Shown here: positions 1 through 64,000 of the stretch, piece after piece
Layout of the letters: each line of letters opens with the position of its first letter
Numbering within the stretch: the stretch's first letter is position 1
Assembly (NCBI GenBank): GCA_002345745.1
Contig: DDWQ01000005.1
Coordinates: 3,707-67,706 of the forward strand
Direction: 5' to 3'
From: Candidatus Moranbacteria bacterium UBA2282
GTDB lineage: Bacteria; Patescibacteriota; Minisyncoccia; Moranbacterales; UBA2206
DNA length: 64,000 bases
Translations under genes and position numbers: made by a program
Notes under the pieces: generated by a model
Told to the model about the DNA's origin: nothing
The model's input: the letters and a program-made list of their open reading frames with translations, nothing else
The model's database searches: none

Positions 1-82
1 ATATCTGAGAACTTTTGTGTCAAACGGCTGCGGATTATTCCGTGGTTTTTTAATATCTAAAAAATAAAAAACAAACAAAAAA

Positions 83-3000
83 ATGCACAAAACAATCAAA
101 AACATAGGTGTCATAATTTTCATTGCTATCTTCGCCATTAGTCCCTTGCAAATTAATTTGCAAGCTCTTTCCAAAAATGTTGTAGTGGGTGAGACTTTGC
201 AATTAGAAGAATTATATATCAGCGAAAACACAACTTGGAACAATGATACCAATCTATCAAATTATGGAAACATCTATGTTGATTGGGGTGTAACTTTGAC
301 CATTGAAAAAGGAACACAACTAGCATTTCGTCATTTGCAGATCGATGGCAGCGTTGTTGCCAAAGGTACTAAAGAAGAAAAAATAAAATTAACCGGAATT
401 CCACTAACTTTTGAAGAAGGCGGACTGTATGATCCACGTTGTTCAATGTCGCCAACAGCCACGATTGAATTTAGCGCTCCTGGGGATTATGTGGAAGATC
501 CAGAATCTATTTTTGAATTTGTAGAATTTTCCCAAATGGGTGGAGAATATTCATATGATACAGACAATTGTCCAAGTCTAGGAATGAATAACAGTATCAA
601 AGATATGTTTTTTCCAACAGTCTATGCATCTCCGGTGAATCCAGTTGCTCCAGCTATGACTTTCTATTCAGGCCGAGTGAAAATGAGCAACTGTGATTTC
701 AAAAACAATGCCTATGCGGATATAAAAGTTGAGACGGAATATGGTGAATGGAATTCACAAAGTTATCTGCATATCGAAAACTCCAACTTCCAAAACAACT
801 CTCAAGATACAGCTGTCATAGCTAAAGTTACAAAACCAGATGTATATAGCTCACTTTTTGAAAGCTGTTTCAATGAATGCAAACTCAATTACCCAGATGA
901 CTATATGATTTATGGTCCAATTTGTAATAGCTATTGCACAAATGTCGCAGGCAGTGACCCGAGTTTTCATGACAAATCCAAAGTTCTTTTGAAAAACAAT
1001 TGGTATGGCGATTCAGCTGGTCCAGAAATTGAATCTGTGCCAAATGTGGGTGGGGAAAAACTAATTGGTGACTACACTTCAGAAAGTTGGAGTGCAACAG
1101 AAATTGAAAATTCTGTAGTGCCAGTGACGACTGGTGGAGCATCCAACGTCCTTTTTTTGCCAGGATTGGAGGCGAGTCGGTTGTATAAAGATGGAATAAC
1201 TGAAAATCAACTTTGGGAACCTAATCGCAATGATGATGTGGAGAAATTATTTTTGGATGAAAATGGAAAAAGTCTAAACCAAAATGTGTATACAAAAGAT
1301 ATACTTGATGAGGTAAATGTATCACTATTAGGACAAAAAAATATATATAAATCATTTGAAGCTGATTTGAAAAAGTGGAAAAATGATGACAAAATTATCA
1401 ATGATTATTCGGCTGTGCCATATGACTGGCGATTGTCGCTGGAAGATATTTTAGAGGGAGGCACAATTTCAGATGGAGATCATATCTCATATACTGGAAA
1501 ATCAATCGCACCATATATTATTCGCGAATTAAGAAGATTGGCGAAAACTTCCAAATCTGGCAAAGTGACTATTGTGGCACATTCCAATGGTGGACTGTTG
1601 GCAAAAGCTTTGACTAATAAATTAGGAGTAGAAGCTGAAAGTCTGATTGACAAGATTGTTATGGTGGCTGTGCCACAAGTTGGAACACCGCAAGCAATTG
1701 GTGGACTTTTGCATGGCTATGACCAAGGTTTGCCTGCAGATTGGCTACCTTTGCTTCTGTCGCCTAAAACTGCTCGAACATTGGCAAATAATATGTCGAG
1801 TGCGTATAATTTGCTTCCATCCAATGCATATTTCAATGGCAATGGTAGTGAAACAAGCACACCAGTTATTTCTTTTGAAAATGGATCACTCACGCAACCA
1901 TTCATCAATAAATATGGCAATGAAATTGACACCCCAACCAAATTACATAATTTTCTCTTGGACTCGGAGGGAAAAGTTTCAGTCGATTCAGATAATGTTG
2001 TCAGTCCAAGCACAATCAATGCAAAATTATTAGGCTATGCCAAAGATGTGCATCAATTACTTGATGATAATTGGTCAGTGCCATCATCAATTTCTGTCTA
2101 TCAAATTGCTGGTTTTGGCGAAGAGACACTGGGGAAAATACGATATTGGACAGGCATAGAATGTGTGAAAACATTTCACAGTTGGTGTTTGAAATATCAG
2201 CCAAAATTACAATATTCACCCGAAGTAGTCATTGATGGTGATGGTACAGTGGTAGCACCGAGTGCTTTGGCGATGAGTGCAGATGCAGAAAATGTGAAGA
2301 GGTTTTGGGTAGATTTAAAAAAATACGACACGCTTCTTAATTGGGAAAGAGAGCATGCTGATATTCTTGAAGTTTCAGAATTAAGAAGTTTCATCAAAGA
2401 CAATATTTTAACTCGAAAAAATACGGAATTCCCGCAATTTATTTCAGACTCAATGCCATCCAATAATTCCGAAAAACGCTTACATTACATTTTGCATTCG
2501 CCATTAGCACTTTCCGCACAGGACACATCTGGCAATGAAATTAGTGCTTCAGTTTCGACGATTCCTGGGGCAACATACAGACGCTTTGGCGAAGTGCAAT
2601 TCATCTCTTTGCCAGCTTCTGTGGCACACGCAGTGATGCTCACTGGACTGGCAGAAGGCTCATTCACATTGGAAATGCAGGAAGTGGAGAACGACGCCGT
2701 GGTGGCAGAAACAACTTTTGCCGGTATTCCATCTTCAGACAAAACCAAAGTCACAATAGAGGTGACTGACGGCACAATTGAAAATGCTTCACCACTGGCT
2801 GTGGATTTTGATGGAAACGGTGTAATTGAATTTTCACTAGAACCAAAAGTTGGTGAAACAATCACGCCACTTATTTTAGATCAAACTCCGCCAGAAGCCA
2901 GAATGTTTTTTGACACTCAGACTAATTTAATAAAGGTAGAAGGAATTGATGAAAATCCAACTACAGTGACCTATGCAACATCCATGATATCCAAAAAGAA

Positions 3001-3439
3001 TCAAAATCATAATGAAAGATATGCTAGCAAGGTGACCACAGCTACAGTTGCTGATCAGGCGGGAAATGTCACAATTCTCAAATATACAGAAAAGTTTGTG
3101 AATCATAATCGCAGAGTGGCTGTTGAGCTCAATTCAATCAGCTACAATGGCGTCGTGACCAATCTTTATGATACAATAGCAAAGTACAATTGGACTCTGG
3201 GCAGAAAAGATGAGGTATATAGAATGTTTGCGACCAATTTGCACACAGCCTCTAGTACAGTCGAATCACACTATCGACCAAAACAAAATATCACGATGAT
3301 TATGACGAGACCACAAGAACTAGATGATAATCGTGATGATGACAATGATGCTGATAGGCGAGCAACCAAACAAAAATTGGCAGGTCTAGTTATCCCTGCG
3401 CTGGTGACCAAACAGGGCGTAGTTGAGATTAAGTATTAA
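83..3439 (+). CDS. Large secreted alpha/beta-hydrolase-like surface protein (paralog A); N-terminal signal peptide, AHSNGG nucleophile-elbow motif (lipase/esterase-like)
   Basis: 1118-aa ORF with hydrophobic N-terminal signal (IGVIIFIAIFAISPLQ). Internal motif VTIVAHSNGGLLAKAL fits the G/A-H-S-x-G serine hydrolase elbow. A near-identical paralog lies at 35322..38666. Confidence 0.6.
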   Translation: MHKTIKNIGVIIFIAIFAISPLQINLQALSKNVVVGETLQLEELYISENTTWNNDTNLSNYGNIYVDWGVTLTIEKGTQLAFRHLQIDGSVVAKGTKEEKIKLTGIPLTFEEGGLYDPRCSMSPTATIEFSAPGDYVEDPESIFEFVEFSQMGGEYSYDTDNCPSLGMNNSIKDMFFPTVYASPVNPVAPAMTFYSGRVKMSNCDFKNNAYADIKVETEYGEWNSQSYLHIENSNFQNNSQDTAVIAKVTKPDVYSSLFESCFNECKLNYPDDYMIYGPICNSYCTNVAGSDPSFHDKSKVLLKNNWYGDSAGPEIESVPNVGGEKLIGDYTSESWSATEIENSVVPVTTGGASNVLFLPGLEASRLYKDGITENQLWEPNRNDDVEKLFLDENGKSLNQNVYTKDILDEVNVSLLGQKNIYKSFEADLKKWKNDDKIINDYSAVPYDWRLSLEDILEGGTISDGDHISYTGKSIAPYIIRELRRLAKTSKSGKVTIVAHSNGGLLAKALTNKLGVEAESLIDKIVMVAVPQVGTPQAIGGLLHGYDQGLPADWLPLLLSPKTARTLANNMSSAYNLLPSNAYFNGNGSETSTPVISFENGSLTQPFINKYGNEIDTPTKLHNFLLDSEGKVSVDSDNVVSPSTINAKLLGYAKDVHQLLDDNWSVPSSISVYQIAGFGEETLGKIRYWTGIECVKTFHSWCLKYQPKLQYSPEVVIDGDGTVVAPSALAMSADAENVKRFWVDLKKYDTLLNWEREHADILEVSELRSFIKDNILTRKNTEFPQFISDSMPSNNSEKRLHYILHSPLALSAQDTSGNEISASVSTIPGATYRRFGEVQFISLPASVAHAVMLTGLAEGSFTLEMQEVENDAVVAETTFAGIPSSDKTKVTIEVTDGTIENASPLAVDFDGNGVIEFSLEPKVGETITPLILDQTPPEARMFFDTQTNLIKVEGIDENPTTVTYATSMISKKNQNHNERYASKVTTATVADQAGNVTILKYTEKFVNHNRRVAVELNSISYNGVVTNLYDTIAKYNWTLGRKDEVYRMFATNLHTASSTVESHYRPKQNITMIMTRPQELDDNRDDDNDADRRATKQKLAGLVIPALVTKQGVVEIKY

Positions 3440-3457
3440 TTATTTTATTAAAAAAAT

Positions 3458-3874
3458 ATGACGAAAAAAAGTGTTCTTGTAGTCAACAGCATCGCAATTA
3501 TATTGCTTTTGACATTAGCTTATACGCAAAGCGGAACTAGCTGTTACTCAACTGTTTGGTGTAATAAACTTTGGGATGCTATCAATAGAGTAGGTGAAAT
3601 GTTATTTATTTTTATTCCAGTTTTACTTTTCTCCCTCATCACCTACAAAATGCGTGACGAAGTTTTTCAGGCTTGGTGGAAATTTGCCCGCTGGTTTGTG
3701 CCGGTGATTATGCTGGTTACTCTTCTAATCAACTCTCAAAGCCGAGGTGGTGGAATGGGTATCAGTGGTGCTATATCTAGTAGTTTCAACTTATTTATAA
3801 TTGGCATTTTCTACGCAATTTTTGTCATAACCTCTTTGGTCAAAATAACGCTGGCGTATCGGCGGGTGAAATAA
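3458..3874 (+). CDS. Small polytopic membrane protein (paralog A of 38685..39095); C-terminal 80 aa identical between copies
   Basis: 138-aa ORF, 18 bp downstream of the hydrolase gene, with multiple hydrophobic segments. The 3' ~250 bp is identical to the second copy. Confidence 0.55.
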   Translation: MTKKSVLVVNSIAIILLLTLAYTQSGTSCYSTVWCNKLWDAINRVGEMLFIFIPVLLFSLITYKMRDEVFQAWWKFARWFVPVIMLVTLLINSQSRGGGMGISGAISSSFNLFIIGIFYAIFVITSLVKITLAYRRVK

Positions 3875-3991
3875 ATTTAATCAATGCAAAAAAGTTGAAC
3901 TTTTAAGTTAGCACGGCTAGTGCAAATGTTTAACATTGAAAATGTGTGATTAAATACAAAAAAAGAACTAGCCTGTGCTAATTCTTTGTAT

Positions 3992-4065
3992 GTGGGCGTG
4001 CTTAGATTCGAACTGAGGACCTCGTCATTATCAGTGACGCGCTCTAACCAACTGAGCTACACGCC
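3992..4065 (-). tRNA. tRNA-Ile (anticodon GAT)
   Basis: The reverse complement folds as a 74-nt cloverleaf: GGGCGTG acceptor, GCTC/GAGC D-stem, anticodon loop CTGATAA, TTCGAAT T-loop. Confidence 0.85.
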
Positions 4066-4134
4066 CATATTATGTCGTCGCAAAACGACTCCTAATTTAA
4101 AATTATAAATTTAAAATTTAAAATTAATTTCGGG

Positions 4135-4208
4135 TGGACCCTGGGGGATTCGAACTCCCGGCCTCCTCGGTGCAAGCGAGGCGCTCTAGCCAACTGAGCT
4201 AAGGGCCC
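4135..4208 (-). tRNA. tRNA-Ala (anticodon TGC) with G3:U70 identity pair
   Basis: Reverse complement GGGCCCTTAGCTCAG...CTTGCAC...TTCGAAT...AGGGTCCA has anticodon loop CTTGCAC and a G3:U70 wobble in the acceptor stem. One A:C mismatch in the T-stem. Confidence 0.8.
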
Positions 4209-4254
4209 ATTTATTTTTCAACAACTATAATTCATTATACATTAAAATATAATA

Positions 4255-4283
4255 TTGACAAGTGCTAGGATATGATATAAACT
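4255..4283 (+). promoter_or_regulatory. Candidate sigma70-type promoter for secE-nusG (TTGACA-17-TAAACT)
   Basis: TTGACA at 4255-4260, a 17-nt spacer, then TAAACT at 4278-4283. Confidence 0.4.
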
Positions 4284-4447
4284 TATATATAGAAAAGCCT
4301 TAGGGGCTTTTTAAAAAAGCTTTAAAAATGCATTAAGCTAATAATGGCTTACGCAAAGCATATTTATCAATAAAAGATGCGAATAGTTGCGAATGTATAA
4401 AAAATTTATTCGAATACATTCAATTACTAATTAGCGACAATTAGCAT

Positions 4448-4636
4448 ATGGCAAATAAAGTAATAACATTTTTGCAGGAAGCTCGGACTGAATTAACAAG
4501 AGTCAATTGGCCAAGCAAAAAACAAACAATAAATTACACAATCCTTGTCATTGCGATTAGTGTTGTGGGAGCTATTTTTCTCGGAAGTTTAGACTATTTT
4601 TTTAGTTATTTATTAAAAACATTTATTATAAAATAA
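4448..4636 (+). CDS. secE: Preprotein translocase subunit SecE
   Basis: 62-aa protein with a single C-terminal TM helix, located immediately upstream of nusG (conserved secE-nusG-rplK-rplA synteny). Confidence 0.8.
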   Translation: MANKVITFLQEARTELTRVNWPSKKQTINYTILVIAISVVGAIFLGSLDYFFSYLLKTFIIK

Positions 4637-4637
4637 T

Positions 4638-5183
4638 ATGGCCAAACAAACTCAACATCATGGGAGAGCATGGTATGTAATTCACACCTATAGTGGATAT
4701 GAAGACAATGTTGCTCGCAATTTGAAACAAAGAATTGAATCAATGGATATGCAGGATTTGATTTTTGATGTAATGGTTCCAATTGAAAAGAAAATTAAAA
4801 TTAAAACTGGAAAAAGAACAGTTGTGGAAGAGAAAATTTACCCCGGATATGTTCTAGTTGAGATGATGGTAACTGACGCATCTTGGTATGTCGTGCGAAA
4901 CACTCCAAATGTCACAGGTTTCATTGGTCTTGGTACAACACCAACTCCAGTTGATCCAGCTGAGATTGAAATGTTAAAGAAAAGGATGGGTGTGGCTGAA
5001 CCAAAATACAAAATTGATGTTAAAGTCGGTGATTCTATTAAAGTTATCGATGGACCATTCAAGGATTTTGATGCCAAGGTTGATGAGGTTGATGATGCTA
5101 AGGGTAGAGTTAAAGTATTGGTCTCTATTTTTGGAAGAGAAACCCCAGTGGAATTGGATTTCCTACAGATACATAAATTATAA
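4638..5183 (+). CDS. nusG: Transcription termination/antitermination factor NusG
   Basis: 181 aa with an NGN domain start (WYVIHTYSGYE) and a C-terminal KOW-like region (KVGDSIKVIDGPFKDF). Sits in the secE-nusG-rplK synteny. Confidence 0.9.
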   Translation: MAKQTQHHGRAWYVIHTYSGYEDNVARNLKQRIESMDMQDLIFDVMVPIEKKIKIKTGKRTVVEEKIYPGYVLVEMMVTDASWYVVRNTPNVTGFIGLGTTPTPVDPAEIEMLKKRMGVAEPKYKIDVKVGDSIKVIDGPFKDFDAKVDEVDDAKGRVKVLVSIFGRETPVELDFLQIHKL

Positions 5184-5352
5184 GAAATGTAGGTGTGGCG
5201 TCCCGCAAAGAATTCCAAAATAGCTTCTATATTGTGGATAAATTTGTTTGCGAATTCGCCTTACGGCTACGTGCAGTTTTAACTAAAAAAATTAATTAGC
5301 GAATTCGTGCGGGATGCTCATATTTGTAGCTACTCGTACCTCGCAGACAAAT

Positions 5353-5778
5353 ATGGCAAAAAAGATTAAAACAGTTATTAAATTACAAATCGGAGCTGGA
5401 AAAGCAAATCCAGCGCCTCCAGTTGGTCCTGCTTTGGGTCAGCATGGTTTGAACATTCAAGAATTTTGTACAAAGTTCAATGAAGCGACCAAAGCACAAA
5501 TGGGAGATATTGTCCCAGCAGAAATTACAGTATATGAAGATCGAACTTTCAGTTTTGTTTTGAAAACTCCTCCGGCCTCTGATCTTTTGCGAAAAGCAGC
5601 TGGCGTAGAAAAGGGTGCTGGCAATCCGCTAAAAGACAAAGTTGGCACAATTACTGGAGCAAAACTTCAAGAAATTGCAGAACGGAAATTGCCTGACTTG
5701 AATGCTAACGATGTTGATGCGGCAGAAAAAATAATTGCAGGAACTGCACGATCGATGGGAATTAAAATTGAAAATTAA
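5353..5778 (+). CDS. rplK: 50S ribosomal protein L11
   Basis: [32 protein letters not shown] matches the L11 N-terminal signature. The ORF-track start at 5314 is probably too far upstream. Confidence 0.9.
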
Positions 5779-5856
5779 GAGTGAAGTTATTTAATTAAAT
5801 TTAATTTTGTGGGAGATGTTGTATGTATTATACATCGCTTGAACCACTAAAATATT

Positions 5857-6528
5857 ATGAAGCACGGAAAAAAGTATAGAGCTATGTCTGAAAAAATTGA
5901 TAAAAACAAAGAATATACCTTGGAAGAGGCGGTTAAATTAATGAAAGAAAGCACAACCGCTAAATTTGACGAGTCAGTTGAAATTCACATTAAAACAAAC
6001 GTTGATCCAAAAAAAGGTGATCAACAAGTGCGTGGAACAGCAGCTCTTCCATATGGAAGCGGGAAAACAAAGCGTGTGGCTGTTATAACCTCAACTAGCG
6101 CAGCCGAAGCAAAAGCTGCTGGAGCAGACATTGTTGGCGGAGAAGAATTAGTTGAAACATTTGCTAAAAAAATTGAATTTGATGTTTTGGTTGCAACACC
6201 GGAAATGATGCCAAAATTAGCTAAGGCTGCTAAAATCTTGGGGCCAAAAGGTTTAATGCCAAATCCAAAAACTGAGACAGTAACGACAAAAATCAAAGAA
6301 ACTGTAGAAGCTTTGAAAAAGGGTCGCGCAGCATTTAAAAATGATGCTTCCGCTGTTATTCATCAAGCTGTAGGAAAAGTTTCCTTTGATGATGCGAAAC
6401 TTATTGAAAATATTAAATTTTTTATTGACACTGTAGGAAAAGTTAAGCCTGCAGCCTTCAAGGGAAAACTTATTGCTAGCATCACCATTTGTTCAACAAT
6501 GGGCAAAGGAATTCGAATTAGTTTTTAG
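5857..6528 (+). CDS. rplA: 50S ribosomal protein L1
   Basis: 223 aa with L1 motifs (FDESVEIHIKTNVDPKKGDQQVRG, LGPKGLMPNPKTETVT). Confidence 0.9.
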   Translation: MKHGKKYRAMSEKIDKNKEYTLEEAVKLMKESTTAKFDESVEIHIKTNVDPKKGDQQVRGTAALPYGSGKTKRVAVITSTSAAEAKAAGADIVGGEELVETFAKKIEFDVLVATPEMMPKLAKAAKILGPKGLMPNPKTETVTTKIKETVEALKKGRAAFKNDASAVIHQAVGKVSFDDAKLIENIKFFIDTVGKVKPAAFKGKLIASITICSTMGKGIRISF

Positions 6529-6546
6529 TCTATAAAATCTAAATAA

Positions 6547-6580
6547 AAAAAACTTGATTAGTAGATCAAGTTTTTTTATT
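6547..6580 (+). terminator. Rho-independent terminator after rplA
   Basis: Hairpin AAACTTGAT-TAGTAG-ATCAAGTTT followed by a T-run. Confidence 0.6.
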
Positions 6581-6651
6581 TGTGTATAATTGACGGTATG
6601 AGATTATTTTGCTAAAATTGATTGGTGTTTAATAAACTAAAATTCTCAAAA

Positions 6652-7209
6652 ATGGAAGAAAAAAGAAAGCTTATTATTGGTTTAGTGGGTGAAACTGGAT
6701 CGGGCAAGGACACAGTGGCTAAATATCTTAATGAGAAATATGGTGCGAAATTAATGCGCTTTGCAGATCCAATTAAAGAAACTTTAAACATTTTTTTTGA
6801 TAAAAGTTCAAAACAAGACCAACAATGGCTGTTTACTGAATTTAAAAAAAGATTTGGTGGTAATGTGTTGGGAATGGCACTACGCAAGAAAATTGAAAGA
6901 AATGATGGCTTGATTGTTGTAAATGGATTGCGTATGCTGGAGGATTATGGCTTTATAAAAAGCTTCTCCGATAGTGTTATTCTATATATCACCGCAGATC
7001 AGAAATTGCGCTGGGAGCGGGTCGCTGGTCGTGGCGAAAAATCAGATGATAATATAGATTTGGAGAAATTCCAAGAAATTGAGCGAGCGGAAACAGAAAT
7101 TCATATTCCAGAACTTGGCTCCAGAGCTGAATTTGTAATCAAAAATGAAAAAGATTTAGCATATTTATTGTCCGAAACTGACAGGGTGATGGGTAAAATT
7201 ATGCAATAA
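6652..7209 (+). CDS. P-loop deoxynucleoside monophosphate kinase-like protein (T4 gp1-type dNMP kinase family)
   Basis: Walker A GETGSGKDT and ADPIKETL resemble T4 dNMP kinase (GVKRSGKDT...AGPIKDAL). Start assumed at MEEKRKL; the ORF track begins at 6622. Confidence 0.5.
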   Translation: MEEKRKLIIGLVGETGSGKDTVAKYLNEKYGAKLMRFADPIKETLNIFFDKSSKQDQQWLFTEFKKRFGGNVLGMALRKKIERNDGLIVVNGLRMLEDYGFIKSFSDSVILYITADQKLRWERVAGRGEKSDDNIDLEKFQEIERAETEIHIPELGSRAEFVIKNEKDLAYLLSETDRVMGKIMQ

Positions 7210-7212
7210 ATC

Positions 7213-7240
7213 AGGAGTCCCGTCAAAACGGGACTTTTTT
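7213..7240 (+). terminator. Rho-independent terminator
   Basis: GGAGTCCCGT-CAAA-ACGGGACT hairpin followed by TTTTTT. Confidence 0.65.
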
Positions 7241-7301
7241 GACCAATGAGGGGAAAAAGAGTAAAATTAAGAAGTTACGAGACTTAATATAATAAAAAAA
7301 T

Positions 7302-7874
7302 ATGACAGGAATAAAAAAGGTTATAAAAACATCAAGACCAAATTGGGATGAAACATTTATGATGCTTGCTTTGACATTAGCTAAGCGAGCAGCTTGCAAA
7401 TATCATGAGATTGCTTCAGTTTTTGTGGATGAAGACCACAAGATAATTGCTACAGGCTATAATGGTCCAACTCGAGGTGATGTGCATTGTTTGGAGGTAG
7501 GTTGTGCTAAGGTGGATGGTGATCCAGTGACAAAAAAATTAAAAAGATGTCGTGGTGCACACAGCGAAATCAATGCCATTATGAATGCGGGGAATCCAGC
7601 AAAGCTCAAGGGTTCAACTTTGTATGTTACTGGTTCACCTTGTTATGATTGTATGAAGTCATTAAACAATGTTGGTGTGAAAAGGATTGTGTTTTTTGAA
7701 GAATATAAGCGAATGGCAGCTGGTAATGGAGCAGAGGAAGTTGAATTGGATGAGGTTGCAGAACTTTGCCAAAGAAGCGGGATTGCGTTGACGAAATTCG
7801 AGGGCGATATGAGTCATTTTGAAAGCATATTAAATAAAGATAAAAATATTTCATCAAGTTGTTCCACTTGTTAA
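7302..7874 (+). CDS. Deoxycytidylate (dCMP) deaminase
   Basis: CDA-fold zinc motifs HSEINAI and PCYDCMK. Confidence 0.85.
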   Translation: MTGIKKVIKTSRPNWDETFMMLALTLAKRAACKYHEIASVFVDEDHKIIATGYNGPTRGDVHCLEVGCAKVDGDPVTKKLKRCRGAHSEINAIMNAGNPAKLKGSTLYVTGSPCYDCMKSLNNVGVKRIVFFEEYKRMAAGNGAEEVELDEVAELCQRSGIALTKFEGDMSHFESILNKDKNISSSCSTC

Positions 7875-7898
7875 GCTAATTAATTTAAAAATAAAAAA

Positions 7899-8942
7899 AT
7901 GGAAAAACATCCTGAGTATCAGTATCTTGATTTAATTAAGGATATTTTGGATAATGGTTCGGACAAGCAACTTTTTTTCACGCCAGAAGTTTTAGCAGAA
8001 TATGAAAAAAAAGGCGAAAATCCACCATCTATCCGTTCATCTTTTGGCAGAATGATTCGTTTTGATTTGACAAAAGGTTTTCCACTTTTAACAACCAAGA
8101 AAACTTTTCATCGCGGAATTTTTACAGAGCTCATCTGGTTTTTAAGTGGAGATTCGAATATAAAATATCTCGTTGATAATGATGTACATATCTGGGATGA
8201 ATGGGCTTGGAAAAGATATCACAAACATTGTTTGCAAAATGCTCCTGAGCAAGATATGACTCAGGTTGATTTCATCGCCAAATTAAAGGCTGAAGCTAAA
8301 GATAGTGAATTTGTGAAAGAATGGGGTGATTTGATCACGATTTATGGACGAATGTGGCGCAGATGGCCAGCTAGTGATGGTCGAGAAATTGATCAGTTGG
8401 CGTGGGTGATTGATGGATTGAAAACTGACCCATATCGCAAATCATATGTTGTGTCTGCTTGGAACCCAGATTTTATTTATACTATGGCATCAAAAGAAAA
8501 TAAAAATGAAGTGCCACCATTTTGTCATACAACTTTTCAGTTTGGCGTGGTAAATGGTAAATTAAATTTGGCTCTTTTTCAGCGAAGTGCAGATAGTTTT
8601 TTGGGAGTGCCATTCAACATTGCTAGCTATGCGTTGTTATTGTTAATGGTGGCACAAGTAACAGGGTTGCCAGTTGGGGAGTTTGTGCATTTCTTTGGAG
8701 ATGTCCATATCTATTCCAATCACTTTGATCAAGTGAAGGAACAACTGACTCGAGAGCCACGACCATTCCCAACAGTCAAACTAAATCCTGAAATCAAAGA
8801 AATCGATGGGTTCACATTAAGCGATATTACGTTGGAAAATTATGACCCGCATCCAGCACTTAAAGCCGAGATTGCCAACATTGGTGGCTTCAAAGAAACT
8901 GGCAAAAACTATGATCGAAAATCAACCTGTGCTAAATGTTAA
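7899..8942 (+). CDS. thyA: Thymidylate synthase ThyA (long form, 347 aa)
   Basis: Active-site PPFCHTTFQF and FLGVPFNIASYALLLLMVAQVTGL motifs. Longer than typical bacterial ThyA. Confidence 0.9.
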   Translation: MEKHPEYQYLDLIKDILDNGSDKQLFFTPEVLAEYEKKGENPPSIRSSFGRMIRFDLTKGFPLLTTKKTFHRGIFTELIWFLSGDSNIKYLVDNDVHIWDEWAWKRYHKHCLQNAPEQDMTQVDFIAKLKAEAKDSEFVKEWGDLITIYGRMWRRWPASDGREIDQLAWVIDGLKTDPYRKSYVVSAWNPDFIYTMASKENKNEVPPFCHTTFQFGVVNGKLNLALFQRSADSFLGVPFNIASYALLLLMVAQVTGLPVGEFVHFFGDVHIYSNHFDQVKEQLTREPRPFPTVKLNPEIKEIDGFTLSDITLENYDPHPALKAEIANIGGFKETGKNYDRKSTCAKC

Positions 8943-8953
8943 AAGAATAGAAT

Positions 8954-9424
8954 ATGATTTCAATGATCTGTGCAATTGGGAAAAATCGTGAGATAGGCTT
9001 TCAAAATAAGCTACTTTGGGATATTCCAGAAGATATGGCACATTTCAAGACAATAACTTCTGGTCACACGGTAATTATGGGTGACAAAACCTATCAGTCA
9101 ATCGGTCGTCCATTGCCAAATCGAAAAAATATTGTTGTGACACTCAACAAAGACTTGCAAGCACCTGGGTGCGAAGTGCGATTTGATTTGGAGAAAGTTT
9201 TGCAAGAATATAAAAAAAGCGCAGAAGAGGTTTTTGTGATCGGCGGTGGAATGATTTATAAACTATCATTGCCAATGGCAGATAAATTATATTTGACTTT
9301 AGTGGACGATGCACCAGAAGCAGATACCTTTTTCCCAGATTATTCAGAATTCAAACAGACTATAAAAGAAGAAGAAATTGATAATGGAAAATATAAATTT
9401 AAGTTTGTAGAATTAATTAGATAG
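8954..9424 (+). CDS. folA: Dihydrofolate reductase
   Basis: DHFR N-terminal signature MISMICAIGKNREIGFQNKLLWDIPEDMAHFK. Located directly after thyA. Confidence 0.85.
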   Translation: MISMICAIGKNREIGFQNKLLWDIPEDMAHFKTITSGHTVIMGDKTYQSIGRPLPNRKNIVVTLNKDLQAPGCEVRFDLEKVLQEYKKSAEEVFVIGGGMIYKLSLPMADKLYLTLVDDAPEADTFFPDYSEFKQTIKEEEIDNGKYKFKFVELIR

Positions 9425-9430
9425 AAAAAT

Positions 9431-10099
9431 ATGAAATACGAAGTAGAAATTAAAAGTTTGTTGCAAACAGAAGAGCGAGCGCAGAAGTTGCGGGATAAAT
9501 TAGCCGAGCAAGGCATTCAGTTGGCGAATAAATACAATCAGCTCAATCATTATTTTTTGAGTAATGGTGACTTTGCAAAATTGGAAGAAAAAATCTTGCC
9601 ATTGTTTGATGCAGGAAAGCAAGAGAAATTGAAAAGAATTTTGGAAGATGGAAAAAATCATTCAATTCGCACGCGAGAAATGAATGGCGAAGTATTTTTT
9701 GTAGTGAAGGCTTCAGTTGATGACACAACTTCAGAGAACGGAATTCAGCGGATGGAATTTGAAGAAAAAGTGGAGGTTTCTATGGATGATCTTGGGAAGA
9801 TTCTGGAAGAAGCTGGCTTTGACTATCAAGCTAAATGGTCAAGAAATCGGGAAGAATATGAAAAAGATGATTTCTACATAACCATTGATAAAAATGCCGG
9901 ATATGGATATCTATCAGAATTTGAAATTGAAACTGAAGATGAAAATCAACTATCTGATGCCAAACAAAGAATCTTGGATTTTATGCAAGAGCTTGAACTA
10001 GTTGAACTTTCCCAAGAAAGACTTGGAAGAATGTTTGAATTTTATAATGAAAATTGGAAAGATTATTATGGCACAGAAAGTGTTTTTAATGTAGAATAA
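9431..10099 (+). CDS. Hypothetical protein, possible CYTH (triphosphate tunnel) domain
   Basis: N-terminal EVEIK, RTRE, EFEEK and C-terminal EFEIETE glutamate-rich strand motifs are reminiscent of the CYTH fold. Weak. Confidence 0.4.
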   Translation: MKYEVEIKSLLQTEERAQKLRDKLAEQGIQLANKYNQLNHYFLSNGDFAKLEEKILPLFDAGKQEKLKRILEDGKNHSIRTREMNGEVFFVVKASVDDTTSENGIQRMEFEEKVEVSMDDLGKILEEAGFDYQAKWSRNREEYEKDDFYITIDKNAGYGYLSEFEIETEDENQLSDAKQRILDFMQELELVELSQERLGRMFEFYNENWKDYYGTESVFNVE

Positions 10100-10128
10100 T
10101 ATAAAAATGAAGTGTGTGATGTAAAAAT

Positions 10129-10458
10129 ATGAATTTTGAAGAATATCAAAAGGAAGTGAATAAACATGCTGTGTATCCTATAGTAGGTAAGAAATTTGTG
10201 TATCCTGTTTTGGGCTTGGTTGGTGAAGCGGGTGAGGTGGCAGAAAAAATCAAGAAAATTTTGCGGGACAACGATGGTAATGTTTCAGAGGAACAGAAAA
10301 ATGAGATAAAAAAAGAACTTGGTGATGTATTGTGGTATCTATCGCAATTAGCAATTGACTTGGAAATATCGTTAGATGATGTTGCAAGTTGTAATATTGA
10401 AAAAATAAAAAGTCGAAGGGAACGTGGCGTGGTAAAGGGAATCGGTGATAATAGGTAA
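10129..10458 (+). CDS. MazG-like nucleotide pyrophosphohydrolase
   Basis: 109 aa with paired EXXE-type motifs (GLVGEAGEVAEKI, ELGDVLWYLSQLA) typical of the all-alpha NTP pyrophosphatase family. Confidence 0.7.
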   Translation: MNFEEYQKEVNKHAVYPIVGKKFVYPVLGLVGEAGEVAEKIKKILRDNDGNVSEEQKNEIKKELGDVLWYLSQLAIDLEISLDDVASCNIEKIKSRRERGVVKGIGDNR

Positions 10459-10472
10459 AAATATAAAATATT

Positions 10473-11942
10473 ATGACAAAATACATCCCAGTAATTGGCA
10501 TGGAAATCCATGTTGAGCTAAAGACAAAATCAAAAATGTTTTGCAGTTGCAAAAATGGTTTGGGTATGGAAACTGAACCCAACGTGAACATCTGTCCTGT
10601 CTGCACGGCACAACCCGGAACCTTGCCAGTGGCAAATGCACAGGCGATTGAATTTGTGCAAAAAGCAGGACTAGCGCTAAATTGCAAGATTGCGGAAAAT
10701 TCTAAATTTGATCGCAAAAACTATTTTTATCCAGATATCCCGAAAGGCTATCAGATTTCGCAATATGATCAGCCATTGTGTGGTTTGGGTCACATTCAAA
10801 TTGAAGATCGGGAAATTGGTATCACCAGAATTCATATGGAGGAGGATACTGGCAAGCTAGTGCATCCGAAGGGCGCTGATCATTCCTTGGTTGACTTTAA
10901 TCGTGCTGGTGTGCCTTTGATGGAATTGGTGACTGAGCCTGATATTGAAACGGGCAAGGAAGCGAGATTGTTTTGCCAGAAGTTGCAACAAATTTTTCGC
11001 TATTTGGAAATTTCTGATGCAGATATGGAAAAGGGGCATATGCGTTGCGAGGTGAACATCTCTTTGCACAAAGAGGGTGAAGAAAAATTGAGTGGCACCA
11101 AAGCGGAAATAAAAAATCTGAATTCTTTTCGTGTGGTGGAAAAAGCGGTTGACTATGAAATTTTGCGACAAACAGAGATTCTAGAAAAAGGTGAAAAAGT
11201 TATTCAAGAAACAATGGGTTGGGATGAAGCGCGTGGCGTAACTGTGACACAACGAAAAAAAGAATCCGCCCATGACTATCGCTATTTTCCAGAACCAGAT
11301 ATTCCGCCAATGCGATTTGCTGTTGAATATGTGGAAAATTTACGGCGACATTTGCCAGAATTGCCAGATGCTAAAGCGAAGAGGTTTGTTGAGGAATATA
11401 ATCTATCACCAGAGAATGTCAGCTTGATAACTAGCGATAGGGACTTAGCAAAATATTTTGAACAAGTTGTTTCGGAACTGCAGGAAAAAAAGCAGAGTGG
11501 GGAAGTAAAAGCAGAAGAAGCAAAGCTTATTAAATTAGCTGCAAACTATTTCGTTAGTGAACTGCAGAAACATTTAGTGAAGAATAATCAACAAATTTCT
11601 GATGTTAAGATTAGTGCAGAAAATTATGCCGAGCTGATTGGGCTTTTAGCAGACGGCATTATAAATTCCAGTGCCGGTCAAATTGTCTTAGAGGAAATGT
11701 ATGCCACCGGTGGTGACCCTTCGCAAATTATTGAAGCGAAAAATTTAGCGCAAATGGATGACTCTGGGGAACTTGAAAAAATTGTAGCAGAAGTTTTGGC
11801 GAAAAATCAAAAATCAGTGGATGATTTCAAGGCTGGTAAGCAAAATGCACTGCAATTTTTGATGGGGCAAGTTATGTCGGCATCGAAGGGGAAAGCGAAT
11901 CCTAAAATGGTAATAGATTCATTGAAAAATAAATTAGGGTAA
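10473..11942 (+). CDS. gatB: Asp-tRNA(Asn)/Glu-tRNA(Gln) amidotransferase subunit B
   Basis: 489 aa. N-terminal IPVIGMEIHVELKT...FCSC and C-terminal GatB/YqeY domain. Confidence 0.9.
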   Translation: MTKYIPVIGMEIHVELKTKSKMFCSCKNGLGMETEPNVNICPVCTAQPGTLPVANAQAIEFVQKAGLALNCKIAENSKFDRKNYFYPDIPKGYQISQYDQPLCGLGHIQIEDREIGITRIHMEEDTGKLVHPKGADHSLVDFNRAGVPLMELVTEPDIETGKEARLFCQKLQQIFRYLEISDADMEKGHMRCEVNISLHKEGEEKLSGTKAEIKNLNSFRVVEKAVDYEILRQTEILEKGEKVIQETMGWDEARGVTVTQRKKESAHDYRYFPEPDIPPMRFAVEYVENLRRHLPELPDAKAKRFVEEYNLSPENVSLITSDRDLAKYFEQVVSELQEKKQSGEVKAEEAKLIKLAANYFVSELQKHLVKNNQQISDVKISAENYAELIGLLADGIINSSAGQIVLEEMYATGGDPSQIIEAKNLAQMDDSGELEKIVAEVLAKNQKSVDDFKAGKQNALQFLMGQVMSASKGKANPKMVIDSLKNKLG

Positions 11943-11968
11943 AAATTTTTAAGTATTAAGAAAAAAAT

Positions 11969-12280
11969 ATGGAAGGAATGCAATTTTCAGTAGCTGAAAT
12001 TAAAAAACCAATCCAAGAATCTGGATATAGGAGTGTTTGGGATAGGGTTTCCGAAAGCGCTCTTCAGATATTGCAAAAAGATAGAAATCTTGAAAATGAT
12101 CCAGCTCTTTTAACTAGGGTGGAAGAAATTTTAAGCGACCCATCTTTTAAAGAAAAAGTAACTCAAATTTGGACTGAACAAGTTATGAAAAAAGGCGGTG
12201 TTGACAGTGATCCGAAAAAACAAGATGAGCTATGGGCAAACGGACTAGCTATCAGGATAAAAGATATGATTGATAATTAG
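11969..12280 (+). CDS. Hypothetical protein
   Basis: 103-aa ORF 26 nt downstream of gatB. No recognisable motif. Confidence 0.35.
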   Translation: MEGMQFSVAEIKKPIQESGYRSVWDRVSESALQILQKDRNLENDPALLTRVEEILSDPSFKEKVTQIWTEQVMKKGGVDSDPKKQDELWANGLAIRIKDMIDN

Positions 12281-12329
12281 TTTAGCCCGTCTTTATTAAA
12301 AAGGGATTGGAGAAAATCTCAGTTTTTAA

Positions 12330-13316
12330 TTATTTCATAAACTTCGCCACTTCTTTTTGCATATCGGAATATTTTTCTAGCCAGATGATTCGCTTGTCTT
12401 TGGAAAACCAAGTCATCTGGCGTTTGGCGTAATCTTTTTCCGCCAGATAGACTTTTTCGTAGAGCTCTTCTAGTATGATTTTCTTTTGCAAGTATTCCGG
12501 CATCCAAAAATAGCCCAAGCCGAAGCTCTGGATTTTTTCCCAACTCAATCCTTGTCGGTGGAGTTTTTCCGTTTCTGCTAGCATTCCATCGCTCCAGCGT
12601 GCATCTAGACGTGCTTTGATTCTGGCGTGCAGGGTTTCTTTCGGTACGGAGACCCCGATTTGCAAAAATTGGTATTTGGTATTTGGTATTTGGTATTTTG
12701 TATCTGGAACATGTCCGAGTGATCCGCAAATTTCGATAGCTCTGATTAAACGAACTTTATTTTTAGCATCAATATCCTTTGCGCGTCTTGGGTCGAGTTT
12801 TTTTAATCGAGAAAATAATTCTTCTGTTGATTCTTTGTCTAATTCTTTACGCAACTGCCAATCTGGTTCAACTTCCGGATAAGCGATGTTGTCCACAATC
12901 GATTTGATCCAGAAACCGGTGCCACCGCACAAAATCGGCAGCTTGCCACGGCGCAAAATGTCTGCGATAACTTTATCTGCTTGTTGCTTAAACTCAGCAG
13001 CGCTGAAAGTGTCTTGAGGATTAACAATATCAATCATATAATGCGGAATGCCTTCAGACATAAAAATATCTTTTGTATTTTGTATCTTGTATTTTGTATC
13101 TTGTTTGGTGCTTGGTGTTTGGTGTTTGATGTTTGCATCCCTGATGACTTTACCAGTGCCTATGTCCATTCCACGATAAATCTGCCGTGAATCCACGGAC
13201 ACGATTTCACCATCAAATTCTCGAGCAAGTTTAATCGCCACTGCGGATTTTCCGGCTGAAGTTGGACCTAATATCACAACAATTTTGTTTGATTGTATTT
13301 TTTTGATAGATGTCAT
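12330..13316 (-). CDS. miaA: tRNA dimethylallyltransferase MiaA, carrying two in-frame heptamer-repeat insertions
   Basis: P-loop ILGPTSAGKSAVAIKLA and SVDSRQIYRGMDIGTGK motifs. Extra peptide tracts HQTPSTKQDTKYKIQNTKD and TKYQIPNTKYQ are encoded by 7-nt tandem repeats. Confidence 0.85.
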   Translation of the reverse strand: MTSIKKIQSNKIVVILGPTSAGKSAVAIKLAREFDGEIVSVDSRQIYRGMDIGTGKVIRDANIKHQTPSTKQDTKYKIQNTKDIFMSEGIPHYMIDIVNPQDTFSAAEFKQQADKVIADILRRGKLPILCGGTGFWIKSIVDNIAYPEVEPDWQLRKELDKESTEELFSRLKKLDPRRAKDIDAKNKVRLIRAIEICGSLGHVPDTKYQIPNTKYQFLQIGVSVPKETLHARIKARLDARWSDGMLAETEKLHRQGLSWEKIQSFGLGYFWMPEYLQKKIILEELYEKVYLAEKDYAKRQMTWFSKDKRIIWLEKYSDMQKEVAKFMK

Positions 13317-13402
13317 AACTAATTTCTAACTATATTTTTTGGATGCTCAAATTTTTAATTTCCAATTTTAAATTTTTGAAATAATGATTAATGACTAAAT
13401 TT

Positions 13403-14818
13403 TTAAACCAGCTCTCCTTCCAAATTCCAAATATTGGCCTTCGTAATTTTCACTTTCGCAAATTGTCCGACGAGATTTTTCTTAGAAGAAATTATTTTCA
13501 CATTTTTGCCAGTGCGGGTTTTGCCGAAATATATATTATTTTTTTCTTTTCTTGCCACGTGGTCCGATTTGTCGGACTTTACGTGGTCGATCAACACTTC
13601 CTGCACGGTATTTTTATATTTTTTATTATGGGCGAAAGTGGTTTTTTTCAGAATTTCATTTAGGAATTGTTCTCGGTGTTCTTTTTCGGTCTTGGAAACA
13701 TCATCTTTCATCTTCCAAGCAACTGTGCCGGGGCGGGGTGAAAATTGACCGAAGAAAACTAGATCATATTTGGCTTTGTGCATAATTTCCGCGGACTGCA
13801 TAAATTGCTTTTTAGTTTCACCGGGGAAACCGACAATAATGTCAGAAGTCAACGCAAACGGTGTATTAGGTTTATACGCTTTAAAGGAAATTTTTATTTT
13901 TCTAACTAAATTCAGATAATGCTTAATGGTGTATTTGCGATTCATTTTTTGCAAAATTTCATCTGAACCGGACTGAATTGGTAGATGTACCAACTCACAC
14001 ACTTTTCTTGATTTGGCAATTACTTCAATCAGTTCGTCCGACATATCTTTCGGATGTGAAGACACAAATTGAATCCAAAATTTTCCAGGAATAGCATTGA
14101 TTTTTTTAAGCAACTGCGGAAAACTTACGGTTCTGTAGGGGTGAAACCCCTTTGTAGGGGTTTCACCCCTGCTGTCACAATAGCTGTTCACATTTTGTCC
14201 CAAGAGCGTAATTGATTTGTAACCATCTTTGATCAAGTCTTTTATTTCAGTAATTATTTCAGTGGCTGGGCGGGAAGTCTCACGACCGCGAGCATAGGGA
14301 ACAACGCAATAGGAGCAGAAGTTATTACAGCCGGTCATTATCGGAACAAAAGCCTGGAAGGCGTTGGTATATTGGGGATTAATAGACAGATAATCAATGT
14401 TTTCTTTAGTCAGGTGGTTATTGCTTTGTTCCGAAATTTTCAATTTTAAATTTTCAATTTTTAATGAATTTTCAATGACAAAATTTTCAAACAATCCAAA
14501 TTTGTTGATTGGAAAAAATAAATCCACCTTATTTTTCAGTCTTCGTTGCACATCTTTGCGATTGGCGAGGCAACCAGTTAAAACAATCTGCAGTGGTTTT
14601 TTTTCCGCCACAGATTTCTTTTTGAGATTATGGATTTGTCCATAGACGCGGTCTTCTGCCATTTGTCGCACGCCACAAGTATTAAAAATAACTAAATCAG
14701 CCTCCGCAATCTTTGAGGCTAGCTTGTAATTTCGATCTTCCAAGAATCCCGCAATTCGCTCGGAATCGGAAATATTCATTTGGCAACCGAAAGTTTTGAT
14801 AAAATATTTTTTAGACAT
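13403..14818 (-). CDS. miaB: tRNA-i6A37 methylthiotransferase MiaB, with in-frame palindromic insertion
   Basis: UPF0004 N-terminal domain FIKTFGCQMN, radical-SAM CNNFCSYCVVP, TRAM C-terminus. A perfect 15-bp inverted repeat at 14141-14174 adds about 10 residues (GETPTKGFHPY) in frame. Confidence 0.85.
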   Translation of the reverse strand: MSKKYFIKTFGCQMNISDSERIAGFLEDRNYKLASKIAEADLVIFNTCGVRQMAEDRVYGQIHNLKKKSVAEKKPLQIVLTGCLANRKDVQRRLKNKVDLFFPINKFGLFENFVIENSLKIENLKLKISEQSNNHLTKENIDYLSINPQYTNAFQAFVPIMTGCNNFCSYCVVPYARGRETSRPATEIITEIKDLIKDGYKSITLLGQNVNSYCDSRGETPTKGFHPYRTVSFPQLLKKINAIPGKFWIQFVSSHPKDMSDELIEVIAKSRKVCELVHLPIQSGSDEILQKMNRKYTIKHYLNLVRKIKISFKAYKPNTPFALTSDIIVGFPGETKKQFMQSAEIMHKAKYDLVFFGQFSPRPGTVAWKMKDDVSKTEKEHREQFLNEILKKTTFAHNKKYKNTVQEVLIDHVKSDKSDHVARKEKNNIYFGKTRTGKNVKIISSKKNLVGQFAKVKITKANIWNLEGELV

Positions 14819-14994
14819 ATAGACGATTAAAAATGAAAATTATGGCTTAAAAAAGCCAAAAATAGTATTAGTTGTTGACAAGTTAGATTTTTTATGCAAT
14901 AATACTAGATAGGTACTTATAAAATTTAAAAATAGAGCGTCATATGACAATGTCAATTATGGCGTAAAATCAACAAAAAAACAAGGAGTACAAG

Positions 14995-15294
14995 ATGGCT
15001 GCAGAAGAGAAATACAAGAAGACAATGCTGATATTAAATCCAATCGCAATTCGGTGGGCAATCGAATTCATTTTGTTTGAGAATCAAACAACGATGAATG
15101 TAAGATCACTCGATATGGGCGGTTGGTTTACCTGCAAAATTAATTTGAGAAGGCTAAAGAGATGGTTTGACCGTCATGGGTGCGACGTCTGTGAAATTCC
15201 TATTTTTCAGGTTGTCTTAAATGACAGTTCAGTACCAGTTAAAAAAATAACTGAAAAAAATATCAACAAGATAAGCTTTCCTGCTTGTCTTTGA
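14995..15294 (+). CDS. Hypothetical protein
   Basis: 99-aa ORF preceded by a good RBS (AAGGAG 6 nt upstream of ATG). No recognisable motifs. Confidence 0.4.
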   Translation: MAAEEKYKKTMLILNPIAIRWAIEFILFENQTTMNVRSLDMGGWFTCKINLRRLKRWFDRHGCDVCEIPIFQVVLNDSSVPVKKITEKNINKISFPACL

Positions 15295-15295
15295 T

Positions 15296-15340
15296 GGGCA
15301 AAAACCGGGAGTTCTGCAACAGCAGGACATCCGGTTTTTA
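15296..15340. terminator. Bidirectional hairpin terminator between the 14995 ORF and thrS
   Basis: AAAACCGG...CCGGTTTT stem with flanking A/T runs on both strands. Confidence 0.45.
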
Positions 15341-15355
15341 TATTGCTACAGAAGT

Positions 15356-17113
15356 CTATTTTTTATCTTGAATCTCAGCTACAATTTTTTCTATAAATTC
15401 ATCTACGTTTGTCACTGTCTGATCTTTTGTCCCTCTTGGACGCACGGCGACGGTTTGCGATTCCATTTCTTTTTCTCCAACCACAAGCATATATGGGATT
15501 TTTTGTTTGTCGGCGTTACGAATTCTTTTGCCCAAACTTTCTGCGGTCGCATCAACCTCAGCACGTACGCCAGCTGCTAGCAGTTTGTTTTTCACATCTT
15601 GCGCATAGGCGCCAAACTTTTCTTCGGAAACTGGAATAATCATTACTTGCACAGGGGAGAGCCAAGTTGGAAAGGCACCAGCAAAATGTTCAATGATAAG
15701 AGTAAAAAATCTTTCATAGGATCCGAGAATTGCTCGATGAACCATAACAGGTGAAACTTTTTCTCCGTTTTCATCTGTATATTCAAGTCCAAATCTTTTT
15801 GGAGTGGCGAAATCAATTTGAACTGTAGGAATTTGGATTTCTCGTCCAGCTACATCTTTAAATATAAAGTCTAGTTTAGGACCATATAGAGCTGCTTCTC
15901 CTTCACATTTTTTTGCCTTAAGATTCATTTCATCTGAAATTTCCTGAAGCATTGTTTCGCACTTATCCCAATCCTCAGTTTCCCCAATATATTTTTCTGG
16001 ATGTTCATAATCTCGAACTGAAAGTGAAACCCAATGATTTTCCCATAATCCTAGTGCGGTATAGAAATCCTGAATTATGTTAACCATATTTTTTATCTCG
16101 TCTTTCACTTGGTCAACACGGCAAAAGGAATGACCATCTTCAACTGTGATTGCATAGACTCTTGATAGACCACTAACCTCGCCAGTTTTTTCTGCTCGGT
16201 ATTGCTTATCTGATTCCATATATCTGATTGGAAGATCTTTATAGGATCTAGTTCTTGAAGCATAAATTTGTGTTTGGTGAGGACATTGTACTGGCTTTAA
16301 AACTAAATTGTGTTTTTTTTCTGAAGTGACATGAAATAATTCATCGCCAAATTTTTTTGCATGCCCTGATATTTCAAAAAGTTCTTCTTTGGCTAGAGAT
16401 GGTGTTGATACTTTTTGAAATCCATATTTTCTACAAACTCCTTCAATGTGTTTTTGCAATTCATCTTTTATAATGGTTCCTTTCGGAGTATAGAGGGGCA
16501 GTCCTGGACCAACTAAATCGGAAAAGCAAAATAGATCTAATTCTTTGCCTAGTTTTCGATGGTCTCTCTTTTCCGCTTCCTCTATTATATGCAGATATTC
16601 TTTCAATTCATTTTTAGTTTCAAACACCACGCCATAAATTCGTTGCATCTGTTTGTTTTTTTCGTTAGCTCGCCAATAGGCACCAGAAATTTTTGTTAGT
16701 TTCATAGCGTCGGCTCTGATTTCACCAGTTGAATCAAGATGTGGTCCAGAGCAAAGATCAACAAATTGGCCGGATTTATAGACGGTAATTTTTTCACCAC
16801 TTGTAGCTAGTTCTGAAATTAATTCTAATTTATAATCTTGTCCAAGTTTAGCGAAATCATTTTTGGCATCAGTGGCGGAAATTTCTGCTTTCTCAAAAGG
16901 GTGATTGGCTTGAATTATTTTTGCCATTTTGTTTTCCAAAATTTCCAAATCTTCCGGGATGAGAGTTCGCGGTAAATCAAAATCATAGTAAAAACCATTC
17001 TCAAGAGCTGGACCAGTGCCAAACTTGGCTTCTGGAAACATTTCTAAAACGGCAGCAGCTAGGACATGTGCGGTAGAGTGGCGAAGAATTTCCAATTTGT
17101 TTTGTTCGTTCAT
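15356..17113 (-). CDS. thrS: Threonyl-tRNA synthetase (lacking N-terminal TGS domain)
   Basis: 585 aa starting at the editing-domain HSTAHVLAAAV region. Class II core and C-terminal anticodon-binding domain present. Confidence 0.9.
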   Translation of the reverse strand: MNEQNKLEILRHSTAHVLAAAVLEMFPEAKFGTGPALENGFYYDFDLPRTLIPEDLEILENKMAKIIQANHPFEKAEISATDAKNDFAKLGQDYKLELISELATSGEKITVYKSGQFVDLCSGPHLDSTGEIRADAMKLTKISGAYWRANEKNKQMQRIYGVVFETKNELKEYLHIIEEAEKRDHRKLGKELDLFCFSDLVGPGLPLYTPKGTIIKDELQKHIEGVCRKYGFQKVSTPSLAKEELFEISGHAKKFGDELFHVTSEKKHNLVLKPVQCPHQTQIYASRTRSYKDLPIRYMESDKQYRAEKTGEVSGLSRVYAITVEDGHSFCRVDQVKDEIKNMVNIIQDFYTALGLWENHWVSLSVRDYEHPEKYIGETEDWDKCETMLQEISDEMNLKAKKCEGEAALYGPKLDFIFKDVAGREIQIPTVQIDFATPKRFGLEYTDENGEKVSPVMVHRAILGSYERFFTLIIEHFAGAFPTWLSPVQVMIIPVSEEKFGAYAQDVKNKLLAAGVRAEVDATAESLGKRIRNADKQKIPYMLVVGEKEMESQTVAVRPRGTKDQTVTNVDEFIEKIVAEIQDKK

Positions 17114-17400
17114 AATTTTTTGTAAAATAATTATTTAAATAGGGCTGATCCTGAGTGCTCGCGATTTGTTTTTTCTGGCTGAATTAAAAATTTAGAGAAA
17201 AACAAAAATGCCAAAAAATTATCTGATTTCGAGGTCCGACGATGCTGTCGGGCGGTTCCACTCGAATTCCCATAATTTTTGGGCACTTTATTGACCAGAT
17301 TCGTCAGGTCCTACGGAGATTACGCGGTTGGTAGCCGTTTCAAATATCTCATTTGTTTGTATCATCAGTATAATACGAAAGCTCTTTGCTTGCAAGTGTG
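17114..17400 (-). promoter_or_regulatory. Candidate promoter plus T-box-like leader for thrS
   Basis: Minus-strand TTGCAA-17-TATTAT at about 17372-17400. Leader contains GAGUGGAACCGCC (plus coordinates 17251-17270), resembling the T-box consensus GGGUGGNACCGCG with A opposite a U73 discriminator. A nested terminator-like hairpin and a U-run follow. Confidence 0.4.
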
Positions 17401-17487
17401 GGAGTTTTTAGGAGCTAGTGGAGAAACGCACTAACGCCAAGGCGCGGAATTATTTTTCTTTCACGCTCTTAAGTCCTTTTGTATTTG

Positions 17488-20400
17488 TTAAAAGATGGAT
17501 ATTTTTGCTTCCGGCAGAATATTTTTCAGGTTACTCTCTAGACTGTCGGTTTGCGCAATGCAATAGGCTGTTTCTAGTTTCTGATTGTTGATAGAAAGAA
17601 AAACTTTCATCACGCCAGCTTCACAACGGTCAAAATATTGCGAAAGTTTTTTCAGCACTTCTTGGTCAGAATTAGCTGGCAGGGTAATAATTATTTTTGT
17701 GGCATCAATTTTCCTCTCAGTTATTTTTTCATTGTGCTTGCGTGTGGCCAAGACACGGCTGAATTTTTCCACTTCCGCTGGATTGACGATGGTAACCGTA
17801 TCACACAAAATTTTGAAAGTGCCATCTTTATCAGAAATTTTTCCGCCAACCAAAATCACTTTATCTTCTTCCCAAATTGATCCCGTAGCATCAAGTATTT
17901 TTGGAAAAACAAGAATTTCCATTGATGCTTCTGTGTCTTCAATGGTTACAAACAACATAGTTTTTTGGGTTTTCAAATAAATTTTATGAATTTTGGAAAT
18001 AACTCCGCCAACATTGATATTTTGTCCAACATGAGAAGAATTGATATCCTTGATCGGCACACCCATCTGCTCAAAATAATCTTTGTACTCGCGGGCAGGA
18101 TGATCGCTAATATAGAGTCCCATTAGTTCCTTTTCCCAACTCAGACGTTGCTTTTTAGTAGCGGGCTCACATTCAAGCATAGCAATTTCTGGTAGGGCAA
18201 TTTCAGCAGAACTAAAAAGACTGCCTTGTTGCGAATTTTGATTTTTCTGAAAAGTTTTGGAATGGGAAATTATATTTTCAACAGACGCGATGATTTGATT
18301 GCGTTCTCCCAGTCCTTCCAGCGCACCAACTTTAGCCAAAGCATCAATTGATTTTTTATTCAAATCTTTAGTTTGCACTCTTTCAACAAAATCAGTTAGA
18401 TTTTTGAATTTGCCACCTTTTTTTCGCTCGATCACAATTTCATGTGCCACATTGTGCCCAACATTTTTGATGGCGTTGAGTCCAAATCTAATTCTAGATT
18501 TTTTAGTTTCCGGATCAACCCCCACACTGAAATTATCCTTGTTTGTTTCATTGGGTAAAATTGTATCTAGCGCGTTATTATTTTTGGTGTCGGGGTAAAT
18601 AATTACTGCAAATTCTTCAAAACTTTCATTGATGTGCGGTGCCATAACTTCAATACCCATATCACGACATTCAGACACTTCAATTGCTACGCGATCAATT
18701 TTGTCTTGGTCAGAAGTGAGAAGAGCAGCCATAAAAGGTGCTGGAAAATGTGCTTTCAGATAAGCAGTTTGATAACCAATAAGTCCATAGCAAGCAGCAT
18801 GACTCCTGTTAAAACCGTAACCCGCAAATGGCTCGATATATTCAAAAACTTTTTCACCAATTTTGCGATCCACGCCTTGCGTGACACAACCTTCAATGAA
18901 TTTTATTTTTTGCTCAGCAATCAGTGCAAAAATTTTCTTGCCCATCGCTTTGCGCAAAACATCCGCTTCACCCATAGAAAATCCAGCCAAATCACGCGCG
19001 ATTTGCATAACCTGTTCTTGATAGACAGCGACGCCATAAGTTTTTTTGAGAATTGGTTCTAGATTTGGATGCAGGTAGGACATTTTTTTTTCGCCGTGTT
19101 TTCGTGCGATGAAGTCTGGGATCCAATCCATTGGTCCTGGGCGATAGAGTGCTACCATCGCGATAATATCCTCTAATTCAGTGGGCTTCAAAAGTTTTAA
19201 GTATCTTTTCATACCAGAACTTTCCAATTGGAACACCCCAGTGGTTTCAGCTTTCTGCAACAGTTCAAAAGCTTTAGCATCATCTAGTGGAATAGTGTCG
19301 ATATCAATTTCAATTCCTTCTAATTTTTTGACAATACGCAAAGTGTTTTGCATAATAGTAAGATTTTTTAGTCCTAAGAAGTCCATTTTAAGCAGACCAA
19401 TTTTTTCTACGAAACTAGATTTAGTTGAAGATGAATATTGGGTTACAGTTCCGCCATTCTCGCCAGTTTTGGTGATGTTTTGCAGTGGAGTATATTCAGT
19501 TACAGGTTCTTTAGTGATAACCACCCCACAAGCATGCATTGAAGCATGACGAATTACACCCTCTAAACGTTTAGCGCTATCAATGAGTTTTTTTGCACCG
19601 GGATCCATACCATAAAAATCTTTAAACTCTTTGGATTCTTCCAGAGCTTCTTCAATAGTGGAAAATTGTGGAATGAGCTTAGCCGTAGCATCACAAAAAG
19701 CATAAGGGATACCTAGCGCTCGTCCGGCATCACGAATCGCAGCGCGTGCTGCCATAGTTCCAAAGGTGATGATTTGGGCAACATGGTCGTTGCCATATTT
19801 TCGGCGAACATATTGCAGAACTTCATCTCGTCGGTCGTCAGCAAAGTCCATATCGACATCAGGCATTGAGACACGTTCTGGATTTAGAAATCTTTCAAAC
19901 AGTAAATCATATTTAATTGGGTCTATATTGGTGATACCAACAAGATAGGAAACAAAACTTCCAGCGGCACTGCCACGACCCGGTCCAACGACGATACCTT
20001 GGCTACGAGCCCAATTGGTAAAATCCTGGACGATTAGAAAGTATGAAGCGTAACCGGTTTTTTCAATAACACTCATTTCATAATCCATACGTTTTCTGTG
20101 TTCACTGGTAATGTCGTCGCCAAATCTTTTAATTAGTCCGTCTTCGCAAAGTTTTTCTAAATATGTTTGAGCAGTGAAGCCTTCTGGAAAATCAAAATGA
20201 GGGAGTTGGGTTTCGCCTAATTTAATTTCCAGATTACATTTATCGACAATTTCTTGGGTATTACTGATCGCCTCAGGAATGTGGGCGAAATGTGCGGCCA
20301 TTTCTTCGGGACTTTTCAGATATAATTCAAAATCCATTAAACTCATACGGTCTTTCATTTCGACAGTTTTATTGGTTTGAATGCATAATAGGATGTCTTG

Positions 20401-21054
20401 AATTTCTGCGTCTTCTTTTTTGATATAGTGAATATCATTAGTAGCAACTATTTTGATGCCAAGTTTTTTAGAGAGTTTAATAATACCAAGATTAGCAATT
20501 TCTTGTGCTGCAAATTTTGGATGATGCTGAATTTCAAAATAGAAATCGCCATCAGCGAAAATGTCTCGATATTCCAATGCTAGCTCTTCAGCTTTTTCTA
20601 AATCGCCAGCAATAATTGCCGAGGGAATTTCACCTTGTGCGCAAGCGGAAAGGCCAATGAGTCCTTCAGCGTGTGCGCGTAGAGCTTTGCGATCAATGCG
20701 AGGTTTGTAATAGAAACCTTCCAAATGAGCAATTGTGATTAGACGCATTAAATTTTTATAACCCGCTTCATTTTTAGCTAGCAAAATCAGATGATGTCTT
20801 TTGCGGTCTTCTGCTGTTGGATTTTTACTATGCAAGTCAGTGGCAGTAACATACATTTCGCAACCTATAATTGGTTTGATACCACGCTCTTTGGCTTTGA
20901 TATAGAATTCAATAGCACCATAAAGCACACCATGATCAGTGATAGCGAGTGAATCCATTCCCAATTCCTTGGCTTGATCAAGAATTTTATCGACCTTGGC
21001 AAGACCGTCTAAAAGGCTATAGTGAGTGTGAACATGGAGATGAGTGAATTTCAT
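17488..21054 (-). CDS. dnaE: DNA polymerase III alpha subunit
   Basis: 1188 aa with PHP domain N-terminus (HLHVHTHYSLLDG), polymerase core, OB fold. Confidence 0.95.
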   Translation of the reverse strand: MKFTHLHVHTHYSLLDGLAKVDKILDQAKELGMDSLAITDHGVLYGAIEFYIKAKERGIKPIIGCEMYVTATDLHSKNPTAEDRKRHHLILLAKNEAGYKNLMRLITIAHLEGFYYKPRIDRKALRAHAEGLIGLSACAQGEIPSAIIAGDLEKAEELALEYRDIFADGDFYFEIQHHPKFAAQEIANLGIIKLSKKLGIKIVATNDIHYIKKEDAEIQDILLCIQTNKTVEMKDRMSLMDFELYLKSPEEMAAHFAHIPEAISNTQEIVDKCNLEIKLGETQLPHFDFPEGFTAQTYLEKLCEDGLIKRFGDDITSEHRKRMDYEMSVIEKTGYASYFLIVQDFTNWARSQGIVVGPGRGSAAGSFVSYLVGITNIDPIKYDLLFERFLNPERVSMPDVDMDFADDRRDEVLQYVRRKYGNDHVAQIITFGTMAARAAIRDAGRALGIPYAFCDATAKLIPQFSTIEEALEESKEFKDFYGMDPGAKKLIDSAKRLEGVIRHASMHACGVVITKEPVTEYTPLQNITKTGENGGTVTQYSSSTKSSFVEKIGLLKMDFLGLKNLTIMQNTLRIVKKLEGIEIDIDTIPLDDAKAFELLQKAETTGVFQLESSGMKRYLKLLKPTELEDIIAMVALYRPGPMDWIPDFIARKHGEKKMSYLHPNLEPILKKTYGVAVYQEQVMQIARDLAGFSMGEADVLRKAMGKKIFALIAEQKIKFIEGCVTQGVDRKIGEKVFEYIEPFAGYGFNRSHAACYGLIGYQTAYLKAHFPAPFMAALLTSDQDKIDRVAIEVSECRDMGIEVMAPHINESFEEFAVIIYPDTKNNNALDTILPNETNKDNFSVGVDPETKKSRIRFGLNAIKNVGHNVAHEIVIERKKGGKFKNLTDFVERVQTKDLNKKSIDALAKVGALEGLGERNQIIASVENIISHSKTFQKNQNSQQGSLFSSAEIALPEIAMLECEPATKKQRLSWEKELMGLYISDHPAREYKDYFEQMGVPIKDINSSHVGQNINVGGVISKIHKIYLKTQKTMLFVTIEDTEASMEILVFPKILDATGSIWEEDKVILVGGKISDKDGTFKILCDTVTIVNPAEVEKFSRVLATRKHNEKITERKIDATKIIITLPANSDQEVLKKLSQYFDRCEAGVMKVFLSINNQKLETAYCIAQTDSLESNLKNILPEAKISIF

Positions 21055-21387
21055 AGTAGAATTTTGTAATTTTGTAATTTTTAATTTTGTAAATAATGTT
21101 CTAATTTTTAATGTTTAAAAATTGGAAAATTATAATTTATTTAAAAATTAAAAATTGGCAATTAAAAATTTGAGAAAAATAAAAAAAGCCACAAAACTTA
21201 AAGTTAATGGCTGACAAATTTAATATAATTAATATTATTCATACGATTATGTCTTCCTCCATAGCCCGGATTGCTCACTGGGGTTTGCAAGGAAGATAAT
21301 TTAATGTAATTAGTATAACATATCTTAAAAAAAAGAAAAACCACCAAACAATCTTGGTGGTCAAATTAAAGCAAATGATTGATTTTC

Positions 21388-21660
21388 TTAGGATATTTGT
21401 TCATTCCCAGCATTGTGGGGACGAGAAAGCACGTGCATTTTTTTCCGGAAGAACTGAATTAATTGTGCACATCCACAGAAGAGATCAAACACAGTCTTCA
21501 TAGATATAGCAACTATTAACATAGCAATGATTACTATGCTCAACCTTGCAATCACAGAATATTCAAATACGATGAATGCCATTTTCAAAATTAGTAACAG
21601 AAAAAGAGCAGTTGGGATGAAAAGCGCTTTAAGTGTAAAGCCAATGATTTTTGTTGTCAT
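21388..21660 (-). CDS. Small hypothetical membrane protein
   Basis: 90 aa, two to three hydrophobic helices. AAGGAGA RBS upstream. Hairpin terminator ACCACCAA-ACAATC-TTGGTGGT downstream at 21343-21367. Confidence 0.5.
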   Translation of the reverse strand: MTTKIIGFTLKALFIPTALFLLLILKMAFIVFEYSVIARLSIVIIAMLIVAISMKTVFDLFCGCAQLIQFFRKKMHVLSRPHNAGNEQIS

Positions 21661-21832
21661 AGCAAGTCTCCTTGTCGGCTTGAGGTGAATACAAATAGTT
21701 TAAGGAACGGCCTCTTTTATGTAATGATTTCAAAAAAAACACAAAAAGTCAAGAGTAGTGCATTTTTTTGCTGTTTATATTTGAAAGAGTCAATATCAGA
21801 AGTATGTTATAATAAACAAAAGTATAAAATAT

Positions 21833-22534
21833 ATGAAAAAATCAACTTTTGCATGGGAAGAGGAATTGCTGGGTCCGCAGGAGTTTAATTTTGTTATTGG
21901 CATTGACGAGGCGGGACGTGGACCATTAGCGGGACCAGTGGTGGCTAGTGCGGCAATTGTCCGAAAACTTCCTAAGGCTCAACCTTCTCTAATGTGGGAT
22001 TTGGTGCGTGACTCCAAAAAACTCTCTCCCAAACAACGAGATAAAGTGTTTGATTTTGTTACAGAAAATTTTTATGTCGGCGTTGGAATTTGCGATCATC
22101 AAACTATTGATGAAGTGAACATCTTGGAGGCGACTTTTTTGGCGATGAAAAAAGCCCTTTCTGATTTATATCTAAAAATAAATCAAGACTTGTCCAAATG
22201 TGGGCAGGGTCAAACTCACAGAATTCAGGATGCTAAGTATATTATCCTCGTTGATGGTAATAAACAAATTCCCAATCTCTCGCTCTATCAGAAAGCTGTG
22301 ATTGGCGGGGATGGCATTGTGAAATCCATTTCCGCAGCTTCTATTGTTGCCAAGGTGACGCGAGATCGAATAATGCTGGAAATGCATAAAAAATATCCAA
22401 ACTATGGTTTCGATAAGCACAAAGGCTATGGTACGAAAGCACATATGGCAGCCCTGCAGGAATTTGGTCCCTGCAAAATTCACCGGCAAACCTTCGAACC
22501 AATGCCGACTCTTGCCAAACGCAAAATTAGATAG
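21833..22534 (+). CDS. rnhB: Ribonuclease HII
   Basis: IGIDEAGRGPLAGPVVASAAIV catalytic motif. Confidence 0.9.
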   Translation: MKKSTFAWEEELLGPQEFNFVIGIDEAGRGPLAGPVVASAAIVRKLPKAQPSLMWDLVRDSKKLSPKQRDKVFDFVTENFYVGVGICDHQTIDEVNILEATFLAMKKALSDLYLKINQDLSKCGQGQTHRIQDAKYIILVDGNKQIPNLSLYQKAVIGGDGIVKSISAASIVAKVTRDRIMLEMHKKYPNYGFDKHKGYGTKAHMAALQEFGPCKIHRQTFEPMPTLAKRKIR

Positions 22535-22588
22535 ACACATTTTTGAAATATGCTATAATTGAAACAGTAAAAAATTAGATTAAAATAT

Positions 22589-22942
22589 ATGGAGCAAAAA
22601 GAAATAACTATAAATGACTTGGCCGTAATGATGAAAGAGGGATTTGAAAAATCCGATAAGAGAACAGATGAAAAAATTGAAAAATTGGCAGTCATGATTA
22701 AGCATAGTTTTGATGGTGTTGATAAAAAATTCGAAGTAATGGCAGAAGAATTTTGGAGCGTGAAGAGGCGGTTGGATATGTTTGAAGGGAAGTTAGATGT
22801 AATTGAGCGAGGTCAGGAGGACATTAAGCTTCGTCAAGACAACTCGGCGTGGCGTTTTGAATTGGAAGAACAAGAAAAAACCTTGGAAAAGCATAATGCT
22901 CGAATTGGCGTGCTTGAGGAAAAAGTCCTGTTGGCAAGCTAG
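22589..22942 (+). CDS. Hypothetical coiled-coil protein
   Basis: 117 aa, charged heptad-like sequence. No motif. Confidence 0.4.
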   Translation: MEQKEITINDLAVMMKEGFEKSDKRTDEKIEKLAVMIKHSFDGVDKKFEVMAEEFWSVKRRLDMFEGKLDVIERGQEDIKLRQDNSAWRFELEEQEKTLEKHNARIGVLEEKVLLAS

Positions 22943-22962
22943 AATTTTTATTTAATGTTTTT

Positions 22963-25365
22963 GTGTGCAAAATAAAATTTATGAAAAAAATAAAAAAGAT
23001 TATTTGTTCTAAAAAAAATCTAAAACGAGATATCAGTATCATCACACTTTCTTTGTTGTTGGCGGTCTCAGTTGTCAAAGCTGGCAACTTGGATTCCATT
23101 AGCAGTCCGAGTGCTACGGGATATACCTTGACCGATATCTATCAAAGATTGACAACCAATCAAAGTGCAAATGACAGCGAACATATTTTTTCACCGTTAG
23201 CTGATCCGTCCGCTAGCTTTCATACATTAAAAGAAATTTATGAATCCATTCCAACTATTGAAGCGAGCAAAGTTAAATTAGGCACAGATTATTTGGGAAT
23301 TTCTGGAACTCTTTTACCAAGTGGAGGGACAACTGATGCTGGCAATGTGCTAAGTGGCAAAACTTTTTTTGGCAATAATCAAACTGATTGGACTTTGCAA
23401 ACTGGATCAATGCCTAACATTGGACAACAAGTTTTGACTCCTGGAATTGTCGATCAAATCATTACTCTCGGTTATCACGATGGCACTGGAAAAGTTGTCG
23501 GTGACACTGACTTAATTTCTGGCAATATCAGAAGCGGAATCAATCTTTTTGGAATAGACGGTGATTCTGACGTGGTGGACACATCATCAGGAACGGCAAT
23601 TGCTAATGAATTGGTGTCAGGAAAAAAAGCGTGGGTTGGTGGGGTTGAACTTACTGGCATGTTAGCGAATATTGGACAGCAAATTCTCACCCCTGGAATA
23701 ATAAATCAGACAATTACTTCAGGATATCATAATGGTACAGGATATGTTTTAGGTGACACTGAGTTGATTTCAACTAACATTAAAAGCGGAGTAAATATTT
23801 TCGGAGTTGCTGGTGATTCTAATGTGGTCGACACTTCTTCGGGAGATGCTGTCGCGGGAAACTTGTTGTCCGGGAAAAAAGCTTGGGTGGACGGTGCAGA
23901 AGTCACGGGAAATTTTGCTTCGCAAGAAAAAACCGCAACCACTGAAGGCGAGCAAATAACGCCAGACTCTGGTAATTGGCTGTCCAAAGTTACAATAGCA
24001 ATAACAAATTTAATTACGGGAAATATTAAAAAATCAGTCACGGTTGGTGGTGTGGCAGGAACTTATTCAGGTTTTCCGGGAACTGGTTGGACACCTAATG
24101 GGTCTGGCGATGGTTCAACTGCACTCACTCAAACTATTTGTGAAGCGCAGGGTGCCAATTGGAAATGGTTTGAAGATGCCAACGGAGATGGCGATACAAT
24201 TGATCCAGAAGATGGAATTTGCATTAAGACTGCAACTATCACATCAGATTCTTGGAATGGTGCGGAACAAATGAATGGCTATGTTTTGGCTGACACAACT
24301 ATGGCCTCTGGAACTTCAAATTCCGTGACAGTTGCTGGCACACCATGGGTAGCAGATCGCTATAAAAATGAAATTGTGAAAATCATCTCCGGAACAGCTT
24401 CGCCTTGTTGGGGAATTGTGAAAACCAACACCACAAACACCATCACAGTTTTTGGCTCTTGGTTGCAATCAACCTATGCGGCTTGTGCGACAACTCCAGA
24501 TGCCACTTCACACATTCAAGTTTTTGATGATAATAAATTCGACAATTCTTTTATTGGAGATTATTCTTGTGCTGGAAATTTTCCAAGCGGAACAGTGACA
24601 CTTGGATCGTATCCCACAAGCGGCACAATTGCTTTGGCAGTAACGGATTGCTATGACGGCAAAAGGGATTTATTACCTAATGAAACTGATCGAGCGGTGC
24701 TCTCTGGCACAGTAACGACGACCGATGCCACTTCAGTGACTGATTCTGATCAAGCAATGTCAGTTAACGTCTGGATAGGACAAAAAGTTTTGATTACAGG
24801 CGGAACAGGCAGTGGTTCATATGGAGTTGTGGAAAGCAACACTGGAACAAAATTGACGGTCGCTAGTTGGAGCGGAACAGCACCTGATGTTGCATCAACT
24901 TTCAAAATTATTTATATTTTGCCTCGGTCAGCTTATGTTGGTACGGCAGGAATGTCACAAATTATTGGTGGCACAAGTGATGATGTCAAAGCTGGTCAAG
25001 GACCACTTGCGGAGAAACAACTAAAAGAATGGGTCGGCACAAAACTTCCAACCTCGCAAGATTTTTTCGGTTTTTGTGGTGCCACTTCTGGTGATGCTGA
25101 TGGAACTGCTGGTGGCAGCACATATAGTTCCTCTGGTGCTTCGACTAATAGCACAATTGGAAATTATGGATCTAATGTTGGTAGAGGAAAAAACGCTGCG
25201 CCGAATGATGAATATATGGATCTTTCTAATAGCGGTTCTTGGGAGTGGCTTTCAGAGCAGCACAGTGGCAGTGGTGCTCGGGTTGCCGGCAATAGCGCTT
25301 GCTCGTACTTCGGTAGTTCTAATGTCAACAGTGGCTATCGGTTCAGAGCGGTGTTTCGCCCCTAA
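22963..25365 (+). CDS. DGR target protein: secreted/anchored protein with three tandem ~80-aa repeats and a C-terminal C-type-lectin-like variable region
   Basis: N-terminal signal/anchor. Repeated blocks NIGQQ(V/I)LTPGI...GD(S/T)(D/N)VVDTSSG...SGKKAWV. C-terminus ...NSACSYFGSSNVNSGYRFRAVFRP contains the VR that matches the TR downstream. Confidence 0.85.
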   Translation: MCKIKFMKKIKKIICSKKNLKRDISIITLSLLLAVSVVKAGNLDSISSPSATGYTLTDIYQRLTTNQSANDSEHIFSPLADPSASFHTLKEIYESIPTIEASKVKLGTDYLGISGTLLPSGGTTDAGNVLSGKTFFGNNQTDWTLQTGSMPNIGQQVLTPGIVDQIITLGYHDGTGKVVGDTDLISGNIRSGINLFGIDGDSDVVDTSSGTAIANELVSGKKAWVGGVELTGMLANIGQQILTPGIINQTITSGYHNGTGYVLGDTELISTNIKSGVNIFGVAGDSNVVDTSSGDAVAGNLLSGKKAWVDGAEVTGNFASQEKTATTEGEQITPDSGNWLSKVTIAITNLITGNIKKSVTVGGVAGTYSGFPGTGWTPNGSGDGSTALTQTICEAQGANWKWFEDANGDGDTIDPEDGICIKTATITSDSWNGAEQMNGYVLADTTMASGTSNSVTVAGTPWVADRYKNEIVKIISGTASPCWGIVKTNTTNTITVFGSWLQSTYAACATTPDATSHIQVFDDNKFDNSFIGDYSCAGNFPSGTVTLGSYPTSGTIALAVTDCYDGKRDLLPNETDRAVLSGTVTTTDATSVTDSDQAMSVNVWIGQKVLITGGTGSGSYGVVESNTGTKLTVASWSGTAPDVASTFKIIYILPRSAYVGTAGMSQIIGGTSDDVKAGQGPLAEKQLKEWVGTKLPTSQDFFGFCGATSGDADGTAGGSTYSSSGASTNSTIGNYGSNVGRGKNAAPNDEYMDLSNSGSWEWLSEQHSGSGARVAGNSACSYFGSSNVNSGYRFRAVFRP

Positions 25366-25366
25366 G
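25247..25366 (+). repeat. DGR variable repeat (VR), last 39 codons plus stop of the target gene
   Basis: 120-bp match to 26470-26589 with 17 mismatches, every one at a TR adenine (TR AAT/AAC codons versus VR AGT/GGC/GGT/TTC etc.). Confidence 0.9.
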
Positions 25367-25415
25367 TTTTTTCCCGTCAAAATATTTGATGATTTGGTGA
25401 TTTGGATAATTTGAG

Positions 25416-25540
25416 TACCGCGAATTACGCAGATTTAAACTAATTCCGCTAATTTAAATACCGCGAATTACGCAGATTTAAACTAATCCCGCTAATTTAA
25501 ATACCGCGAATTACGCAGATTTAAACTAATTCCGCTAATT
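25416..25540 (+). repeat. Tandem direct repeat, 43-bp unit x ~3 (TACCGCGAATTACGCAGATTTAAACTAATTCCGCTAATTTAAA)
   Basis: Copies start at 25416, 25459 and 25502. One C/T difference between copies. The third copy is truncated at the GxxExxY start codon. Confidence 0.9.
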
Positions 25541-25924
25541 ATGACAGAAAAATTACTGCACAAAGAACTTTTGTATAGGTTGGTAGGCGCCGCGATGGAT
25601 GTACATAAAATTTTAGGACCTGGATTTCTTGAAGGAACTTATCAAAAAGCTTATGAAAAGGAACTAGGGATCCAGAAAATTACTTTTATCTCCCAGAAGA
25701 GAATTAAAATATTCTATAAAGGTATTGATTTGGGATTCCAGGTGCTAGATTTGATTGTGGATAATAAGATAATTATAGAAATAAAAGCTGTTTCCGAAAT
25801 TTTACCAATTCATCAAGCTCAGCTAATATCTTATTTGAAAGCGACCGAGTATGAACTTGGAATTTTGATAAACTTTGGTGCTAAAAGTTTACAGTATAAA
25901 AGATTGGTATTTACAAAAAATTAG
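25541..25924 (+). CDS. GxxExxY-family protein (PD-(D/E)XK-like; family often found in 23S rRNA intervening sequences)
   Basis: 127 aa with a GFLEGTY motif near the N-terminus and size typical of the family. Flanked upstream by 43-bp repeats and downstream by an inverted copy of the GCGAATTACGC core (GCGTAATTCGC at 25924-25934). Confidence 0.65.
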   Translation: MTEKLLHKELLYRLVGAAMDVHKILGPGFLEGTYQKAYEKELGIQKITFISQKRIKIFYKGIDLGFQVLDLIVDNKIIIEIKAVSEILPIHQAQLISYLKATEYELGILINFGAKSLQYKRLVFTKN

Positions 25925-25958
25925 CGTAATTCGCTTAAATTAGAATAATTCGCGTTAT

Positions 25959-26342
25959 ATGGCACGATACGAACATATCAAAATTTTCCAAGTAGCCTAT
26001 ATTTTGACAGTGGAGATTCATAAAGTTGCATCCAAATTCGGCAAAAAACACCGATATACTTTGGGTGAGAAAATAAAAAATCTTTGCAGTGATATGTTGG
26101 ATATGATCGTGGTGGCAAATGCAGCGACGGAAAAACAAGAATCTTTGAAAATGATTGACGCGCAACTGGAAAAAATCAGAATTCAATTGCGCATCGTGTA
26201 TGATCTGCGAATAATCAGTGCCGGACTGCTAGGCATTCTCAACAAACGCATTGAGGAAGTTGGTCGGCAACTTGGTGGGTGGCAGAAGTGGGCGGAAGAG
26301 GAAGCTTGTCCGTCCGCTCCTGCCAGAGTCTCTGTGGACTAA
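25959..26342 (+). CDS. avd: DGR accessory variability determinant (Avd)-like four-helix-bundle protein
   Basis: 127-aa basic helical protein. IFQVAYILTVEIHKVASKFGKKHRYTLGEKIKNLCSDMLDMIVVANAA resembles the PF05635/Avd family. Lies between VR and TR. Confidence 0.75.
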   Translation: MARYEHIKIFQVAYILTVEIHKVASKFGKKHRYTLGEKIKNLCSDMLDMIVVANAATEKQESLKMIDAQLEKIRIQLRIVYDLRIISAGLLGILNKRIEEVGRQLGGWQKWAEEEACPSAPARVSVD

Positions 26343-26469
26343 GGTCTCAGAGAGAGCGCAGAAGACGGGAATTACAGTCCGACTCACTGTTTTTGTAAAA
26401 CAGTATATTCGACAAAAGGCTTACACATTTTTTGTGATAGCTTCCGAATTTTGAAAGTAGACGGACAAT

Positions 26470-26589
26470 GGCTTTCAGAGCAGCACAATAACAATAATGC
26501 TCGGATAGCCGGCAATAACGCTTGCTCGAACTTCAATAATAATAATGTCAACAATGGCAATCGGTTCAGAGCGGTGTTTCGCCCCTAAG
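26470..26589 (+). repeat. DGR template repeat (TR), non-coding, rich in AAT/AAC
   Basis: Direct repeat of the VR. Contains adenines at all 17 variable positions. Ends 14 bp from the RT stop codon. Confidence 0.9.
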
Positions 26590-26603
26590 CAATTCCTGAA
26601 AAA

Positions 26604-27833
26604 TTAATTCTCATCCCACATAAAGTAGGCGTAGTTTTTGTCAGCCGGACGAAGATAGATTTTGAGAATGCCAAAATGTTTTTCATAGAGAGTTTTTCGG
26701 AGGCCAAAGCAATTGGCGTGCTTGAAAAATCCATAGGTGGAATTTAGGGAGGAAAAAATATGTTGAAAATCTTCCAAAAATTCCGGAAAAACTGAAAAGC
26801 GGTCATAAAAAATTTTGTCGCAGGCGCAAAGATGGTCATTTGGATCGAGCGAATTTAAAATTTTTTGGTTAAACTGCCAGAGAGTATTCTTTAGCTTTTT
26901 GACTGTTCCTCGGCGGATAAGTATGTGATCCGGTTTGGTGATATATCCGCAGAAATTGATGCCTTTGTCACATTGTTGCAAAACTTGTTTTTTTGGATGA
27001 AGTTTGAGTAGTAATTTTTTTTCAACAAACTGAGAAATTTCATCTCGCCAAAAAAGCAATTGTGTCTTGGAAGGATGAAGAAGCAGAAGATCGTCCATAT
27101 AGCGAAAGCTATGGGGGCATTTCAAAGTATGTTTGACAAACTGGTCTAGTTCATTGAGATACACATTAGCGAAGAATTGACTGGTCAGGTTGCCAATCGG
27201 CAATCCTTGGTGGCTGGGATTTCCAAAGAGCGATTTGTGCCTTGGAATTGAGCGTAATAATTTGATGTCGCCTTTAACACAATAGTTCAAAGTCGGATTT
27301 TGAAAAACAATTTTTTCCGTTAGCCACAAAATGTCCGGATTTCTGAGATGTTTTTGGATAATTGCAAATAGAATGCGCTTATCGATGCTCACAAAAAAAC
27401 TGCGAATGTCAACTTGCAGGTAGAATAATTTTGGGTCAATCGATTTTTTCAGATAGGCGATGGCTTTGTGTGCACCTTTTTCTTTTCGACAGGCATAGGA
27501 ATGAAAAACGAATTTTTTCTCCCAAATCGGTTCCAGATAGCTCACCAAAAGATGATGCACGATGCGGTCGCGAAAATCAGCCGCCCAGACTTCGCGTAGC
27601 TTTGGGTCAATAATAGCAAAACAGGTGTGTTTCCCAGGCTCATATGATTTATTTTTTAACTCGCGTTCTAATCGCAGCAGTTCCACTTCAAAATTCAATT
27701 CGAATTTAGCGGCATTGGTGGTGTGGCGTTTGGATTTCCGGCATTGATAATATGCTCGTAGAAGATTTTTAAAAGAGAAAATATCTCTCTCAGGCTGTGT
27801 CAATTTTTGTGCTTGAAAAAGTTTTTGTTTCAT
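26604..27833 (-). CDS. DGR reverse transcriptase
   Basis: 409 aa with FHSYACRKEKGAHKAI (DGR RT motif 2), QGLPIGNLTSQFFANVYL (IGxxxSQ motif 4) and YMDDLLLL (YxDD catalytic motif). Confidence 0.9.
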   Translation of the reverse strand: MKQKLFQAQKLTQPERDIFSFKNLLRAYYQCRKSKRHTTNAAKFELNFEVELLRLERELKNKSYEPGKHTCFAIIDPKLREVWAADFRDRIVHHLLVSYLEPIWEKKFVFHSYACRKEKGAHKAIAYLKKSIDPKLFYLQVDIRSFFVSIDKRILFAIIQKHLRNPDILWLTEKIVFQNPTLNYCVKGDIKLLRSIPRHKSLFGNPSHQGLPIGNLTSQFFANVYLNELDQFVKHTLKCPHSFRYMDDLLLLHPSKTQLLFWRDEISQFVEKKLLLKLHPKKQVLQQCDKGINFCGYITKPDHILIRRGTVKKLKNTLWQFNQKILNSLDPNDHLCACDKIFYDRFSVFPEFLEDFQHIFSSLNSTYGFFKHANCFGLRKTLYEKHFGILKIYLRPADKNYAYFMWDEN

Positions 27834-27897
27834 GGTATTATTTTAGCATGGATATCTTGCAGGTACTTTACTTTTAAATAAATAAATTTATAAAATT

Positions 27898-28299
27898 ATG
27901 ATTAGTGACGCTCGTTGGCGTGAGCGATTTGGAGATTATAAAAAAGCAGTCAGGCGTATGCAGGACGCTCTGAAAAAAGAATCATTTAGCGAGCTGGAGA
28001 AAGACGGTGTAATTCAAAGGTTTGAATTTACTTTTGAACTTGCGTGGAAAACATTAAAAGATTATTTGGAGGATCAAAGTTTCATCGATATTTCCAGTCC
28101 GAAAAAGGCCATCCGTAAAGCGTTCGAAAGTGGAACAATTGCAGATGGCAATATTTGGATTGAAATGCAAGAGGACAGAAATAGAATGTCGCATATATAT
28201 AATCAAAGCGAAAGTGAAAAGATATTTAAAAATATTAAAGATAAATATATGAAAGCTCTAAATGACTTAGTCATTGCGCTGGAAAAAGAACTCCAATGA
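27898..28299 (+). CDS. HEPN-domain protein of the nucleotidyltransferase-substrate-binding (HI0074-like) family; toxin-like
   Basis: 133 aa with the conserved R-x4-H motif (RNRMSHIY) near the C-terminus. 4-bp overlap with the downstream MNT gene. Confidence 0.7.
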   Translation: MISDARWRERFGDYKKAVRRMQDALKKESFSELEKDGVIQRFEFTFELAWKTLKDYLEDQSFIDISSPKKAIRKAFESGTIADGNIWIEMQEDRNRMSHIYNQSESEKIFKNIKDKYMKALNDLVIALEKELQ

Positions 28300-28598
28300 A
28301 ATTCGGACTGACTGAAAAAGAAATAATGCTGTTAGTAGGCGTGTTTGAAAAAACTCGCAATATAGAGAAAGTTTTTATTTATGGTTCACGCGTCAAAGGT
28401 AATTACAAAAAAACCTCCGATATTGATTTGGTAGTTTGTTTTGCTTATAATGTCAAAAAAAGCGTTGCTATGCTAAAATCAGAATTGGAAGATTTACCCA
28501 TAATTTATAGTATTGATATAATTGATGAAGAAGAAATTGAAGTTGGAAAATTCAAAAATGAATATGCTAGAACAAGGCAGGTTTTTTATATGAAGTAG
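28296..28598 (+). CDS. Minimal nucleotidyltransferase (MNT); antitoxin-like partner
   Basis: GSRVKGNYKKTSDIDLVV matches the GSx9-13Dx(D/E) polymerase-beta-type NTase motif. Confidence 0.75.
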   Translation: MKFGLTEKEIMLLVGVFEKTRNIEKVFIYGSRVKGNYKKTSDIDLVVCFAYNVKKSVAMLKSELEDLPIIYSIDIIDEEEIEVGKFKNEYARTRQVFYMK

Positions 28599-28612
28599 TG
28601 TCTTAAAATAAA

Positions 28613-30319
28613 ATGGAAATTTTTAAAAAATATAAAGAAATAATTTTTCAGCAGATGAAATTTATTTTTATGAAAAACGGACGGGCGATTGTTTCGGCTA
28701 TTTTTGTTTTACTGATTGTTTCAAGCGTGACTATTTGGCACGCCTTAGCAACAGAAGCCACTAATATCAATTCTGAATCAAAATTTGCTTGGAGTGAAAA
28801 CACTGGCTGGTTGAATTTTGCATCAAGTAATGGTGGTGTGATGGTGACCGATACAAATATCTCCGGCTACATTTGGAGCGAGAATCTTGGTTGGATTTCA
28901 CTTAATTGTTCTAATAGCAACTCTTGTGCCGTTTCCAATTACGAGGTGGCTAATGATGGAGAGGGAAATTTGTCCGGCTTTGCTTGGAGTGACACTGTCG
29001 GCTGGATAAATTTTTCTCCAACAAACGGCGGAGTGAAAATAGATTCGGGAGGAATTTTTTCTGGTTATGCTTGGGGTGAAAATTTCGGTTGGATTGTTTT
29101 CAATTGTCAAGACTTGGATGTTTGCACAACTTCAGATTTCAAGGTCAAGACAACCTGGCTGCCCATAAGCGTGAGAAATCAAAATTCCGATGAAGAGCAA
29201 GATGGAGTGGAAGTCTTTGATGTTAATTTTTCCGCTACTGATGCAATGATAGTTATTAATTGGGACACTAATCATAATGCAGACAGTCATATTAGCTGGG
29301 GAACGGACAAAAATCTGGAAAAAGAAAAAAACAATAATAATAAAGAAGAGAAGCATCGAATTGTACTTCGGGACTTGGAATCAAATACAAAATATTATTT
29401 TCGCGTAAAATCAACAGATGGGAATGATAAATCCGATTCTTCAAGGATTTATTCCGTTTTGACTAAATCGCCATCCGCTATTTTTGCTAAACGCTCATAT
29501 CAAAATTTAGAACAGGAGAACTATGAGACGGTGGATATTCAAGTCTCTGATAGGAGCAAAAATGAGGAAAAGCTGGAAAGCTTAGTAGACACTTTAGTAA
29601 CTGTTCCGGAAAAAGTTGCGGAAAATATAGAACCAAGCCAAAAAAACAATTGGCTTTTTAGTAGCTTTTCTTTTATTAGCGAAAAAAGTAAGAATATCGC
29701 TTTCATTACTTGGAATGGAATAGCGTTTGTCTATAATGAGATTTATGTGGCTGTCATTGACGGGCAAAGGCAAATTGCTGGATTTATAATGGCAATAAAT
29801 GATCAGCTCGCCAGCGTCTATGAGTCGGCTATTTCCAAATTTAATAAAGAAAAAGCGACAGAAATCGCTAGACTAAAACAATCTAAATTTTTTACCACGC
29901 AGGTCTTTAGTCGAAATGAGAAGAAATTGCTAGCTGAAGTACGCTTCCAAATTTTGGATAAATCCGACAATCCTGTAGTTAATTTGGAAGCCACATTATT
30001 TTCTGATCCGCAAACAGCCGTCACTGATGATAATGGAGTAGCTTCTTTTAAGGATGTCCTTATTGGCTCACACACATTGGCTTTTGATTATCAGGGCGAA
30101 AATTTTGAGAAAAAAGTGTCTATTGCAGACACTGTGACTGATGAAGGAAAGGTGCGGGCAGAAGTGGTGGAGGTCAAGGCAGAAAAAGAAAAATTGGCTT
30201 GGTGGATGTGGACGGTAATGATTCTTCTGATTGTGACAGCATCTTTAGCAATATACTTTGCCAGAAAATATTATTTGCTAAAAATCGCAAAGGATGATAA
30301 ATTAGTTAGTAGTAAATAA
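28613..30319 (+). CDS. Membrane-anchored surface repeat protein (WSENxGWINF-type ~28-aa repeats, FN3-like domain, C-terminal TM anchor)
   Basis: N-terminal signal/anchor. Four repeats (WSENTGWLNFAS, WSENLGWISLNC, WSDTVGWINFSP, WGENFGWIVFNC). Segment ISWGTDKN...YYFRVKSTDGND. C-terminal hydrophobic helix followed by ARKYY. Confidence 0.55.
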   Translation: MEIFKKYKEIIFQQMKFIFMKNGRAIVSAIFVLLIVSSVTIWHALATEATNINSESKFAWSENTGWLNFASSNGGVMVTDTNISGYIWSENLGWISLNCSNSNSCAVSNYEVANDGEGNLSGFAWSDTVGWINFSPTNGGVKIDSGGIFSGYAWGENFGWIVFNCQDLDVCTTSDFKVKTTWLPISVRNQNSDEEQDGVEVFDVNFSATDAMIVINWDTNHNADSHISWGTDKNLEKEKNNNNKEEKHRIVLRDLESNTKYYFRVKSTDGNDKSDSSRIYSVLTKSPSAIFAKRSYQNLEQENYETVDIQVSDRSKNEEKLESLVDTLVTVPEKVAENIEPSQKNNWLFSSFSFISEKSKNIAFITWNGIAFVYNEIYVAVIDGQRQIAGFIMAINDQLASVYESAISKFNKEKATEIARLKQSKFFTTQVFSRNEKKLLAEVRFQILDKSDNPVVNLEATLFSDPQTAVTDDNGVASFKDVLIGSHTLAFDYQGENFEKKVSIADTVTDEGKVRAEVVEVKAEKEKLAWWMWTVMILLIVTASLAIYFARKYYLLKIAKDDKLVSSK

Positions 30320-30452
30320 AAGCTTAATCAAAATATACAGATTTGTTAACAAATAATCTTTTCGCTAAAAACTCCCAAATTTTGGCTATGACTGGTTAAA
30401 AATTGAGAAGTTTCGCTTGAAAAATTATTTATTAACAAACCTGAAAAAATTT

Positions 30453-30662
30453 ATGTCAACACAGAAACAAAGACACACTAAAGGACGACGAGATCGCGCT
30501 AGAGCTGAATTGAAAATGACTTCAACAACGCTAGTTACTTGCACAAAATGCGGAGCGAAAATTAAAGCACATATTGCTTGTTCAAAATGCGGATTCTACA
30601 AAGGGAAGGAAGTTGTAGACACAATGAAAAAGATCACTAAAAAAGCAACAGCCAAGAAATAG
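30453..30662 (+). CDS. rpmF: 50S ribosomal protein L32 (zinc-ribbon type)
   Basis: MSTQKQRHTKGRRDRARA start and CTKC...CSKCGFYKG zinc ribbon. The ORF-track start at 30417 is probably too early. Confidence 0.75.
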   Translation: MSTQKQRHTKGRRDRARAELKMTSTTLVTCTKCGAKIKAHIACSKCGFYKGKEVVDTMKKITKKATAKK

Positions 30663-30758
30663 ATACAAATTAGGACACGAATTAAATCCGTATTACCCAC
30701 AAATTTAAACAAAAAATTTGGATAGTAATTCGGATATAATTAGAATAATAATTAGGAT

Positions 30759-31265
30759 ATGGCGAATAGGCATTTAGCTCGTTCAATCGCGATGCAATCT
30801 CTCTATGAGTGGGATTTTAAAGGTAAGAAAACTGAGAATTTAGACGAGATTATTAAAAAAAATATTCAAGAATTTGCTCCTGGAATTGAGGACGATTCTT
30901 TTGTATACCATTTGGTGAAAAATACCATTAAGAATCAAGATAAAATCGATCCTTTAATTGAAAAATGTGCGCCAGAATGGCCTTTGGAACAAGTGACAGT
31001 GGTTGACCGAAATATATTGCGTTTGGGAATTTATGAATTACTCTTCGGTAACTATGACGATGTTCCACCAAAAGTAGCTATTAACGAAGCTATCGAACTT
31101 GCAAAATCTTTTGGGGGCGAATCTTCAGGAAGATTTGTAAATGGTGTGCTGGGCACGATTTATCGTGAACTAGGTGAGCCGATGAAGAATGACAAATCTA
31201 AAAATGATAAAAAGATTGCTGAGGTTAAAAGTGACGGAGAAGATGTGACGGTTGAAGCATTGTAA
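30759..31265 (+). CDS. nusB: Transcription antitermination factor NusB
   Basis: 168 aa. [18 protein letters not shown]-terminal motif and all-helical NusB fold length. Confidence 0.85.
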
Positions 31266-31390
31266 ATTTTAAATAACCAATAACCAAGAAACAATCACCA
31301 AACAAATTTCAAGTTCCAATAATCAAAGTTTGAATATTTGATTATTGAATATTATTTGATTATTGTATCTTGTTTCTTGTATCTTGTGAG
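31266..31390. repeat. Imperfect ~55-bp-arm inverted repeat built from heptamer units (AACCAAT.../...TTGTATCTTGT)
   Basis: Left arm AAATAACCAATAACCAAGAAACAATCACC...CCAATAATCAAAG. Right arm TTTGATTATTG...TTGTATCTTGTTTCTTGTATCTTGTG. Located in the intergenic region upstream of rnc. Confidence 0.6.
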
Positions 31391-32080
31391 ATGATAGAAA
31401 AATTAGCCGAAAAATTAGGCATAAAATTTAATAATCTTGATCTTCTGCAACAAGCTTTGACACATCGCTCATATTTGAATGAGCATAGAAGTTACAAGCT
31501 GGATCACAACGAGCGATTGGAGTTTCTCGGAGACGCTGTTTTGGAATTGGTAGTAACTGAATTTTTATATGCTAACTATACTAACCCAGAAGGTGATTTG
31601 ACTAACTGGCGAGCCGCTTTGGTTAATGGAGAAATGTTGGCAAAAATTTCCACTAAATTGGGAGTAGAAGAATTTTTATTAATGAGCAAAGGCGAATCTA
31701 AGGACACTGGCAAAGCACGTCAATATTTGCTGGCTAATGCTTTTGAATCGATTACGGGTGCGATTTATTTAGACCAAAAGGAAAATGGCTTCAATGTCGC
31801 TAAGAAATTTATTTTAAAAAATGTTGTTTCGCAATTACCTGAGATTATAGAAAGCAAGTCATATATGGATCCCAAGAGTCTTTTTCAAGAAAAAGCGCAA
31901 GAAAAATCCGGCATCACGCCGTCATACAAGGTAATGGAAGAAACTGGACCAGATCATGCTCGCGAGTTTGTCGTCGGCGTCTATCTGGAACACGAATTGA
32001 TTGCTAGTGGCAAAGGTTTGTCCAAGCAAGAGGCTCAAAGAAACGCCGCCGCCGCTGGATTGGAAGTCAAAAAATGGTAG
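31391..32080 (+). CDS. rnc: Ribonuclease III
   Basis: ERLEFLGDAVLELVVTEFLY RNase III signature and C-terminal dsRBD. Start assumed at MIEKLAE; the ORF track begins at 31370. Confidence 0.9.
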   Translation: MIEKLAEKLGIKFNNLDLLQQALTHRSYLNEHRSYKLDHNERLEFLGDAVLELVVTEFLYANYTNPEGDLTNWRAALVNGEMLAKISTKLGVEEFLLMSKGESKDTGKARQYLLANAFESITGAIYLDQKENGFNVAKKFILKNVVSQLPEIIESKSYMDPKSLFQEKAQEKSGITPSYKVMEETGPDHAREFVVGVYLEHELIASGKGLSKQEAQRNAAAAGLEVKKW

Positions 32081-32130
32081 AGGTAAAATTTACATATTTG
32101 TAGATTTGCATAAAATTCGCATCATTTGTA

Positions 32131-34497
32131 TTGTACATTATGTATTTAAAAAAATTAGAAATTTCAGGTTTTAAATCTTTTGCCAACCGTACAACGTTGG
32201 ATTTTTCGGTATCGCACGAAGGTGTACGGGGCATTACGGCTGTCGTTGGTCCGAATGGTTCTGGTAAATCAAACATTGCCGATTCTTTGCGCTGGGTGTT
32301 GGGCGAACAATCAATGAAAAATCTGCGTGGAAAGAAATCGGAAGATATTATTTTTGCTGGATCGGGAAAGAAGGCACGACTGGGCAGTGCGCAGGTTACA
32401 TTGTATTTGGATAATGGTGATAAAAAAATCCCTTTGGAATTTGATGAAGTTTCTATTACGCGCAAAATTAATCGTAGTGGCGAAAGTGAATATCTAATAA
32501 ACAATTCGCGAGTGAGATTGCAAGATATCGTGGATATTTTGGCTAAAGCAGGCATCGGTAAAGAAAGTTACGCCATCGTTAATCAGGGGATGGCAGATTC
32601 AGTTTTAAATGCGACACCACTTGATCGACGTTCAATTATTGAAGAAGCTGCTGGCGTGAAACAATATCAAATCAAAAAAGATAGGTCTTTGCGTAAGCTT
32701 GAATCAACGCGGGACAATTTGGATAAAGCTCGAAGCTTGGCGGAAGAAATCAAGCCTCATCTAAAAAATTTGAAGAGACAATCTGAAAAGGCGGCACAAA
32801 GTGCTGATGTTATTGGAAAGTTGCGAGAAAAACAGACTCAGTTATATACCTATTTATGGAACAATTTTCAGCAAGAAAAAAATAAATTTAATGAAGCCAA
32901 GGAAGCAATGGGTCGGACGATGATGAATATGCAACGAGATGCGGATAGATTAGCAGACGAGCTCAATAAAGAAGCTAAAGTTGAAACAACCAATACACAA
33001 TTAGCAGAGCTAGAAAAACAATTCCAAGTGAAACGCAATCTATTTAATCAATTAGATCGCGATTTAATTGTTACGAGTGGTCGCATTGAGATTGAAGGTG
33101 AGAAGCAGAAAAATATTGAAATGATTGAAGAAATCAAGGTGCAGAGCATCCCAGTGGACTTGCATTATGTCCGAAAGGGACTCGAAGAAATTCGTGCTGA
33201 TCAAGAAAAATTGATTGCACAAATGGAAAGTGCGGAAAGTATGGATGATATGCAAGATATTAAAGAATTTGCGCGCTCCATTCAACAGCGTTTGTTCGAG
33301 TTGAAAAATGATATTGAAAATGGCAAAAAACCCACCGTCGCTAAAGCTATGGCGGACGAAGGAAAAATGAGTGAAGTTGTGGCGACGCCTAAGCTCCTGC
33401 CAGAAGTTGACTCAACTGCAATTTTGGAACTCAAAGAAAAAACTATCAAAATCCGAGCAGAACTTCAAAAGACTGAAATTGAAATTAAAGAATTGGAACA
33501 AAAAATTGCAGATGAGATCCAAATGGACAGGCAAAAAAGACAGAAATTTTTCGAAGTGGAAAGAAGTTTCCGTGCAAAACAGGACGAATTAAGCAAGCTC
33601 AAAGATCAATTTAATGAATCTAAGATTGCACTAGCACGCGTTGAAGTGCATGAGGAAGATTTGCGAGCGGAAGTTTTGAAAGAGCTTAATCTCAGTGTGG
33701 AAAGTTTGGCTAGTGAAATTTCACAACTAGATCGTGGTCAGTTTGAGAGAGATATTGCTCGATTGAAAATGCAGATGGAACAAATTGGGGGAATCGATCC
33801 TCTTGTGATGGAGGAATATGAAGAAACAAACAAACGTTTTGAATTTCTAACCAACGAATCTGATGATCTGGAAAATGCTATTGTCTCATTGCGAGAAGTC
33901 ATCAAAGAAATGGATCATAAAATTAGCGGTGAATTTTCTAAGACATTTGAAGAAATCAATAAAGAATTTACGAAATATTTCAGAATTATTTTTGGTGGTG
34001 GAAATGCAATTTTGAAAAAAGTTGAAGTTAGAAAGAGATTATATAAATCCAAAGATCAACTTGAGGGTATTACTGATGAATCAACAGAAGATGATGAGGA
34101 TATAGCATCTAGTAGTGAAAATGAAAAAACTGAAATTGGCATTGATATTGCTGCTTCACCTCCAGGGAAAAAAATTAGCAATCTTTCAATGCTTTCTGGT
34201 GGAGAAAGATCATTGACTTCACTGGCACTATTGTTTGCTATTATTGCACATAATCCGCCGCCATTTGCTGTCTTGGATGAAGTTGAAGCCGCGCTGGACG
34301 AAGCTAATTCTCGACGCTTCGGTCGGATCATTCAAGAACTTTCCGGTCAAACGCAATTTGTTATCATCACCCATAATCGCGAAACAATGCGTCAAGCTGC
34401 GGTGCTATATGGCGTAACAATGGGGGACGAAGGAATTTCCAAGCTCTTGTCAGTTCGTTTGGACCAAGTTGGCAAAGACGGCAAGATTTTGCAATAA
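32131..34497 (+). CDS. smc: SMC-family chromosome segregation ATPase, short form (788 aa) without recognisable hinge
   Basis: N-terminal Walker A (VVGPNGSGKSNIADS), C-terminal signature LSGGERSLTSLALLFAI and Walker B AVLDEVEAALD. Long central coiled coil. Sits in rnc-smc synteny. Confidence 0.7.
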   Translation: MYIMYLKKLEISGFKSFANRTTLDFSVSHEGVRGITAVVGPNGSGKSNIADSLRWVLGEQSMKNLRGKKSEDIIFAGSGKKARLGSAQVTLYLDNGDKKIPLEFDEVSITRKINRSGESEYLINNSRVRLQDIVDILAKAGIGKESYAIVNQGMADSVLNATPLDRRSIIEEAAGVKQYQIKKDRSLRKLESTRDNLDKARSLAEEIKPHLKNLKRQSEKAAQSADVIGKLREKQTQLYTYLWNNFQQEKNKFNEAKEAMGRTMMNMQRDADRLADELNKEAKVETTNTQLAELEKQFQVKRNLFNQLDRDLIVTSGRIEIEGEKQKNIEMIEEIKVQSIPVDLHYVRKGLEEIRADQEKLIAQMESAESMDDMQDIKEFARSIQQRLFELKNDIENGKKPTVAKAMADEGKMSEVVATPKLLPEVDSTAILELKEKTIKIRAELQKTEIEIKELEQKIADEIQMDRQKRQKFFEVERSFRAKQDELSKLKDQFNESKIALARVEVHEEDLRAEVLKELNLSVESLASEISQLDRGQFERDIARLKMQMEQIGGIDPLVMEEYEETNKRFEFLTNESDDLENAIVSLREVIKEMDHKISGEFSKTFEEINKEFTKYFRIIFGGGNAILKKVEVRKRLYKSKDQLEGITDESTEDDEDIASSSENEKTEIGIDIAASPPGKKISNLSMLSGGERSLTSLALLFAIIAHNPPPFAVLDEVEAALDEANSRRFGRIIQELSGQTQFVIITHNRETMRQAAVLYGVTMGDEGISKLLSVRLDQVGKDGKILQ

Positions 34498-34730
34498 ACG
34501 ATTAGTTTTTAAAATCATCATCATCTGACCGTGGGTAATTCCGTGGTTTTTTGCTTTACGGAGGTGAATTTTAGGAGTAAAATAAAGTTATGCACAGGGT
34601 CTTGACTTGAAAAATAAGCATAATAGTGTTATTATATCAGTATAGATAATCATCTTTTTTAGAATACAAATAATGGCAATGAGGAAATTCAGTTATTAAA
34701 CACAAAAACAACCTAGCAAACTAATCATAT

Positions 34731-35197
34731 ATGAAAAAAACAATCCAAAACCAAATAATTATTTACGAAGGAGACAACGGTGAATCTCGTATAGAAGTAA
34801 AATTTGAAGGTGAAACAGTTTGGCTTTCGCAATCACAATTGGTTGAACTTTTTGGATCAAGTAAGGCTAATATAAGCGAGCATATTAAAAATATCTATAC
34901 AGAAAAAGAATTGGCACTGGAAGCAACTGTTCGGAATTTCCGAACAGTTAAAAAAGAGGGTAATAGAAAGGTTTCTAGGGATGTTGAGCATTATAATCTT
35001 GATATGATTATTTCACTATTTCAAAATCAACCGGAAGAAAAATTTTGGATGATGCTGGCAAGGTAAGTCATGAGAAAGCTACGGAAAAAGCTAGTTTGGA
35101 GTATCGCAAGTACAAAGCAAGGAATTTGAGCGAGGTTGAGAAATCTTATTTGGAAACTATAAAAGGTATAGAAAAAAAGATTGTCAAAAAATCATAG
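34731..35197 (+). pseudogene. RhuM-family (virulence/DOC-like) gene remnant with internal deletion and frameshift
   Basis: N-terminal 95 aa (IIIYEGDNGESRIEVKFEGETVWLSQSQLVELFGSSKANISEHIKNIY...YNLDMIIS) matches the RhuM N-terminal domain. The reading frame terminates at 35066. A second frame from about 35003 encodes the RhuM C-terminal tail (ILDDAGKVSHEKATEKASLEYRKYKARNLSEVEKSYLETIKGIEKKIVKKS). Confidence 0.65.
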
Positions 35198-35321
35198 TCC
35201 AGCTTTGAAAATTCCGCACTAGTATTTGAGTAATTGGGGTGTGGATGATATTATAAGGGTAGCAATAATTCATGAATTTATTCAGTAATAAATTCAGTAA
35301 TTAATTTATTAAAACAAAAAA

Positions 35322-38300
35322 ATGCACAAAACAATCAAAAACATAGGTGTCATAATTTTCATTGCTATCTTCGCCATTAGTCCCTTGCAAATTAATTTGC
35401 AAGCTCTTTCCAAAAATGTTGTAGTGGGTGAGACTTTGCAATTAGAAGAATTATATATCAGCGAAAACACAACTTGGAACAATGATACTAATCTATCAAA
35501 TTATGGAAACATCTATGTAGATTGGGGTGTGACTTTGACCATTGAAAAAGGAACGCAATTAGCATTTCGTCATTTGCAGATCGATGGCAACGTTGTTGCC
35601 AAAGGCACTAAAGAAGAAAAAATAAAATTAACCGGAATTCCACTAACTTTTGAAGATGATGGATCATATGACCCGCGTTGTTTTATGTCGCCAACGGCTA
35701 CGATTGAATTTAGCGCTCCTGGGGATTATATTGAAGATCCAGAATCTATTTTTGAATTTGTAGAATTTTCCCAAATGGGTGGAGAATATTCATATGATAC
35801 AGACGATTGTCCAAGTCTAGGAATGAATAACAGCATCAAAGATATGTTTTTTCCAACAGCCTATGCATCTCCTGTGAATCCAGTTGCTCCAGCTATGACC
35901 ATCTATTCAGGCCGAGTGAAAATGAGCAACTGTGATTTCAAAAACAATGCCTATGCGGATATAAAAGTTGAGATGGAATATGGTGAATGGAATTCACAAA
36001 GTTATCTGCATATCGAAAACTCCAACTTCCAAAACAACTCTCAAGATACAGCTGTCATAGCTAAAGTTACAAAACCAGATGTATATAGCTCACTTTTTGA
36101 AAACTGTTTTAATGAATGCAAACTCAATTATCCAGATGACTATATGATTTATGGTCCGATTTGTAATAACTATTGCACAAATGTCGCAGGCAGTGACCCG
36201 AGTTTTCATGACAAATCCAAAGTTCTTTTGAAAAACAATTGGTATGGCGATCCAGCTGGTCCAGAAATTGAATCCGCGCCAAATGTGGGTGGAGAAAAAC
36301 TAATTGGTGACTATACTTCAGAAAGTTGGAGCGCCACAGAAATTGAAAATTCTGTAGTGCCGGTGACGACTGGTGGAGCATCTAATGTTCTTTTCTTGCC
36401 AGGGTTGGAGGCGAGTCGGTTGTATAAGGATGGAATAACTGAAAATCAACTTTGGGAACCTAATCGCAATGATGATGTAGAAAAATTATTTTTGGATGCC
36501 AATGGGAAAAGTCTAAATCAAAATGTGTATACAAAGGATGTTCTTGATGAGGTAAATGTATCGCTATTAGGACAAAAAAATATCTATAAATCATTTGAAG
36601 CTGATTTGAAAAAGTGGAAAAATGATGACAAAATTATTAACGATTATTCAGCTATTCCGTATGATTGGCGATTGTCCCTAGAAGATATTCTAGAGGGAGG
36701 CACAATTTCAGATGGAGATCATATCTCATATACTGGAAAATCAATCGCGCCATATATTATTCGCGAGTTAAGAAGATTGGCGGAAACTTCCAAATCTGGC
36801 AAAGTGACTATTGTGGCACATTCCAATGGTGGGTTAGTGGCAAAAGCTTTGACTAACAAATTGGGAGCAGAGGCTGAAAGTCTGATTGACAAGATTGTTA
36901 TGGTGGCCGTGCCACAAGTTGGAACACCGCAAGCAATCGGTGGACTTTTACATGGCTATGACCAAGGCTTGCCAGCAGATTGGCTACCTTTGCTTTTGTC
37001 TCCTAAAACTGCTCGAACATTGGCAAATAATATGCCGAGTGCGTATAATCTGCTCCCATCAAATGCATATTTCAATGGCAATGGCAGTGAAACAAGCACA
37101 CCAGTTATTTCTTTTGAAAATGGAACACTCACACAGTCATTCATCAATAAATATGGCAATGAAATTAACACCCCAACCAAATTACATAATTTTCTCTTGG
37201 ACTCGGAGGGAAAAGTTTCAGTCGATTCAGATAATGTTGTCAGTCCAAGCACAATTAATGCAAAATTGTTAGGCTATGCCAAAGATGTGCATCAATTACT
37301 TGATGACAATTGGTCAGTGCCATCATCAATTTCTGTCTATCAAATTGCTGGCTTTGGGGAGGAGACACTGGGAAAAATACGATATTGGACAGGCATAGAA
37401 TGTGTGAAAACATTTCACAGTTGGTGTTTGGAGTATCAGCCAAAATTACAATATTCACCCGAAGTAGTCATTGATGGTGATGGCACTGTGGTGGCACCGA
37501 GTGCGTTGGCGATGAGCACAGATGCAGAAAATGTGAAGAGGTATTGGGTGGATTTGGATGATTACAACGATGTCTTTACAATGAAAAGAGAACACGCAGA
37601 TATTTTAGAAGTTCCATGGTTGCGAAATTTTATTAAGGATAACATCTTAACTCAGTCATCAACATCTTTTCCTCAATTTATTTCCGATTCAAAACCATCT
37701 AATAAATCCGAAAAACGTTTGCATTACATTTTGCATTCGCCATTAGCACTTTCCGCGCAGGACACATCTGGCAATGAAATTAGTGCTTCAGTTTCGACGA
37801 TTCCTGGAGCGAATTACAAACGCTTTGGCGAAGTGCAATTCATCTCTTTGCCAGCTTCTGTGACACACACAGTGATGCTCACTGGACTGGCAGAAGGCTC
37901 ATTCACATTGGAAATGCAGGAAGTGGAGAATGACGCCGTGGTGGCAGAAACAACATTTGCCGGTATTCCATCTTCAGACAAAACCAAAGTCACAATGGAG
38001 GTGACTGATGGCACAATTGAGAATGCTTTGCCACTAGCTGTGGATTATGATGGAAACGGTGTAATTGAATTTTCACTAGAACCAAAAGTTGGTGAAACAA
38101 TCACACCACCCGCTTTGGATCAAACTCCGCCAGAAGCCAGAATGTTTTTTGACACCAAAACAAATTTAATAGTAGTGGAAGGCGTGGATGAAAATCCAAC
38201 GACAGTGGTATATTCCACAGCACCAAAATTTAAAAAGAATCAGAAGCAAAAAGACAAAATAACCACAGCCACAATCACTGACCAAGTAGGAAATGTCACT

Positions 38301-38666
38301 GTGCTAACATATATCGAAAAAGCTCCAAATTATGAACGAAGAATTGCCGTTGAAGTGAAGTCTGTGAGTTACAATGGCGTTGTGACCAATCTTTATGATA
38401 CAATAGCAAAGTACAATTGGACTCTGGGCAGAAAAGATGAGATATACAGAATGTTTGCGACTCATCTTCGCACATCTTCTAGCACGATTGAATCACATTA
38501 TCGACCAAAACAAAATATCACGATGATTATGACGAGACTGCAAGAGCTAGATGACAATCGTGATGATGACAATGATGCTGATAGGCGAGCAATCAAGCAA
38601 AAATTAGCAGGTTTAGTTATTCCTGCACTGGTAACTAAACAAGGTGTGGTTGAGATTAAATATTAA
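35322..38666 (+). CDS. Large secreted alpha/beta-hydrolase-like surface protein (paralog B)
   Basis: 1114-aa ORF, about nine in ten residues identical to 83..3439 by eye. Same AHSNGG motif. Divergence is concentrated near the C-terminal third. Confidence 0.6.
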   Translation: MHKTIKNIGVIIFIAIFAISPLQINLQALSKNVVVGETLQLEELYISENTTWNNDTNLSNYGNIYVDWGVTLTIEKGTQLAFRHLQIDGNVVAKGTKEEKIKLTGIPLTFEDDGSYDPRCFMSPTATIEFSAPGDYIEDPESIFEFVEFSQMGGEYSYDTDDCPSLGMNNSIKDMFFPTAYASPVNPVAPAMTIYSGRVKMSNCDFKNNAYADIKVEMEYGEWNSQSYLHIENSNFQNNSQDTAVIAKVTKPDVYSSLFENCFNECKLNYPDDYMIYGPICNNYCTNVAGSDPSFHDKSKVLLKNNWYGDPAGPEIESAPNVGGEKLIGDYTSESWSATEIENSVVPVTTGGASNVLFLPGLEASRLYKDGITENQLWEPNRNDDVEKLFLDANGKSLNQNVYTKDVLDEVNVSLLGQKNIYKSFEADLKKWKNDDKIINDYSAIPYDWRLSLEDILEGGTISDGDHISYTGKSIAPYIIRELRRLAETSKSGKVTIVAHSNGGLVAKALTNKLGAEAESLIDKIVMVAVPQVGTPQAIGGLLHGYDQGLPADWLPLLLSPKTARTLANNMPSAYNLLPSNAYFNGNGSETSTPVISFENGTLTQSFINKYGNEINTPTKLHNFLLDSEGKVSVDSDNVVSPSTINAKLLGYAKDVHQLLDDNWSVPSSISVYQIAGFGEETLGKIRYWTGIECVKTFHSWCLEYQPKLQYSPEVVIDGDGTVVAPSALAMSTDAENVKRYWVDLDDYNDVFTMKREHADILEVPWLRNFIKDNILTQSSTSFPQFISDSKPSNKSEKRLHYILHSPLALSAQDTSGNEISASVSTIPGANYKRFGEVQFISLPASVTHTVMLTGLAEGSFTLEMQEVENDAVVAETTFAGIPSSDKTKVTMEVTDGTIENALPLAVDYDGNGVIEFSLEPKVGETITPPALDQTPPEARMFFDTKTNLIVVEGVDENPTTVVYSTAPKFKKNQKQKDKITTATITDQVGNVTVLTYIEKAPNYERRIAVEVKSVSYNGVVTNLYDTIAKYNWTLGRKDEIYRMFATHLRTSSSTIESHYRPKQNITMIMTRLQELDDNRDDDNDADRRAIKQKLAGLVIPALVTKQGVVEIKY

Positions 38667-38684
38667 TTATTTTTTATTAAAAAT

Positions 38685-39095
38685 ATGAGCAAAAAAAGTA
38701 TCTTAGTCGTTTCATCTGTGTACGTTGTTTGTTTCGTTGCGGGTTTCTTAGCTAGTTTATTGTGCGAATCTAGTAAATGCAGAATATATGATGATAGTGT
38801 TTTAGGTTGGATATTACTTAATTTTATTTTTCTTATTCCAGTTTTCCTTTTCTCCCTCATCACCTACAAAATGCGTGACGAAGTTTTTCAGGCTTGGTGG
38901 AAATTTGCCCGCTGGTTTGTGCCGGTGATTATGCTGGTTACTCTTCTAATCAACTCTCAAAGCCGAGGTGGTGGAATGGGTATCAGTGGTGCTATATCTA
39001 GTAGTTTCAACTTATTTATAATTGGCATTTTCTACGCAATTTTTGTCATAACCTCTTTGGTCAAAATAACGCTGGCGTATCGGCGGGTGAAATAA
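38685..39095 (+). CDS. Small polytopic membrane protein (paralog B)
   Basis: 136 aa. N-terminal half diverged from 3458..3874; C-terminal 80 aa identical. Confidence 0.55.
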   Translation: MSKKSILVVSSVYVVCFVAGFLASLLCESSKCRIYDDSVLGWILLNFIFLIPVFLFSLITYKMRDEVFQAWWKFARWFVPVIMLVTLLINSQSRGGGMGISGAISSSFNLFIIGIFYAIFVITSLVKITLAYRRVK

Positions 39096-39126
39096 GTAAA
39101 TAAAAAAATATGAAATAAGCCTGAAT

Positions 39127-39573
39127 ATGAGAAAAACAATAAAACAAGTTTTTGGGGAATATCTTGATGAACAAAAAAAGAAATTAGCGCCAAGGACATA
39201 TGAGTATTATGACGAAACTGTTTATTATCTGGAGCAGTGCCTAAACGGCTACGGCTATAATACCTTGGGCAAAGAAGATGCTAAAAAATTTGATGAAAAT
39301 TTTAAGAAGGGGATTGAATTCTGTGATACATTTGAGCCACAAATTCTAAGCAGTTCAAACTTTTTTGAATTTCTTGGATATTATTATCCAAAGAAAATAG
39401 CTTGCGGGCACGATCGGGCTAAAAAAATTTGCGGTGCCACCACAGCATTGTATAAGTGGATGGTAAAAAACAAGTACATACTCCAAGAAGAGGACGGTGA
39501 TGAGATCGAGTTGAAAGAGAGTGTCGATTATCTAAGGGAATCATTTGATGAAGGAATGGAAAAGTATGGATGA
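39127..39573 (+). CDS. Hypothetical protein
   Basis: 148-aa ORF between the membrane protein and the Type III mod gene. No motif recognised. Confidence 0.4.
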   Translation: MRKTIKQVFGEYLDEQKKKLAPRTYEYYDETVYYLEQCLNGYGYNTLGKEDAKKFDENFKKGIEFCDTFEPQILSSSNFFEFLGYYYPKKIACGHDRAKKICGATTALYKWMVKNKYILQEEDGDEIELKESVDYLRESFDEGMEKYG

Positions 39574-39618
39574 GGAAAATTCTGGCGAAGAGCGGTAAAT
39601 TGAAAAAGATCAAGTAAG

Positions 39619-41376
39619 ATGGTATCATATAGAAAGGTAATAAAGTTCTTATTTATGTCAGAAATCGAAAACGAAAAATACAAAGACTTATCAAGGGAGG
39701 ATCTCTTGAGAGTCATTGAAAAGTTGGACTCCCGTAAAAAATACGGGCTTATTTGGGATGAGGAAAAGGTAAAAGAGCAGTTTGAGAAAGATGCTGTGAA
39801 TGCCTTGCCGATTTTGAAGGAGATTAAGGGCAAAGAAATCGCAACTAGTCCAGATGAGCCAATAAACATTTTGATTGAGGGCGACAACTATCATGCTCTT
39901 TCTGTTTTGAATTTCACTCATCAAGGTAAAGTTGATGTGATTTATATTGACCCGCCGTATAATACTGGGAATAATGATTTTTCATATAATGACAACTATG
40001 TTGATCGAGAGGATGCATTTAGGCATAGTAAATGGTTGTCTTTTATGAATAAGAGATTGAAGCTTGCTAAGAATTTACTGAAAGATGACGGCACAATTTT
40101 TATGAGTATTGATGATAATGAATTTGCACAGCTGAAGCTTTTGTGTGACGAGATTTTTGGTGAAAAAAATTTCATCATTGATGCTATTTGGAATTCTAGA
40201 AAATCTGTGTCAAGTGATGCAATTGTTTCATTAAATCACAATCATACATTTATATATGCCAAAGATATTGAAGTTGTGAGAGACGCAGTTAGAAAAAGTA
40301 ATAAATTCAAACTTCCTGCTCAAGAGGAAAAATTTTCAAATTTCGATAACGATAAAAGAGGCGCATGGACAGCTGACCCATTTGAAGCCGCTGGAGTACG
40401 AAAAAATCTATCCTATGCAATAAAAAATCCAAAAACAAGTGAGATTTATTATCCTACGAAAGGTCGTCATTGGGCAGTGTTGGAAGAAGAGTATTTCAGA
40501 TTATTGAAAGATGATAAAATTGTATTTGGAAAAAATGGTAAAGGAAAGCCATCGCGAAAACGATTTTTGAGTGATGCGATGGAAAAAGGCATGACTCCAA
40601 AATCAATTTGGGATGATGTAGGCACAACTACAAACGGTACCAAAGAATTAGAATTAATCTTAGGCGAAAAAAAGTTTACCAATCCAAAGCCAGTTTCTCT
40701 TATTAAAAAAATCTTAAGTTTATCGACTGATAAAAATAGTATAGTCTTGGATTTTATGGCAGGATCTGGGACTACTGGGCATGCGGTTTTGGAATGTAAT
40801 AAAGAAGATGGTGGAAGAAGGCAGTTTATCTTATGCACCAATAATGAATTAAATGGAATTGGAACGGTTTTAGCCCAAGAGAATCCAAATGTAAATATCG
40901 AAAAATTTGGTATTTGTGAGCGAGCAACATTTCCTCGAATAAAAAATATCATACAAGGTTATAAAAATTCAAAAGGTGAGAAAACCGATGGACTTGGCAG
41001 CAATCTAAAATATTTCAAAACTGGTTTTGTAAAAAAGACAATCAATAGGGATGATATGAAAATAAAACTCACACGAGAATGCACGGAAATGCTTTGCATT
41101 CGTGAGGGAGTTTTTGATGAAAAGAAGAAGACTGACGACTATGCGATTTTTGAGCAAAAAGGTCGCATTATGGCAGTCTACTATTCCATCGAACGCAAAG
41201 GCTTGAAAGAATTGAAAAAAGAACTAGACAAAATGAAAGGCGAAAAAGTTCTATATTGCTTCACGCTGGATCCGCTCGGTTTGGATAAAAGTGATTTTAC
41301 TAGCTGGAAAGATACTCAGCTGGAACCGATTCCGCAAAAAATATTAGAAGTTTACGAAGAAATTTATGAATATTAA
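39619..41376 (+). CDS. mod: Type III restriction-modification system methyltransferase (Mod), N6-adenine class
   Basis: DPPY catalytic motif (VIYIDPPYNTGNNDFSYNDNY). AdoMet-binding region (DFMAGSGTTG) lies after the target-recognition domain. 11-bp overlap with the res gene. Confidence 0.8.
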   Translation: MVSYRKVIKFLFMSEIENEKYKDLSREDLLRVIEKLDSRKKYGLIWDEEKVKEQFEKDAVNALPILKEIKGKEIATSPDEPINILIEGDNYHALSVLNFTHQGKVDVIYIDPPYNTGNNDFSYNDNYVDREDAFRHSKWLSFMNKRLKLAKNLLKDDGTIFMSIDDNEFAQLKLLCDEIFGEKNFIIDAIWNSRKSVSSDAIVSLNHNHTFIYAKDIEVVRDAVRKSNKFKLPAQEEKFSNFDNDKRGAWTADPFEAAGVRKNLSYAIKNPKTSEIYYPTKGRHWAVLEEEYFRLLKDDKIVFGKNGKGKPSRKRFLSDAMEKGMTPKSIWDDVGTTTNGTKELELILGEKKFTNPKPVSLIKKILSLSTDKNSIVLDFMAGSGTTGHAVLECNKEDGGRRQFILCTNNELNGIGTVLAQENPNVNIEKFGICERATFPRIKNIIQGYKNSKGEKTDGLGSNLKYFKTGFVKKTINRDDMKIKLTRECTEMLCIREGVFDEKKKTDDYAIFEQKGRIMAVYYSIERKGLKELKKELDKMKGEKVLYCFTLDPLGLDKSDFTSWKDTQLEPIPQKILEVYEEIYEY

Positions 41377-43678
41377 TCTCAAAGAATATCAAGAAAAAGC
41401 TGTCGATCAACTCACTGACAAGGTGAAGGGTCTTTTGGAACGCGAAGGAGTTGGTGAGGTATGTGTTTTTCAGGCTCCGACTGGAAGCGGAAAGACTGTG
41501 ATGACTGCCAAATTCATTGAGGGACTTATCCGTGAAATGCCGAAAACAAATCTGTGTTTTGTTTGGGTTAGCATTGGCAAGGGCAATTTGCATTTGCAAA
41601 GCAAGCATAGTCTTGAGCGAATTTTTGGCGGATCGCCAAGAGTTTCTTCAATCGAGGAGGAATTTAATGGTGGACGCGAAAGAATCGTGCGAAATGAAGT
41701 CGTGGTTGCTAATTGGGAAAAATTGCGAACAAAGGATCGGGAATCTGGCGATTGGAAAAATGTTTTGATGAAAGACGGCGAGAAAATAAATTTCCGCGAA
41801 GTGTTAGCAAAAACCAGAGAACAAAGACAAATCATTTTGATTATCGATGAAAGCCATATTGGAGCAACAGCTGAACGGACTGGAGAGTTGCGAAAAGAAA
41901 TCAATGCAGATGTGATTATTGAAATGAGTGCCACGCCAACTATTACGCAAAATGTTTTTGAAATTGTGCGTGTCAATCCGTCCGAAGTGATTGATGAGGG
42001 AATGATCAAAAAAGAACTGATTATTAATGAGGGAATCAACAAAATTGAAAATGATGAGAAAGACTCGCAAGAAGTTGTTTTGGAAATGGCCTTTCAGAAA
42101 AGATTAGAGCTCAAAAAATTATTTGAAAAAGAGTGCGTGAATGTCAACCCGCTTGTACTTATTCAAATTCCAACGGCCGAAGCTGGCAAAGACAAGATTG
42201 AAGCCGTTCGAGAATTTCTTGGCAAAAGAAATATTGTTGAACGAAAGAATGGCAATGGAAATGGCAAGCTGGCTATCTGGCTCGCCGATCAAAAATCAGA
42301 ACAACTTGATTGGATTTCGGAGCCTGACAATGAAATTGAATTTTTAGTTTTTAAACAAGCGATTGATACTGGCTGGGATTGTCCGCGCGCTCACATTCTC
42401 GTGAAATTTCGAGAATCACACAGTGAAACTTTTGAAATTCAAACTGTTGGACGAATTTTGCGTATGCCTGAACAAAAGCACTATGAAAGTGAAGATTTGA
42501 ATCGTGGATATATTTATACAAATGTCCAAAGTATTTTGGTGAAAAAAGAGGAATATAATCCAAATATCATCAAGCACCTCAAGGGTAAAAGAATTGAGAG
42601 TTATGTTCCAGTGAAAGTCACTTCATACTTCAAACAGCGTGTTGATTATGGCGATATAACTTCCAGCTTCACGCCGACATTTGAAAAAGTCGCCAATGAA
42701 TATTTTGGCCTTGAAGGTGATCATGCCCTTTTTGCGGAGTGTCTTGCACTTGTTGAAAAGAAAGGTATATCTGTTGATGTGAAACATTATGAGCAAGAAA
42801 TTATTGCAGACACGAAATTAGATATGAAATCGTTTGATGAATTGCAAGGAAAAATTACACCGGAAACAATTAAACGATTGACTATCGCTGGCAATGATTT
42901 GGATAATATGTTCAAGCAGGTCATCAAAAGTAATTTGGGATCATTCCGAGGCGTGAAGCGTTCTGTTTCCCCGATAAAAACAGCTATCTATTGTTGGTTT
43001 AAAAAATATTTAGGTTCTGATAGTTGGAATGAGCCAAGCTTTTTGACTCAAAAAATATTTTTGCACAATGGTAACAAAGCAGTTTTTGAAAAAATATTAG
43101 CACAGGCTATTGAGGTATACCGAGAAGTGAAAGAAGATGAAGTTCGTGAGAAGGTCAAAGAAAGTGAAAAATATTATGATTTTGAATTGCCAAAAGAATT
43201 ATTTTTCAATGATCACACGGATGAACTAGTTGAAGTGAAGAATTACGCCTACGATAATTGCTATCTTGGCAAAGACCGCTCCGAGCCAGAAAAGCATTTT
43301 GAAAAATTTCTTGATACTAATGCAGACAAGATTTTGTGGTGGTGGAAGAATGGAGAAAATAGACAGGACTATTTTGGTGTGCGGTATGAATACAAGGGAG
43401 AAATTTTCACCTTCTATCCTGATTATCTTATCCAATTTAATGCTGGCAATCTAGGAATTCTGGAAGTTAAAGACTCGGGCGATCGCGATGGCAGTGGAAA
43501 AACCAAAGCCAAAGCGGAAGCCCTGCAAAAACATCTTGCAAGTCAAAAAAATGATAAACTTTTCGGCGGTGTTGTCATCGAAAGAAATGGCGATTGGTTG
43601 ATTAATTCCAATAATGTTTATACTTGGGATAAATGTGAGAATGGAAATTGGAGTGAGTGGAAAAATTTAGATTTGTAA
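41366..43678 (+). CDS. res: Type III restriction enzyme Res subunit (SF2 helicase plus PD-ExK endonuclease)
   Basis: Helicase motif I QAPTGSGKT, motif II IIDESH, and a C-terminal PD...EVK nuclease motif (FYPDYLIQFNAGNLGILEVKD). Confidence 0.8.
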   Translation: MNINLKEYQEKAVDQLTDKVKGLLEREGVGEVCVFQAPTGSGKTVMTAKFIEGLIREMPKTNLCFVWVSIGKGNLHLQSKHSLERIFGGSPRVSSIEEEFNGGRERIVRNEVVVANWEKLRTKDRESGDWKNVLMKDGEKINFREVLAKTREQRQIILIIDESHIGATAERTGELRKEINADVIIEMSATPTITQNVFEIVRVNPSEVIDEGMIKKELIINEGINKIENDEKDSQEVVLEMAFQKRLELKKLFEKECVNVNPLVLIQIPTAEAGKDKIEAVREFLGKRNIVERKNGNGNGKLAIWLADQKSEQLDWISEPDNEIEFLVFKQAIDTGWDCPRAHILVKFRESHSETFEIQTVGRILRMPEQKHYESEDLNRGYIYTNVQSILVKKEEYNPNIIKHLKGKRIESYVPVKVTSYFKQRVDYGDITSSFTPTFEKVANEYFGLEGDHALFAECLALVEKKGISVDVKHYEQEIIADTKLDMKSFDELQGKITPETIKRLTIAGNDLDNMFKQVIKSNLGSFRGVKRSVSPIKTAIYCWFKKYLGSDSWNEPSFLTQKIFLHNGNKAVFEKILAQAIEVYREVKEDEVREKVKESEKYYDFELPKELFFNDHTDELVEVKNYAYDNCYLGKDRSEPEKHFEKFLDTNADKILWWWKNGENRQDYFGVRYEYKGEIFTFYPDYLIQFNAGNLGILEVKDSGDRDGSGKTKAKAEALQKHLASQKNDKLFGGVVIERNGDWLINSNNVYTWDKCENGNWSEWKNLDL

Positions 43679-43684
43679 AAAATT

Positions 43685-43984
43685 ATGCAAACTGAAACAA
43701 AAGAGGAAATTTTAGAAAGGCGAAAAGAGCTTGAAAGCGAGATTTTGGAAATGCTTGAAGAAACCGAAAGTGATTTTGAATTACAAGATGTCAAAGATGC
43801 GATTTTCAACGAAGAAGAGCAGGATGATTTTATGCATGTTGTCGCTATGTTTGACCGTGGCGGTGATGCCTCAGAATTGAGTAATGCCTTGGAGATTGTG
43901 ACTGACGCTTGGAATTATTTTCCGCATAAAGTTCTGGGTGGAATTTCTCCCGCTGAACAAAAGCTGAAGTATGAGAAAAAATAA
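43685..43984 (+). CDS. Hypothetical acidic protein
   Basis: 99 aa, highly acidic, 7 bp downstream of res. Function unknown. Confidence 0.4.
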   Translation: MQTETKEEILERRKELESEILEMLEETESDFELQDVKDAIFNEEEQDDFMHVVAMFDRGGDASELSNALEIVTDAWNYFPHKVLGGISPAEQKLKYEKK

Positions 43985-44255
43985 AGCATATTTTAAATAA
44001 GCTAATTAAATTAATTCAAAACTATGCCAAAAAAATAAGCAAAAAAGTAGCCGTGACTAAAGAGCTTTCACAAAGCGAGTTGCAAAAACTGGCGCATGCG
44101 GGGACGAAGGAGGCGTGTGAAAATATTGGATAATTTGGCTAAAACAAGCATAAAAATAGATTGAATGTCATTTTTGACTACTCGTGCAATTGACAACCTT
44201 AATATGATAGTATAAACTAGATAAGTAACTAAAATAAGTTTTAAATAGTGGAATT

Positions 44256-44786
44256 ATGTTAACTATAAGATTTGCAAGAGTTGGTAAGAGAAATAAGGCT
44301 CAATTTAAAATAATGCTACAAGAGCACACAGTTGCTCCAGGTGGTCGCCATATTGAGATTTTGGGTAGTTATAACCCACATTCAAAAGAAGCTAATTTAA
44401 AGGACGACAGAATTAAATATTGGGTTTCTCAAGGAGCTCAACCATCAAATACCGTTCACAATTTATTGGTGAGAAAAGGTGTTATTGAGGGAGCAAAGAG
44501 AAAAGTTAAAGTTCCTGCCCGCAATGCTTCGCCTTCAGAAAGCACTGGGGAAAATTCAGGTCAAGTAGAAACTTTAAAAGAAAGTACTAACTCAGAGAAG
44601 CATAGCGAGGCAGGCGGGCCTGCTAAGAAAGTGGAAGAAAAAGTTGAAGAAGTGAAGGCAGTAGAGGGAGAAAAGACAGAAGAAGTGAAGACAGAAGAGA
44701 AAGTCGCAGTGGAAACTGCTCCAGTAGTTGAAACACCAGCAAAAACAGTAGAAGTCGCTCCAGTTGAGGAAGTTAAGGCAGTTTAA
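44256..44786 (+). CDS. rpsP: 30S ribosomal protein S16 with low-complexity C-terminal extension
   Basis: MLTIRFARVGKRNKAQFKIMLQEHTVAPGGRHIEILGSYNPH S16 core, plus a KVEE/VK-rich tail. Confidence 0.85.
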   Translation: MLTIRFARVGKRNKAQFKIMLQEHTVAPGGRHIEILGSYNPHSKEANLKDDRIKYWVSQGAQPSNTVHNLLVRKGVIEGAKRKVKVPARNASPSESTGENSGQVETLKESTNSEKHSEAGGPAKKVEEKVEEVKAVEGEKTEEVKTEEKVAVETAPVVETPAKTVEVAPVEEVKAV

Positions 44787-44799
44787 TTTTCAATATAGA

Positions 44800-44971
44800 A
44801 AAATAGAATATCCGTAGACAGCAGGCAATTTTGTATAAGCCCTGCCGAGGAGCAAAGAGTTTGCTTTCTGAGTCTGCGGTAAAACGCAGATTTTTAATAT
44901 ACTAATACTCGCGAATGTTAGAGCAAATGTATTCGAATAAATTTGCTTTATAATTAGCGACAATTTGCATT
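44800..44971 (+). promoter_or_regulatory. Possible L10-leader-like structured 5' UTR of rplJ-rplL
   Basis: Hairpins GCAAAGAGTTTGC and CTGCGGTAAAACGCAG upstream of rplJ. Shares TAATTAGCGACAATT with the secE upstream region. Confidence 0.25.
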
Positions 44972-45487
44972 ATGCAAACTAAAGAGCAAAAAGAAGTAAT
45001 TATAAAAGAGCTAACGGAGAAACTAAAAAATTCTAAAGCCGTAGTTTTTTCTGATTACAAAGGTTTGAACGTGAAGGATATGACTATACTTCGTCGAGAC
45101 TTGCGAGAAGCTGGAGTTGATTTGAAAGTTTTGAAAAAAACATTGATGAATGTTGCATTGAAAAATGCCGGCATTGAAATGGATGCTAAGAAGCTAGAAG
45201 GACAAGTCGCCATCGCAATTTCCAGTCGAGATGAAGTGGCAGCAGCAAAGATCATTGCCAAATTGGCAAAGTTTAATGAAAATTTGAAAATTGTCGGAGG
45301 AATTCTAGGGACAAAAGAATTGTCTATGGCAGAAGTTAATGCTTTAGCGAAACTTCCAAGCAAGGAAGAATTGTTATCCAAATTAGTTGGAACTCTCAAC
45401 GCTCCTGTTTCAGGATTTGTAAATGTTTTGGCTGGCAATGTACGCGGATTGGTAACAGTTTTGCAAGCTATTTCAGAAAAGAAATAA
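44972..45487 (+). CDS. rplJ: 50S ribosomal protein L10
   Basis: N-terminal KEQKEVIIKELTEKLKNSKAVVFSDYKGLNVKDMTILR L10 signature. Confidence 0.9.
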   Translation: MQTKEQKEVIIKELTEKLKNSKAVVFSDYKGLNVKDMTILRRDLREAGVDLKVLKKTLMNVALKNAGIEMDAKKLEGQVAIAISSRDEVAAAKIIAKLAKFNENLKIVGGILGTKELSMAEVNALAKLPSKEELLSKLVGTLNAPVSGFVNVLAGNVRGLVTVLQAISEKK

Positions 45488-45579
45488 TAAATTTAGTTAA
45501 GTAATTTTTTAAATAATAATTTAGGTTATAGTCGGTAGCTTATTAATAGACTACAAACTACAAACCACAAACTAATCAA

Positions 45580-45984
45580 ATGACTGAAGAAAAAAAAGAA
45601 GGAGTTGTCGTGCCAGAAAAATTCCAAAAGCTTGTTTCTGAAATTGAAACAATGAGTGTTTTGGATCTAAGTGAGTTGGTGAAAGTGTTGGAAGAAAAAT
45701 TTGGCGTTAGCGCTGCTGCTCCAATGATGATGGGTGTTGCTCCTACTGAGGAAGCTGCTGCTGTAGAAGAAAAATCTGAGTTTGATGTTGAAGTTACTGC
45801 TGCTGGTGCTTCAAAAATCAATGTAATTAAGGCTGTTCGTGAAATTACTGGTCTTGGACTCAAGGAAGCAAAAGACTTGGTTGATGCTGCTCCAAAAGTA
45901 ATTAAAGAAAAAGTAGCTAAGGCTGAGGCTGAAGTTATGCTAAAGAAATTACAAGAAGCTGGCGCAACTGCAGAATTGAAATAA
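45580..45984 (+). CDS. rplL: 50S ribosomal protein L7/L12
   Basis: Dimerisation N-terminus, Ala/Glu-rich hinge, C-terminal [24 protein letters not shown] signature. Confidence 0.95.
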
Positions 45985-46016
45985 TAGACGCAGGCTGCAA
46001 AAATCGGCTATATTTT

Positions 46017-46049
46017 AAAAGATGACCCCCATATTTAATCGGGAGTCAT
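46017..46049 (+). terminator. Rho-independent terminator after rplL
   Basis: AAGATGACCCCC-ATATTTAATC-GGGAGTCATCTT hairpin followed by TTTTTTT. Confidence 0.65.
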
Positions 46050-46261
46050 CTTTTTTTATTTTTCTATTGACGTCTAAATAAAAAGGGAGTATTCTGAATT
46101 GGTGAGCATTAAACCTATTATGTAATAACTCACTGCTGCAATTTCCACATTTTGGTCAGATTCTCCAAAAATTATGCCACAAAATCTAAAAATTTCATTA
46201 CACAACTTATTACGCAACAGGTCTATTTTTAAAAAATAATAAATTTTAATTTTCTAAGACT

Positions 46262-48058
46262 TTGGTAAAGCCAGAGCTTTTGTTTTTTATGCAAGTAAAT
46301 ATAGAAAAAGTGAAAAAAATTCAATGGAGTAAAATTCTTCCTTTTATTGGTGATACTAAGACATATAATGTTTCTAAGTTTAAGGCGGATATCATGGCTG
46401 GTTTAACCGTGGCAGTAATAGAACTTCCTCAATCCATGGCTTATGCTATTATTGCTGGCGTGAACCCTAAATATGGATTATACGCCGCAATTTTCCCAGC
46501 TATCGTAGCAGCTCTTCTGGGTTCATCACGTTTTTTAGCCTCTGGTCCAACTAATGCTATTTCGATGGTAGTTTCTTCTTCGATGGCTTCGGCTGTTATT
46601 GCGGGAACTTTAGTGAGTACCTTACCTGAAGAACAGAAGATCGCCATTTTGTTTTTGTTGTCCTTTATGGTGGGGGCTATTCAGTTGCTGATGGGAGTTT
46701 TAAGATTTGGGAATTTCATCAATTTTGTTTCACATTCAGTGGTAGTAGGATTTACTACGGGAGCCGGAATTTTGATTGCTACCAATCAGTTGAAGAATTT
46801 AATCGGGGTTAAAATTAGTGGTCATCCGAATTTCGTAGAAGGTATAATGCATGTACTTAAAAAACTTCCGGACACCAATTGGTATGCGCTGGCTCTAGGC
46901 GTCTTCACTATGGTGTTCATTCTTTTTTCTCGAAAAGTGTCGAAAAAAATTCCTGGACCATTATTGGCGATGGTTATCTCAGCAATGTTTGTTTTTATTT
47001 TTGATTTGGGATCAAATGGAGTAGAAACTATTGCTAAAATTCCTCAATCTTTACCGCCTCTTTCTTCCTTTCCGCTAGATATGGCGAGTTTTAAAGCGAT
47101 GTTTCCTTCGGCCTTAGCTATTGCTATTTTGGGAATTGTGGAGGCTCTTTCGATTGTTAAATCGATTGCTAGTAAGAGCGGTGACAAAGTTAATGGTAAT
47201 CAAGAGTTTGTCGCTCAGGGGCTAGCTAATATGACAGCAGGTTTAACTTCTGGTATCCCTGGCTCAGGCTCTTTTACCCGTAGTGCGGTTAATTTTATGT
47301 CAGGAGCCCAAACTAGATTTTCCGTGGTTTTTTCTTGTCTATTTATTCTTCTTGTATTGTTAGTAGCAGCTCCATTAGCTAGATTTATCCCTACAGCTAG
47401 TTTGGCAGGAATTTTAATGATCATTGCTTATTCATTAATTAATAAACATGCTTTCGTGCTATCCTTCAAAGCAACCCATAGTGACAGAGCTGTGTTACTC
47501 GTGACAATGCTTGCTGCGTTATTCTTGGAACTAGAGCAGGCTGTGTATATTGGAGTTATTTTGTCTATTTTGTTATTTGTTAGAAAAATTTCTGTTCCGC
47601 AAATTTTTCAGGTATCCCCTGACCAGATGACGCACAAGCTTGTTTCGATGGAAAAATCTCTGGTTTGTTGTCCACAAATTTCTATTTTTCAAGTTGAAGG
47701 ATCTTTGTTTTTTGGGGCGATTGCCGAACTGGAAGATAAATTTTCTACTTATATCAAAAATGGTAGCAAGATTGTGATTGTGCGTTTGGCGCATGTGCAA
47801 TTAGTAGATGCTACGGGCATTCACGCGTTGGAATCTTTTTTGCGGGAGTGTGATGAAAAAAATATTACGATGATGTTTACCAATGTCAGACCAGCTGTGA
47901 TGAGAGTTTTTGCGCGATCTGGCATGTTAGATAAAGTAGGTAAAGAAAATTTCTTTGAACATACGAAGCAGGCTATTGAGGCGGCAGTAAAAAAAGTGAA
48001 TCAAATGAATAAATGCAAGGATTGTACTATCCGTTGTTTTGAAGAATGCGGGAAATAA
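46262..48058 (+). CDS. SulP-family anion (sulfate/bicarbonate) transporter with C-terminal STAS domain
   Basis: About 10-12 TM segments with SulP motifs (AGLTVAVIELPQSMAYAIIAGV, GPTNAISMVV). Cytoplasmic STAS-like region (IVIVRLAHVQLVDATGIHALESFL). Cys-rich tail. Confidence 0.8.
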   Translation: MVKPELLFFMQVNIEKVKKIQWSKILPFIGDTKTYNVSKFKADIMAGLTVAVIELPQSMAYAIIAGVNPKYGLYAAIFPAIVAALLGSSRFLASGPTNAISMVVSSSMASAVIAGTLVSTLPEEQKIAILFLLSFMVGAIQLLMGVLRFGNFINFVSHSVVVGFTTGAGILIATNQLKNLIGVKISGHPNFVEGIMHVLKKLPDTNWYALALGVFTMVFILFSRKVSKKIPGPLLAMVISAMFVFIFDLGSNGVETIAKIPQSLPPLSSFPLDMASFKAMFPSALAIAILGIVEALSIVKSIASKSGDKVNGNQEFVAQGLANMTAGLTSGIPGSGSFTRSAVNFMSGAQTRFSVVFSCLFILLVLLVAAPLARFIPTASLAGILMIIAYSLINKHAFVLSFKATHSDRAVLLVTMLAALFLELEQAVYIGVILSILLFVRKISVPQIFQVSPDQMTHKLVSMEKSLVCCPQISIFQVEGSLFFGAIAELEDKFSTYIKNGSKIVIVRLAHVQLVDATGIHALESFLRECDEKNITMMFTNVRPAVMRVFARSGMLDKVGKENFFEHTKQAIEAAVKKVNQMNKCKDCTIRCFEECGK

Positions 48059-48087
48059 CCAAAACCTTGCTATTGAAGTCTCGTCTC

Positions 48088-49122
48088 TTACAACAAATGA
48101 TAAATTAATTTTATAATTGGAAACATTAGATAGTCAGTGAGACCTGTTTTGTAGCGGGTTTGATCATAGATAGTTGCGTTTTTTTGCCATTGTAGGATAA
48201 TTTCTTTTAATTCCGAGACAATATTTTGCTGTTTAAAGAAGATACCTGATTCAGCATTAAAACGAAAAGAAAGAAAATCAATATTTTGCGAACCGACCAA
48301 TCCTTCGCGGTCATCAATTAAAAGAATTTTGGCATGGTTCATTTCTCGACTGAGATAAAATTTCACACCTAGCACAGATAGTTTATGGGCATAATAGTGG
48401 TTCATACGATCCATAAAAAGCGAATCAGTTTTCTTTGGTATAATAAGTTCAATTTTCACTCCACGCTTGATGGCCGCATCCAGCAAAGCGACAAACCAGC
48501 GGGGTGGGGTGAGATAGGGAGTGACAATCTGAATATTTTTTTGAGCAGCGGATATTTTTTGCGTGTAAAGTGATTTCAAAGAAAACATACCAGAGACTGG
48601 CCAATGCTCAAGCACCCAAAATTTTAGTTTACTAACCAGAGCCTTTTTTCGTAGTAATAGAATTTGTTTATTCTTGCCACCTGCCATTTCATAGGAATAG
48701 GCAAAGGAGGACATAATCGGTCGAATGATTCTCCCGCGTAATTTTAGCTGTAAATCATTCCAAGCCGCAAAACGTTTGCCAATATTTACCCCACCAACAA
48801 AGGCGGTATTTTCATCAACAATTAAAATTTTTCGGTGAATGTGTCGTAACCAGTGGCTAAAAAAAAGAATTTCAATGCCAGCAGAACGCATAGATTTAAT
48901 AGTTTGTGCACTAAGTTCAGAGCTACCAAAAGCATCCAGCACTAAAACCACTCTGACTCCGTGACTGGCTTTCTCAGTTAGCTTGCCAATAAAATCATGA
49001 CTACTGGAAGTGTCCTCCATAAAAATATACATTTCCAGAAAAATGGATTTTTTTGCTTGGTTGATTTCCGCAATCATTGCGTCCCAAGTTTTGGTTGAAG
49101 TTGTATAAATTTTATATCCCAT
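48088..49122 (-). CDS. Phospholipase D-family enzyme, cardiolipin synthase-like (two HKD motifs)
   Basis: HRKILIVDENTAFVGGVNIG and NHAKILLIDDREGLVGSQNID give two HxK(x4)D motifs. Confidence 0.75.
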   Translation of the reverse strand: MGYKIYTTSTKTWDAMIAEINQAKKSIFLEMYIFMEDTSSSHDFIGKLTEKASHGVRVVLVLDAFGSSELSAQTIKSMRSAGIEILFFSHWLRHIHRKILIVDENTAFVGGVNIGKRFAAWNDLQLKLRGRIIRPIMSSFAYSYEMAGGKNKQILLLRKKALVSKLKFWVLEHWPVSGMFSLKSLYTQKISAAQKNIQIVTPYLTPPRWFVALLDAAIKRGVKIELIIPKKTDSLFMDRMNHYYAHKLSVLGVKFYLSREMNHAKILLIDDREGLVGSQNIDFLSFRFNAESGIFFKQQNIVSELKEIILQWQKNATIYDQTRYKTGLTDYLMFPIIKLIYHLL

Positions 49123-49262
49123 ATTTATTTTAATTATAGAACATACCGATAGGTTAAAGCAATGAATGAAAAATAAAAAAAAGTGAGGCAGTTAAGACGT
49201 CTCACTCATGCACTCTGCAACAGTCCTTGCCGTTGCAGAGTGCTATGCTGGTTGTGTCCATA

Positions 49263-49388
49263 TTAAAATACGGACTGAAGATATTTTAGCACTGAGTGTG
49301 CTAAGTTTGGATTCCATGCGATAAAAACAGTCAAAACACTAATCAGAATTACAAATATAGTTACTGGTCGTAATCCAAGTTTGTTCAT
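49263..49388 (-). CDS. Small (41-aa) hydrophobic membrane peptide, not in the ORF track
   Basis: Minus-strand ATG preceded by GAAGGAGACACC RBS. Encodes MNKLGLRPVTIFVILISVLTVFIAWNPNLAHSVLKYLQSVF with one TM helix. Confidence 0.4.
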   Translation of the reverse strand: MNKLGLRPVTIFVILISVLTVFIAWNPNLAHSVLKYLQSVF

Positions 49389-49618
49389 GGTGTCTCCTTC
49401 ACTGGGTAGAGGTTAATAGAAAGGTACATTTCATAGTTACCTTAGCATAAAGGAGTATAAAAGTCAAAGTCGGGGGGGGCTACACATTCTACTCTCCCAG
49501 CCTTAGTTTAATAATACAAAAGTCATTTTTATTAGCTGACTTTGAAAAATAAAATAAGCCATTCGAACAATGTCCGAAAGGCTTATTTTTTGGATAAAAT
49601 ATTATTTCAGCAAATATT

Positions 49619-50344
49619 TTATTTGTCCAACTTCTTTTTAAAATTATCTTGGTAAGCATTTTTTATTGAGGTGTATGGATCAACTGCACCTTCTACTATT
49701 TCCCGATAGGAATTTTTGGTGCCATACTCATTGGTCACTTTTATTCCTCCAGCAATGGTGCTATCAGGAAAACCAAGATACATTACTGGATCGAGAGGCA
49801 GACCCAACACCGATCCTACGGTATTTCTGGGATTGGATGGTCCGAAAATGGGCCAAACAATAAAGGGTCCCGAGGGTATTCCCCAACTGGCAAGAACTTG
49901 AGAAATATCTTCAGCATCGAAATTATCATCAATATAATAGATATCGACAACCCACAACCCAAAAGCATTAAATACAGGTGCCCAAAAATCAACAATAGCT
50001 TCTTCGCCTTTACCTTGAAGCAGATCGCCAACAAATCGAAGTGGCATTGTTACATTGTAGAAAATGTTAGTAATGCCAGTTTTTATTGGATCAGGTACGA
50101 TTTTTTCGTAGGCATCTGTCACTGGGAAAAACACATAATTGTATAATCCATCGTTTAGCCAAAACATTGGCCTGTTTATAAACTCCAAAGGATCATCAAA
50201 AGTTTCTTCTTCGTAGTTGTCACTGGTTGCCCGATTAAAATATGGGTCTTCCGCCTGACCTGAATCCGTTTCTTTCTTTGCACAGCCACTGTTTAAAAAC
50301 AAAAAAACAATAAGCAGTCCCATCGCTAATAATTTTTTCTGCAT
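49619..50344 (-). CDS. MlaA/VacJ-like lipoprotein
   Basis: Lipobox LFLNSGC after the signal peptide. DDPLEFINRPMFWLNDGLYNYVFFPV...PLRFVGDLLQGK matches the MlaA (VacJ) family core. GGAGGA RBS before MQKKLL. Confidence 0.6.
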   Translation of the reverse strand: MQKKLLAMGLLIVFLFLNSGCAKKETDSGQAEDPYFNRATSDNYEEETFDDPLEFINRPMFWLNDGLYNYVFFPVTDAYEKIVPDPIKTGITNIFYNVTMPLRFVGDLLQGKGEEAIVDFWAPVFNAFGLWVVDIYYIDDNFDAEDISQVLASWGIPSGPFIVWPIFGPSNPRNTVGSVLGLPLDPVMYLGFPDSTIAGGIKVTNEYGTKNSYREIVEGAVDPYTSIKNAYQDNFKKKLDK

Positions 50345-50492
50345 AACATCCTCCCAAGGTTGATTGTTGAACAAAATGAAAAGAGCAAGAAGTGTCTGTA
50401 GTATATATATTTTTGCTGAAATGTCAAGATTATTTTTGTATAAAAAAACCGCTTCGGTAGTAGTTACTACTGAAACGGCTTTTGGGGTTGGA

Positions 50493-50912
50493 TTATTCGA
50501 TTTCGAACCACCCTTTTAATCTTTCCTGAATTTCTGGTGGCAGCGATCTTATTCGCGTAATGCATTTCTCTTCAAAGACAGGGTATCCGCCTTCAATCGA
50601 GAAACGATCATTAGGTGCGTAGTGAGAGAGCTCTCTCTCCAACACCTTTTCCCCGTCCTTTATTTTGAGAGTAATGGAATCTACAATTACCTCGCCGGAT
50701 TGGCTGTGGTAGATGCTATAACCTGTAATGGTTTCATCTTTCATAATGTTAATCCGACAAGTTACATCTGACGCATACAGAGAATGGCTGAATAGCATCG
50801 CACTATTCATGTTTTCCTTCAATTCTTCTTGCCATTCTTCATCAGCAAAAACAGGGGAAGAAAGTGATATAGAGAGAACTACACTTACTAAAAATACAGT
50901 GCAAAATTTCAT
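50493..50912 (-). CDS. Hypothetical secreted protein
   Basis: 139 aa with a cleavable-looking signal peptide (VVLSISLSSPVFADEEW). Confidence 0.45.
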   Translation of the reverse strand: MKFCTVFLVSVVLSISLSSPVFADEEWQEELKENMNSAMLFSHSLYASDVTCRINIMKDETITGYSIYHSQSGEVIVDSITLKIKDGEKVLERELSHYAPNDRFSIEGGYPVFEEKCITRIRSLPPEIQERLKGWFEIE

Positions 50913-51226
50913 TATTTTCCTCCAAATATTAAGAACATTCTTCCTGAAAAATTCTGGATTTTTACTAAAAGTAATAAACCCGCCTATTTAACTGTAATGA
51001 TATATTATACACCCAAAAAGTAATTTTGTCAACAATTTGCAGATGATTCTTGTAGATGATTCTATTTTGAAATGCAATTGAATTGACCTAAACTACGCTT
51101 TTTAGTGTGGCATGGTCTGAAATCCTGCGTAATATAAACGGTCTTGCGATCGTTTTTTTGTATAAAAAAAGCCGTCCCCACATATCAATGATATGCATTT
51201 GGAACGGCTCGTGTCGGAATTAACTA

Positions 51227-51769
51227 TTAATACGCATCGAGCTTAATGATGGCTATATCAATTTTGCTCGCAACTTCAAATCTTAGATCCCCAGCGAAAT
51301 AGGGAAAGAACAAACATTTTTTCCCTGTAATTTTAGTCAATGGAGAAGACTCATCATTGCAAAACAGTTCTTCGTTTATTCCTTGCAAGAATTTTCTTGC
51401 GGCAAAAATTGAGGTATCTTCGCTCATCACTAAAAAAAATTCAGCAGTCTCTTTATTTTTCACAACTACCATTTTGGTTGACTCCGGATGGTCTTTCAAC
51501 GCAGGTTCATTACAAGAATGTTGTCGCCGAATGTTAGAAAGAAGAAACGTGGTGTTTCCAACTGTGAGCTTGCCTCCACTAGCAGAGGAAAACAAGTCAG
51601 CTATGAAATTAATTTCTTGAGCCCTTGTTTTTTTGTCGGAAGGATAGATGCGTACGACAATTGAAGTGTCGGGGCCTTCTGTATCAATGATGACAAATTT
51701 ACCATTGATAATAACTAATTTTTCAAGCGCTTCAGTCATTATTCCTGTTGTTCCTGTTGTTTTTTTCAA
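51227..51769 (-). CDS. Hypothetical protein (TTG start)
   Basis: 180-aa ORF. Strong AGGAGG RBS 6 nt upstream of the TTG start. No motif recognised. Confidence 0.45.
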   Translation of the reverse strand: MKKTTGTTGIMTEALEKLVIINGKFVIIDTEGPDTSIVVRIYPSDKKTRAQEINFIADLFSSASGGKLTVGNTTFLLSNIRRQHSCNEPALKDHPESTKMVVVKNKETAEFFLVMSEDTSIFAARKFLQGINEELFCNDESSPLTKITGKKCLFFPYFAGDLRFEVASKIDIAIIKLDAY

Positions 51770-51960
51770 GGTACACCTCCTAGTATAATTTTTTTTGCCT
51801 AATAATAGGCTTTAATAGATGATTGTATCCATGGATCTTTCCTTAATGGATATAACATTGTAGTCTGAAAAAAATAAAAAGTCAAATCAACTGGGATAGC
51901 TTAATGCCTTGAAAAAGTTTAATCAAAAAGCCATCCACGAGGGATGACTTTTTGCTTTGT

Positions 51961-52031
51961 TGGGGCGGTAGGATTCGGACCTACGCATCGTGGAACCAAA
52001 ATCCACTGCCTTACCGCTTGGCTACGCCCCA
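51961..52031 (-). tRNA. tRNA-Gln (anticodon TTG) with U1:A72
   Basis: Reverse complement TGGGGCGTAGCCAAGCGGTAAGGCAGTGGATTTTGGTTCCACGATGCGTAGGTCCGAATCCTACCGCCCCAA. Anticodon loop TTTTGGT. The U1:A72 pair is typical of bacterial tRNA-Gln. Confidence 0.8.
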
Positions 52032-52092
52032 ATTTAGTTTTTGTATTTAGTATCTCGCATCTGGTATACAAAATACCACTTACTAGATACTA

Positions 52093-53748
52093 TTATTTCT
52101 CCACCACCACCTTTGCGCCCATAAGTTCCATCGCGGAGCTTAGGAGTGAATTTTGCCCGTCTGCAACGCTATGAGCATCATCGATGGGCTGACTTTCTTC
52201 TATTTTCGGCGCATCAGCAATGCCAGCCTCTTTATTGGTGACAATTTTCAGGAGAATTTTTAACCCTAGAATTTTACCAAGAACGGACTCGACTGTCAAC
52301 TTGTTCGCGTGATCATTCAATTTTTCCTTGTAGAAGTCATAGGGAGTGGCAATGGTTATTTCTGCGCCAGTAACCGCAATAGCTTGGCAGTTGGAAGCAA
52401 GCAGGGCTGCGAGAGAATGATTGTGATTTTTTATTTCCTCTAATAACTTTCTCCAATTATTTTGCACCGTGTATAAATCAGTATCGCCAGTTGGCAATGC
52501 TGGTTCTGTGCTTTCAATAACGGGATCCTCTTCTTGGATAACAACAGTTGTAGGTTGAACAATCGCAGTTGGTTCTGCAATAGGAATATTTTGCACAGGC
52601 ATTTGCAAATTGATGTCGCCTTGCGTTTCTTGTTTGCTATAGTCAGTGGAATTGGCTGGAAAAGTGTGGGTAGCACGGATGATAGCAATTTCGAGAGGCA
52701 ATTGTGGCAACATAGAATTGGCAATTTTATTACGCGCTTCAAGCAAAAGATTGAGCGTCAGAATAATAACAGGCAACTCAGCTTTTTCAATTTGTTGCAA
52801 CATTGTCTGCAGTTGTTCTTGTGTTGCTTCGGAAGTGAAATAATTTTTTAGTTCCGGATTTATTTTAAGCAACATCAATTGACGCAGATAGTTGATAAGT
52901 GATTTAGCAAAAATTTGCAAATCATAGCCATTATTCAAAAGCTCATTTATTTTAGTAATTGCACTAGTCGCATCTTTTTGCAAAATCATGCTAGTGATTT
53001 CAGCTGCAAATTTACGATCTGTGGTGCCTAGAATTTCCTCCACTTCTGTGGCAGTGATGTTTTTATCTTCTAGTGCAATAACTTGTCCGAACAAACTTTC
53101 TGCATCTCGCATTCCACCTTCGGCCGCAATAGCAATCATTTCCAAAGAAGCTGCGTCAATAGTAATCTTTTCACTCTTTGCAATATTAGATAATTTTTCA
53201 ATAATATTTTCAATTGGCAGACGTGTGAAATCAAATCTTTGGCAACGGGAAATAACTGTGGCGGGGACTTTATGAATTTCCGTTGTGGCCAGAATGAAAA
53301 TCACATGTGCTGGTGGTTCTTCTAGAGTTTTCAACAATGCATTGAAAGCACCGCTGGAAAGCATATGCACTTCATCGATAATATAGACTTTGAATTTCAA
53401 TGATGTTGGTGGCAGTCCGATTGTTTCACGCAATTCACGAATATTATCCACGCCAGTGTTAGAAGCGGCATCAATTTCAATGATATCGAGTGATTTGTTT
53501 TCATTGATCATTTGGCAACTTGGACATTTTTCACAACTAATAGCATTAGATAGGTCGGTGCAGTTAACTGTCTTAGCTAGAATTCGAGCAATCGAAGTTT
53601 TTCCGGTTCCGCGCGGTCCGGTGAAAAGATAGGCTTGGCCGATGTGATTATTTTTAATAGCATTAGAAAGAGTCTGAACAATATGTTTTTGTCCAATTAC
53701 TTTCTCAAAATTTCCTGGTCGATATTTGCGGTAGAGAGTTGAAGTCAT
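52093..53748 (-). CDS. dnaX: DNA polymerase III subunit gamma/tau
   Basis: AAA+ Walker A GPRGTGKTSIARILAK, zinc module CEKCPSCQ, sensor motifs. Confidence 0.9.
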   Translation of the reverse strand: MTSTLYRKYRPGNFEKVIGQKHIVQTLSNAIKNNHIGQAYLFTGPRGTGKTSIARILAKTVNCTDLSNAISCEKCPSCQMINENKSLDIIEIDAASNTGVDNIRELRETIGLPPTSLKFKVYIIDEVHMLSSGAFNALLKTLEEPPAHVIFILATTEIHKVPATVISRCQRFDFTRLPIENIIEKLSNIAKSEKITIDAASLEMIAIAAEGGMRDAESLFGQVIALEDKNITATEVEEILGTTDRKFAAEITSMILQKDATSAITKINELLNNGYDLQIFAKSLINYLRQLMLLKINPELKNYFTSEATQEQLQTMLQQIEKAELPVIILTLNLLLEARNKIANSMLPQLPLEIAIIRATHTFPANSTDYSKQETQGDINLQMPVQNIPIAEPTAIVQPTTVVIQEEDPVIESTEPALPTGDTDLYTVQNNWRKLLEEIKNHNHSLAALLASNCQAIAVTGAEITIATPYDFYKEKLNDHANKLTVESVLGKILGLKILLKIVTNKEAGIADAPKIEESQPIDDAHSVADGQNSLLSSAMELMGAKVVVEK

Positions 53749-53857
53749 AAAAATATGTAAATTGCAGTAGTAAATTATTATGTAGTAAGTCTAGTATATC
53801 ATATTAAAAAAGAAAAGAAAAAACGCCATTTTCTTGGCGTTTTTCTCAGGAATTTTG

Positions 53858-54307
53858 CTATTTCTTGAATACCCAGAATTTGTAGCCCACAAAGTTCCAA
53901 AAAAGTCCGACAGCTGTTCCGCAGATAGCACCAATATTGCCCCACAGCTGTCCATTAATTGCAATGTTTGCGAAGATTGGTTGAACAAAACTTACGACTA
54001 GTGTGGCGGTAGTAACATTAATTATGGCACCCACAAGACTGACGCCAATAAATTGATAGAATTTTTTATCATTATCTGTTTGTGATTTATCTTGGAATGT
54101 CCAATGCTTGTTGACATAGTAGCTGAAAATAACGGCGGATAAAAATGACAATGCTTTGAAGAATGAATAATAGACACCCTGACTTTGGCTGGTGGTGTAC
54201 ATTAAAACATTAAGGACAACTAAATCTACACCAGTGTTCATTATTCCAACAACAAAAAATTTTGCAAACTGTTGGATAAATGGGAAGCGTGCTAATAATT
54301 CTTTCAT
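53858..54307 (-). CDS. GtrA-family membrane protein
   Basis: 149 aa, four TM helices. FAKFFVVGIMNTGVDLVVLNVL and YYVNKHWTF are typical of the GtrA family. Confidence 0.65.
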   Translation of the reverse strand: MKELLARFPFIQQFAKFFVVGIMNTGVDLVVLNVLMYTTSQSQGVYYSFFKALSFLSAVIFSYYVNKHWTFQDKSQTDNDKKFYQFIGVSLVGAIINVTTATLVVSFVQPIFANIAINGQLWGNIGAICGTAVGLFWNFVGYKFWVFKK

Positions 54308-54320
54308 TTTGTATTTCTAT

Positions 54321-55067
54321 TTATTCGTTTAAAGGTTTATTAAGTTCTTGTCTGAGTTCTTCAATGTCTGGTGCCCATTCATCAACTATGGAAAATTTCT
54401 TCGGAGTTGTTTCAATTTCATCTTCTGCAGGCTTGATTTCCAAAGCTGTTTTTGCAAGCGCGTCAATTTCATCATCAGGAGTGTGTTTGTGTGCTTCGGT
54501 TTTTTTCATTGAAGCAAAACTACGCATCGCGCTACCTGTTTGAATTACATTTTCGATAGAAGCCCAATCAGAATCAATGTCACGCGGAGTCACAATTGTA
54601 ACTTCATCACCCGGTTCAACTTTGAAATAGGTGATGGAAGCCAAAAGCACGCGATAGGGTTTTCCGTTGGCGATTATGAAATAGTTCCCATCCGCATCTT
54701 GATTGACTGTTCCAATGAGTTGGCTTCTTTCAATTGGTCCGATTTGTTTGTAGATGAAAGAACCATCTGAAGTGATTGTCAATTTCAACATATCGCCTTC
54801 AATCAGTTTTGATTTTGAAGCATAGTTGGCTGGCACAGGATATTGTTTTCCGTCAGAGCCAATCATAATTTGACCATCGAATGTTCCTTCGATGACTCGA
54901 CCATCACCATCCTCATCTGTTTTTTTTCTGCGTCCAACTTTCTTTTTGCCTTCCAATTGAAGAAGCATTGCTTTGGCGGATTGCAAACTCTTTTCCGAGT
55001 TATAGATCATCTCGCGCAAAGCTTGGACTTTATCTGAAATATTTTCAATTTGTTCTTTATCTTCCAT
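54321..55067 (-). CDS. Hypothetical protein with N-terminal coiled coil, basic linker and two beta-rich repeats
   Basis: 248-aa ORF with internal repeats (DGKQYPVPANYASKSKLIEGD / DGNYFIIANGKPYRVL). No family recognised. Confidence 0.4.
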   Translation of the reverse strand: MEDKEQIENISDKVQALREMIYNSEKSLQSAKAMLLQLEGKKKVGRRKKTDEDGDGRVIEGTFDGQIMIGSDGKQYPVPANYASKSKLIEGDMLKLTITSDGSFIYKQIGPIERSQLIGTVNQDADGNYFIIANGKPYRVLLASITYFKVEPGDEVTIVTPRDIDSDWASIENVIQTGSAMRSFASMKKTEAHKHTPDDEIDALAKTALEIKPAEDEIETTPKKFSIVDEWAPDIEELRQELNKPLNE

Positions 55068-55398
55068 TTTGTTTTTTTATTTTTAATCTGCCAGAAGGCA
55101 AATATTTTATTTTTTATTTTACATCTAAATTATACAATCATATCTCATAGTGTGCAAGAGTTAGTAGGATGATGGCGGTGTGGATAAAAGTTTAGATGCT
55201 ATGTGTGTACATATTGCTATGACACTATTGACTTTTGAGTTAGATTGCAGTAGAATTAATAATTAGTTTTTTCCAAATAAAATAGTTTAAAATTCAACTA
55301 GGCTCACAGAGCTAATGGAGTATTGAATATGTACCGTGGTGCTTGCAATAACTGTGATGCATCTTTCATTTTTTAATTCAGAAATAAGGGAGAGTAAA

Positions 55399-55524
55399 AT
55401 GAGCCAGCAGAGAATGTCTTATTCAGGAATAGATATGCAAAGATTGTTGTTAGTTCTACAATGGGCGTTTGGAAAATTGTTTAATGTGAATCCAAAGGAT
55501 TGGGAGGAGAAAGATGTATATTAA
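55399..55524 (+). CDS. Small hypothetical protein (41 aa), overlapping the start of the downstream peptidase gene
   Basis: GGGAGAG RBS 7 nt upstream of ATG. Encodes MSQQRMSYSGIDMQRLLLVLQWAFGKLFNVNPKDWEEKDVY. 11-nt overlap with the 55514 ORF. Confidence 0.35.
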   Translation: MSQQRMSYSGIDMQRLLLVLQWAFGKLFNVNPKDWEEKDVY

Positions 55525-56107
55525 AAACACAGTTCCATTGATTACCGAAGAAATTGGCTGGGACGATTTGCATGTGGCTCTCCGAGGTTTGCAAATGGCA
55601 AATTCAAACAATCTGCTGTTGGGATCTAATGGCGGAAGAGTTAGCAATCTTCTTTATTTTCGGGACCATGTGGCTAATCGTAAAATGACTATTGTTGGAG
55701 CCCAAATCGTTGGCTCCCTGGCACTGAATTTTTTTCTTTATGGAGAAACAAGATTGGCGACTCCTGAATCCACGTTTCTTCTTCACGAATGTCGCTGGAC
55801 GCTCGGAGGAGAGGAGGTTACAAAAGGTGAGGCACAAATGAGGGCATTGTTGCATGAATACAACCGAGATTTTGAAAGATATCACTACTGGTCAGACGTG
55901 CATCAGAAGTTGACGATATTTGATCAAATCACAATTGAGCTGATGTCCCAAAAAACCAATTTGTCAGCCTACGCCGTGGCGAAATTAATACGAGAGGAGT
56001 CGTATTTTGATGTTGATTGTGCTCTACATTATGGCATTATTCACGATGTCGTAGATGCGCAACAGATTGCTCTTTTGCCTCAACTCGGGGTTTTCGAACC
56101 ATGGTGA
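55514..56107 (+). CDS. ClpP/crotonase-fold serine peptidase-like protein (S14/S49-like)
   Basis: SNGGRVSNLLYFRDH...IVGAQIVGSLALNFFLYGETRLATPESTFLLHE resembles the ClpP core (NSPGG...MGAFLL...IHQP). Confidence 0.5.
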   Translation: MYIKNTVPLITEEIGWDDLHVALRGLQMANSNNLLLGSNGGRVSNLLYFRDHVANRKMTIVGAQIVGSLALNFFLYGETRLATPESTFLLHECRWTLGGEEVTKGEAQMRALLHEYNRDFERYHYWSDVHQKLTIFDQITIELMSQKTNLSAYAVAKLIREESYFDVDCALHYGIIHDVVDAQQIALLPQLGVFEPW

Positions 56108-56209
56108 GAAATTTCTCTCGCTAAGTTGTAGCCCAAAGGCCTTATGATGAAGTTTATCATAAGGTCTTTTTTATTTGCCCAAAGCTAGGTTTTGACATAG
56201 AATTGAGAC

Positions 56210-56848
56210 ATGAAATATTTGAAGGAAATTCCATTTTTTGAAAATGCATCGGACGGGATGCATTGTTTTCAGGCGTCTTTGAAAATGATTATGAAATATT
56301 TTTGGCCGGATGAAAATTATTCTTGGGATGAATTAGATAAAATAACCTCCAAGGCTCCTGGTTTATGGACTTGGCAAATGGCTGGATTGATTTGGTTACA
56401 GGAAAAAGGATTAGAAATTAAAGCCATTGAAGTTTTTGATTATAAAAAATTTGCGGAATTAGGCGGACAATATTTATTGGATGAATTTGGGGAAGAAGTA
56501 GGAAAGGCACAAATAGAACATAGTGATATCAGTCAAGAATTAGAATTCGCTAAAAAATTTAGTGAAGTCATTGATATAGAAAAAAGAATCCCCACGATTG
56601 AGGATGTAAAAAAGTTATTACAGGATGATTATGTAATCGTTGTTAATGTTAATTCAAGGGTGTTGCGCAAAACGGATGGGTATAGTGGACATTTTATTGT
56701 AGTTAAGGGTTTCGATGAAGATGGCTTTATCTTAAATGATCCAGGCTTGCCAGGAATTGAAAATATGAAAGCTGGCTTTGAATTATTTGAAAAAGCTTGG
56801 GCCTATCCAAATGAAAAAGCTAAAAATATTATGGCTTTTAGAAAATAA
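56210..56848 (+). CDS. Papain-fold cysteine peptidase, Peptidase_C39-like
   Basis: Catalytic Cys context DGMHCFQASLKMIMKYF and downstream GHFIVVKGFDEDG...NDP His/Asp fit the C39-like domain. Confidence 0.5.
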   Translation: MKYLKEIPFFENASDGMHCFQASLKMIMKYFWPDENYSWDELDKITSKAPGLWTWQMAGLIWLQEKGLEIKAIEVFDYKKFAELGGQYLLDEFGEEVGKAQIEHSDISQELEFAKKFSEVIDIEKRIPTIEDVKKLLQDDYVIVVNVNSRVLRKTDGYSGHFIVVKGFDEDGFILNDPGLPGIENMKAGFELFEKAWAYPNEKAKNIMAFRK

Positions 56849-56958
56849 TTATGAATGAAAAATTATTTTAATTGGCGGGTCTATTCCCTAGGACCGTCCT
56901 AAGCGACCTAAGCGAGTTTTAATTGCGGCGAATTCGCCACAATTAAATGCAATGCAAT

Positions 56959-56995
56959 TTCCTTCCATACGACCATGTATGGAAGGATTTTTTTG
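56959..56995 (+). terminator. Rho-independent terminator
   Basis: CCTTCCATAC-GACCAT-GTATGGAAGG hairpin followed by TTTTTTT. Preceded by palindrome GGCGAATTCGCC at 56925-56936. Confidence 0.65.
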
Positions 56996-57059
56996 ATGGG
57001 GAATTGACAGGTTTTGATGTAGTGATATAATATCATTATAACAAACTAAAATAAAAAAA

Positions 57060-57947
57060 ATGAACGAATTAATAAACATAAAAGTTATTCAAAAAGATTT
57101 TAATGGGGAAAAGAAAAGATTTGTGAATGCGAGGGAGTTGTACAAATGGTTGGGAGTTGGCAGGGATTTTTCTAATTGGATAAAAGATAGGATTAAAAAA
57201 TATGATTTTGTAGAAGACTTGGATTTTTTCCTGACCTTCGCCAAATTTGGCGATGGATTTGATGGCTTCAATAAAGCAAAAGCTATTGACCCAAAATCTG
57301 GAAAAATCTTAGCCAAAGAATATGTTATTTCAATTGATATGGCTAAGGAGTTGGCAATGTTAGAAAATAACGAAAAAGGAAAGATGGTTAGAAAATATTT
57401 TATAAGAGTTGAGCGCGGTTTTAAAAAAGTGATGCGGGTTGCAACTAGAGATCCGAAATTCATCAACCAATTATCGAGTCAGTTTTTTGAAACTCGCGAA
57501 GAGACGAAGGAATTTCGCAAAGACTTTACTGATTGTATAAAAGATTTTGTAGCAGTGAAAAATTATGGTACTTATACCGACATGTTCTACAGCTTTTTGT
57601 TTTTAGAAAGAGCTAAAGAGTATCGTAAACTTTTAAATTTGGCCAAGAATGATTTTACTAGAAATTTCATGTATGAAGAAATAATTTTTATTATAGGTGC
57701 TTTTGAAACTGGATTGGCTGGGGAAATTGAGAAAGAATTTAAAAAATTAGGCAGAATGTTGACGCAAGAAGAGTTTGAGAAAATTTTTAGAGATTTTTCT
57801 TCAACAAGAAATTGGTTGGTCTATCAAAAAAGAGCGCGTAACATCATGGCGACATATGATGAAGAATTGCGAAGAATTAAACATCCGAAACTTATCGATT
57901 ATAGAAAAGAATTTAGTCAGGAAGATATCCAGAAGCTTTTGGCATGA
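57060..57947 (+). CDS. Phage antirepressor AntA-family protein
   Basis: N-terminal FNGEKKRFVNARELYKWLGVGRDFSNWIKDRIKKYDFVEDLDF...ISIDMAKELAMLENNEKGKMVRKYFI matches the AntA/AntB antirepressor N-terminal domain. Confidence 0.65.
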   Translation: MNELINIKVIQKDFNGEKKRFVNARELYKWLGVGRDFSNWIKDRIKKYDFVEDLDFFLTFAKFGDGFDGFNKAKAIDPKSGKILAKEYVISIDMAKELAMLENNEKGKMVRKYFIRVERGFKKVMRVATRDPKFINQLSSQFFETREETKEFRKDFTDCIKDFVAVKNYGTYTDMFYSFLFLERAKEYRKLLNLAKNDFTRNFMYEEIIFIIGAFETGLAGEIEKEFKKLGRMLTQEEFEKIFRDFSSTRNWLVYQKRARNIMATYDEELRRIKHPKLIDYRKEFSQEDIQKLLA

Positions 57948-58167
57948 ATAATTCTAAGAGTATGTATAATTTGTATATACCATTGAAGTCTCAATTGAGG
58001 GCGGTAAACGGAGAATGATTTGTGCCAATATGGGGGAAATTTTTCGTAAAAATTTTAATCTTATAGAATTCTATAAAATTAAAAAAGGAACAACTTGATT
58101 TAGTTAAAAAATATGAAAAACTAAAAGTTCGTAGTTGCTAGATTTTTAAGCTACTTTACACAAAAAT

Positions 58168-58195
58168 TCAGCCTGTCAAAGGGCTGTTTTTTGTT
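58168..58195 (+). terminator. Weak hairpin terminator
   Basis: CAGCC-TGTCAAAG-GGCTG followed by TTTTTTGTTTT. Confidence 0.4.
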
Positions 58196-58349
58196 TTCTG
58201 GGCTGTGGATAACTCACCCTTGCCATTGTGGCAGAGTGGAGTAGAATAGGGAGGTAGGCAATACAAGTGGGGCGAAGTGGATAATCACCCTACGAATTAC
58301 GAATACGCTACGCTTTACGAATGTACGAATTATACGAATAAAAAATTAT

Positions 58350-58784
58350 ATGTTTATCGGAGAATATTCACATTTGGTTGATGAAAAAAAAAGATTGGCA
58401 GTACCAAGCAAGTTTCGCGTGGAGTTGAAAAATAAAGTAGTGGTGACCCGCGGGTTGGATAAATGTTTGTTTGTCTATCCGATGAAAGCTTGGGAAGAGT
58501 TGGCCGGAAAATTAGGCAACTTGCCAGTTGGAGAAGCTGACACACGAAGTTTCACCCGTTTGATGCTGGCAGGAGCGGTGGATGTGGATGTGGACAAGCA
58601 AGGACGAATTTTGATTCCGGATTATTTGAAAATTTATGCAGGTTTAGCAAAAAATGTTGTCATCGCAGGCCTCTATAATCGTTTAGAAATCTGGGATGAA
58701 AAAAGATGGGATGCCTATAAGAAAGGTGCCGAAAAGAATTCTGATGAAATCGCTGAGCAACTTGGTAAGTTAGGAGTGTACTAA
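58350..58784 (+). CDS. mraZ: Transcriptional regulator MraZ
   Basis: MFIGEYSHLVDEKKRLAVPSKFR N-terminus and duplicated MraZ domain. Confidence 0.9.
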   Translation: MFIGEYSHLVDEKKRLAVPSKFRVELKNKVVVTRGLDKCLFVYPMKAWEELAGKLGNLPVGEADTRSFTRLMLAGAVDVDVDKQGRILIPDYLKIYAGLAKNVVIAGLYNRLEIWDEKRWDAYKKGAEKNSDEIAEQLGKLGVY

Positions 58785-58808
58785 GATTTATAAATTAAGA
58801 TTATTGAG

Positions 58809-59741
58809 ATGACTGTTATTCATAAACCGGTTTTGTTGAAAGAAAGCATAGCAGGACTAAATTTAAAAGACGGATCTCGTGCTGTGGACGCCACTCTGGG
58901 GGGAGGCGGACACAGCAGTGAGATATTGAAGATAATTGGTAAGAAGGGCAAGCTAATTGCAATCGACCAAGATGTGGTAGCGATTGAAAATTTCAGAAAA
59001 GAATTTCCCAATGCAGAACGCGTTGTGCTGGTTAACGACAATTTTGCAAATATAAAAAATATTTTAGCGGAATTGAAAGTTGATTTAGTAGATGCAATTT
59101 TGGCAGATTTGGGATATTCCTCAATGCAACTGGAAGATGAGCAAATCGGGATGAGTTTTTTGAAAGATGCTCCATTAGATATGCGCCTCAATAGAGATGG
59201 CGAACTGACAGCCAAGCAAATTGTCAATGAATATTCACAAGGCGAGATTGCTAGGATTATTAAAAAATATGGAGAAGACCGTTTTGCTAGATATATTGCA
59301 AAGAAAATTGCTGATTATAGAAAGACAAAGCAGATTGAAACGACAACAGAATTAGTGGAGATTATAAATTCCGCGATACCAGAAAAATTCAAACACGGCA
59401 AGTTACATCCAGCGACGAAAACATTTCAGGCGTTGCGTATTGAAGTCAATCACGAATTAGAAGTTTTAGAGAGGTTTATTCCGCAAGCGATTGAGGCTCT
59501 GGCTCCAGGCGGACGATTGGTAATCATCGCGTTTCATTCATTGGAAGACCGCATCGTGAAAAGTGTTTTTCGCGAATATGCCAAAGGTTGTATCTGCCCG
59601 AAAGAATTTCCAATTTGTCAGTGTGAAAATTTGCCGAAAGTAAAAACAATCAACAAAAAGCCAATCATACCTACAGCAGAAGAGATGGAAGAAAATCCCC
59701 GTGCCAGAAGTGCCAAGTTACGCATTTGTGAAAAATTATAG
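58809..59741 (+). CDS. rsmH: 16S rRNA (cytosine1402-N4)-methyltransferase RsmH
   Basis: VDATLGGGGHS SAM-binding motif. Sits in mraZ-rsmH synteny. Confidence 0.9.
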   Translation: MTVIHKPVLLKESIAGLNLKDGSRAVDATLGGGGHSSEILKIIGKKGKLIAIDQDVVAIENFRKEFPNAERVVLVNDNFANIKNILAELKVDLVDAILADLGYSSMQLEDEQIGMSFLKDAPLDMRLNRDGELTAKQIVNEYSQGEIARIIKKYGEDRFARYIAKKIADYRKTKQIETTTELVEIINSAIPEKFKHGKLHPATKTFQALRIEVNHELEVLERFIPQAIEALAPGGRLVIIAFHSLEDRIVKSVFREYAKGCICPKEFPICQCENLPKVKTINKKPIIPTAEEMEENPRARSAKLRICEKL

Positions 59742-59806
59742 ACAAAAATATAGGTGCTAAAAAATAAATATAAATATACAATTTATTGTCAGGGGGCTGA
59801 AAATAA

Positions 59807-60214
59807 ATGTCACGGATTTTTATTCTAAATAAGTCTGCCGTCAGCTTGCAAAAAGCTCGCGTGCAAAGAACCTCAGCTACTTTCAGTGGGAGGTTTTTGG
59901 GTGGTAAAAAAGCAATTAATGCTGGTAGTGCTAGAATAAACCTAGTTTCATTAGTTTTCACTGTTGTGATTTGTACTTTTATGGCAGGAGCATTCTATTT
60001 ATATCAAGTAAACAATATCGCTACTAAAAGTTATGAGATTCGTGATTTAGAAAGTCAAATTCAAGAATTGAGCAAGGAAAGTAAAAAAATGGAAATTCGT
60101 GAAGTCGAACTTCGTTCAATGTATAATATTGAAAAAGCTTCGCAAGATCTAAACTTGGTTAATTCTGCGGATGTAACCTATGTGGAGATGAGTGGACCGG
60201 TAGCGATGAAATAA
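59807..60214 (+). CDS. ftsL: Cell division protein FtsL-like (bitopic, coiled coil)
   Basis: Single TM helix followed by a coiled coil. Located between rsmH and ftsI. Confidence 0.55.
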   Translation: MSRIFILNKSAVSLQKARVQRTSATFSGRFLGGKKAINAGSARINLVSLVFTVVICTFMAGAFYLYQVNNIATKSYEIRDLESQIQELSKESKKMEIREVELRSMYNIEKASQDLNLVNSADVTYVEMSGPVAMK

Positions 60215-60258
60215 TTTTCTCTTGATGACTGGATTATTAGTATTACTTTATTTACATT

Positions 60259-62127
60259 ATGTTTGCTATAAATAAAAAAAAATCAGAGGAACTTTCTAAC
60301 GGAAGGATACATGTATTAACTTTTTTGTTTTTTGCAATAATTGGAATTCTCCTTTTTCATTTTTACGCTTTGCAATTTGTACAACATTCACAATATCAAG
60401 CACTGGCTAATGGACAACATTCTTTTTTTAAAAATTTAATTCCTGAGCGTGGAGAAATTTTTATGAAAGATAAAAATGGCTCATATCCAGCGGCGGTCAA
60501 TCGTGCGACAAAGATGGTTTATGCCATTCCGACAGAAATAGAAAACCCAGATGCAACCGCCTTCATGGTAGCAGAAATTTTGCAACTAGATGCGGTCGAA
60601 CTTAAGGGTAAATTTGAAAAGAGTGATGATATGTATGAGCCTCTAAAACACAGATTGAGTGATGAAGAAATTGATAAGATAAACAATTCTAAATTGAAAG
60701 GCATCTATTTATCAGATGAGAGCTATCGCTATTATCCTTCTGGCGAACTAGCAGCAAATGTTGTTGGATTTGTAGGATGGAAGGATGATTCATTAGGTGG
60801 GCGTTATGGATTGGAATCATATTTTGATGAAGAATTGAAAGGCGTAAAAGGTTCAATTTTTCAACAGCGAGATGCTTTTGGCGGCTGGATAGGTATGGGT
60901 AACAAAGAATTTTCTGAAGCAAAAAATGGTGACACTATTTTTCTAACAATTGATCATATCGTACAATATCAAACTGAACGAATTCTCAAAAATGCAGTTT
61001 CCAAATATGGAGCAGATGGTGGCAGTATAATTGTGATGGAGCCGGAGACGGGAAAAATATTATCAATGGCGAGTTTTCCATCCTTTAACCCAAATGAATA
61101 TGCAAGAGTTGAGAATATTGATAATTTTCGTAACACAGCGGTGAATGATGCCTATGAACCGGGAAGTATTTTCAAACCGTTTACTATTGCTGCAGGACTC
61201 GACAGTGACAAGATCACACCTGATTTAACTTATACGGATACTGGTGCAGTCACTGAAGCTGGATATACGATAAAAAATTCTGATTTGAAAGCTAATGGTT
61301 TACAAACAATGACGGAAGTTTTGGAAAAATCTCTAAATACAGGTGTGATTTATGTAGAAAAATTAGTAGGGAATAAAAATTTTGCTGATTATATCGAAAG
61401 ATTTGGTTTTGGCGAAAAAACAGGAATAGAGTTAATAGGTGAGGCTGATGGCAATATTAGTAATTTAAAAAATCTGAAAAGTAATATTCAATTTTTCACA
61501 GCTTCTTTTGGACAAGGCGTTACTACTACACCAGTCCAATTAGCAGTTGCTTATGGAGCCATTGCTAATGGTGGAACATTAATGAAACCACAGATTGTGA
61601 ATAGAATAGTTCACCCTGATGGACGAGAAGAAGTTATTGACCCGCAAGAAGTACGACGAGTTATTTCTCAAAAAGCAGCGATGCAGACAGCGCAAATTTT
61701 ACGAAGCGTGGTGGTGAAAGGTCATGGTAAGAGAGGTGATGTTCCTGGGTTTCTGGTTGGAGGCAAAACTGGGACAGCACAAGTTGTTGATGCGGAAACC
61801 AAGGGTTATTCAGAGGATAAATTCACCGGCTCATTCGCTGGCTTTGCACCAATTAATGACCCAAAATTTACGATTATTGTTAAATTAGACACTCCAAAAA
61901 ATGTTGAATGGGCTGAATCAAGTGCTGCGCCAGCCTTTGGAGAATTGATGAAATTTTTGTTAGAATATTATAATATCGAGCCAACCGAGGAATATACTCA
62001 AAAAGATTTGGAATTATTTAATCAGTCACATAACTTGATTCAATTTAAAAAAGAAGAAGATACTGCTACTAATGTTGTTGTGACTAATTCAGAAACCACA
62101 GAAAAAGAGAAGGATAATGCTGATTAA
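60259..62127 (+). CDS. ftsI: Penicillin-binding protein 2/FtsI-type transpeptidase
   Basis: N-terminal TM anchor and dimerisation domain. SxxK (SIFKPF), SxN (KSLNTG) and KTGT (GGKTGTAQV) motifs. Confidence 0.85.
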   Translation: MFAINKKKSEELSNGRIHVLTFLFFAIIGILLFHFYALQFVQHSQYQALANGQHSFFKNLIPERGEIFMKDKNGSYPAAVNRATKMVYAIPTEIENPDATAFMVAEILQLDAVELKGKFEKSDDMYEPLKHRLSDEEIDKINNSKLKGIYLSDESYRYYPSGELAANVVGFVGWKDDSLGGRYGLESYFDEELKGVKGSIFQQRDAFGGWIGMGNKEFSEAKNGDTIFLTIDHIVQYQTERILKNAVSKYGADGGSIIVMEPETGKILSMASFPSFNPNEYARVENIDNFRNTAVNDAYEPGSIFKPFTIAAGLDSDKITPDLTYTDTGAVTEAGYTIKNSDLKANGLQTMTEVLEKSLNTGVIYVEKLVGNKNFADYIERFGFGEKTGIELIGEADGNISNLKNLKSNIQFFTASFGQGVTTTPVQLAVAYGAIANGGTLMKPQIVNRIVHPDGREEVIDPQEVRRVISQKAAMQTAQILRSVVVKGHGKRGDVPGFLVGGKTGTAQVVDAETKGYSEDKFTGSFAGFAPINDPKFTIIVKLDTPKNVEWAESSAAPAFGELMKFLLEYYNIEPTEEYTQKDLELFNQSHNLIQFKKEEDTATNVVVTNSETTEKEKDNAD

Positions 62128-62235
62128 TTTAAAATATACTACATATTGTCGAGGCTTTATCTCTGCTAGGCTAAACTCTGAAGAGGAGAAGTTTCTGATG
62201 GGGACATAACGTTAATTGAAAGTTAGATAAAAATA

Positions 62236-63564
62236 ATGATAAATGAAAAGCCTAAAAAAATATTAATTCTGCAGAAAATTCTACGCATAGCAGCTGTTTT
62301 GGTATTGAAAAAATATAATCCTAAGATAATCAGTATCACTGGTTCAGTAGGAAAAACTTCAACTAAGGAAGCTGTTGCAACTGTTTTAGCTAGTAAATTT
62401 CGTGTAAGGAGAACTGAAAAAAACTATAATAATGAAATCGGCTTGCCATTGACTATTATTGGTGCCAGCAGTGGTAATCATTCTCTTTTTGGGTGGTTAA
62501 AAGTTTTTTTGCAATGGTTGTGGATTATGATTTTGCCAATTGAATATCCAGAAATTTTAATTTTGGAAATGGGTGCAGATCGCCCAGGGGATATTCAGTA
62601 TTTAACTAGTTTTATCAATTCAAGTGTTGGTGTGATTACGGATATTTCATATAGTCACGTAGAATTTTTCAAAAATGTCGAAGGCGTGGCTAAAGAAAAA
62701 AGCATTTTGGTGAAAAAATTAGAAGAGAGAGGTCTGGCAGTGATTAATGTAGATAATCCATATGTTGCAAAATTAAATCAGCCAGCTGACGGACAAATAA
62801 AATGCAAAGTAGTTTCTTTTGGTTTTTCACAAGTGGCTGATATGCGTGCGACTGACGTTTCTTTTAGTTATGTGGGATCTGACGCGTGCGATTTGAATGG
62901 CTTGAGCTTCAAATTGAATTATAAAGGCACAACTATCCCGATGCGGTTAAATAATGTTCTAGCGAAACATCAGATCTATGCCGTTCTAGCCGCCGTGGCA
63001 GTTGGTGATGAATTTGGCATTAATTTGGTTGAAGCAGGAGCGGCATTAGAAAATTTTTCATTGCCAGTTGGTCGGATGAATTTGCTATGTGGCATAAAAA
63101 ATACGCATATAATCGATGATACTTATAACTCATCACCAACTTCAGCTGGTGCGGCTCTAGAATCGCTAGGCGAGATAAAAGCAAAGAGAAAGATTGCAGT
63201 TCTAGGCGATATGCTAGAATTGGGTCAGGAAGAAGAATTGCAACACAAAGCGATGGGTAAAAAGTTTGCTGAAATTCGCGGGGATATATTTTTCGCAGTT
63301 GGTGACAGAATGAAAAAAGCGGGAGAAGAATTAGTTAAAAATAATTTTCCAGAAAAGGATATTTTTTATTTTGAAAATCCAAATGAGGCTGGCAGAAAAT
63401 TACAAGAAATTATGCGCGAAGGAGATTTGATTTTAGTGAAGGGTTCACAAGGAATGCGAATGGAAAAAATTGTTGAGGAAGTAGTGGCTAATCCATTGGA
63501 AACTGAGAATATTTTATGTCGACAGACTGAAAGATGGCGTGAAATTCCGTTTACAAAACCATAA
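62236..63564 (+). CDS. murF: UDP-N-acetylmuramoyl-tripeptide--D-alanyl-D-alanine ligase MurF
   Basis: P-loop ITGSVGKTSTKE and C-terminal VLGDMLELGQEE MurF signature. Confidence 0.8.
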   Translation: MINEKPKKILILQKILRIAAVLVLKKYNPKIISITGSVGKTSTKEAVATVLASKFRVRRTEKNYNNEIGLPLTIIGASSGNHSLFGWLKVFLQWLWIMILPIEYPEILILEMGADRPGDIQYLTSFINSSVGVITDISYSHVEFFKNVEGVAKEKSILVKKLEERGLAVINVDNPYVAKLNQPADGQIKCKVVSFGFSQVADMRATDVSFSYVGSDACDLNGLSFKLNYKGTTIPMRLNNVLAKHQIYAVLAAVAVGDEFGINLVEAGAALENFSLPVGRMNLLCGIKNTHIIDDTYNSSPTSAGAALESLGEIKAKRKIAVLGDMLELGQEEELQHKAMGKKFAEIRGDIFFAVGDRMKKAGEELVKNNFPEKDIFYFENPNEAGRKLQEIMREGDLILVKGSQGMRMEKIVEEVVANPLETENILCRQTERWREIPFTKP

Positions 63565-63689
63565 GATGCCAATATTTTGCAAACAAAAGACAATTTCTTT
63601 CGGAGAGTGTTTTTTGTTTTTCTAAATAAGAAAGAGGCAAAAGCTTTGATTTTTTCTGGAACTTGTGTAAACTGATCTTATTGGCCTCA

Positions 63690-63850
63690 TCGTCTACCGG
63701 TTAGCCCGCCTCGCGTCGACCAGTCTCGAATCGTCAAGAAATCCTTTCGAGACGAGGCGGACGAGCGGTCGCCCGCTTCGACTCGATGAAACATCTTGTC
63801 GAATCGAGGCGAGTCTCCGCGAGTCGAGGCGGGGACGTCAGGTTCTCATC
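63690..63850. repeat. GC-rich island of nested inverted repeats (CGAGGCGG / TCGAATCG / GTCTCGAA words); candidate structured RNA
   Basis: Perfect hairpins GTCTCGAA...TTCGAGAC and CTCGAT...ATCGAG. Outer pairings CCGCCTCG/CGAGGCGG and CGCTTCGACTCG/CGAGTCGAGGCG. Strongly GC-enriched relative to the AT-rich flanks. Confidence 0.5.
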
Positions 63851-63875
63851 CTGGAAATAGGGTTATAATTACTGA

Positions 63876-64000
63876 TATGTTATTTTTCATTTATTATTTA
63901 GTTAGCGAAGATAGAACAAAAACATACGTTGGTTTTTCTGATGATTTGGATAGAAGAATTTCGGAACATTCCGCTGGTAAAGTAAAAACAACAAAAAATT
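63876..64000 (+). CDS. GIY-YIG nuclease-family protein (5' partial, runs off window end)
   Basis: Translation MLFFIYYLVSEDRTKTYVGFSDDLDRRISEHSAGKVKTTKN matches the GIY-(x10)-YVG...R...EH motif of small GIY-YIG proteins. Confidence 0.6.

Follow-up and report, generated by a model that had tools for sequence, protein, structure and literature searches.

An inverted iteron-array cassette with a predicted GxxExxY nuclease gene is nested in a DGR

Introduction

What is a small GxxExxY gene, preceded by a triple tandem repeat, doing between the VR-bearing target gene and avd of a DGR? The gene lies in the 64-kb window analyzed here, by which we mean the whole stretch of DNA under study. A preliminary description of this locus offered two answers, namely a small inserted cassette bounded by repeats or a regulatory operator array controlling avd/TR expression, and it likened the gene and its Avd-like neighbor to a protein pair from 23S rRNA intervening sequences (IVSs). 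In the full-text set that was searched, we found no published account of iteron-array ends on GxxExxY genes or of a link between these genes and DGRs; literature beyond that set may differ.

Results

Host DGR

The window holds a complete DGR (target gene, VR, avd, TR, and RT) with the features by which such elements are recognized: an RT, an Avd protein, and a TR/VR pair with adenine-specific differences. The target gene (22963–25365, + strand) is an 800-aa ORF that carries the VR at its 3' end and is followed immediately on its 3' side by the cassette described below. It had no match in a Pfam search, and Lcl_C-type targets hold the same position in homologous loci. The VR (25246–25366, + strand) is a 121-nt direct repeat, 86% identical to the TR at 26469–26589 on the same strand, and 17 of the 17 differences between the two fall at TR adenines. 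The avd gene (25959–26342, + strand) encodes a DGR accessory four-helix-bundle protein (PF22296, 3.8e-19; NF033474, 82.2 bits against a cut-off of 80). A convergent gene on the − strand (26604–27833) encodes a 409-aa DGR RT (PF00078, 1.1e-14) that is 45–57% identical to the RTs of Patescibacteria DGRs. The same contig, with identical repeats, is found in at least three other assemblies, and the repeat is therefore not an assembly artefact. The VR is identical across the four assemblies with this contig, on which ground ongoing VR diversification was rejected.

Relatives of the window's RNase HII come mostly from Candidatus Moranbacteria/Parcubacteria and place the organism there, within the Patescibacteria. 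Where the RNase HII is 78–80% identical, the genes rpmF, nusB, and rnc come immediately after rnhB. In the window, ~8 kb (about 22540–30500) interrupts this rnhB/rpmF-nusB-rnc order and contains a 117-aa ORF, the DGR with the cassette, a HepT/MNT pair, and a 568-aa protein. Given that the interrupted order is conserved in relatives, the cassette is nested in a DGR-bearing island. The RNase III gene is present within the window.

Cassette boundaries

Between the stop codon of the target gene and the ATG of avd lie, in order, a 47-nt spacer, a tandem array, a 127-aa ORF, and a 40-nt inverted stretch. The preliminary description had placed a GxxExxY gene, three 43-bp tandem copies, and an inverted core motif in this interval, and each of these observations was borne out. 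Its left boundary had to be moved: the sequence from 25414 onward is cassette, whereas the first ~47 nt (25367–25413, + strand) are DGR spacer. This VR-proximal spacer holds short ATTTGG/ATTTGA repeats and an 8-bp repeat at 25384–25405 detected by Tandem Repeats Finder. It marks the left insertion junction and lies outside the cassette, and homologous sequence is present in further DGRs both with and without a cassette, among them L092, whose site is empty. Window positions 25414–25958 are an inserted cassette of ~545 bp with the layout array-ORF-array, nested in the DGR.

The left cassette end (25407–25540, + strand) reaches the ATG of the ORF and consists of 3.1 tandem copies of a 43-bp block (period 43, 95% matches in Tandem Repeats Finder). 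The 43-bp unit has three matches, with 2, 1, and 0 mismatches, where 0 are expected from shuffles, and within the 64-kb window it was found at this locus only. Each block is composed of four iterons, CGCGAATT, CGCAGATT, ACTAATT, and CGCTAATT, at spacings of 9, 10, and 9 nt. The left end of other close relatives is a single copy with the consensus TAGTAACGCGAATTACGCAAATTTAAACTAATTACGCTAATT, and that of L015 consists of two copies of a ~52-bp version. We infer that the triple 43-bp repeat arose when the left end, with all four of its iterons, was triplicated locally; the added copies would provide further binding sites and would not constitute a separate device.

The right cassette end (25918 to 25957 or 25958, + strand) is an inverted iteron block that overlaps the stop codon of the ORF and abuts the avd ATG. 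It is 78–80% complementary to each 43-bp unit over 40–41 nt, and the inverted stretch is thus larger than the core motif noticed earlier, GCGAATTACGC, which lies at 25924–25934 on the − strand. The 43-bp units contain three further copies of GCGAATTACGC, all on the + strand, and there are no others in the 64 kb (4 occurrences against 0.69 expected; 0 of 100 shuffles reached 4). A looser iteron pattern forms clusters nowhere else in the window, which contains one GxxExxY gene and one array. Across the clade-A cassettes defined below, the right end is conserved with a mean column identity of 71%.

Predicted nuclease

The GxxExxY/PDDEXK_3 gene (25541–25924, + strand; 127 aa) starts flush with the last repeat. 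Its family assignment is supported by PF13366 (E = 4.6e-37, 127.4 bits, cut-off 22) and TIGR04256 (E = 1.4e-38, 131.9 bits, cut-off 35). In an alignment of 57 homologs, E31, D70, E80, K82, Q94, and Y98 are invariant, and the signatures G28-E31-Y34, D70, E80-x-K82, and Q94xxxY98 vary little or not at all; the conserved residues correspond to the RecB/Cas4-type motifs E, D, ExK, and QxxxY. A sequence search returned no solved structure for the 127-aa protein. When an AlphaFold2 model (pLDDT 94) was compared with the PDB using Foldseek, the top fold match was Cas4 SSO0001 (4ic1; TM 0.60, E 7e-4, 23% identity). Further matches were Argonaute-associated Cas4-family proteins, the nuclease domains of AdnAB/AddAB, and MGME1, and more distant ones were the R2 restriction-like endonuclease and the homing enzyme I-Bth0305I. 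Judged by these motifs and by the modeled fold, the ORF is predicted to encode a minimal Cas4/RecB-like PD-(D/E)XK nuclease. The protein is basic (pI 9.3) and has no cysteine, and therefore no Fe-S cluster. The existence of fused two-domain relatives in the GxxExxY family suggests that the single-domain nuclease works as a dimer.

Within clade A, synonymous sites of the nuclease gene are saturated (pS 0.57–0.80), while pN is about 0.10–0.13 and dN/dS is 0.04–0.11. Low dN/dS at saturated synonymous sites indicates that the nuclease is an expressed, selected protein. The family to which it belongs is large, with 16,779 clusters at 50% identity reaching E ≤ 1e-3. Matches to Cas4 HMMs are weak. 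PADLOC returned marginal Cas4 matches only (E about 0.004), which led us to reject a defense system, and no CRISPR repeat or cas gene was found near the cassette. A viral origin was also rejected given that no relatives were found in IMG/VR with the patterns used and that a single PHROG match was marginal.

Empty sites

Comparison with sister DGRs shows the cassette to be inserted, as the preliminary description had suspected. In related DGRs, the same VR-proximal spacer runs straight into avd or the TR, with neither the gene nor the repeats. The site is empty in L092, whose RT and Avd are 57% and 55% identical to those of the window: its target stop is followed by the shared TTGATGATTTG..AATTTG spacer, and the avd ATG is reached in 56 nt. 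The window has the left and right flanks of L092 with ~545 bp, comprising the arrays and the ORF, between them. A base-by-base reading found the site of L103 to be empty as well, in comparison with L006 (RT 78%, Avd 81% identical). L097, compared with L015 (RT 68%, Avd 74% identical), also lacks the gene. The L097 spacer is longer, and its similarity to the L015 left end reaches z = 2.3, with 15 of 300 shuffles as good; we make no claim that it is the footprint of a lost cassette. In the RT tree, filled DGRs are joined to empty closest relatives (the window to L093/L092, L012 to L094, L015 to L097, and L006 to L103). Filled and empty alleles therefore exist at the same site, as is expected of homing endonuclease genes, and homologous DGRs have either the gene together with its repeats or neither. 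Each filled/empty pair formally may reflect precise loss rather than gain.

Cassettes outside DGRs have equally sharp limits. Non-DGR cassettes that are 70–82% identical in DNA sequence sit in flanks without similarity, and their homology, 436–466 bp long, stops exactly at the outer array edges (L061/L077, 82%; L017/L018; L066/L070). L061 and L077 represent the same cassette type in unrelated flanks within one metagenome. Terminal inverted repeats, a defining feature of transposable elements, are present, and no recognized transposase or integrase is encoded in the cassette. With regard to target-site duplications, direct repeats outside the arms were no more common than in shuffles across 29 loci. 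The saturation of dS within clade A indicates an old divergence and hence no recent transposition event.

Arrays in the wider family

Loci encoding relatives of the GxxExxY protein (80 loci, 35–80% protein identity) were taken from metagenomes, and for the 69 non-redundant ones the 150 nt upstream of the gene were compared with the 100 nt downstream. Inverted-complementary flanks were detected at z ≥ 5 in 40 of the 69 loci, many with z above 10, and most loci with complementary flanks have no RT or Avd nearby. Beyond a plain inverted repeat, each arm consists of two to four tandem units of 9–10 nt, such as ACGCGGATGA (three copies), CACGAATTA (three copies), and ACACGGATTA (two copies), and the units share a skeleton of roughly C-R-C-N-N-A-T. 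Core-to-core spacings of 9 and 10 nt dominate (119 spacings), with minor peaks at about twice these values. The arms are also polar: the top pentamer is forward upstream and reverse-complemented downstream, in at least four copies, at 46 of 69 loci (against 5.8% of shuffles), and 50 of 69 loci have at least one spacing of 9–11 nt (against 7.4% of shuffles). The same organization is seen in isolates. In Bacteroides finegoldii, the radA stop is followed by three CACAGAGGA-type units, the ORF, three copies of TCCTCTGTG, and the next gene, and in Treponema saccharophilum a single inverted unit stands on each side of the ORF. Arm pairs without an ORF occur at L006 (6440–6520) and at L074/L075.

The array-ORF-array layout is common to most sampled GxxExxY members, whatever their genomic context. 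Since dozens of GxxExxY loci without avd, TR, or RT carry the arrays, the repeats are a property of the gene family and its cassette, not of the DGR, and the proposal that they form an operator array for avd/TR is not sustained. The non-coding arrays retain 63–71% column identity, with invariant core positions, despite the saturation of synonymous sites, which indicates that the array sequence is under selection. Nuclease and arrays are thus both under purifying selection. We take the conservation of the arrays to favor recognition by a protein, most economically by the cassette's own nuclease.

Spread among DGRs

All relatives at least 64% identical to the window protein for which context was available are in DGRs (L005; L006–L011 and L016; L012/L013; L014; L015; L172–L174; L175–L177; L178). 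In a tree of 71 cassette proteins, clade A is monophyletic and comprises 9 distinct loci, all DGR-linked. Clade B, also monophyletic and entirely DGR-linked, comprises 4 loci (L035/L036, L044, L096, and L040), and many non-DGR cassettes lie between the two clades in the family tree. In DGRs, the cassette is nearly always ~50–130 nt from the 3' end of the VR-bearing gene and is followed by avd, by the TR and then avd, or by the RT. The L178 cassette lies between an LptF/G gene and avd, with no adjoining VR gene.

Such cassettes are rare. Of the 80 related DGR loci that species-representative genomes provided, L096 alone has a cassette next to the DGR genes, and L121 has a GxxExxY gene ~3 kb away on the other strand; overall, the cassette is present in ~1–2% of related DGRs. 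It shows neither the consistent presence nor the co-divergence with the RT that would be expected of a DGR accessory gene. L096 combines a clade-B cassette with a DGR RT that groups with clade-A hosts; L178 shows the opposite combination, a clade-A cassette in a B-type DGR. Cassette proteins are 76–81% identical across DGRs whose RTs are 45–63% and whose Avds are 30–59% identical. Because the cassette tree disagrees with the RT tree, we conclude that cassettes have passed from one DGR to another. Most simply, two lineages of cassettes are specialized for a site in this DGR type and have been exchanged among DGRs; repeated precise loss may account for individual filled/empty pairs.

The suggested kinship with 23S rRNA IVSs through a protein pair was upheld in one half. 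S23p/Avd-like ORFs are documented in these IVSs (PMC4990558), but we found no paper that places GxxExxY there. Searches with an HMM built from 73 Avd sequences detected no Avd-like ORF near non-DGR cassettes, and an Avd/S23p partner was therefore rejected as a general feature of the cassettes.

Expression and RNA-level signals

The upstream neighbor is co-oriented with the cassette at 49 of 54 loci and the downstream neighbor at 38 of 49. Median gaps to the neighbors are about 60 nt and are essentially filled by the arrays. No promoter-like site was found in the window arrays, and the hairpins that they contain are weak (5 bp) and confined to the minus strand, so a promoter or terminator role for the arrays was rejected. 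These features suit a cassette that has no promoter of its own and relies on transcription from host genes.

The inverted arms would also pair in RNA, where they may have an additional role. The minimum-free-energy fold of 25366–25965 pairs both arrays, and it is no more stable than the folds of shuffled sequences (z = −1.3). The mismatches between arms (n = 162) comprise 41 sense-compatible changes, 31 antisense-compatible changes, and 90 transversions, with no G-U bias. Rfam scans at gathering and permissive thresholds gave no family match to the arrays. On the basis of the Rfam result, the ordinary z value, and the absence of a G-U preference, we rejected an RNA-structure reading of the arrays. 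A 23S rRNA context was likewise rejected: neither the window nor 17 further cassette loci contain rRNA, and conserved 23S strings are absent from every locus.

Discussion

We favor the reading, with a probability of roughly 0.6, that the unit is a selfish nuclease cassette, that it is probably mobile, that its ends bind protein, and that it is carried along on the target-avd transcript. The iterons would be bound by the basic nuclease that the cassette itself encodes, probably as a dimer, and the arrays they form would serve as element ends in the manner of multi-site transposon ends. Spread or upkeep could proceed by nuclease-driven homing or by recombination into a preferred site, which for the window lineage would be the spacer 3' of a VR-bearing gene or 5' of avd. 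Expression would occur by read-through from the target gene.

The inverted arms also invite comparison with the ORF-bearing IVSs of 23S rRNA, elements of ~430–750 nt that are sporadic among relatives and have long been suspected to be degenerate mobile elements (PMC4990558). By analogy, the arrays could pair in the target-cassette-avd transcript to form a stem enclosing the ORF, which RNase III would cut. Such cutting would part the cassette mRNA from the host cistrons and could coexist with mobility at the DNA level. The architecture parallels that of the Coxiella IVS, which spans 428–444 nt and has one small ORF and terminal inverted repeats; these pair over 28 bp into a stem, which RNase III cleaves (PMC4990558). 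The minimum-free-energy fold does pair the arrays, the window encodes RNase III, and gene orientation predicts that cassettes are almost always co-transcribed with their neighbors. We nevertheless consider IVS-like processing rather unlikely, given the ordinary stability of that fold, the lack of G-U bias among the 162 arm mismatches, the lack of an Rfam match, and the fact that no locus lies in rRNA. A stem would also leave unexplained both the tandem 9–10-nt units and the strict polarity of each arm. Regulation of the DGR through the repeats, with either the GxxExxY protein or Avd controlling avd/TR transcription, appears highly improbable. It could appeal to the right array, which overlaps the avd translation start, to the left array, which precedes the cassette ORF, and to the recurrence of the iterons about once per helical turn, as is typical where proteins bind DNA cooperatively. 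The same arrays, however, flank GxxExxY genes that have no avd or TR, they come and go with the ORF as one unit, and no promoter-like site is found here. Autoregulation of the cassette's own gene, distinct from regulation of the DGR, is possible.

A different role for the predicted nuclease would be that of a co-opted DGR accessory enzyme, positioned beside the VR by the iterons, that nicks or processes ends for cDNA priming or integration. DGR RTs lack a nuclease domain (PMC5758913). Two independent clades are found only in DGRs, nearly always ~50–130 nt from the 3' end of the VR gene; the gene is under strong purifying selection; and its modeled fold is akin to Cas4 and, more distantly, to the R2 retrotransposon's own endonuclease domain. 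Yet an adjacent cassette is present in only 1 of the 80 related DGR loci, with one more distant gene ~3 kb away, and sister DGRs without a cassette look intact. Most sampled family members adjoin neither an RT nor an Avd, the L178 cassette is not beside a VR gene, and GxxExxY is absent from the accessory genes reported in a large DGR survey, which are avd, HRDC, MSL, and CH1 (PMC5758913). Because most related DGRs have no cassette, we regard it as possible, though clearly unlikely, that the nuclease takes part in DGR retrohoming. The more specific idea that an iteron-tethered nuclease ~50 nt from the VR makes or processes a break for DGR cDNA, or conversely that the cassette homes by way of DGR-induced lesions, strikes us as slightly more doubtful still. 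If a VR-tethered nuclease were real, it would be the first dedicated target-site nuclease described for any DGR locus, and the retrohoming step for which the RT has no nuclease domain (PMC5758913) would become directly testable.

Read as a selfish nuclease cassette, the unit combines traits of several known systems. With free-standing homing endonuclease genes, among them those of PD-(D/E)XK homing enzymes such as I-Bth0305I, it shares a small co-oriented nuclease gene between conserved genes, presence and absence at the same site, a lineage-specific site preference, and an incongruent phylogeny; we know of no inverted iteron arrays at the borders of those genes. The ends of Tn7 and Mu and the REP/RAYT systems have inverted ends of reiterated short protein-binding motifs that flank the gene of the binding protein. 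The cassette resembles them in having its gene between inverted reiterated motifs, to which binding is presumed, and in the existence of ORF-less arm pairs. It differs in that its predicted enzyme is neither a DDE nor an HUH transposase and in that no target-site duplication was found. The predicted nuclease shares with Cas4 SSO0001 the RecB-type core, the motifs E, D, ExK, and QxxxY, and the modeled fold (TM 0.60), but it is about half the size, lacks cysteines and thus an Fe-S cluster, and has no CRISPR-Cas context. Like DGR accessory genes, it is a small gene between the DGR target and the DGR core that recurs in several DGRs; unlike them, it is present in ~1–2% of related DGRs and has its own repeat-defined borders. 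The likeness to the 23S IVSs of Coxiella and Leptospira lies in one small ORF within terminal inverted repeats, here with 40-nt arms, and there is a further link in that the IVS ORF family, S23p, is the Avd family, whose gene adjoins the cassette in the window. In contrast to these IVSs, the cassette lies outside rRNA, its ORF encodes a predicted PD-(D/E)XK nuclease rather than a four-helix bundle, and its arms are arrays of 9–10-bp iterons that show no sign of RNA-level selection on pairing.

An odd local repeat has thus led to a general rule: sampled GxxExxY/PF13366 genes are units of ~450 bp with inverted iteron-array ends, slotted into operons. If the nuclease binds these ends, few self-contained mobile units described in bacteria would, to our knowledge, be smaller than the cassettes, and ORF-bearing intervening sequences, whose nature is a long-standing puzzle, would gain a concrete model. 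Within DGRs, the cassettes represent a nuclease cassette lineage that specifically colonizes the VR-avd spacer and moves between DGRs. The natural filled/empty pairs provide material for asking whether a nuclease gene near the VR affects retrohoming. Annotation of DGRs should take into account that a nested element, rather than a core DGR component, supplies the gene between target and avd in this locus.

Two further features of the compared DGRs concern their avd genes. L103 carries a second Avd-like gene, which is without arrays, and in L014 avd is truncated.

Genomic context of the DGR

The region between rnhB and rpmF in the window spans about 8 kb (22540-30500) and contains an ORF of 117 aa, the DGR, a HepT-like/nucleotidyltransferase (MNT) pair, and a protein of 568 aa. 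In L181-L183, relatives with an RNase HII of 78-80% identity, rpmF-nusB-rnc comes immediately after rnhB. Because the ~8-kb segment is missing from these relatives, gene order indicates that the DGR of the window is carried on an acquired island.

The HepT/MNT pair, which is of the toxin-antitoxin type, directly adjoins the RT gene (27898-28598) and matches profiles PF08780 (6e-41) and PF18765 (2.2e-14). In the interval that separates avd from the TR, a weak match to the Rfam RT-7 RNA was detected at 26322-26376 (24 bits, E=0.003), far under the family's gathering score of 117; this match may be due to chance.

Short ATTTGG/ATTTGA repeats (e.g. TTGATGATTTGGTGATTTGGATAATTTGA) were seen by eye 3' of the VR-bearing gene, at 25367-25413. 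By the same visual inspection, such spacer repeats are present both in cassette-bearing DGRs of the window's type and in empty ones, occurring in the empty loci L092, L097, and L103, in the cassette relatives L006, L012, and L014, and in the DGR-linked clade-B cassette loci L096 and L040. They may represent a DGR signal or a preferred insertion site of the cassette.

Variation among related cassettes

The cassette protein of L014 is 97% identical to that of L005, another cassette relative. In L014 (1326-1420), only a truncated remnant of avd comes after the cassette and the RT is absent, a configuration that appears to represent a decayed DGR with the cassette still intact. Inverted pairs of iteron arrays lacking an ORF also occur beside or near cassettes, at 6440-6520 of L006, in the flanks of L074/L075, and upstream in L026. 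These pairs form hairpin-like, MITE-like units.

Many family representatives (P0121-P0134 and others; ~260-295 aa) carry two GxxExxY domains in tandem, and this architecture suggests that the single-domain protein functions as a dimer. In the isolate Treponema saccharophilum pTS1 (L179), a Fic gene follows the cassette, and a gene of the SUMF1/EgtB/PvdO family, a frequent annotation of DGR variable proteins, lies about 1.2 kb upstream (1-288).

Elsewhere in the window, a gene pair encoding proteins of about 1115 and about 137 aa occurs twice, at 83-3874 and 35322-39095. The copies are 35 kb apart, with protein identities of 92% and 73%.

Follow-up and report, generated by a model that had tools for sequence, protein, structure and literature searches.

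A convergently arranged diversity-generating retroelement in a Moranbacteria genome, with a conserved RNA domain 5' of its template as a probable scaffold

Introduction

What does it mean for a diversity-generating retroelement (DGR) when its reverse transcriptase (RT) gene lies on the opposite strand from its template and converges on it, the two being only 14 bp apart? This question is raised by a locus in the window, by which we mean the whole stretch of 64,000 nucleotides analysed here, from Candidatus Moranbacteria bacterium UBA2282. To our knowledge, all that is known of how DGRs carry out reverse transcription derives from a single phage element, in which an essential RNA scaffold follows the template. 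The Avd accessory protein is found in most DGRs, not all, while the RT is recognised as being of DGR type by an RVT_1 domain, a YxDD motif and (I/L/V)GxxxSQ in place of the QGxxxSP of group II introns. DGRs of the candidate phyla radiation (CPR) are reportedly the subject of Paul et al. 2017. An earlier note on this DNA called the layout atypical and pointed out that transcription of TR would run antisense into the 3' end of the RT gene.

Results and discussion

An intact-looking chromosomal DGR

As Table 1 shows, VR, avd (accessory variability determinant) and TR all lie on the plus strand and the RT gene on the minus strand, as had been noted before. The alignment of TR with VR is ungapped throughout its 121 nt (offset 1223), and all 17 of their mismatches fall at TR adenines of the plus strand (12 A>G, 4 A>T and 1 A>C). 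With adenine at 38 of the 121 TR positions, an arithmetic estimate puts the chance of such a pattern at about 3e-9. Adding position 26468 to TR brings an eighteenth mismatch, again at A; the start coordinate of the earlier note, 26470, lies one base inside TR. The earlier deduction that the TR RNA is of plus sense holds, because the mismatches are at A, not T, of that strand.

Table 1. Features of the DGR locus, with positions numbered from the first nucleotide of the window
Feature	Position	Strand	Evidence and remarks
DGR target gene, 800 aa	22963..25365	+	ORF list; VR at its extreme 3' end
VR	25246..25366	+	121-nt ungapped match to TR; ends 1 nt beyond the target stop codon
IMH-like 3' end of VR, identical to the TR 3' end	25340..25366	+	Exact 27-mer
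Probable insertion between VR and avd	25407..25958	+	VR-avd distance only ~40-60 nt in relatives of the same layout
avd, 127 aa	25959..26342	+	Pfam bAvd 3.8e-19; NCBIfam DivGenRetAVD 82.2 bits (cut-off 80)
P1 hairpin, GCCAGAGU-stem-GAGAGCGC	26322..26359	+	avd stop codon in loop; in unconstrained MFE fold
Strand X, CGGGAAUU	26366..26373	+	Partner is X', just 3' of TR; proposed counterpart of the primer strand; MFE and centroid folds
Strand Y, GUCCGAC	26377..26383	+	Partner is Y', just 5' of TR; proposed counterpart of the stop duplex
P2 hairpin	26386..26404	+	Folds; sequence and length vary among relatives
P3/P4	26417..26443	+	Outer stem, UAC, inner hairpin, GAU, return of outer stem; folds and RNAalifold
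Strand Y'	26460..26466	+	Ends 2 nt before TR; fold, covariation and cognate test
TR	26469..26589	+	38 adenines; last 27 nt (26563-26589) are the IMH*-like end
Strand X', AAUUCCUG	26591..26598	+	Within the 14-bp TR-RT gap; not present after VR
DGR RT, 409 aa	26604..27833	-	ORF and translation; RVT_1 1.1e-14; convergent on TR
Intergenic, 64 bp, between RT and a divergent HepT-like gene	27834..27897	.	Inferred necessary location of the RT promoter

VR spans the final 39 codons and the stop codon of the target ORF, and 16 of the 17 mismatches are at codon positions 1 or 2. Translated in the VR frame, TR reads WLSEQHNNNNARIAGNNACSNFNNNNVNNGNRFRAVFRP followed by a stop, with many AAY codons. Exactly two copies of the 27-mer GGTTCAGAGCGGTGTTTCGCCCCTAAG are present in the window against none expected, one at the 3' end of VR and one at that of TR, and the flanks diverge directly past it, as previously described. 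The target gene, likewise called on public contigs, encodes a protein that matches nothing in Pfam, NCBIfam or the PDB by sequence. An AlphaFold model of its last 221 residues, built with 30 homologues, has a pLDDT of 37 and is unusable for comparison with C-type-lectin or Ig folds.

The RT carries the motifs LPIGNLTSQFF and FRYMDDLL, the motif columns being invariant across 26 homologues, and no NCBIfam model matches it above its own cut-off. An identical protein is present in public databases along with thousands of homologues, those with names belonging to Patescibacteria; the nearest are from Doudna-, Moran-, Falkow-, Nomura- and Saccharibacteria MAGs. Its stop codon occupies 26604-26606, leaving the gap of 14 bp to TR (26590-26603) on which the earlier note had remarked. 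What has probably been inserted between VR and avd is a run of three tandem repeats of 43 nt (25407-25540), followed by a GxxExxY/PDDEXK_3 ORF (25541-25924) and by one copy of that repeat in inverted orientation (25918-25958).

The locus therefore has an adenine-specific TR/VR pair, a DGR-type RT, a VR at the 3' end of its target and an Avd: it is a genuine, intact-looking chromosomal DGR. Public assemblies contain no variation in VR: the four contigs that carry this very RT match the window at 100% identity, also across VR. They therefore give no sign of ongoing diversification, although consensus assemblies may hide minority variants.

Two further proposals of the earlier note led nowhere. 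The hairpin sought after VR, for which a hairpin or cruciform was considered, is a weak A/T stem (-4.4 kcal/mol, z = -0.08) no better than those of shuffled sequences, and was rejected. A promoter and terminator scan of 25200-28400 yielded no promoter-like site for the TR RNA or RT: there was none between avd and TR, none on the minus strand upstream of RT (with no sigma-70-like site on that strand of 27834-27897) and none in the TR-RT gap, and site counts across the scan were not above those of shuffles. With no terminator in the 14-bp gap, read-through from TR into RT is likely in this window.

The convergent layout is common among relatives

In order to place the layout, 160 related loci were scanned for adenine-biased repeats, yielding TR/VR pairs in 105, the window's own locus included, of which 100 are distinct. 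TR is on the strand opposite RT in 37 of these 100 DGRs, and 21 have exactly the layout of the window, with the TR 3' end at most 75 nt from the RT stop. Among the 39 distinct loci whose RT is at least 46% identical to that of the window, 20 share the layout, making it the commonest there. A convergent, abutting RT gene is typical for this RT lineage. The description 'atypical' consequently stands only against the avd-TR-RT order of the Bordetella phage and fails among the relatives of this RT.

Neither is the separation of TR and RT onto different strands new, being on record in Wu et al. 2018 (PMC5758913). The canonical avd-TR-RT order (B1 of Wu et al. 2018) is not that of the window, where RT is on the opposite strand and convergent. 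According to the same paper, non-canonical orders dominate the CPR set, the dominant one being B3, TR-(avd)-RT, from which the avd-TR-(RT) order of the window also differs; it nowhere mentions RNA structure or a spacer. Gene order by itself therefore adds little, opposite-strand TR and RT being known and the layout routine in the lineage. What is new is the proposed explanation, a 5' RNA scaffold: the convergent layout is normal in this lineage, probably because the RNA needed by RT precedes TR rather than following it.

A conserved RNA domain 5' of TR

The 126-nt spacer between avd and TR carries a conserved, covarying RNA domain (26322-26468) that begins within the 3' end of avd. When 26322-26600 was folded without constraints (z = -3.47), P1, X:X', Y:Y', P2 and P3/P4 appeared in both the MFE and the centroid structures. 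The six stem pairs of P1 covary, with 97.7% of cells paired. All eight pairs of Y:Y' (helix 3) and all seven of helix 4 (P3/P4) show double changes, with 92.5% and 92.2% of cells paired, respectively. P4 is weakly supported at 62.7% paired, and inspection of relatives by eye shows a hairpin at the position of P2. In relatives, the end of X' lies past that of TR/VR homology by a median of 3.5 nt.

A covariance model of the domain (R1) scores 92.6 bits (E 1.8e-20) at 26322-26476, the window sequence being part of its seed alignment, and across the window and 160 loci it has 71 matches. In 45 loci a match and a TR were both detected; all 45 matches are on the TR strand and 43 of them end between -17 and +52 nt from the TR start. 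The window RNA has P1, Y:Y' and P3/P4 on the TR strand as far as the TR start, together with X:X' across TR, which is how the R1 domain is defined. Whichever gene order was found in this RT family, the domain sits directly 5' of TR, be it the convergent one, RT-[RNA]-TR-avd or the canonical avd-[RNA]-TR-RT. Around 15 convergent loci in which avd separates RT from TR gave no R1 match, so that the RNA domain is not universal.

In an alignment that was itself fitted to the model, 91.5% of cells are paired against 63.5% in shuffled data, double-change cells number 299 against 91, and the covariation score is 0.753 against 0.242, falling to 0.18 or less with partners slid. MAFFT and RNAalifold alone recovered P1 and P3 only; Y:Y' and X:X' required the covariance-model alignment and a comparison of cognate with non-cognate duplexes. 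In that comparison, cognate strands pair more stably both for X:X' (-8.24 vs -5.91 kcal/mol) and for Y:Y' (-11.88 vs -9.61 kcal/mol), with 0/20000 permutations in each case, and cross-controls of the X and Y tests are not significant. A second X:X' test, with 32 convergent and 32 co-oriented elements, again gave 0/20000.

Comparison with known systems

The element of Bordetella phage BPP-1 (mtd-avd-TR-brt) shares with the window a VR at the 3' end of the target, Avd, TR, the DGR-type RT motif, adenine-specific differences and an IMH-like shared end. The window differs in having no GC-rich inverted repeat after VR and in that IMH and IMH* are identical over 27 nt. The space is also distributed differently. 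BPP-1 has all its parts in one orientation, with a gap of 0 between avd and TR and of 144 nt between TR and brt. The window has a structured avd-TR gap of 126 nt, a TR-RT gap of 14 nt and an RT gene on the opposite strand. As a positive control, the Rfam family Phage_DGR (RF03022) was found in the TR-brt gap of BPP-1 (104.7 bits at 2750-2882), yet in 25200-28000 of the window it has no match at E-values up to 10. Conversely, R1 finds nothing in BPP-1, the best score being 2 bits.

In the phage DGR RNA, the TR 3' end pairs with one strand of the spacer to give a template:primer duplex; after another 2 nt, that strand also pairs with a segment upstream of TR, giving a 'stop' duplex (Handa et al., bioRxiv 10.1101/2023.10.23.563531). 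The window would share with BPP-1 a TR that is looped out between neighbouring duplexes, both of them formed by a single contiguous strand. We infer from this topology, as opposed to any sequence similarity, that the junction in the window is equivalent to that of the phage RNA, with the scaffold 5' instead of 3'.

In searches of Rfam, none of the curated families reached gathering level in the window or in 31 related loci, and none had a match at E-values up to 0.05 in 8 more; RT-7 (RF03028), in particular, was absent from the 31 and the 8 on the same terms. The window has a partial match to RT-7 of 24.2 bits (E 0.005), below the gathering score of 116.8, in which the first hairpin of that model (GCCAGAGU-stem-GAGUGC) falls on P1 at 26322-26376 and 146 of 191 model positions are skipped. 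RT-7 is a motif described only as lying near RT genes and speculated to belong to a retron or DGR (Weinberg et al. 2017, PMC5737381).

A model in which the scaffold precedes the template

We propose that the window encodes a DGR RNA with its scaffold 5' of TR and that this explains the free orientation of RT, a reading we regard as rather likely to be right. The avd gene and the RNA (26322-26598) would be co-transcribed from the plus strand, and the fold of the RNA would loop out TR between the Y:Y' and X:X' helices. With the primer/stop strand and the rest of the scaffold placed 5' of TR rather than 3', the RNA would be a circular permutation with retron-like polarity. RT would be translated from its own minus-strand transcript and join Avd on the RNA. 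A 2'-OH close to the X 3' end (~26373-26376) would then serve for priming and copying would begin at the TR 3' boundary (~26589-26590), with misincorporation opposite adenines, a stop at Y:Y' and replacement of VR by the cDNA. Priming of the cDNA from the 5' strand, like the RNA ends, the exact priming site and activity of the element, is predicted from sequence, and the model yields a concrete, falsifiable prediction of where priming occurs.

Retron msr-msd RNA offers a parallel, in that a strand 5' of the template pairs immediately 3' of it (a1:a2) and an internal 2'-OH lies beside the template 3' end. The polarity of a1:a2 is the one proposed here for X:X'. Retron RTs form a different clade, their genes being normally downstream on the same transcript, and retrons are not known to have Avd, adenine mutagenesis, VR or retrohoming.

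Given a 5' domain and a short 3' pairing, with X' reaching 26598, the functional RNA probably ends before RT. Only some 10 nt would be needed past TR, so that the RT gene would be able to abut TR in either orientation. The antisense transcription into RT that the earlier note envisaged is possible, there being no terminator-like site in the gap, but is apparently not required: the conserved RNA elements reach no further than 26598, which leaves 5 nt to the RT stop codon.

Alternative explanations

It could instead be supposed that the RNA is phage-like, the TR transcript continuing into the antisense RT 3' end, which would then serve as the 3' spacer that binds RT-Avd and primes. The 140-nt segment downstream of TR is essential in the Bordetella phage (PMC6182149), such an RNA would be made in the window for want of a terminator between TR and RT, and the MFE structure of 26343-26760 does have hairpins in its antisense-RT part. 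We nevertheless think this very unlikely. The conserved covarying elements all lie 5' of TR except for the 8 nt after it, Phage_DGR has no match in the window, and strong GC hairpins between TR and the RT stop in six relatives would end the RNA there. In co-oriented relatives, moreover, TR abuts or overlaps the RT start and the long spacer is once more upstream. Synonymous conservation at the RT 3' end is 0.42-0.46 against 0.43 overall in 17 convergent loci, a test which at this divergence would miss a 3' element conserved in structure only; in the absence of any excess synonymous-site identity, a hidden RNA element antisense to the RT 3' end was rejected.

A different possibility is that the 5' domain is real but not an RT scaffold, being rather a 3' UTR or stability element of avd, a regulatory RNA or a DNA-level site, with RT acting in trans. 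The overlap of P1 with the avd stop codon fits this, as does the listing of the similar Rfam motif RT-7 only as 'found near RT genes' (PMC5737381), and a scaffold function for the domain is a prediction. However, the domain tracks TR and not avd, being found in the order RT-[RNA]-TR-avd in loci L009, L012, L013, L091 and L092, and it is linked to the template by the fact that X is specifically complementary to the 3' edge of TR and Y to the 5' edge. We consider this explanation unlikely. Least credible is that a recent inversion flipped RT, leaving a dead cassette whose A-to-N pattern is a relic. The identical VR in all four public assemblies of the strain and the insertion of an unrelated gene with flanking repeats between VR and avd might suggest decay, but none of the ORFs for RT, avd and the target is broken, RT has both its catalytic and its DGR-type motifs, AAY codons are kept in TR, VR differs at A sites only and the RNA domain scores 92.6 bits. 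Furthermore, the 21 distinct loci with this layout have RTs 37-69% identical to that of the window, so the layout is old and maintained; recent inversion or pseudogenisation was rejected given such conservation across divergent loci.

Implications

More tentatively, the 5'-scaffold model may extend to a large DGR lineage, comprising many Patescibacteria with relatives in Desulfobacterota, Omnitrophota and others, that would use a circularly permuted, internally 2'-OH-primed DGR RNA with the primer/stop strand and the protein-binding scaffold both 5' of TR; we offer this as a possibility rather than an expectation. If so, a large and environmentally abundant lineage would have the same three-strand junction as the phage element but with the scaffold before the template, and the junction, not the linear order, would be the conserved mechanistic core. 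The RT gene would be free to sit on either strand, and the RNA module (26322-26598) would make up a template cassette, compact and self-contained, on which tests and engineering could be done apart from RT. Surveys restricted to the region downstream of TR would miss this class of DGR RNA, so that both sides of TR should be searched.

The DGR cassette

The diversity-generating retroelement (DGR) in the window is complete. Its template repeat (TR) aligns without gaps to the variable repeat (VR) over 121 nt, and all 17 mismatches (12 A>G, 4 A>T and 1 A>C) lie at plus-strand TR adenines, for which the chance is about 3e-9 given the TR composition of 38 A in 121 nt. Since the changed plus-strand bases are A rather than T, the template RNA is of plus sense and the reverse transcriptase (RT) gene is convergent on TR, so that the earlier note had correctly placed VR, avd (accessory variability determinant) and TR on the plus strand and RT on the minus. 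Its distance of 14 bp from TR end to RT stop codon was recovered on measurement, and the identical TR/VR 3' end that it described proves to be 27 nt long and present in exactly two copies in the window, with flanks that differ directly afterwards. Codon positions 1 or 2 take 16 of the 17 mismatches, and AAY (Asn) codons are abundant in TR when read in the VR frame. Four public assemblies of this strain carry an identical VR. The C-terminal domain of the target protein had no sequence match in Pfam, NCBIfam or PDB. A promoter scan of the cassette region recognised no promoters.

Features of the cassette and its neighbourhood (window positions)
Feature	Coordinates	Strand	Details
Target ORF	22963-25365	+	800 aa; last 39 codons and stop form VR
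VR	25246-25366	+	
GxxExxY unit	25407-25958		GxxExxY / PDDEXK_3 gene, 127 aa, at 25541-25924
avd	25959-26342	+	bAvd 3.8e-19; DivGenRetAVD 82.2 bits (cut-off 80)
R1 match	26322-26476	+	92.6 bits, E 1.8e-20
P1	26322-26359	+	
X	26366-26373	+	pairs with X'
Y	26377-26383	+	pairs with Y'
P2	26386-26404	+	
P3/P4	26417-26443	+	
Y'	26460-26466	+	
TR	26469-26589	+	
X'	26591-26598	+	
RT	26604-27833	-	409 aa; RVT_1 1.1e-14; LPIGNLTSQFF and YMDD motifs
HepT-like and nucleotidyltransferase genes	27898-28598	+	4-nt overlap
Membrane-anchored protein	28613-30319		568 aa

Between VR and avd, relatives have only around 40-60 nt, and the unit carrying the GxxExxY gene is therefore seen as what looks like a small mobile insertion. 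Three 43-nt tandem repeats precede the gene and one inverted copy follows it, with no further copies within the window. Small nuclease-type genes inside these cassettes have a second case in the related locus L105, where a small ORF (1582-1900, minus strand), GIY-YIG-like by eye, lies between avd and the RNA domain; the near-identical L101 is without it.

Divergent from RT, across a 64-bp gap, is a toxin-antitoxin-like pair comprising a HepT-like / NTase-substrate-binding gene and a Pol-beta-type nucleotidyltransferase gene. The membrane-anchored protein beyond combines repeats of the form 'F(A)WSENxGWI(N)F' with an Fn3 / purple-acid-phosphatase-N-like domain. Plus-strand GC skew is positive in 14 of the 16 4-kb bins (window 1-64000), so the target gene is probably co-directional with replication, an orientation reported to favour DGR editing in E. 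coli (PMC12875486).

Layout among relatives

Relatives of the window RT were collected from 160 loci, whose named sources are mostly Patescibacteria MAGs, with Desulfobacterota, Omnitrophota and others more distant. Layouts were classified after a scan for repeat pairs with A-biased mismatches and detection of avd by HMM.

Layouts among distinct TRs, and in the subset with RT at least 46% identical
Layout	All (n=100)	Subset (n=39)
Canonical: co-oriented, TR upstream of RT	58	9
As in the window: convergent, TR 3' end at most 75 nt from RT stop, avd always beyond TR	21	20
Convergent, greater TR-RT distance	15	5
Co-oriented, TR downstream of RT	5	4
Divergent	1	1

The convergent abutting layout is thus the norm for the clade of the window RT and is kept at RT identities of 37-69%; the earlier description of it as atypical holds against the prototype but not within the clade. 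That TR and RT may lie on different strands was already stated by Wu et al. 2018 (PMC5758913). Taken together, these points make the gene order real but not new: the window cassette is a DGR of lineage-typical architecture already acknowledged in the literature.

L006 (4453-5117 and 7319-7856), on a contig labelled Saccharibacteria, has two avd genes and two R1 matches (105.5 and 42.6 bits), which points to a pair of template modules close to a single RT. In L022 (11615-12869) a 16S rRNA match covers the full model in only 871 nt and adjoins a group II intron D1-D4 match; the MAG probably has an interrupted rRNA gene there, or an odd assembly of it.

A structured RNA domain upstream of TR

In Bordetella phage the spacer of about 140 nt after TR is essential, binding Avd and providing the priming adenosine (PMC6182149). 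BPP-1 has an avd-TR gap of 0 and a TR-brt gap of 144 nt, the latter containing an Rfam Phage_DGR match of 104.7 bits. In the window these proportions are reversed: 126 nt separate avd from TR, and 14 nt follow TR. Relatives of all layouts have around 130-230 nt before TR, and have RT, avd or a terminator-like hairpin directly adjoining it.

Comparison of relatives revealed conserved motifs and visible compensatory changes in this pre-TR spacer. A covariance model, R1, built from 19 convergent loci, gave 71 matches across the window and the 160 loci. All 45 loci in which both TR and R1 were detected have the match on the same strand as TR, and in 43 of them it ends between -17 and +52 nt from the TR start. 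Since this placement recurs in convergent, RT-[RNA]-TR-avd and canonical avd-[RNA]-TR-RT orders, the domain follows TR rather than avd or RT. In the alignment fitted to R1, 91.5% of cells were paired against 63.5% in shuffles, and cells changed on both sides numbered 299 against 91. The covariation score was 0.753, whereas shuffles gave 0.242 and sliding the partners gave no more than 0.18. The stems P1, Y:Y' and P3 are each more than 92% paired with all pairs covarying, while P4 is weak. Rfam similarity is only partial: RT-7, whose gathering score is 116.8, matches at 24 bits and through its first hairpin alone.

R1 found no match in around 15 convergent loci whose avd lies between RT and TR. 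They include L023, L024, L027, L029, L036, L038, L050, L053, L056, L061, L095, L097, L115 and L116, in which VR and TR are only about 190-450 nt apart; these DGRs may use a different RNA. In the A2 alignment many loci have a conserved CGGAG(A/G)A-like motif after P3, in the segment leading to Y' (window ~26444-26456). In some loci, such as L098, the bases following it complement the X region or P1, a hint of a switch or of alternative pairing.

Predicted pairing across TR

Unconstrained folding paired X (CGGGAAUU) with X' (AAUUCCUG), which lies inside the 14-bp TR-RT gap, and Y (GUCCG) with Y' (CGGAC), ending 2 nt before TR. Both duplexes appear in MFE and centroid structures alike (z = -3.47). 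We also used a test free of model fitting, comparing the duplex energy of X or Y with its own and with other loci's partner regions. Among 19 loci, cognate and non-cognate energies were -8.24 and -5.91 kcal/mol for X with the TR 3' flank and -11.88 and -9.61 for Y with the pre-TR region; X with the upstream region and Y with the 3' flank, as cross-controls, were not significant. For X and the 3' flank the values were -10.08 and -7.50 in 32 convergent elements and -9.28 and -7.87 in 32 co-oriented ones. In each of these four cognate comparisons, 0 of 20000 permutations fell at or below the observed energy. The end of X' lies 3.5 nt (median) beyond the TR/VR homology, so that X' sits at the TR-specific 3' edge.

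A proposed circularly permuted RNA

In the phage RNP, the spacer strand Sp47-56 pairs with the TR 3' end and Sp A56 primes; 2 nt on, Sp59-70 forms a 'stop' duplex with an avd segment upstream of TR, which is looped out with one duplex on each side (bioRxiv 10.1101/2023.10.23.563531). X and Y match this arrangement in order, polarity and partners, and likewise in spacing, being 1-3 nt apart, but in the window their strand lies 5' of TR, linked to it through P2-P4. We therefore propose that the window DGR RNA is circularly permuted relative to that of the phage. Priming would occur near 26373-26376, copying would begin at ~26589-26590 and synthesis would halt at Y:Y'. The polarity of such an RNA would be similar to that of the a1:a2 pairing in retrons.

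With its functional part finished at 26598, the RNA would stop 5 nt short of the RT stop codon, which would explain how RT is free to abut TR on either strand. Two results fit this: synonymous constraint is not raised in the codons at the RT 3' end, and in six relatives the stretch from X' to the RT stop contains strong hairpins. These are GC-rich, at -17 to -40 kcal/mol (L001:4876-4910, L003, L018, L019, L090 and L120), and plausibly act as bidirectional terminators. No strong hairpin is present there in the window or in several other loci, so that antisense transcription into the RT 3' end, as the earlier note anticipated, is probable in the window; under the proposed model it would be incidental rather than required.

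No description of a 5' scaffold for DGR RNA was found in the literature searched, though an earlier account is possible. The architecture is best explained by an RNA that is conserved and structured and lies upstream of TR, together with a short downstream pairing strand; this is well supported as a structure, while its mechanism is inferred. The upstream-scaffold RNA looks like a DGR RNA variant not described before.
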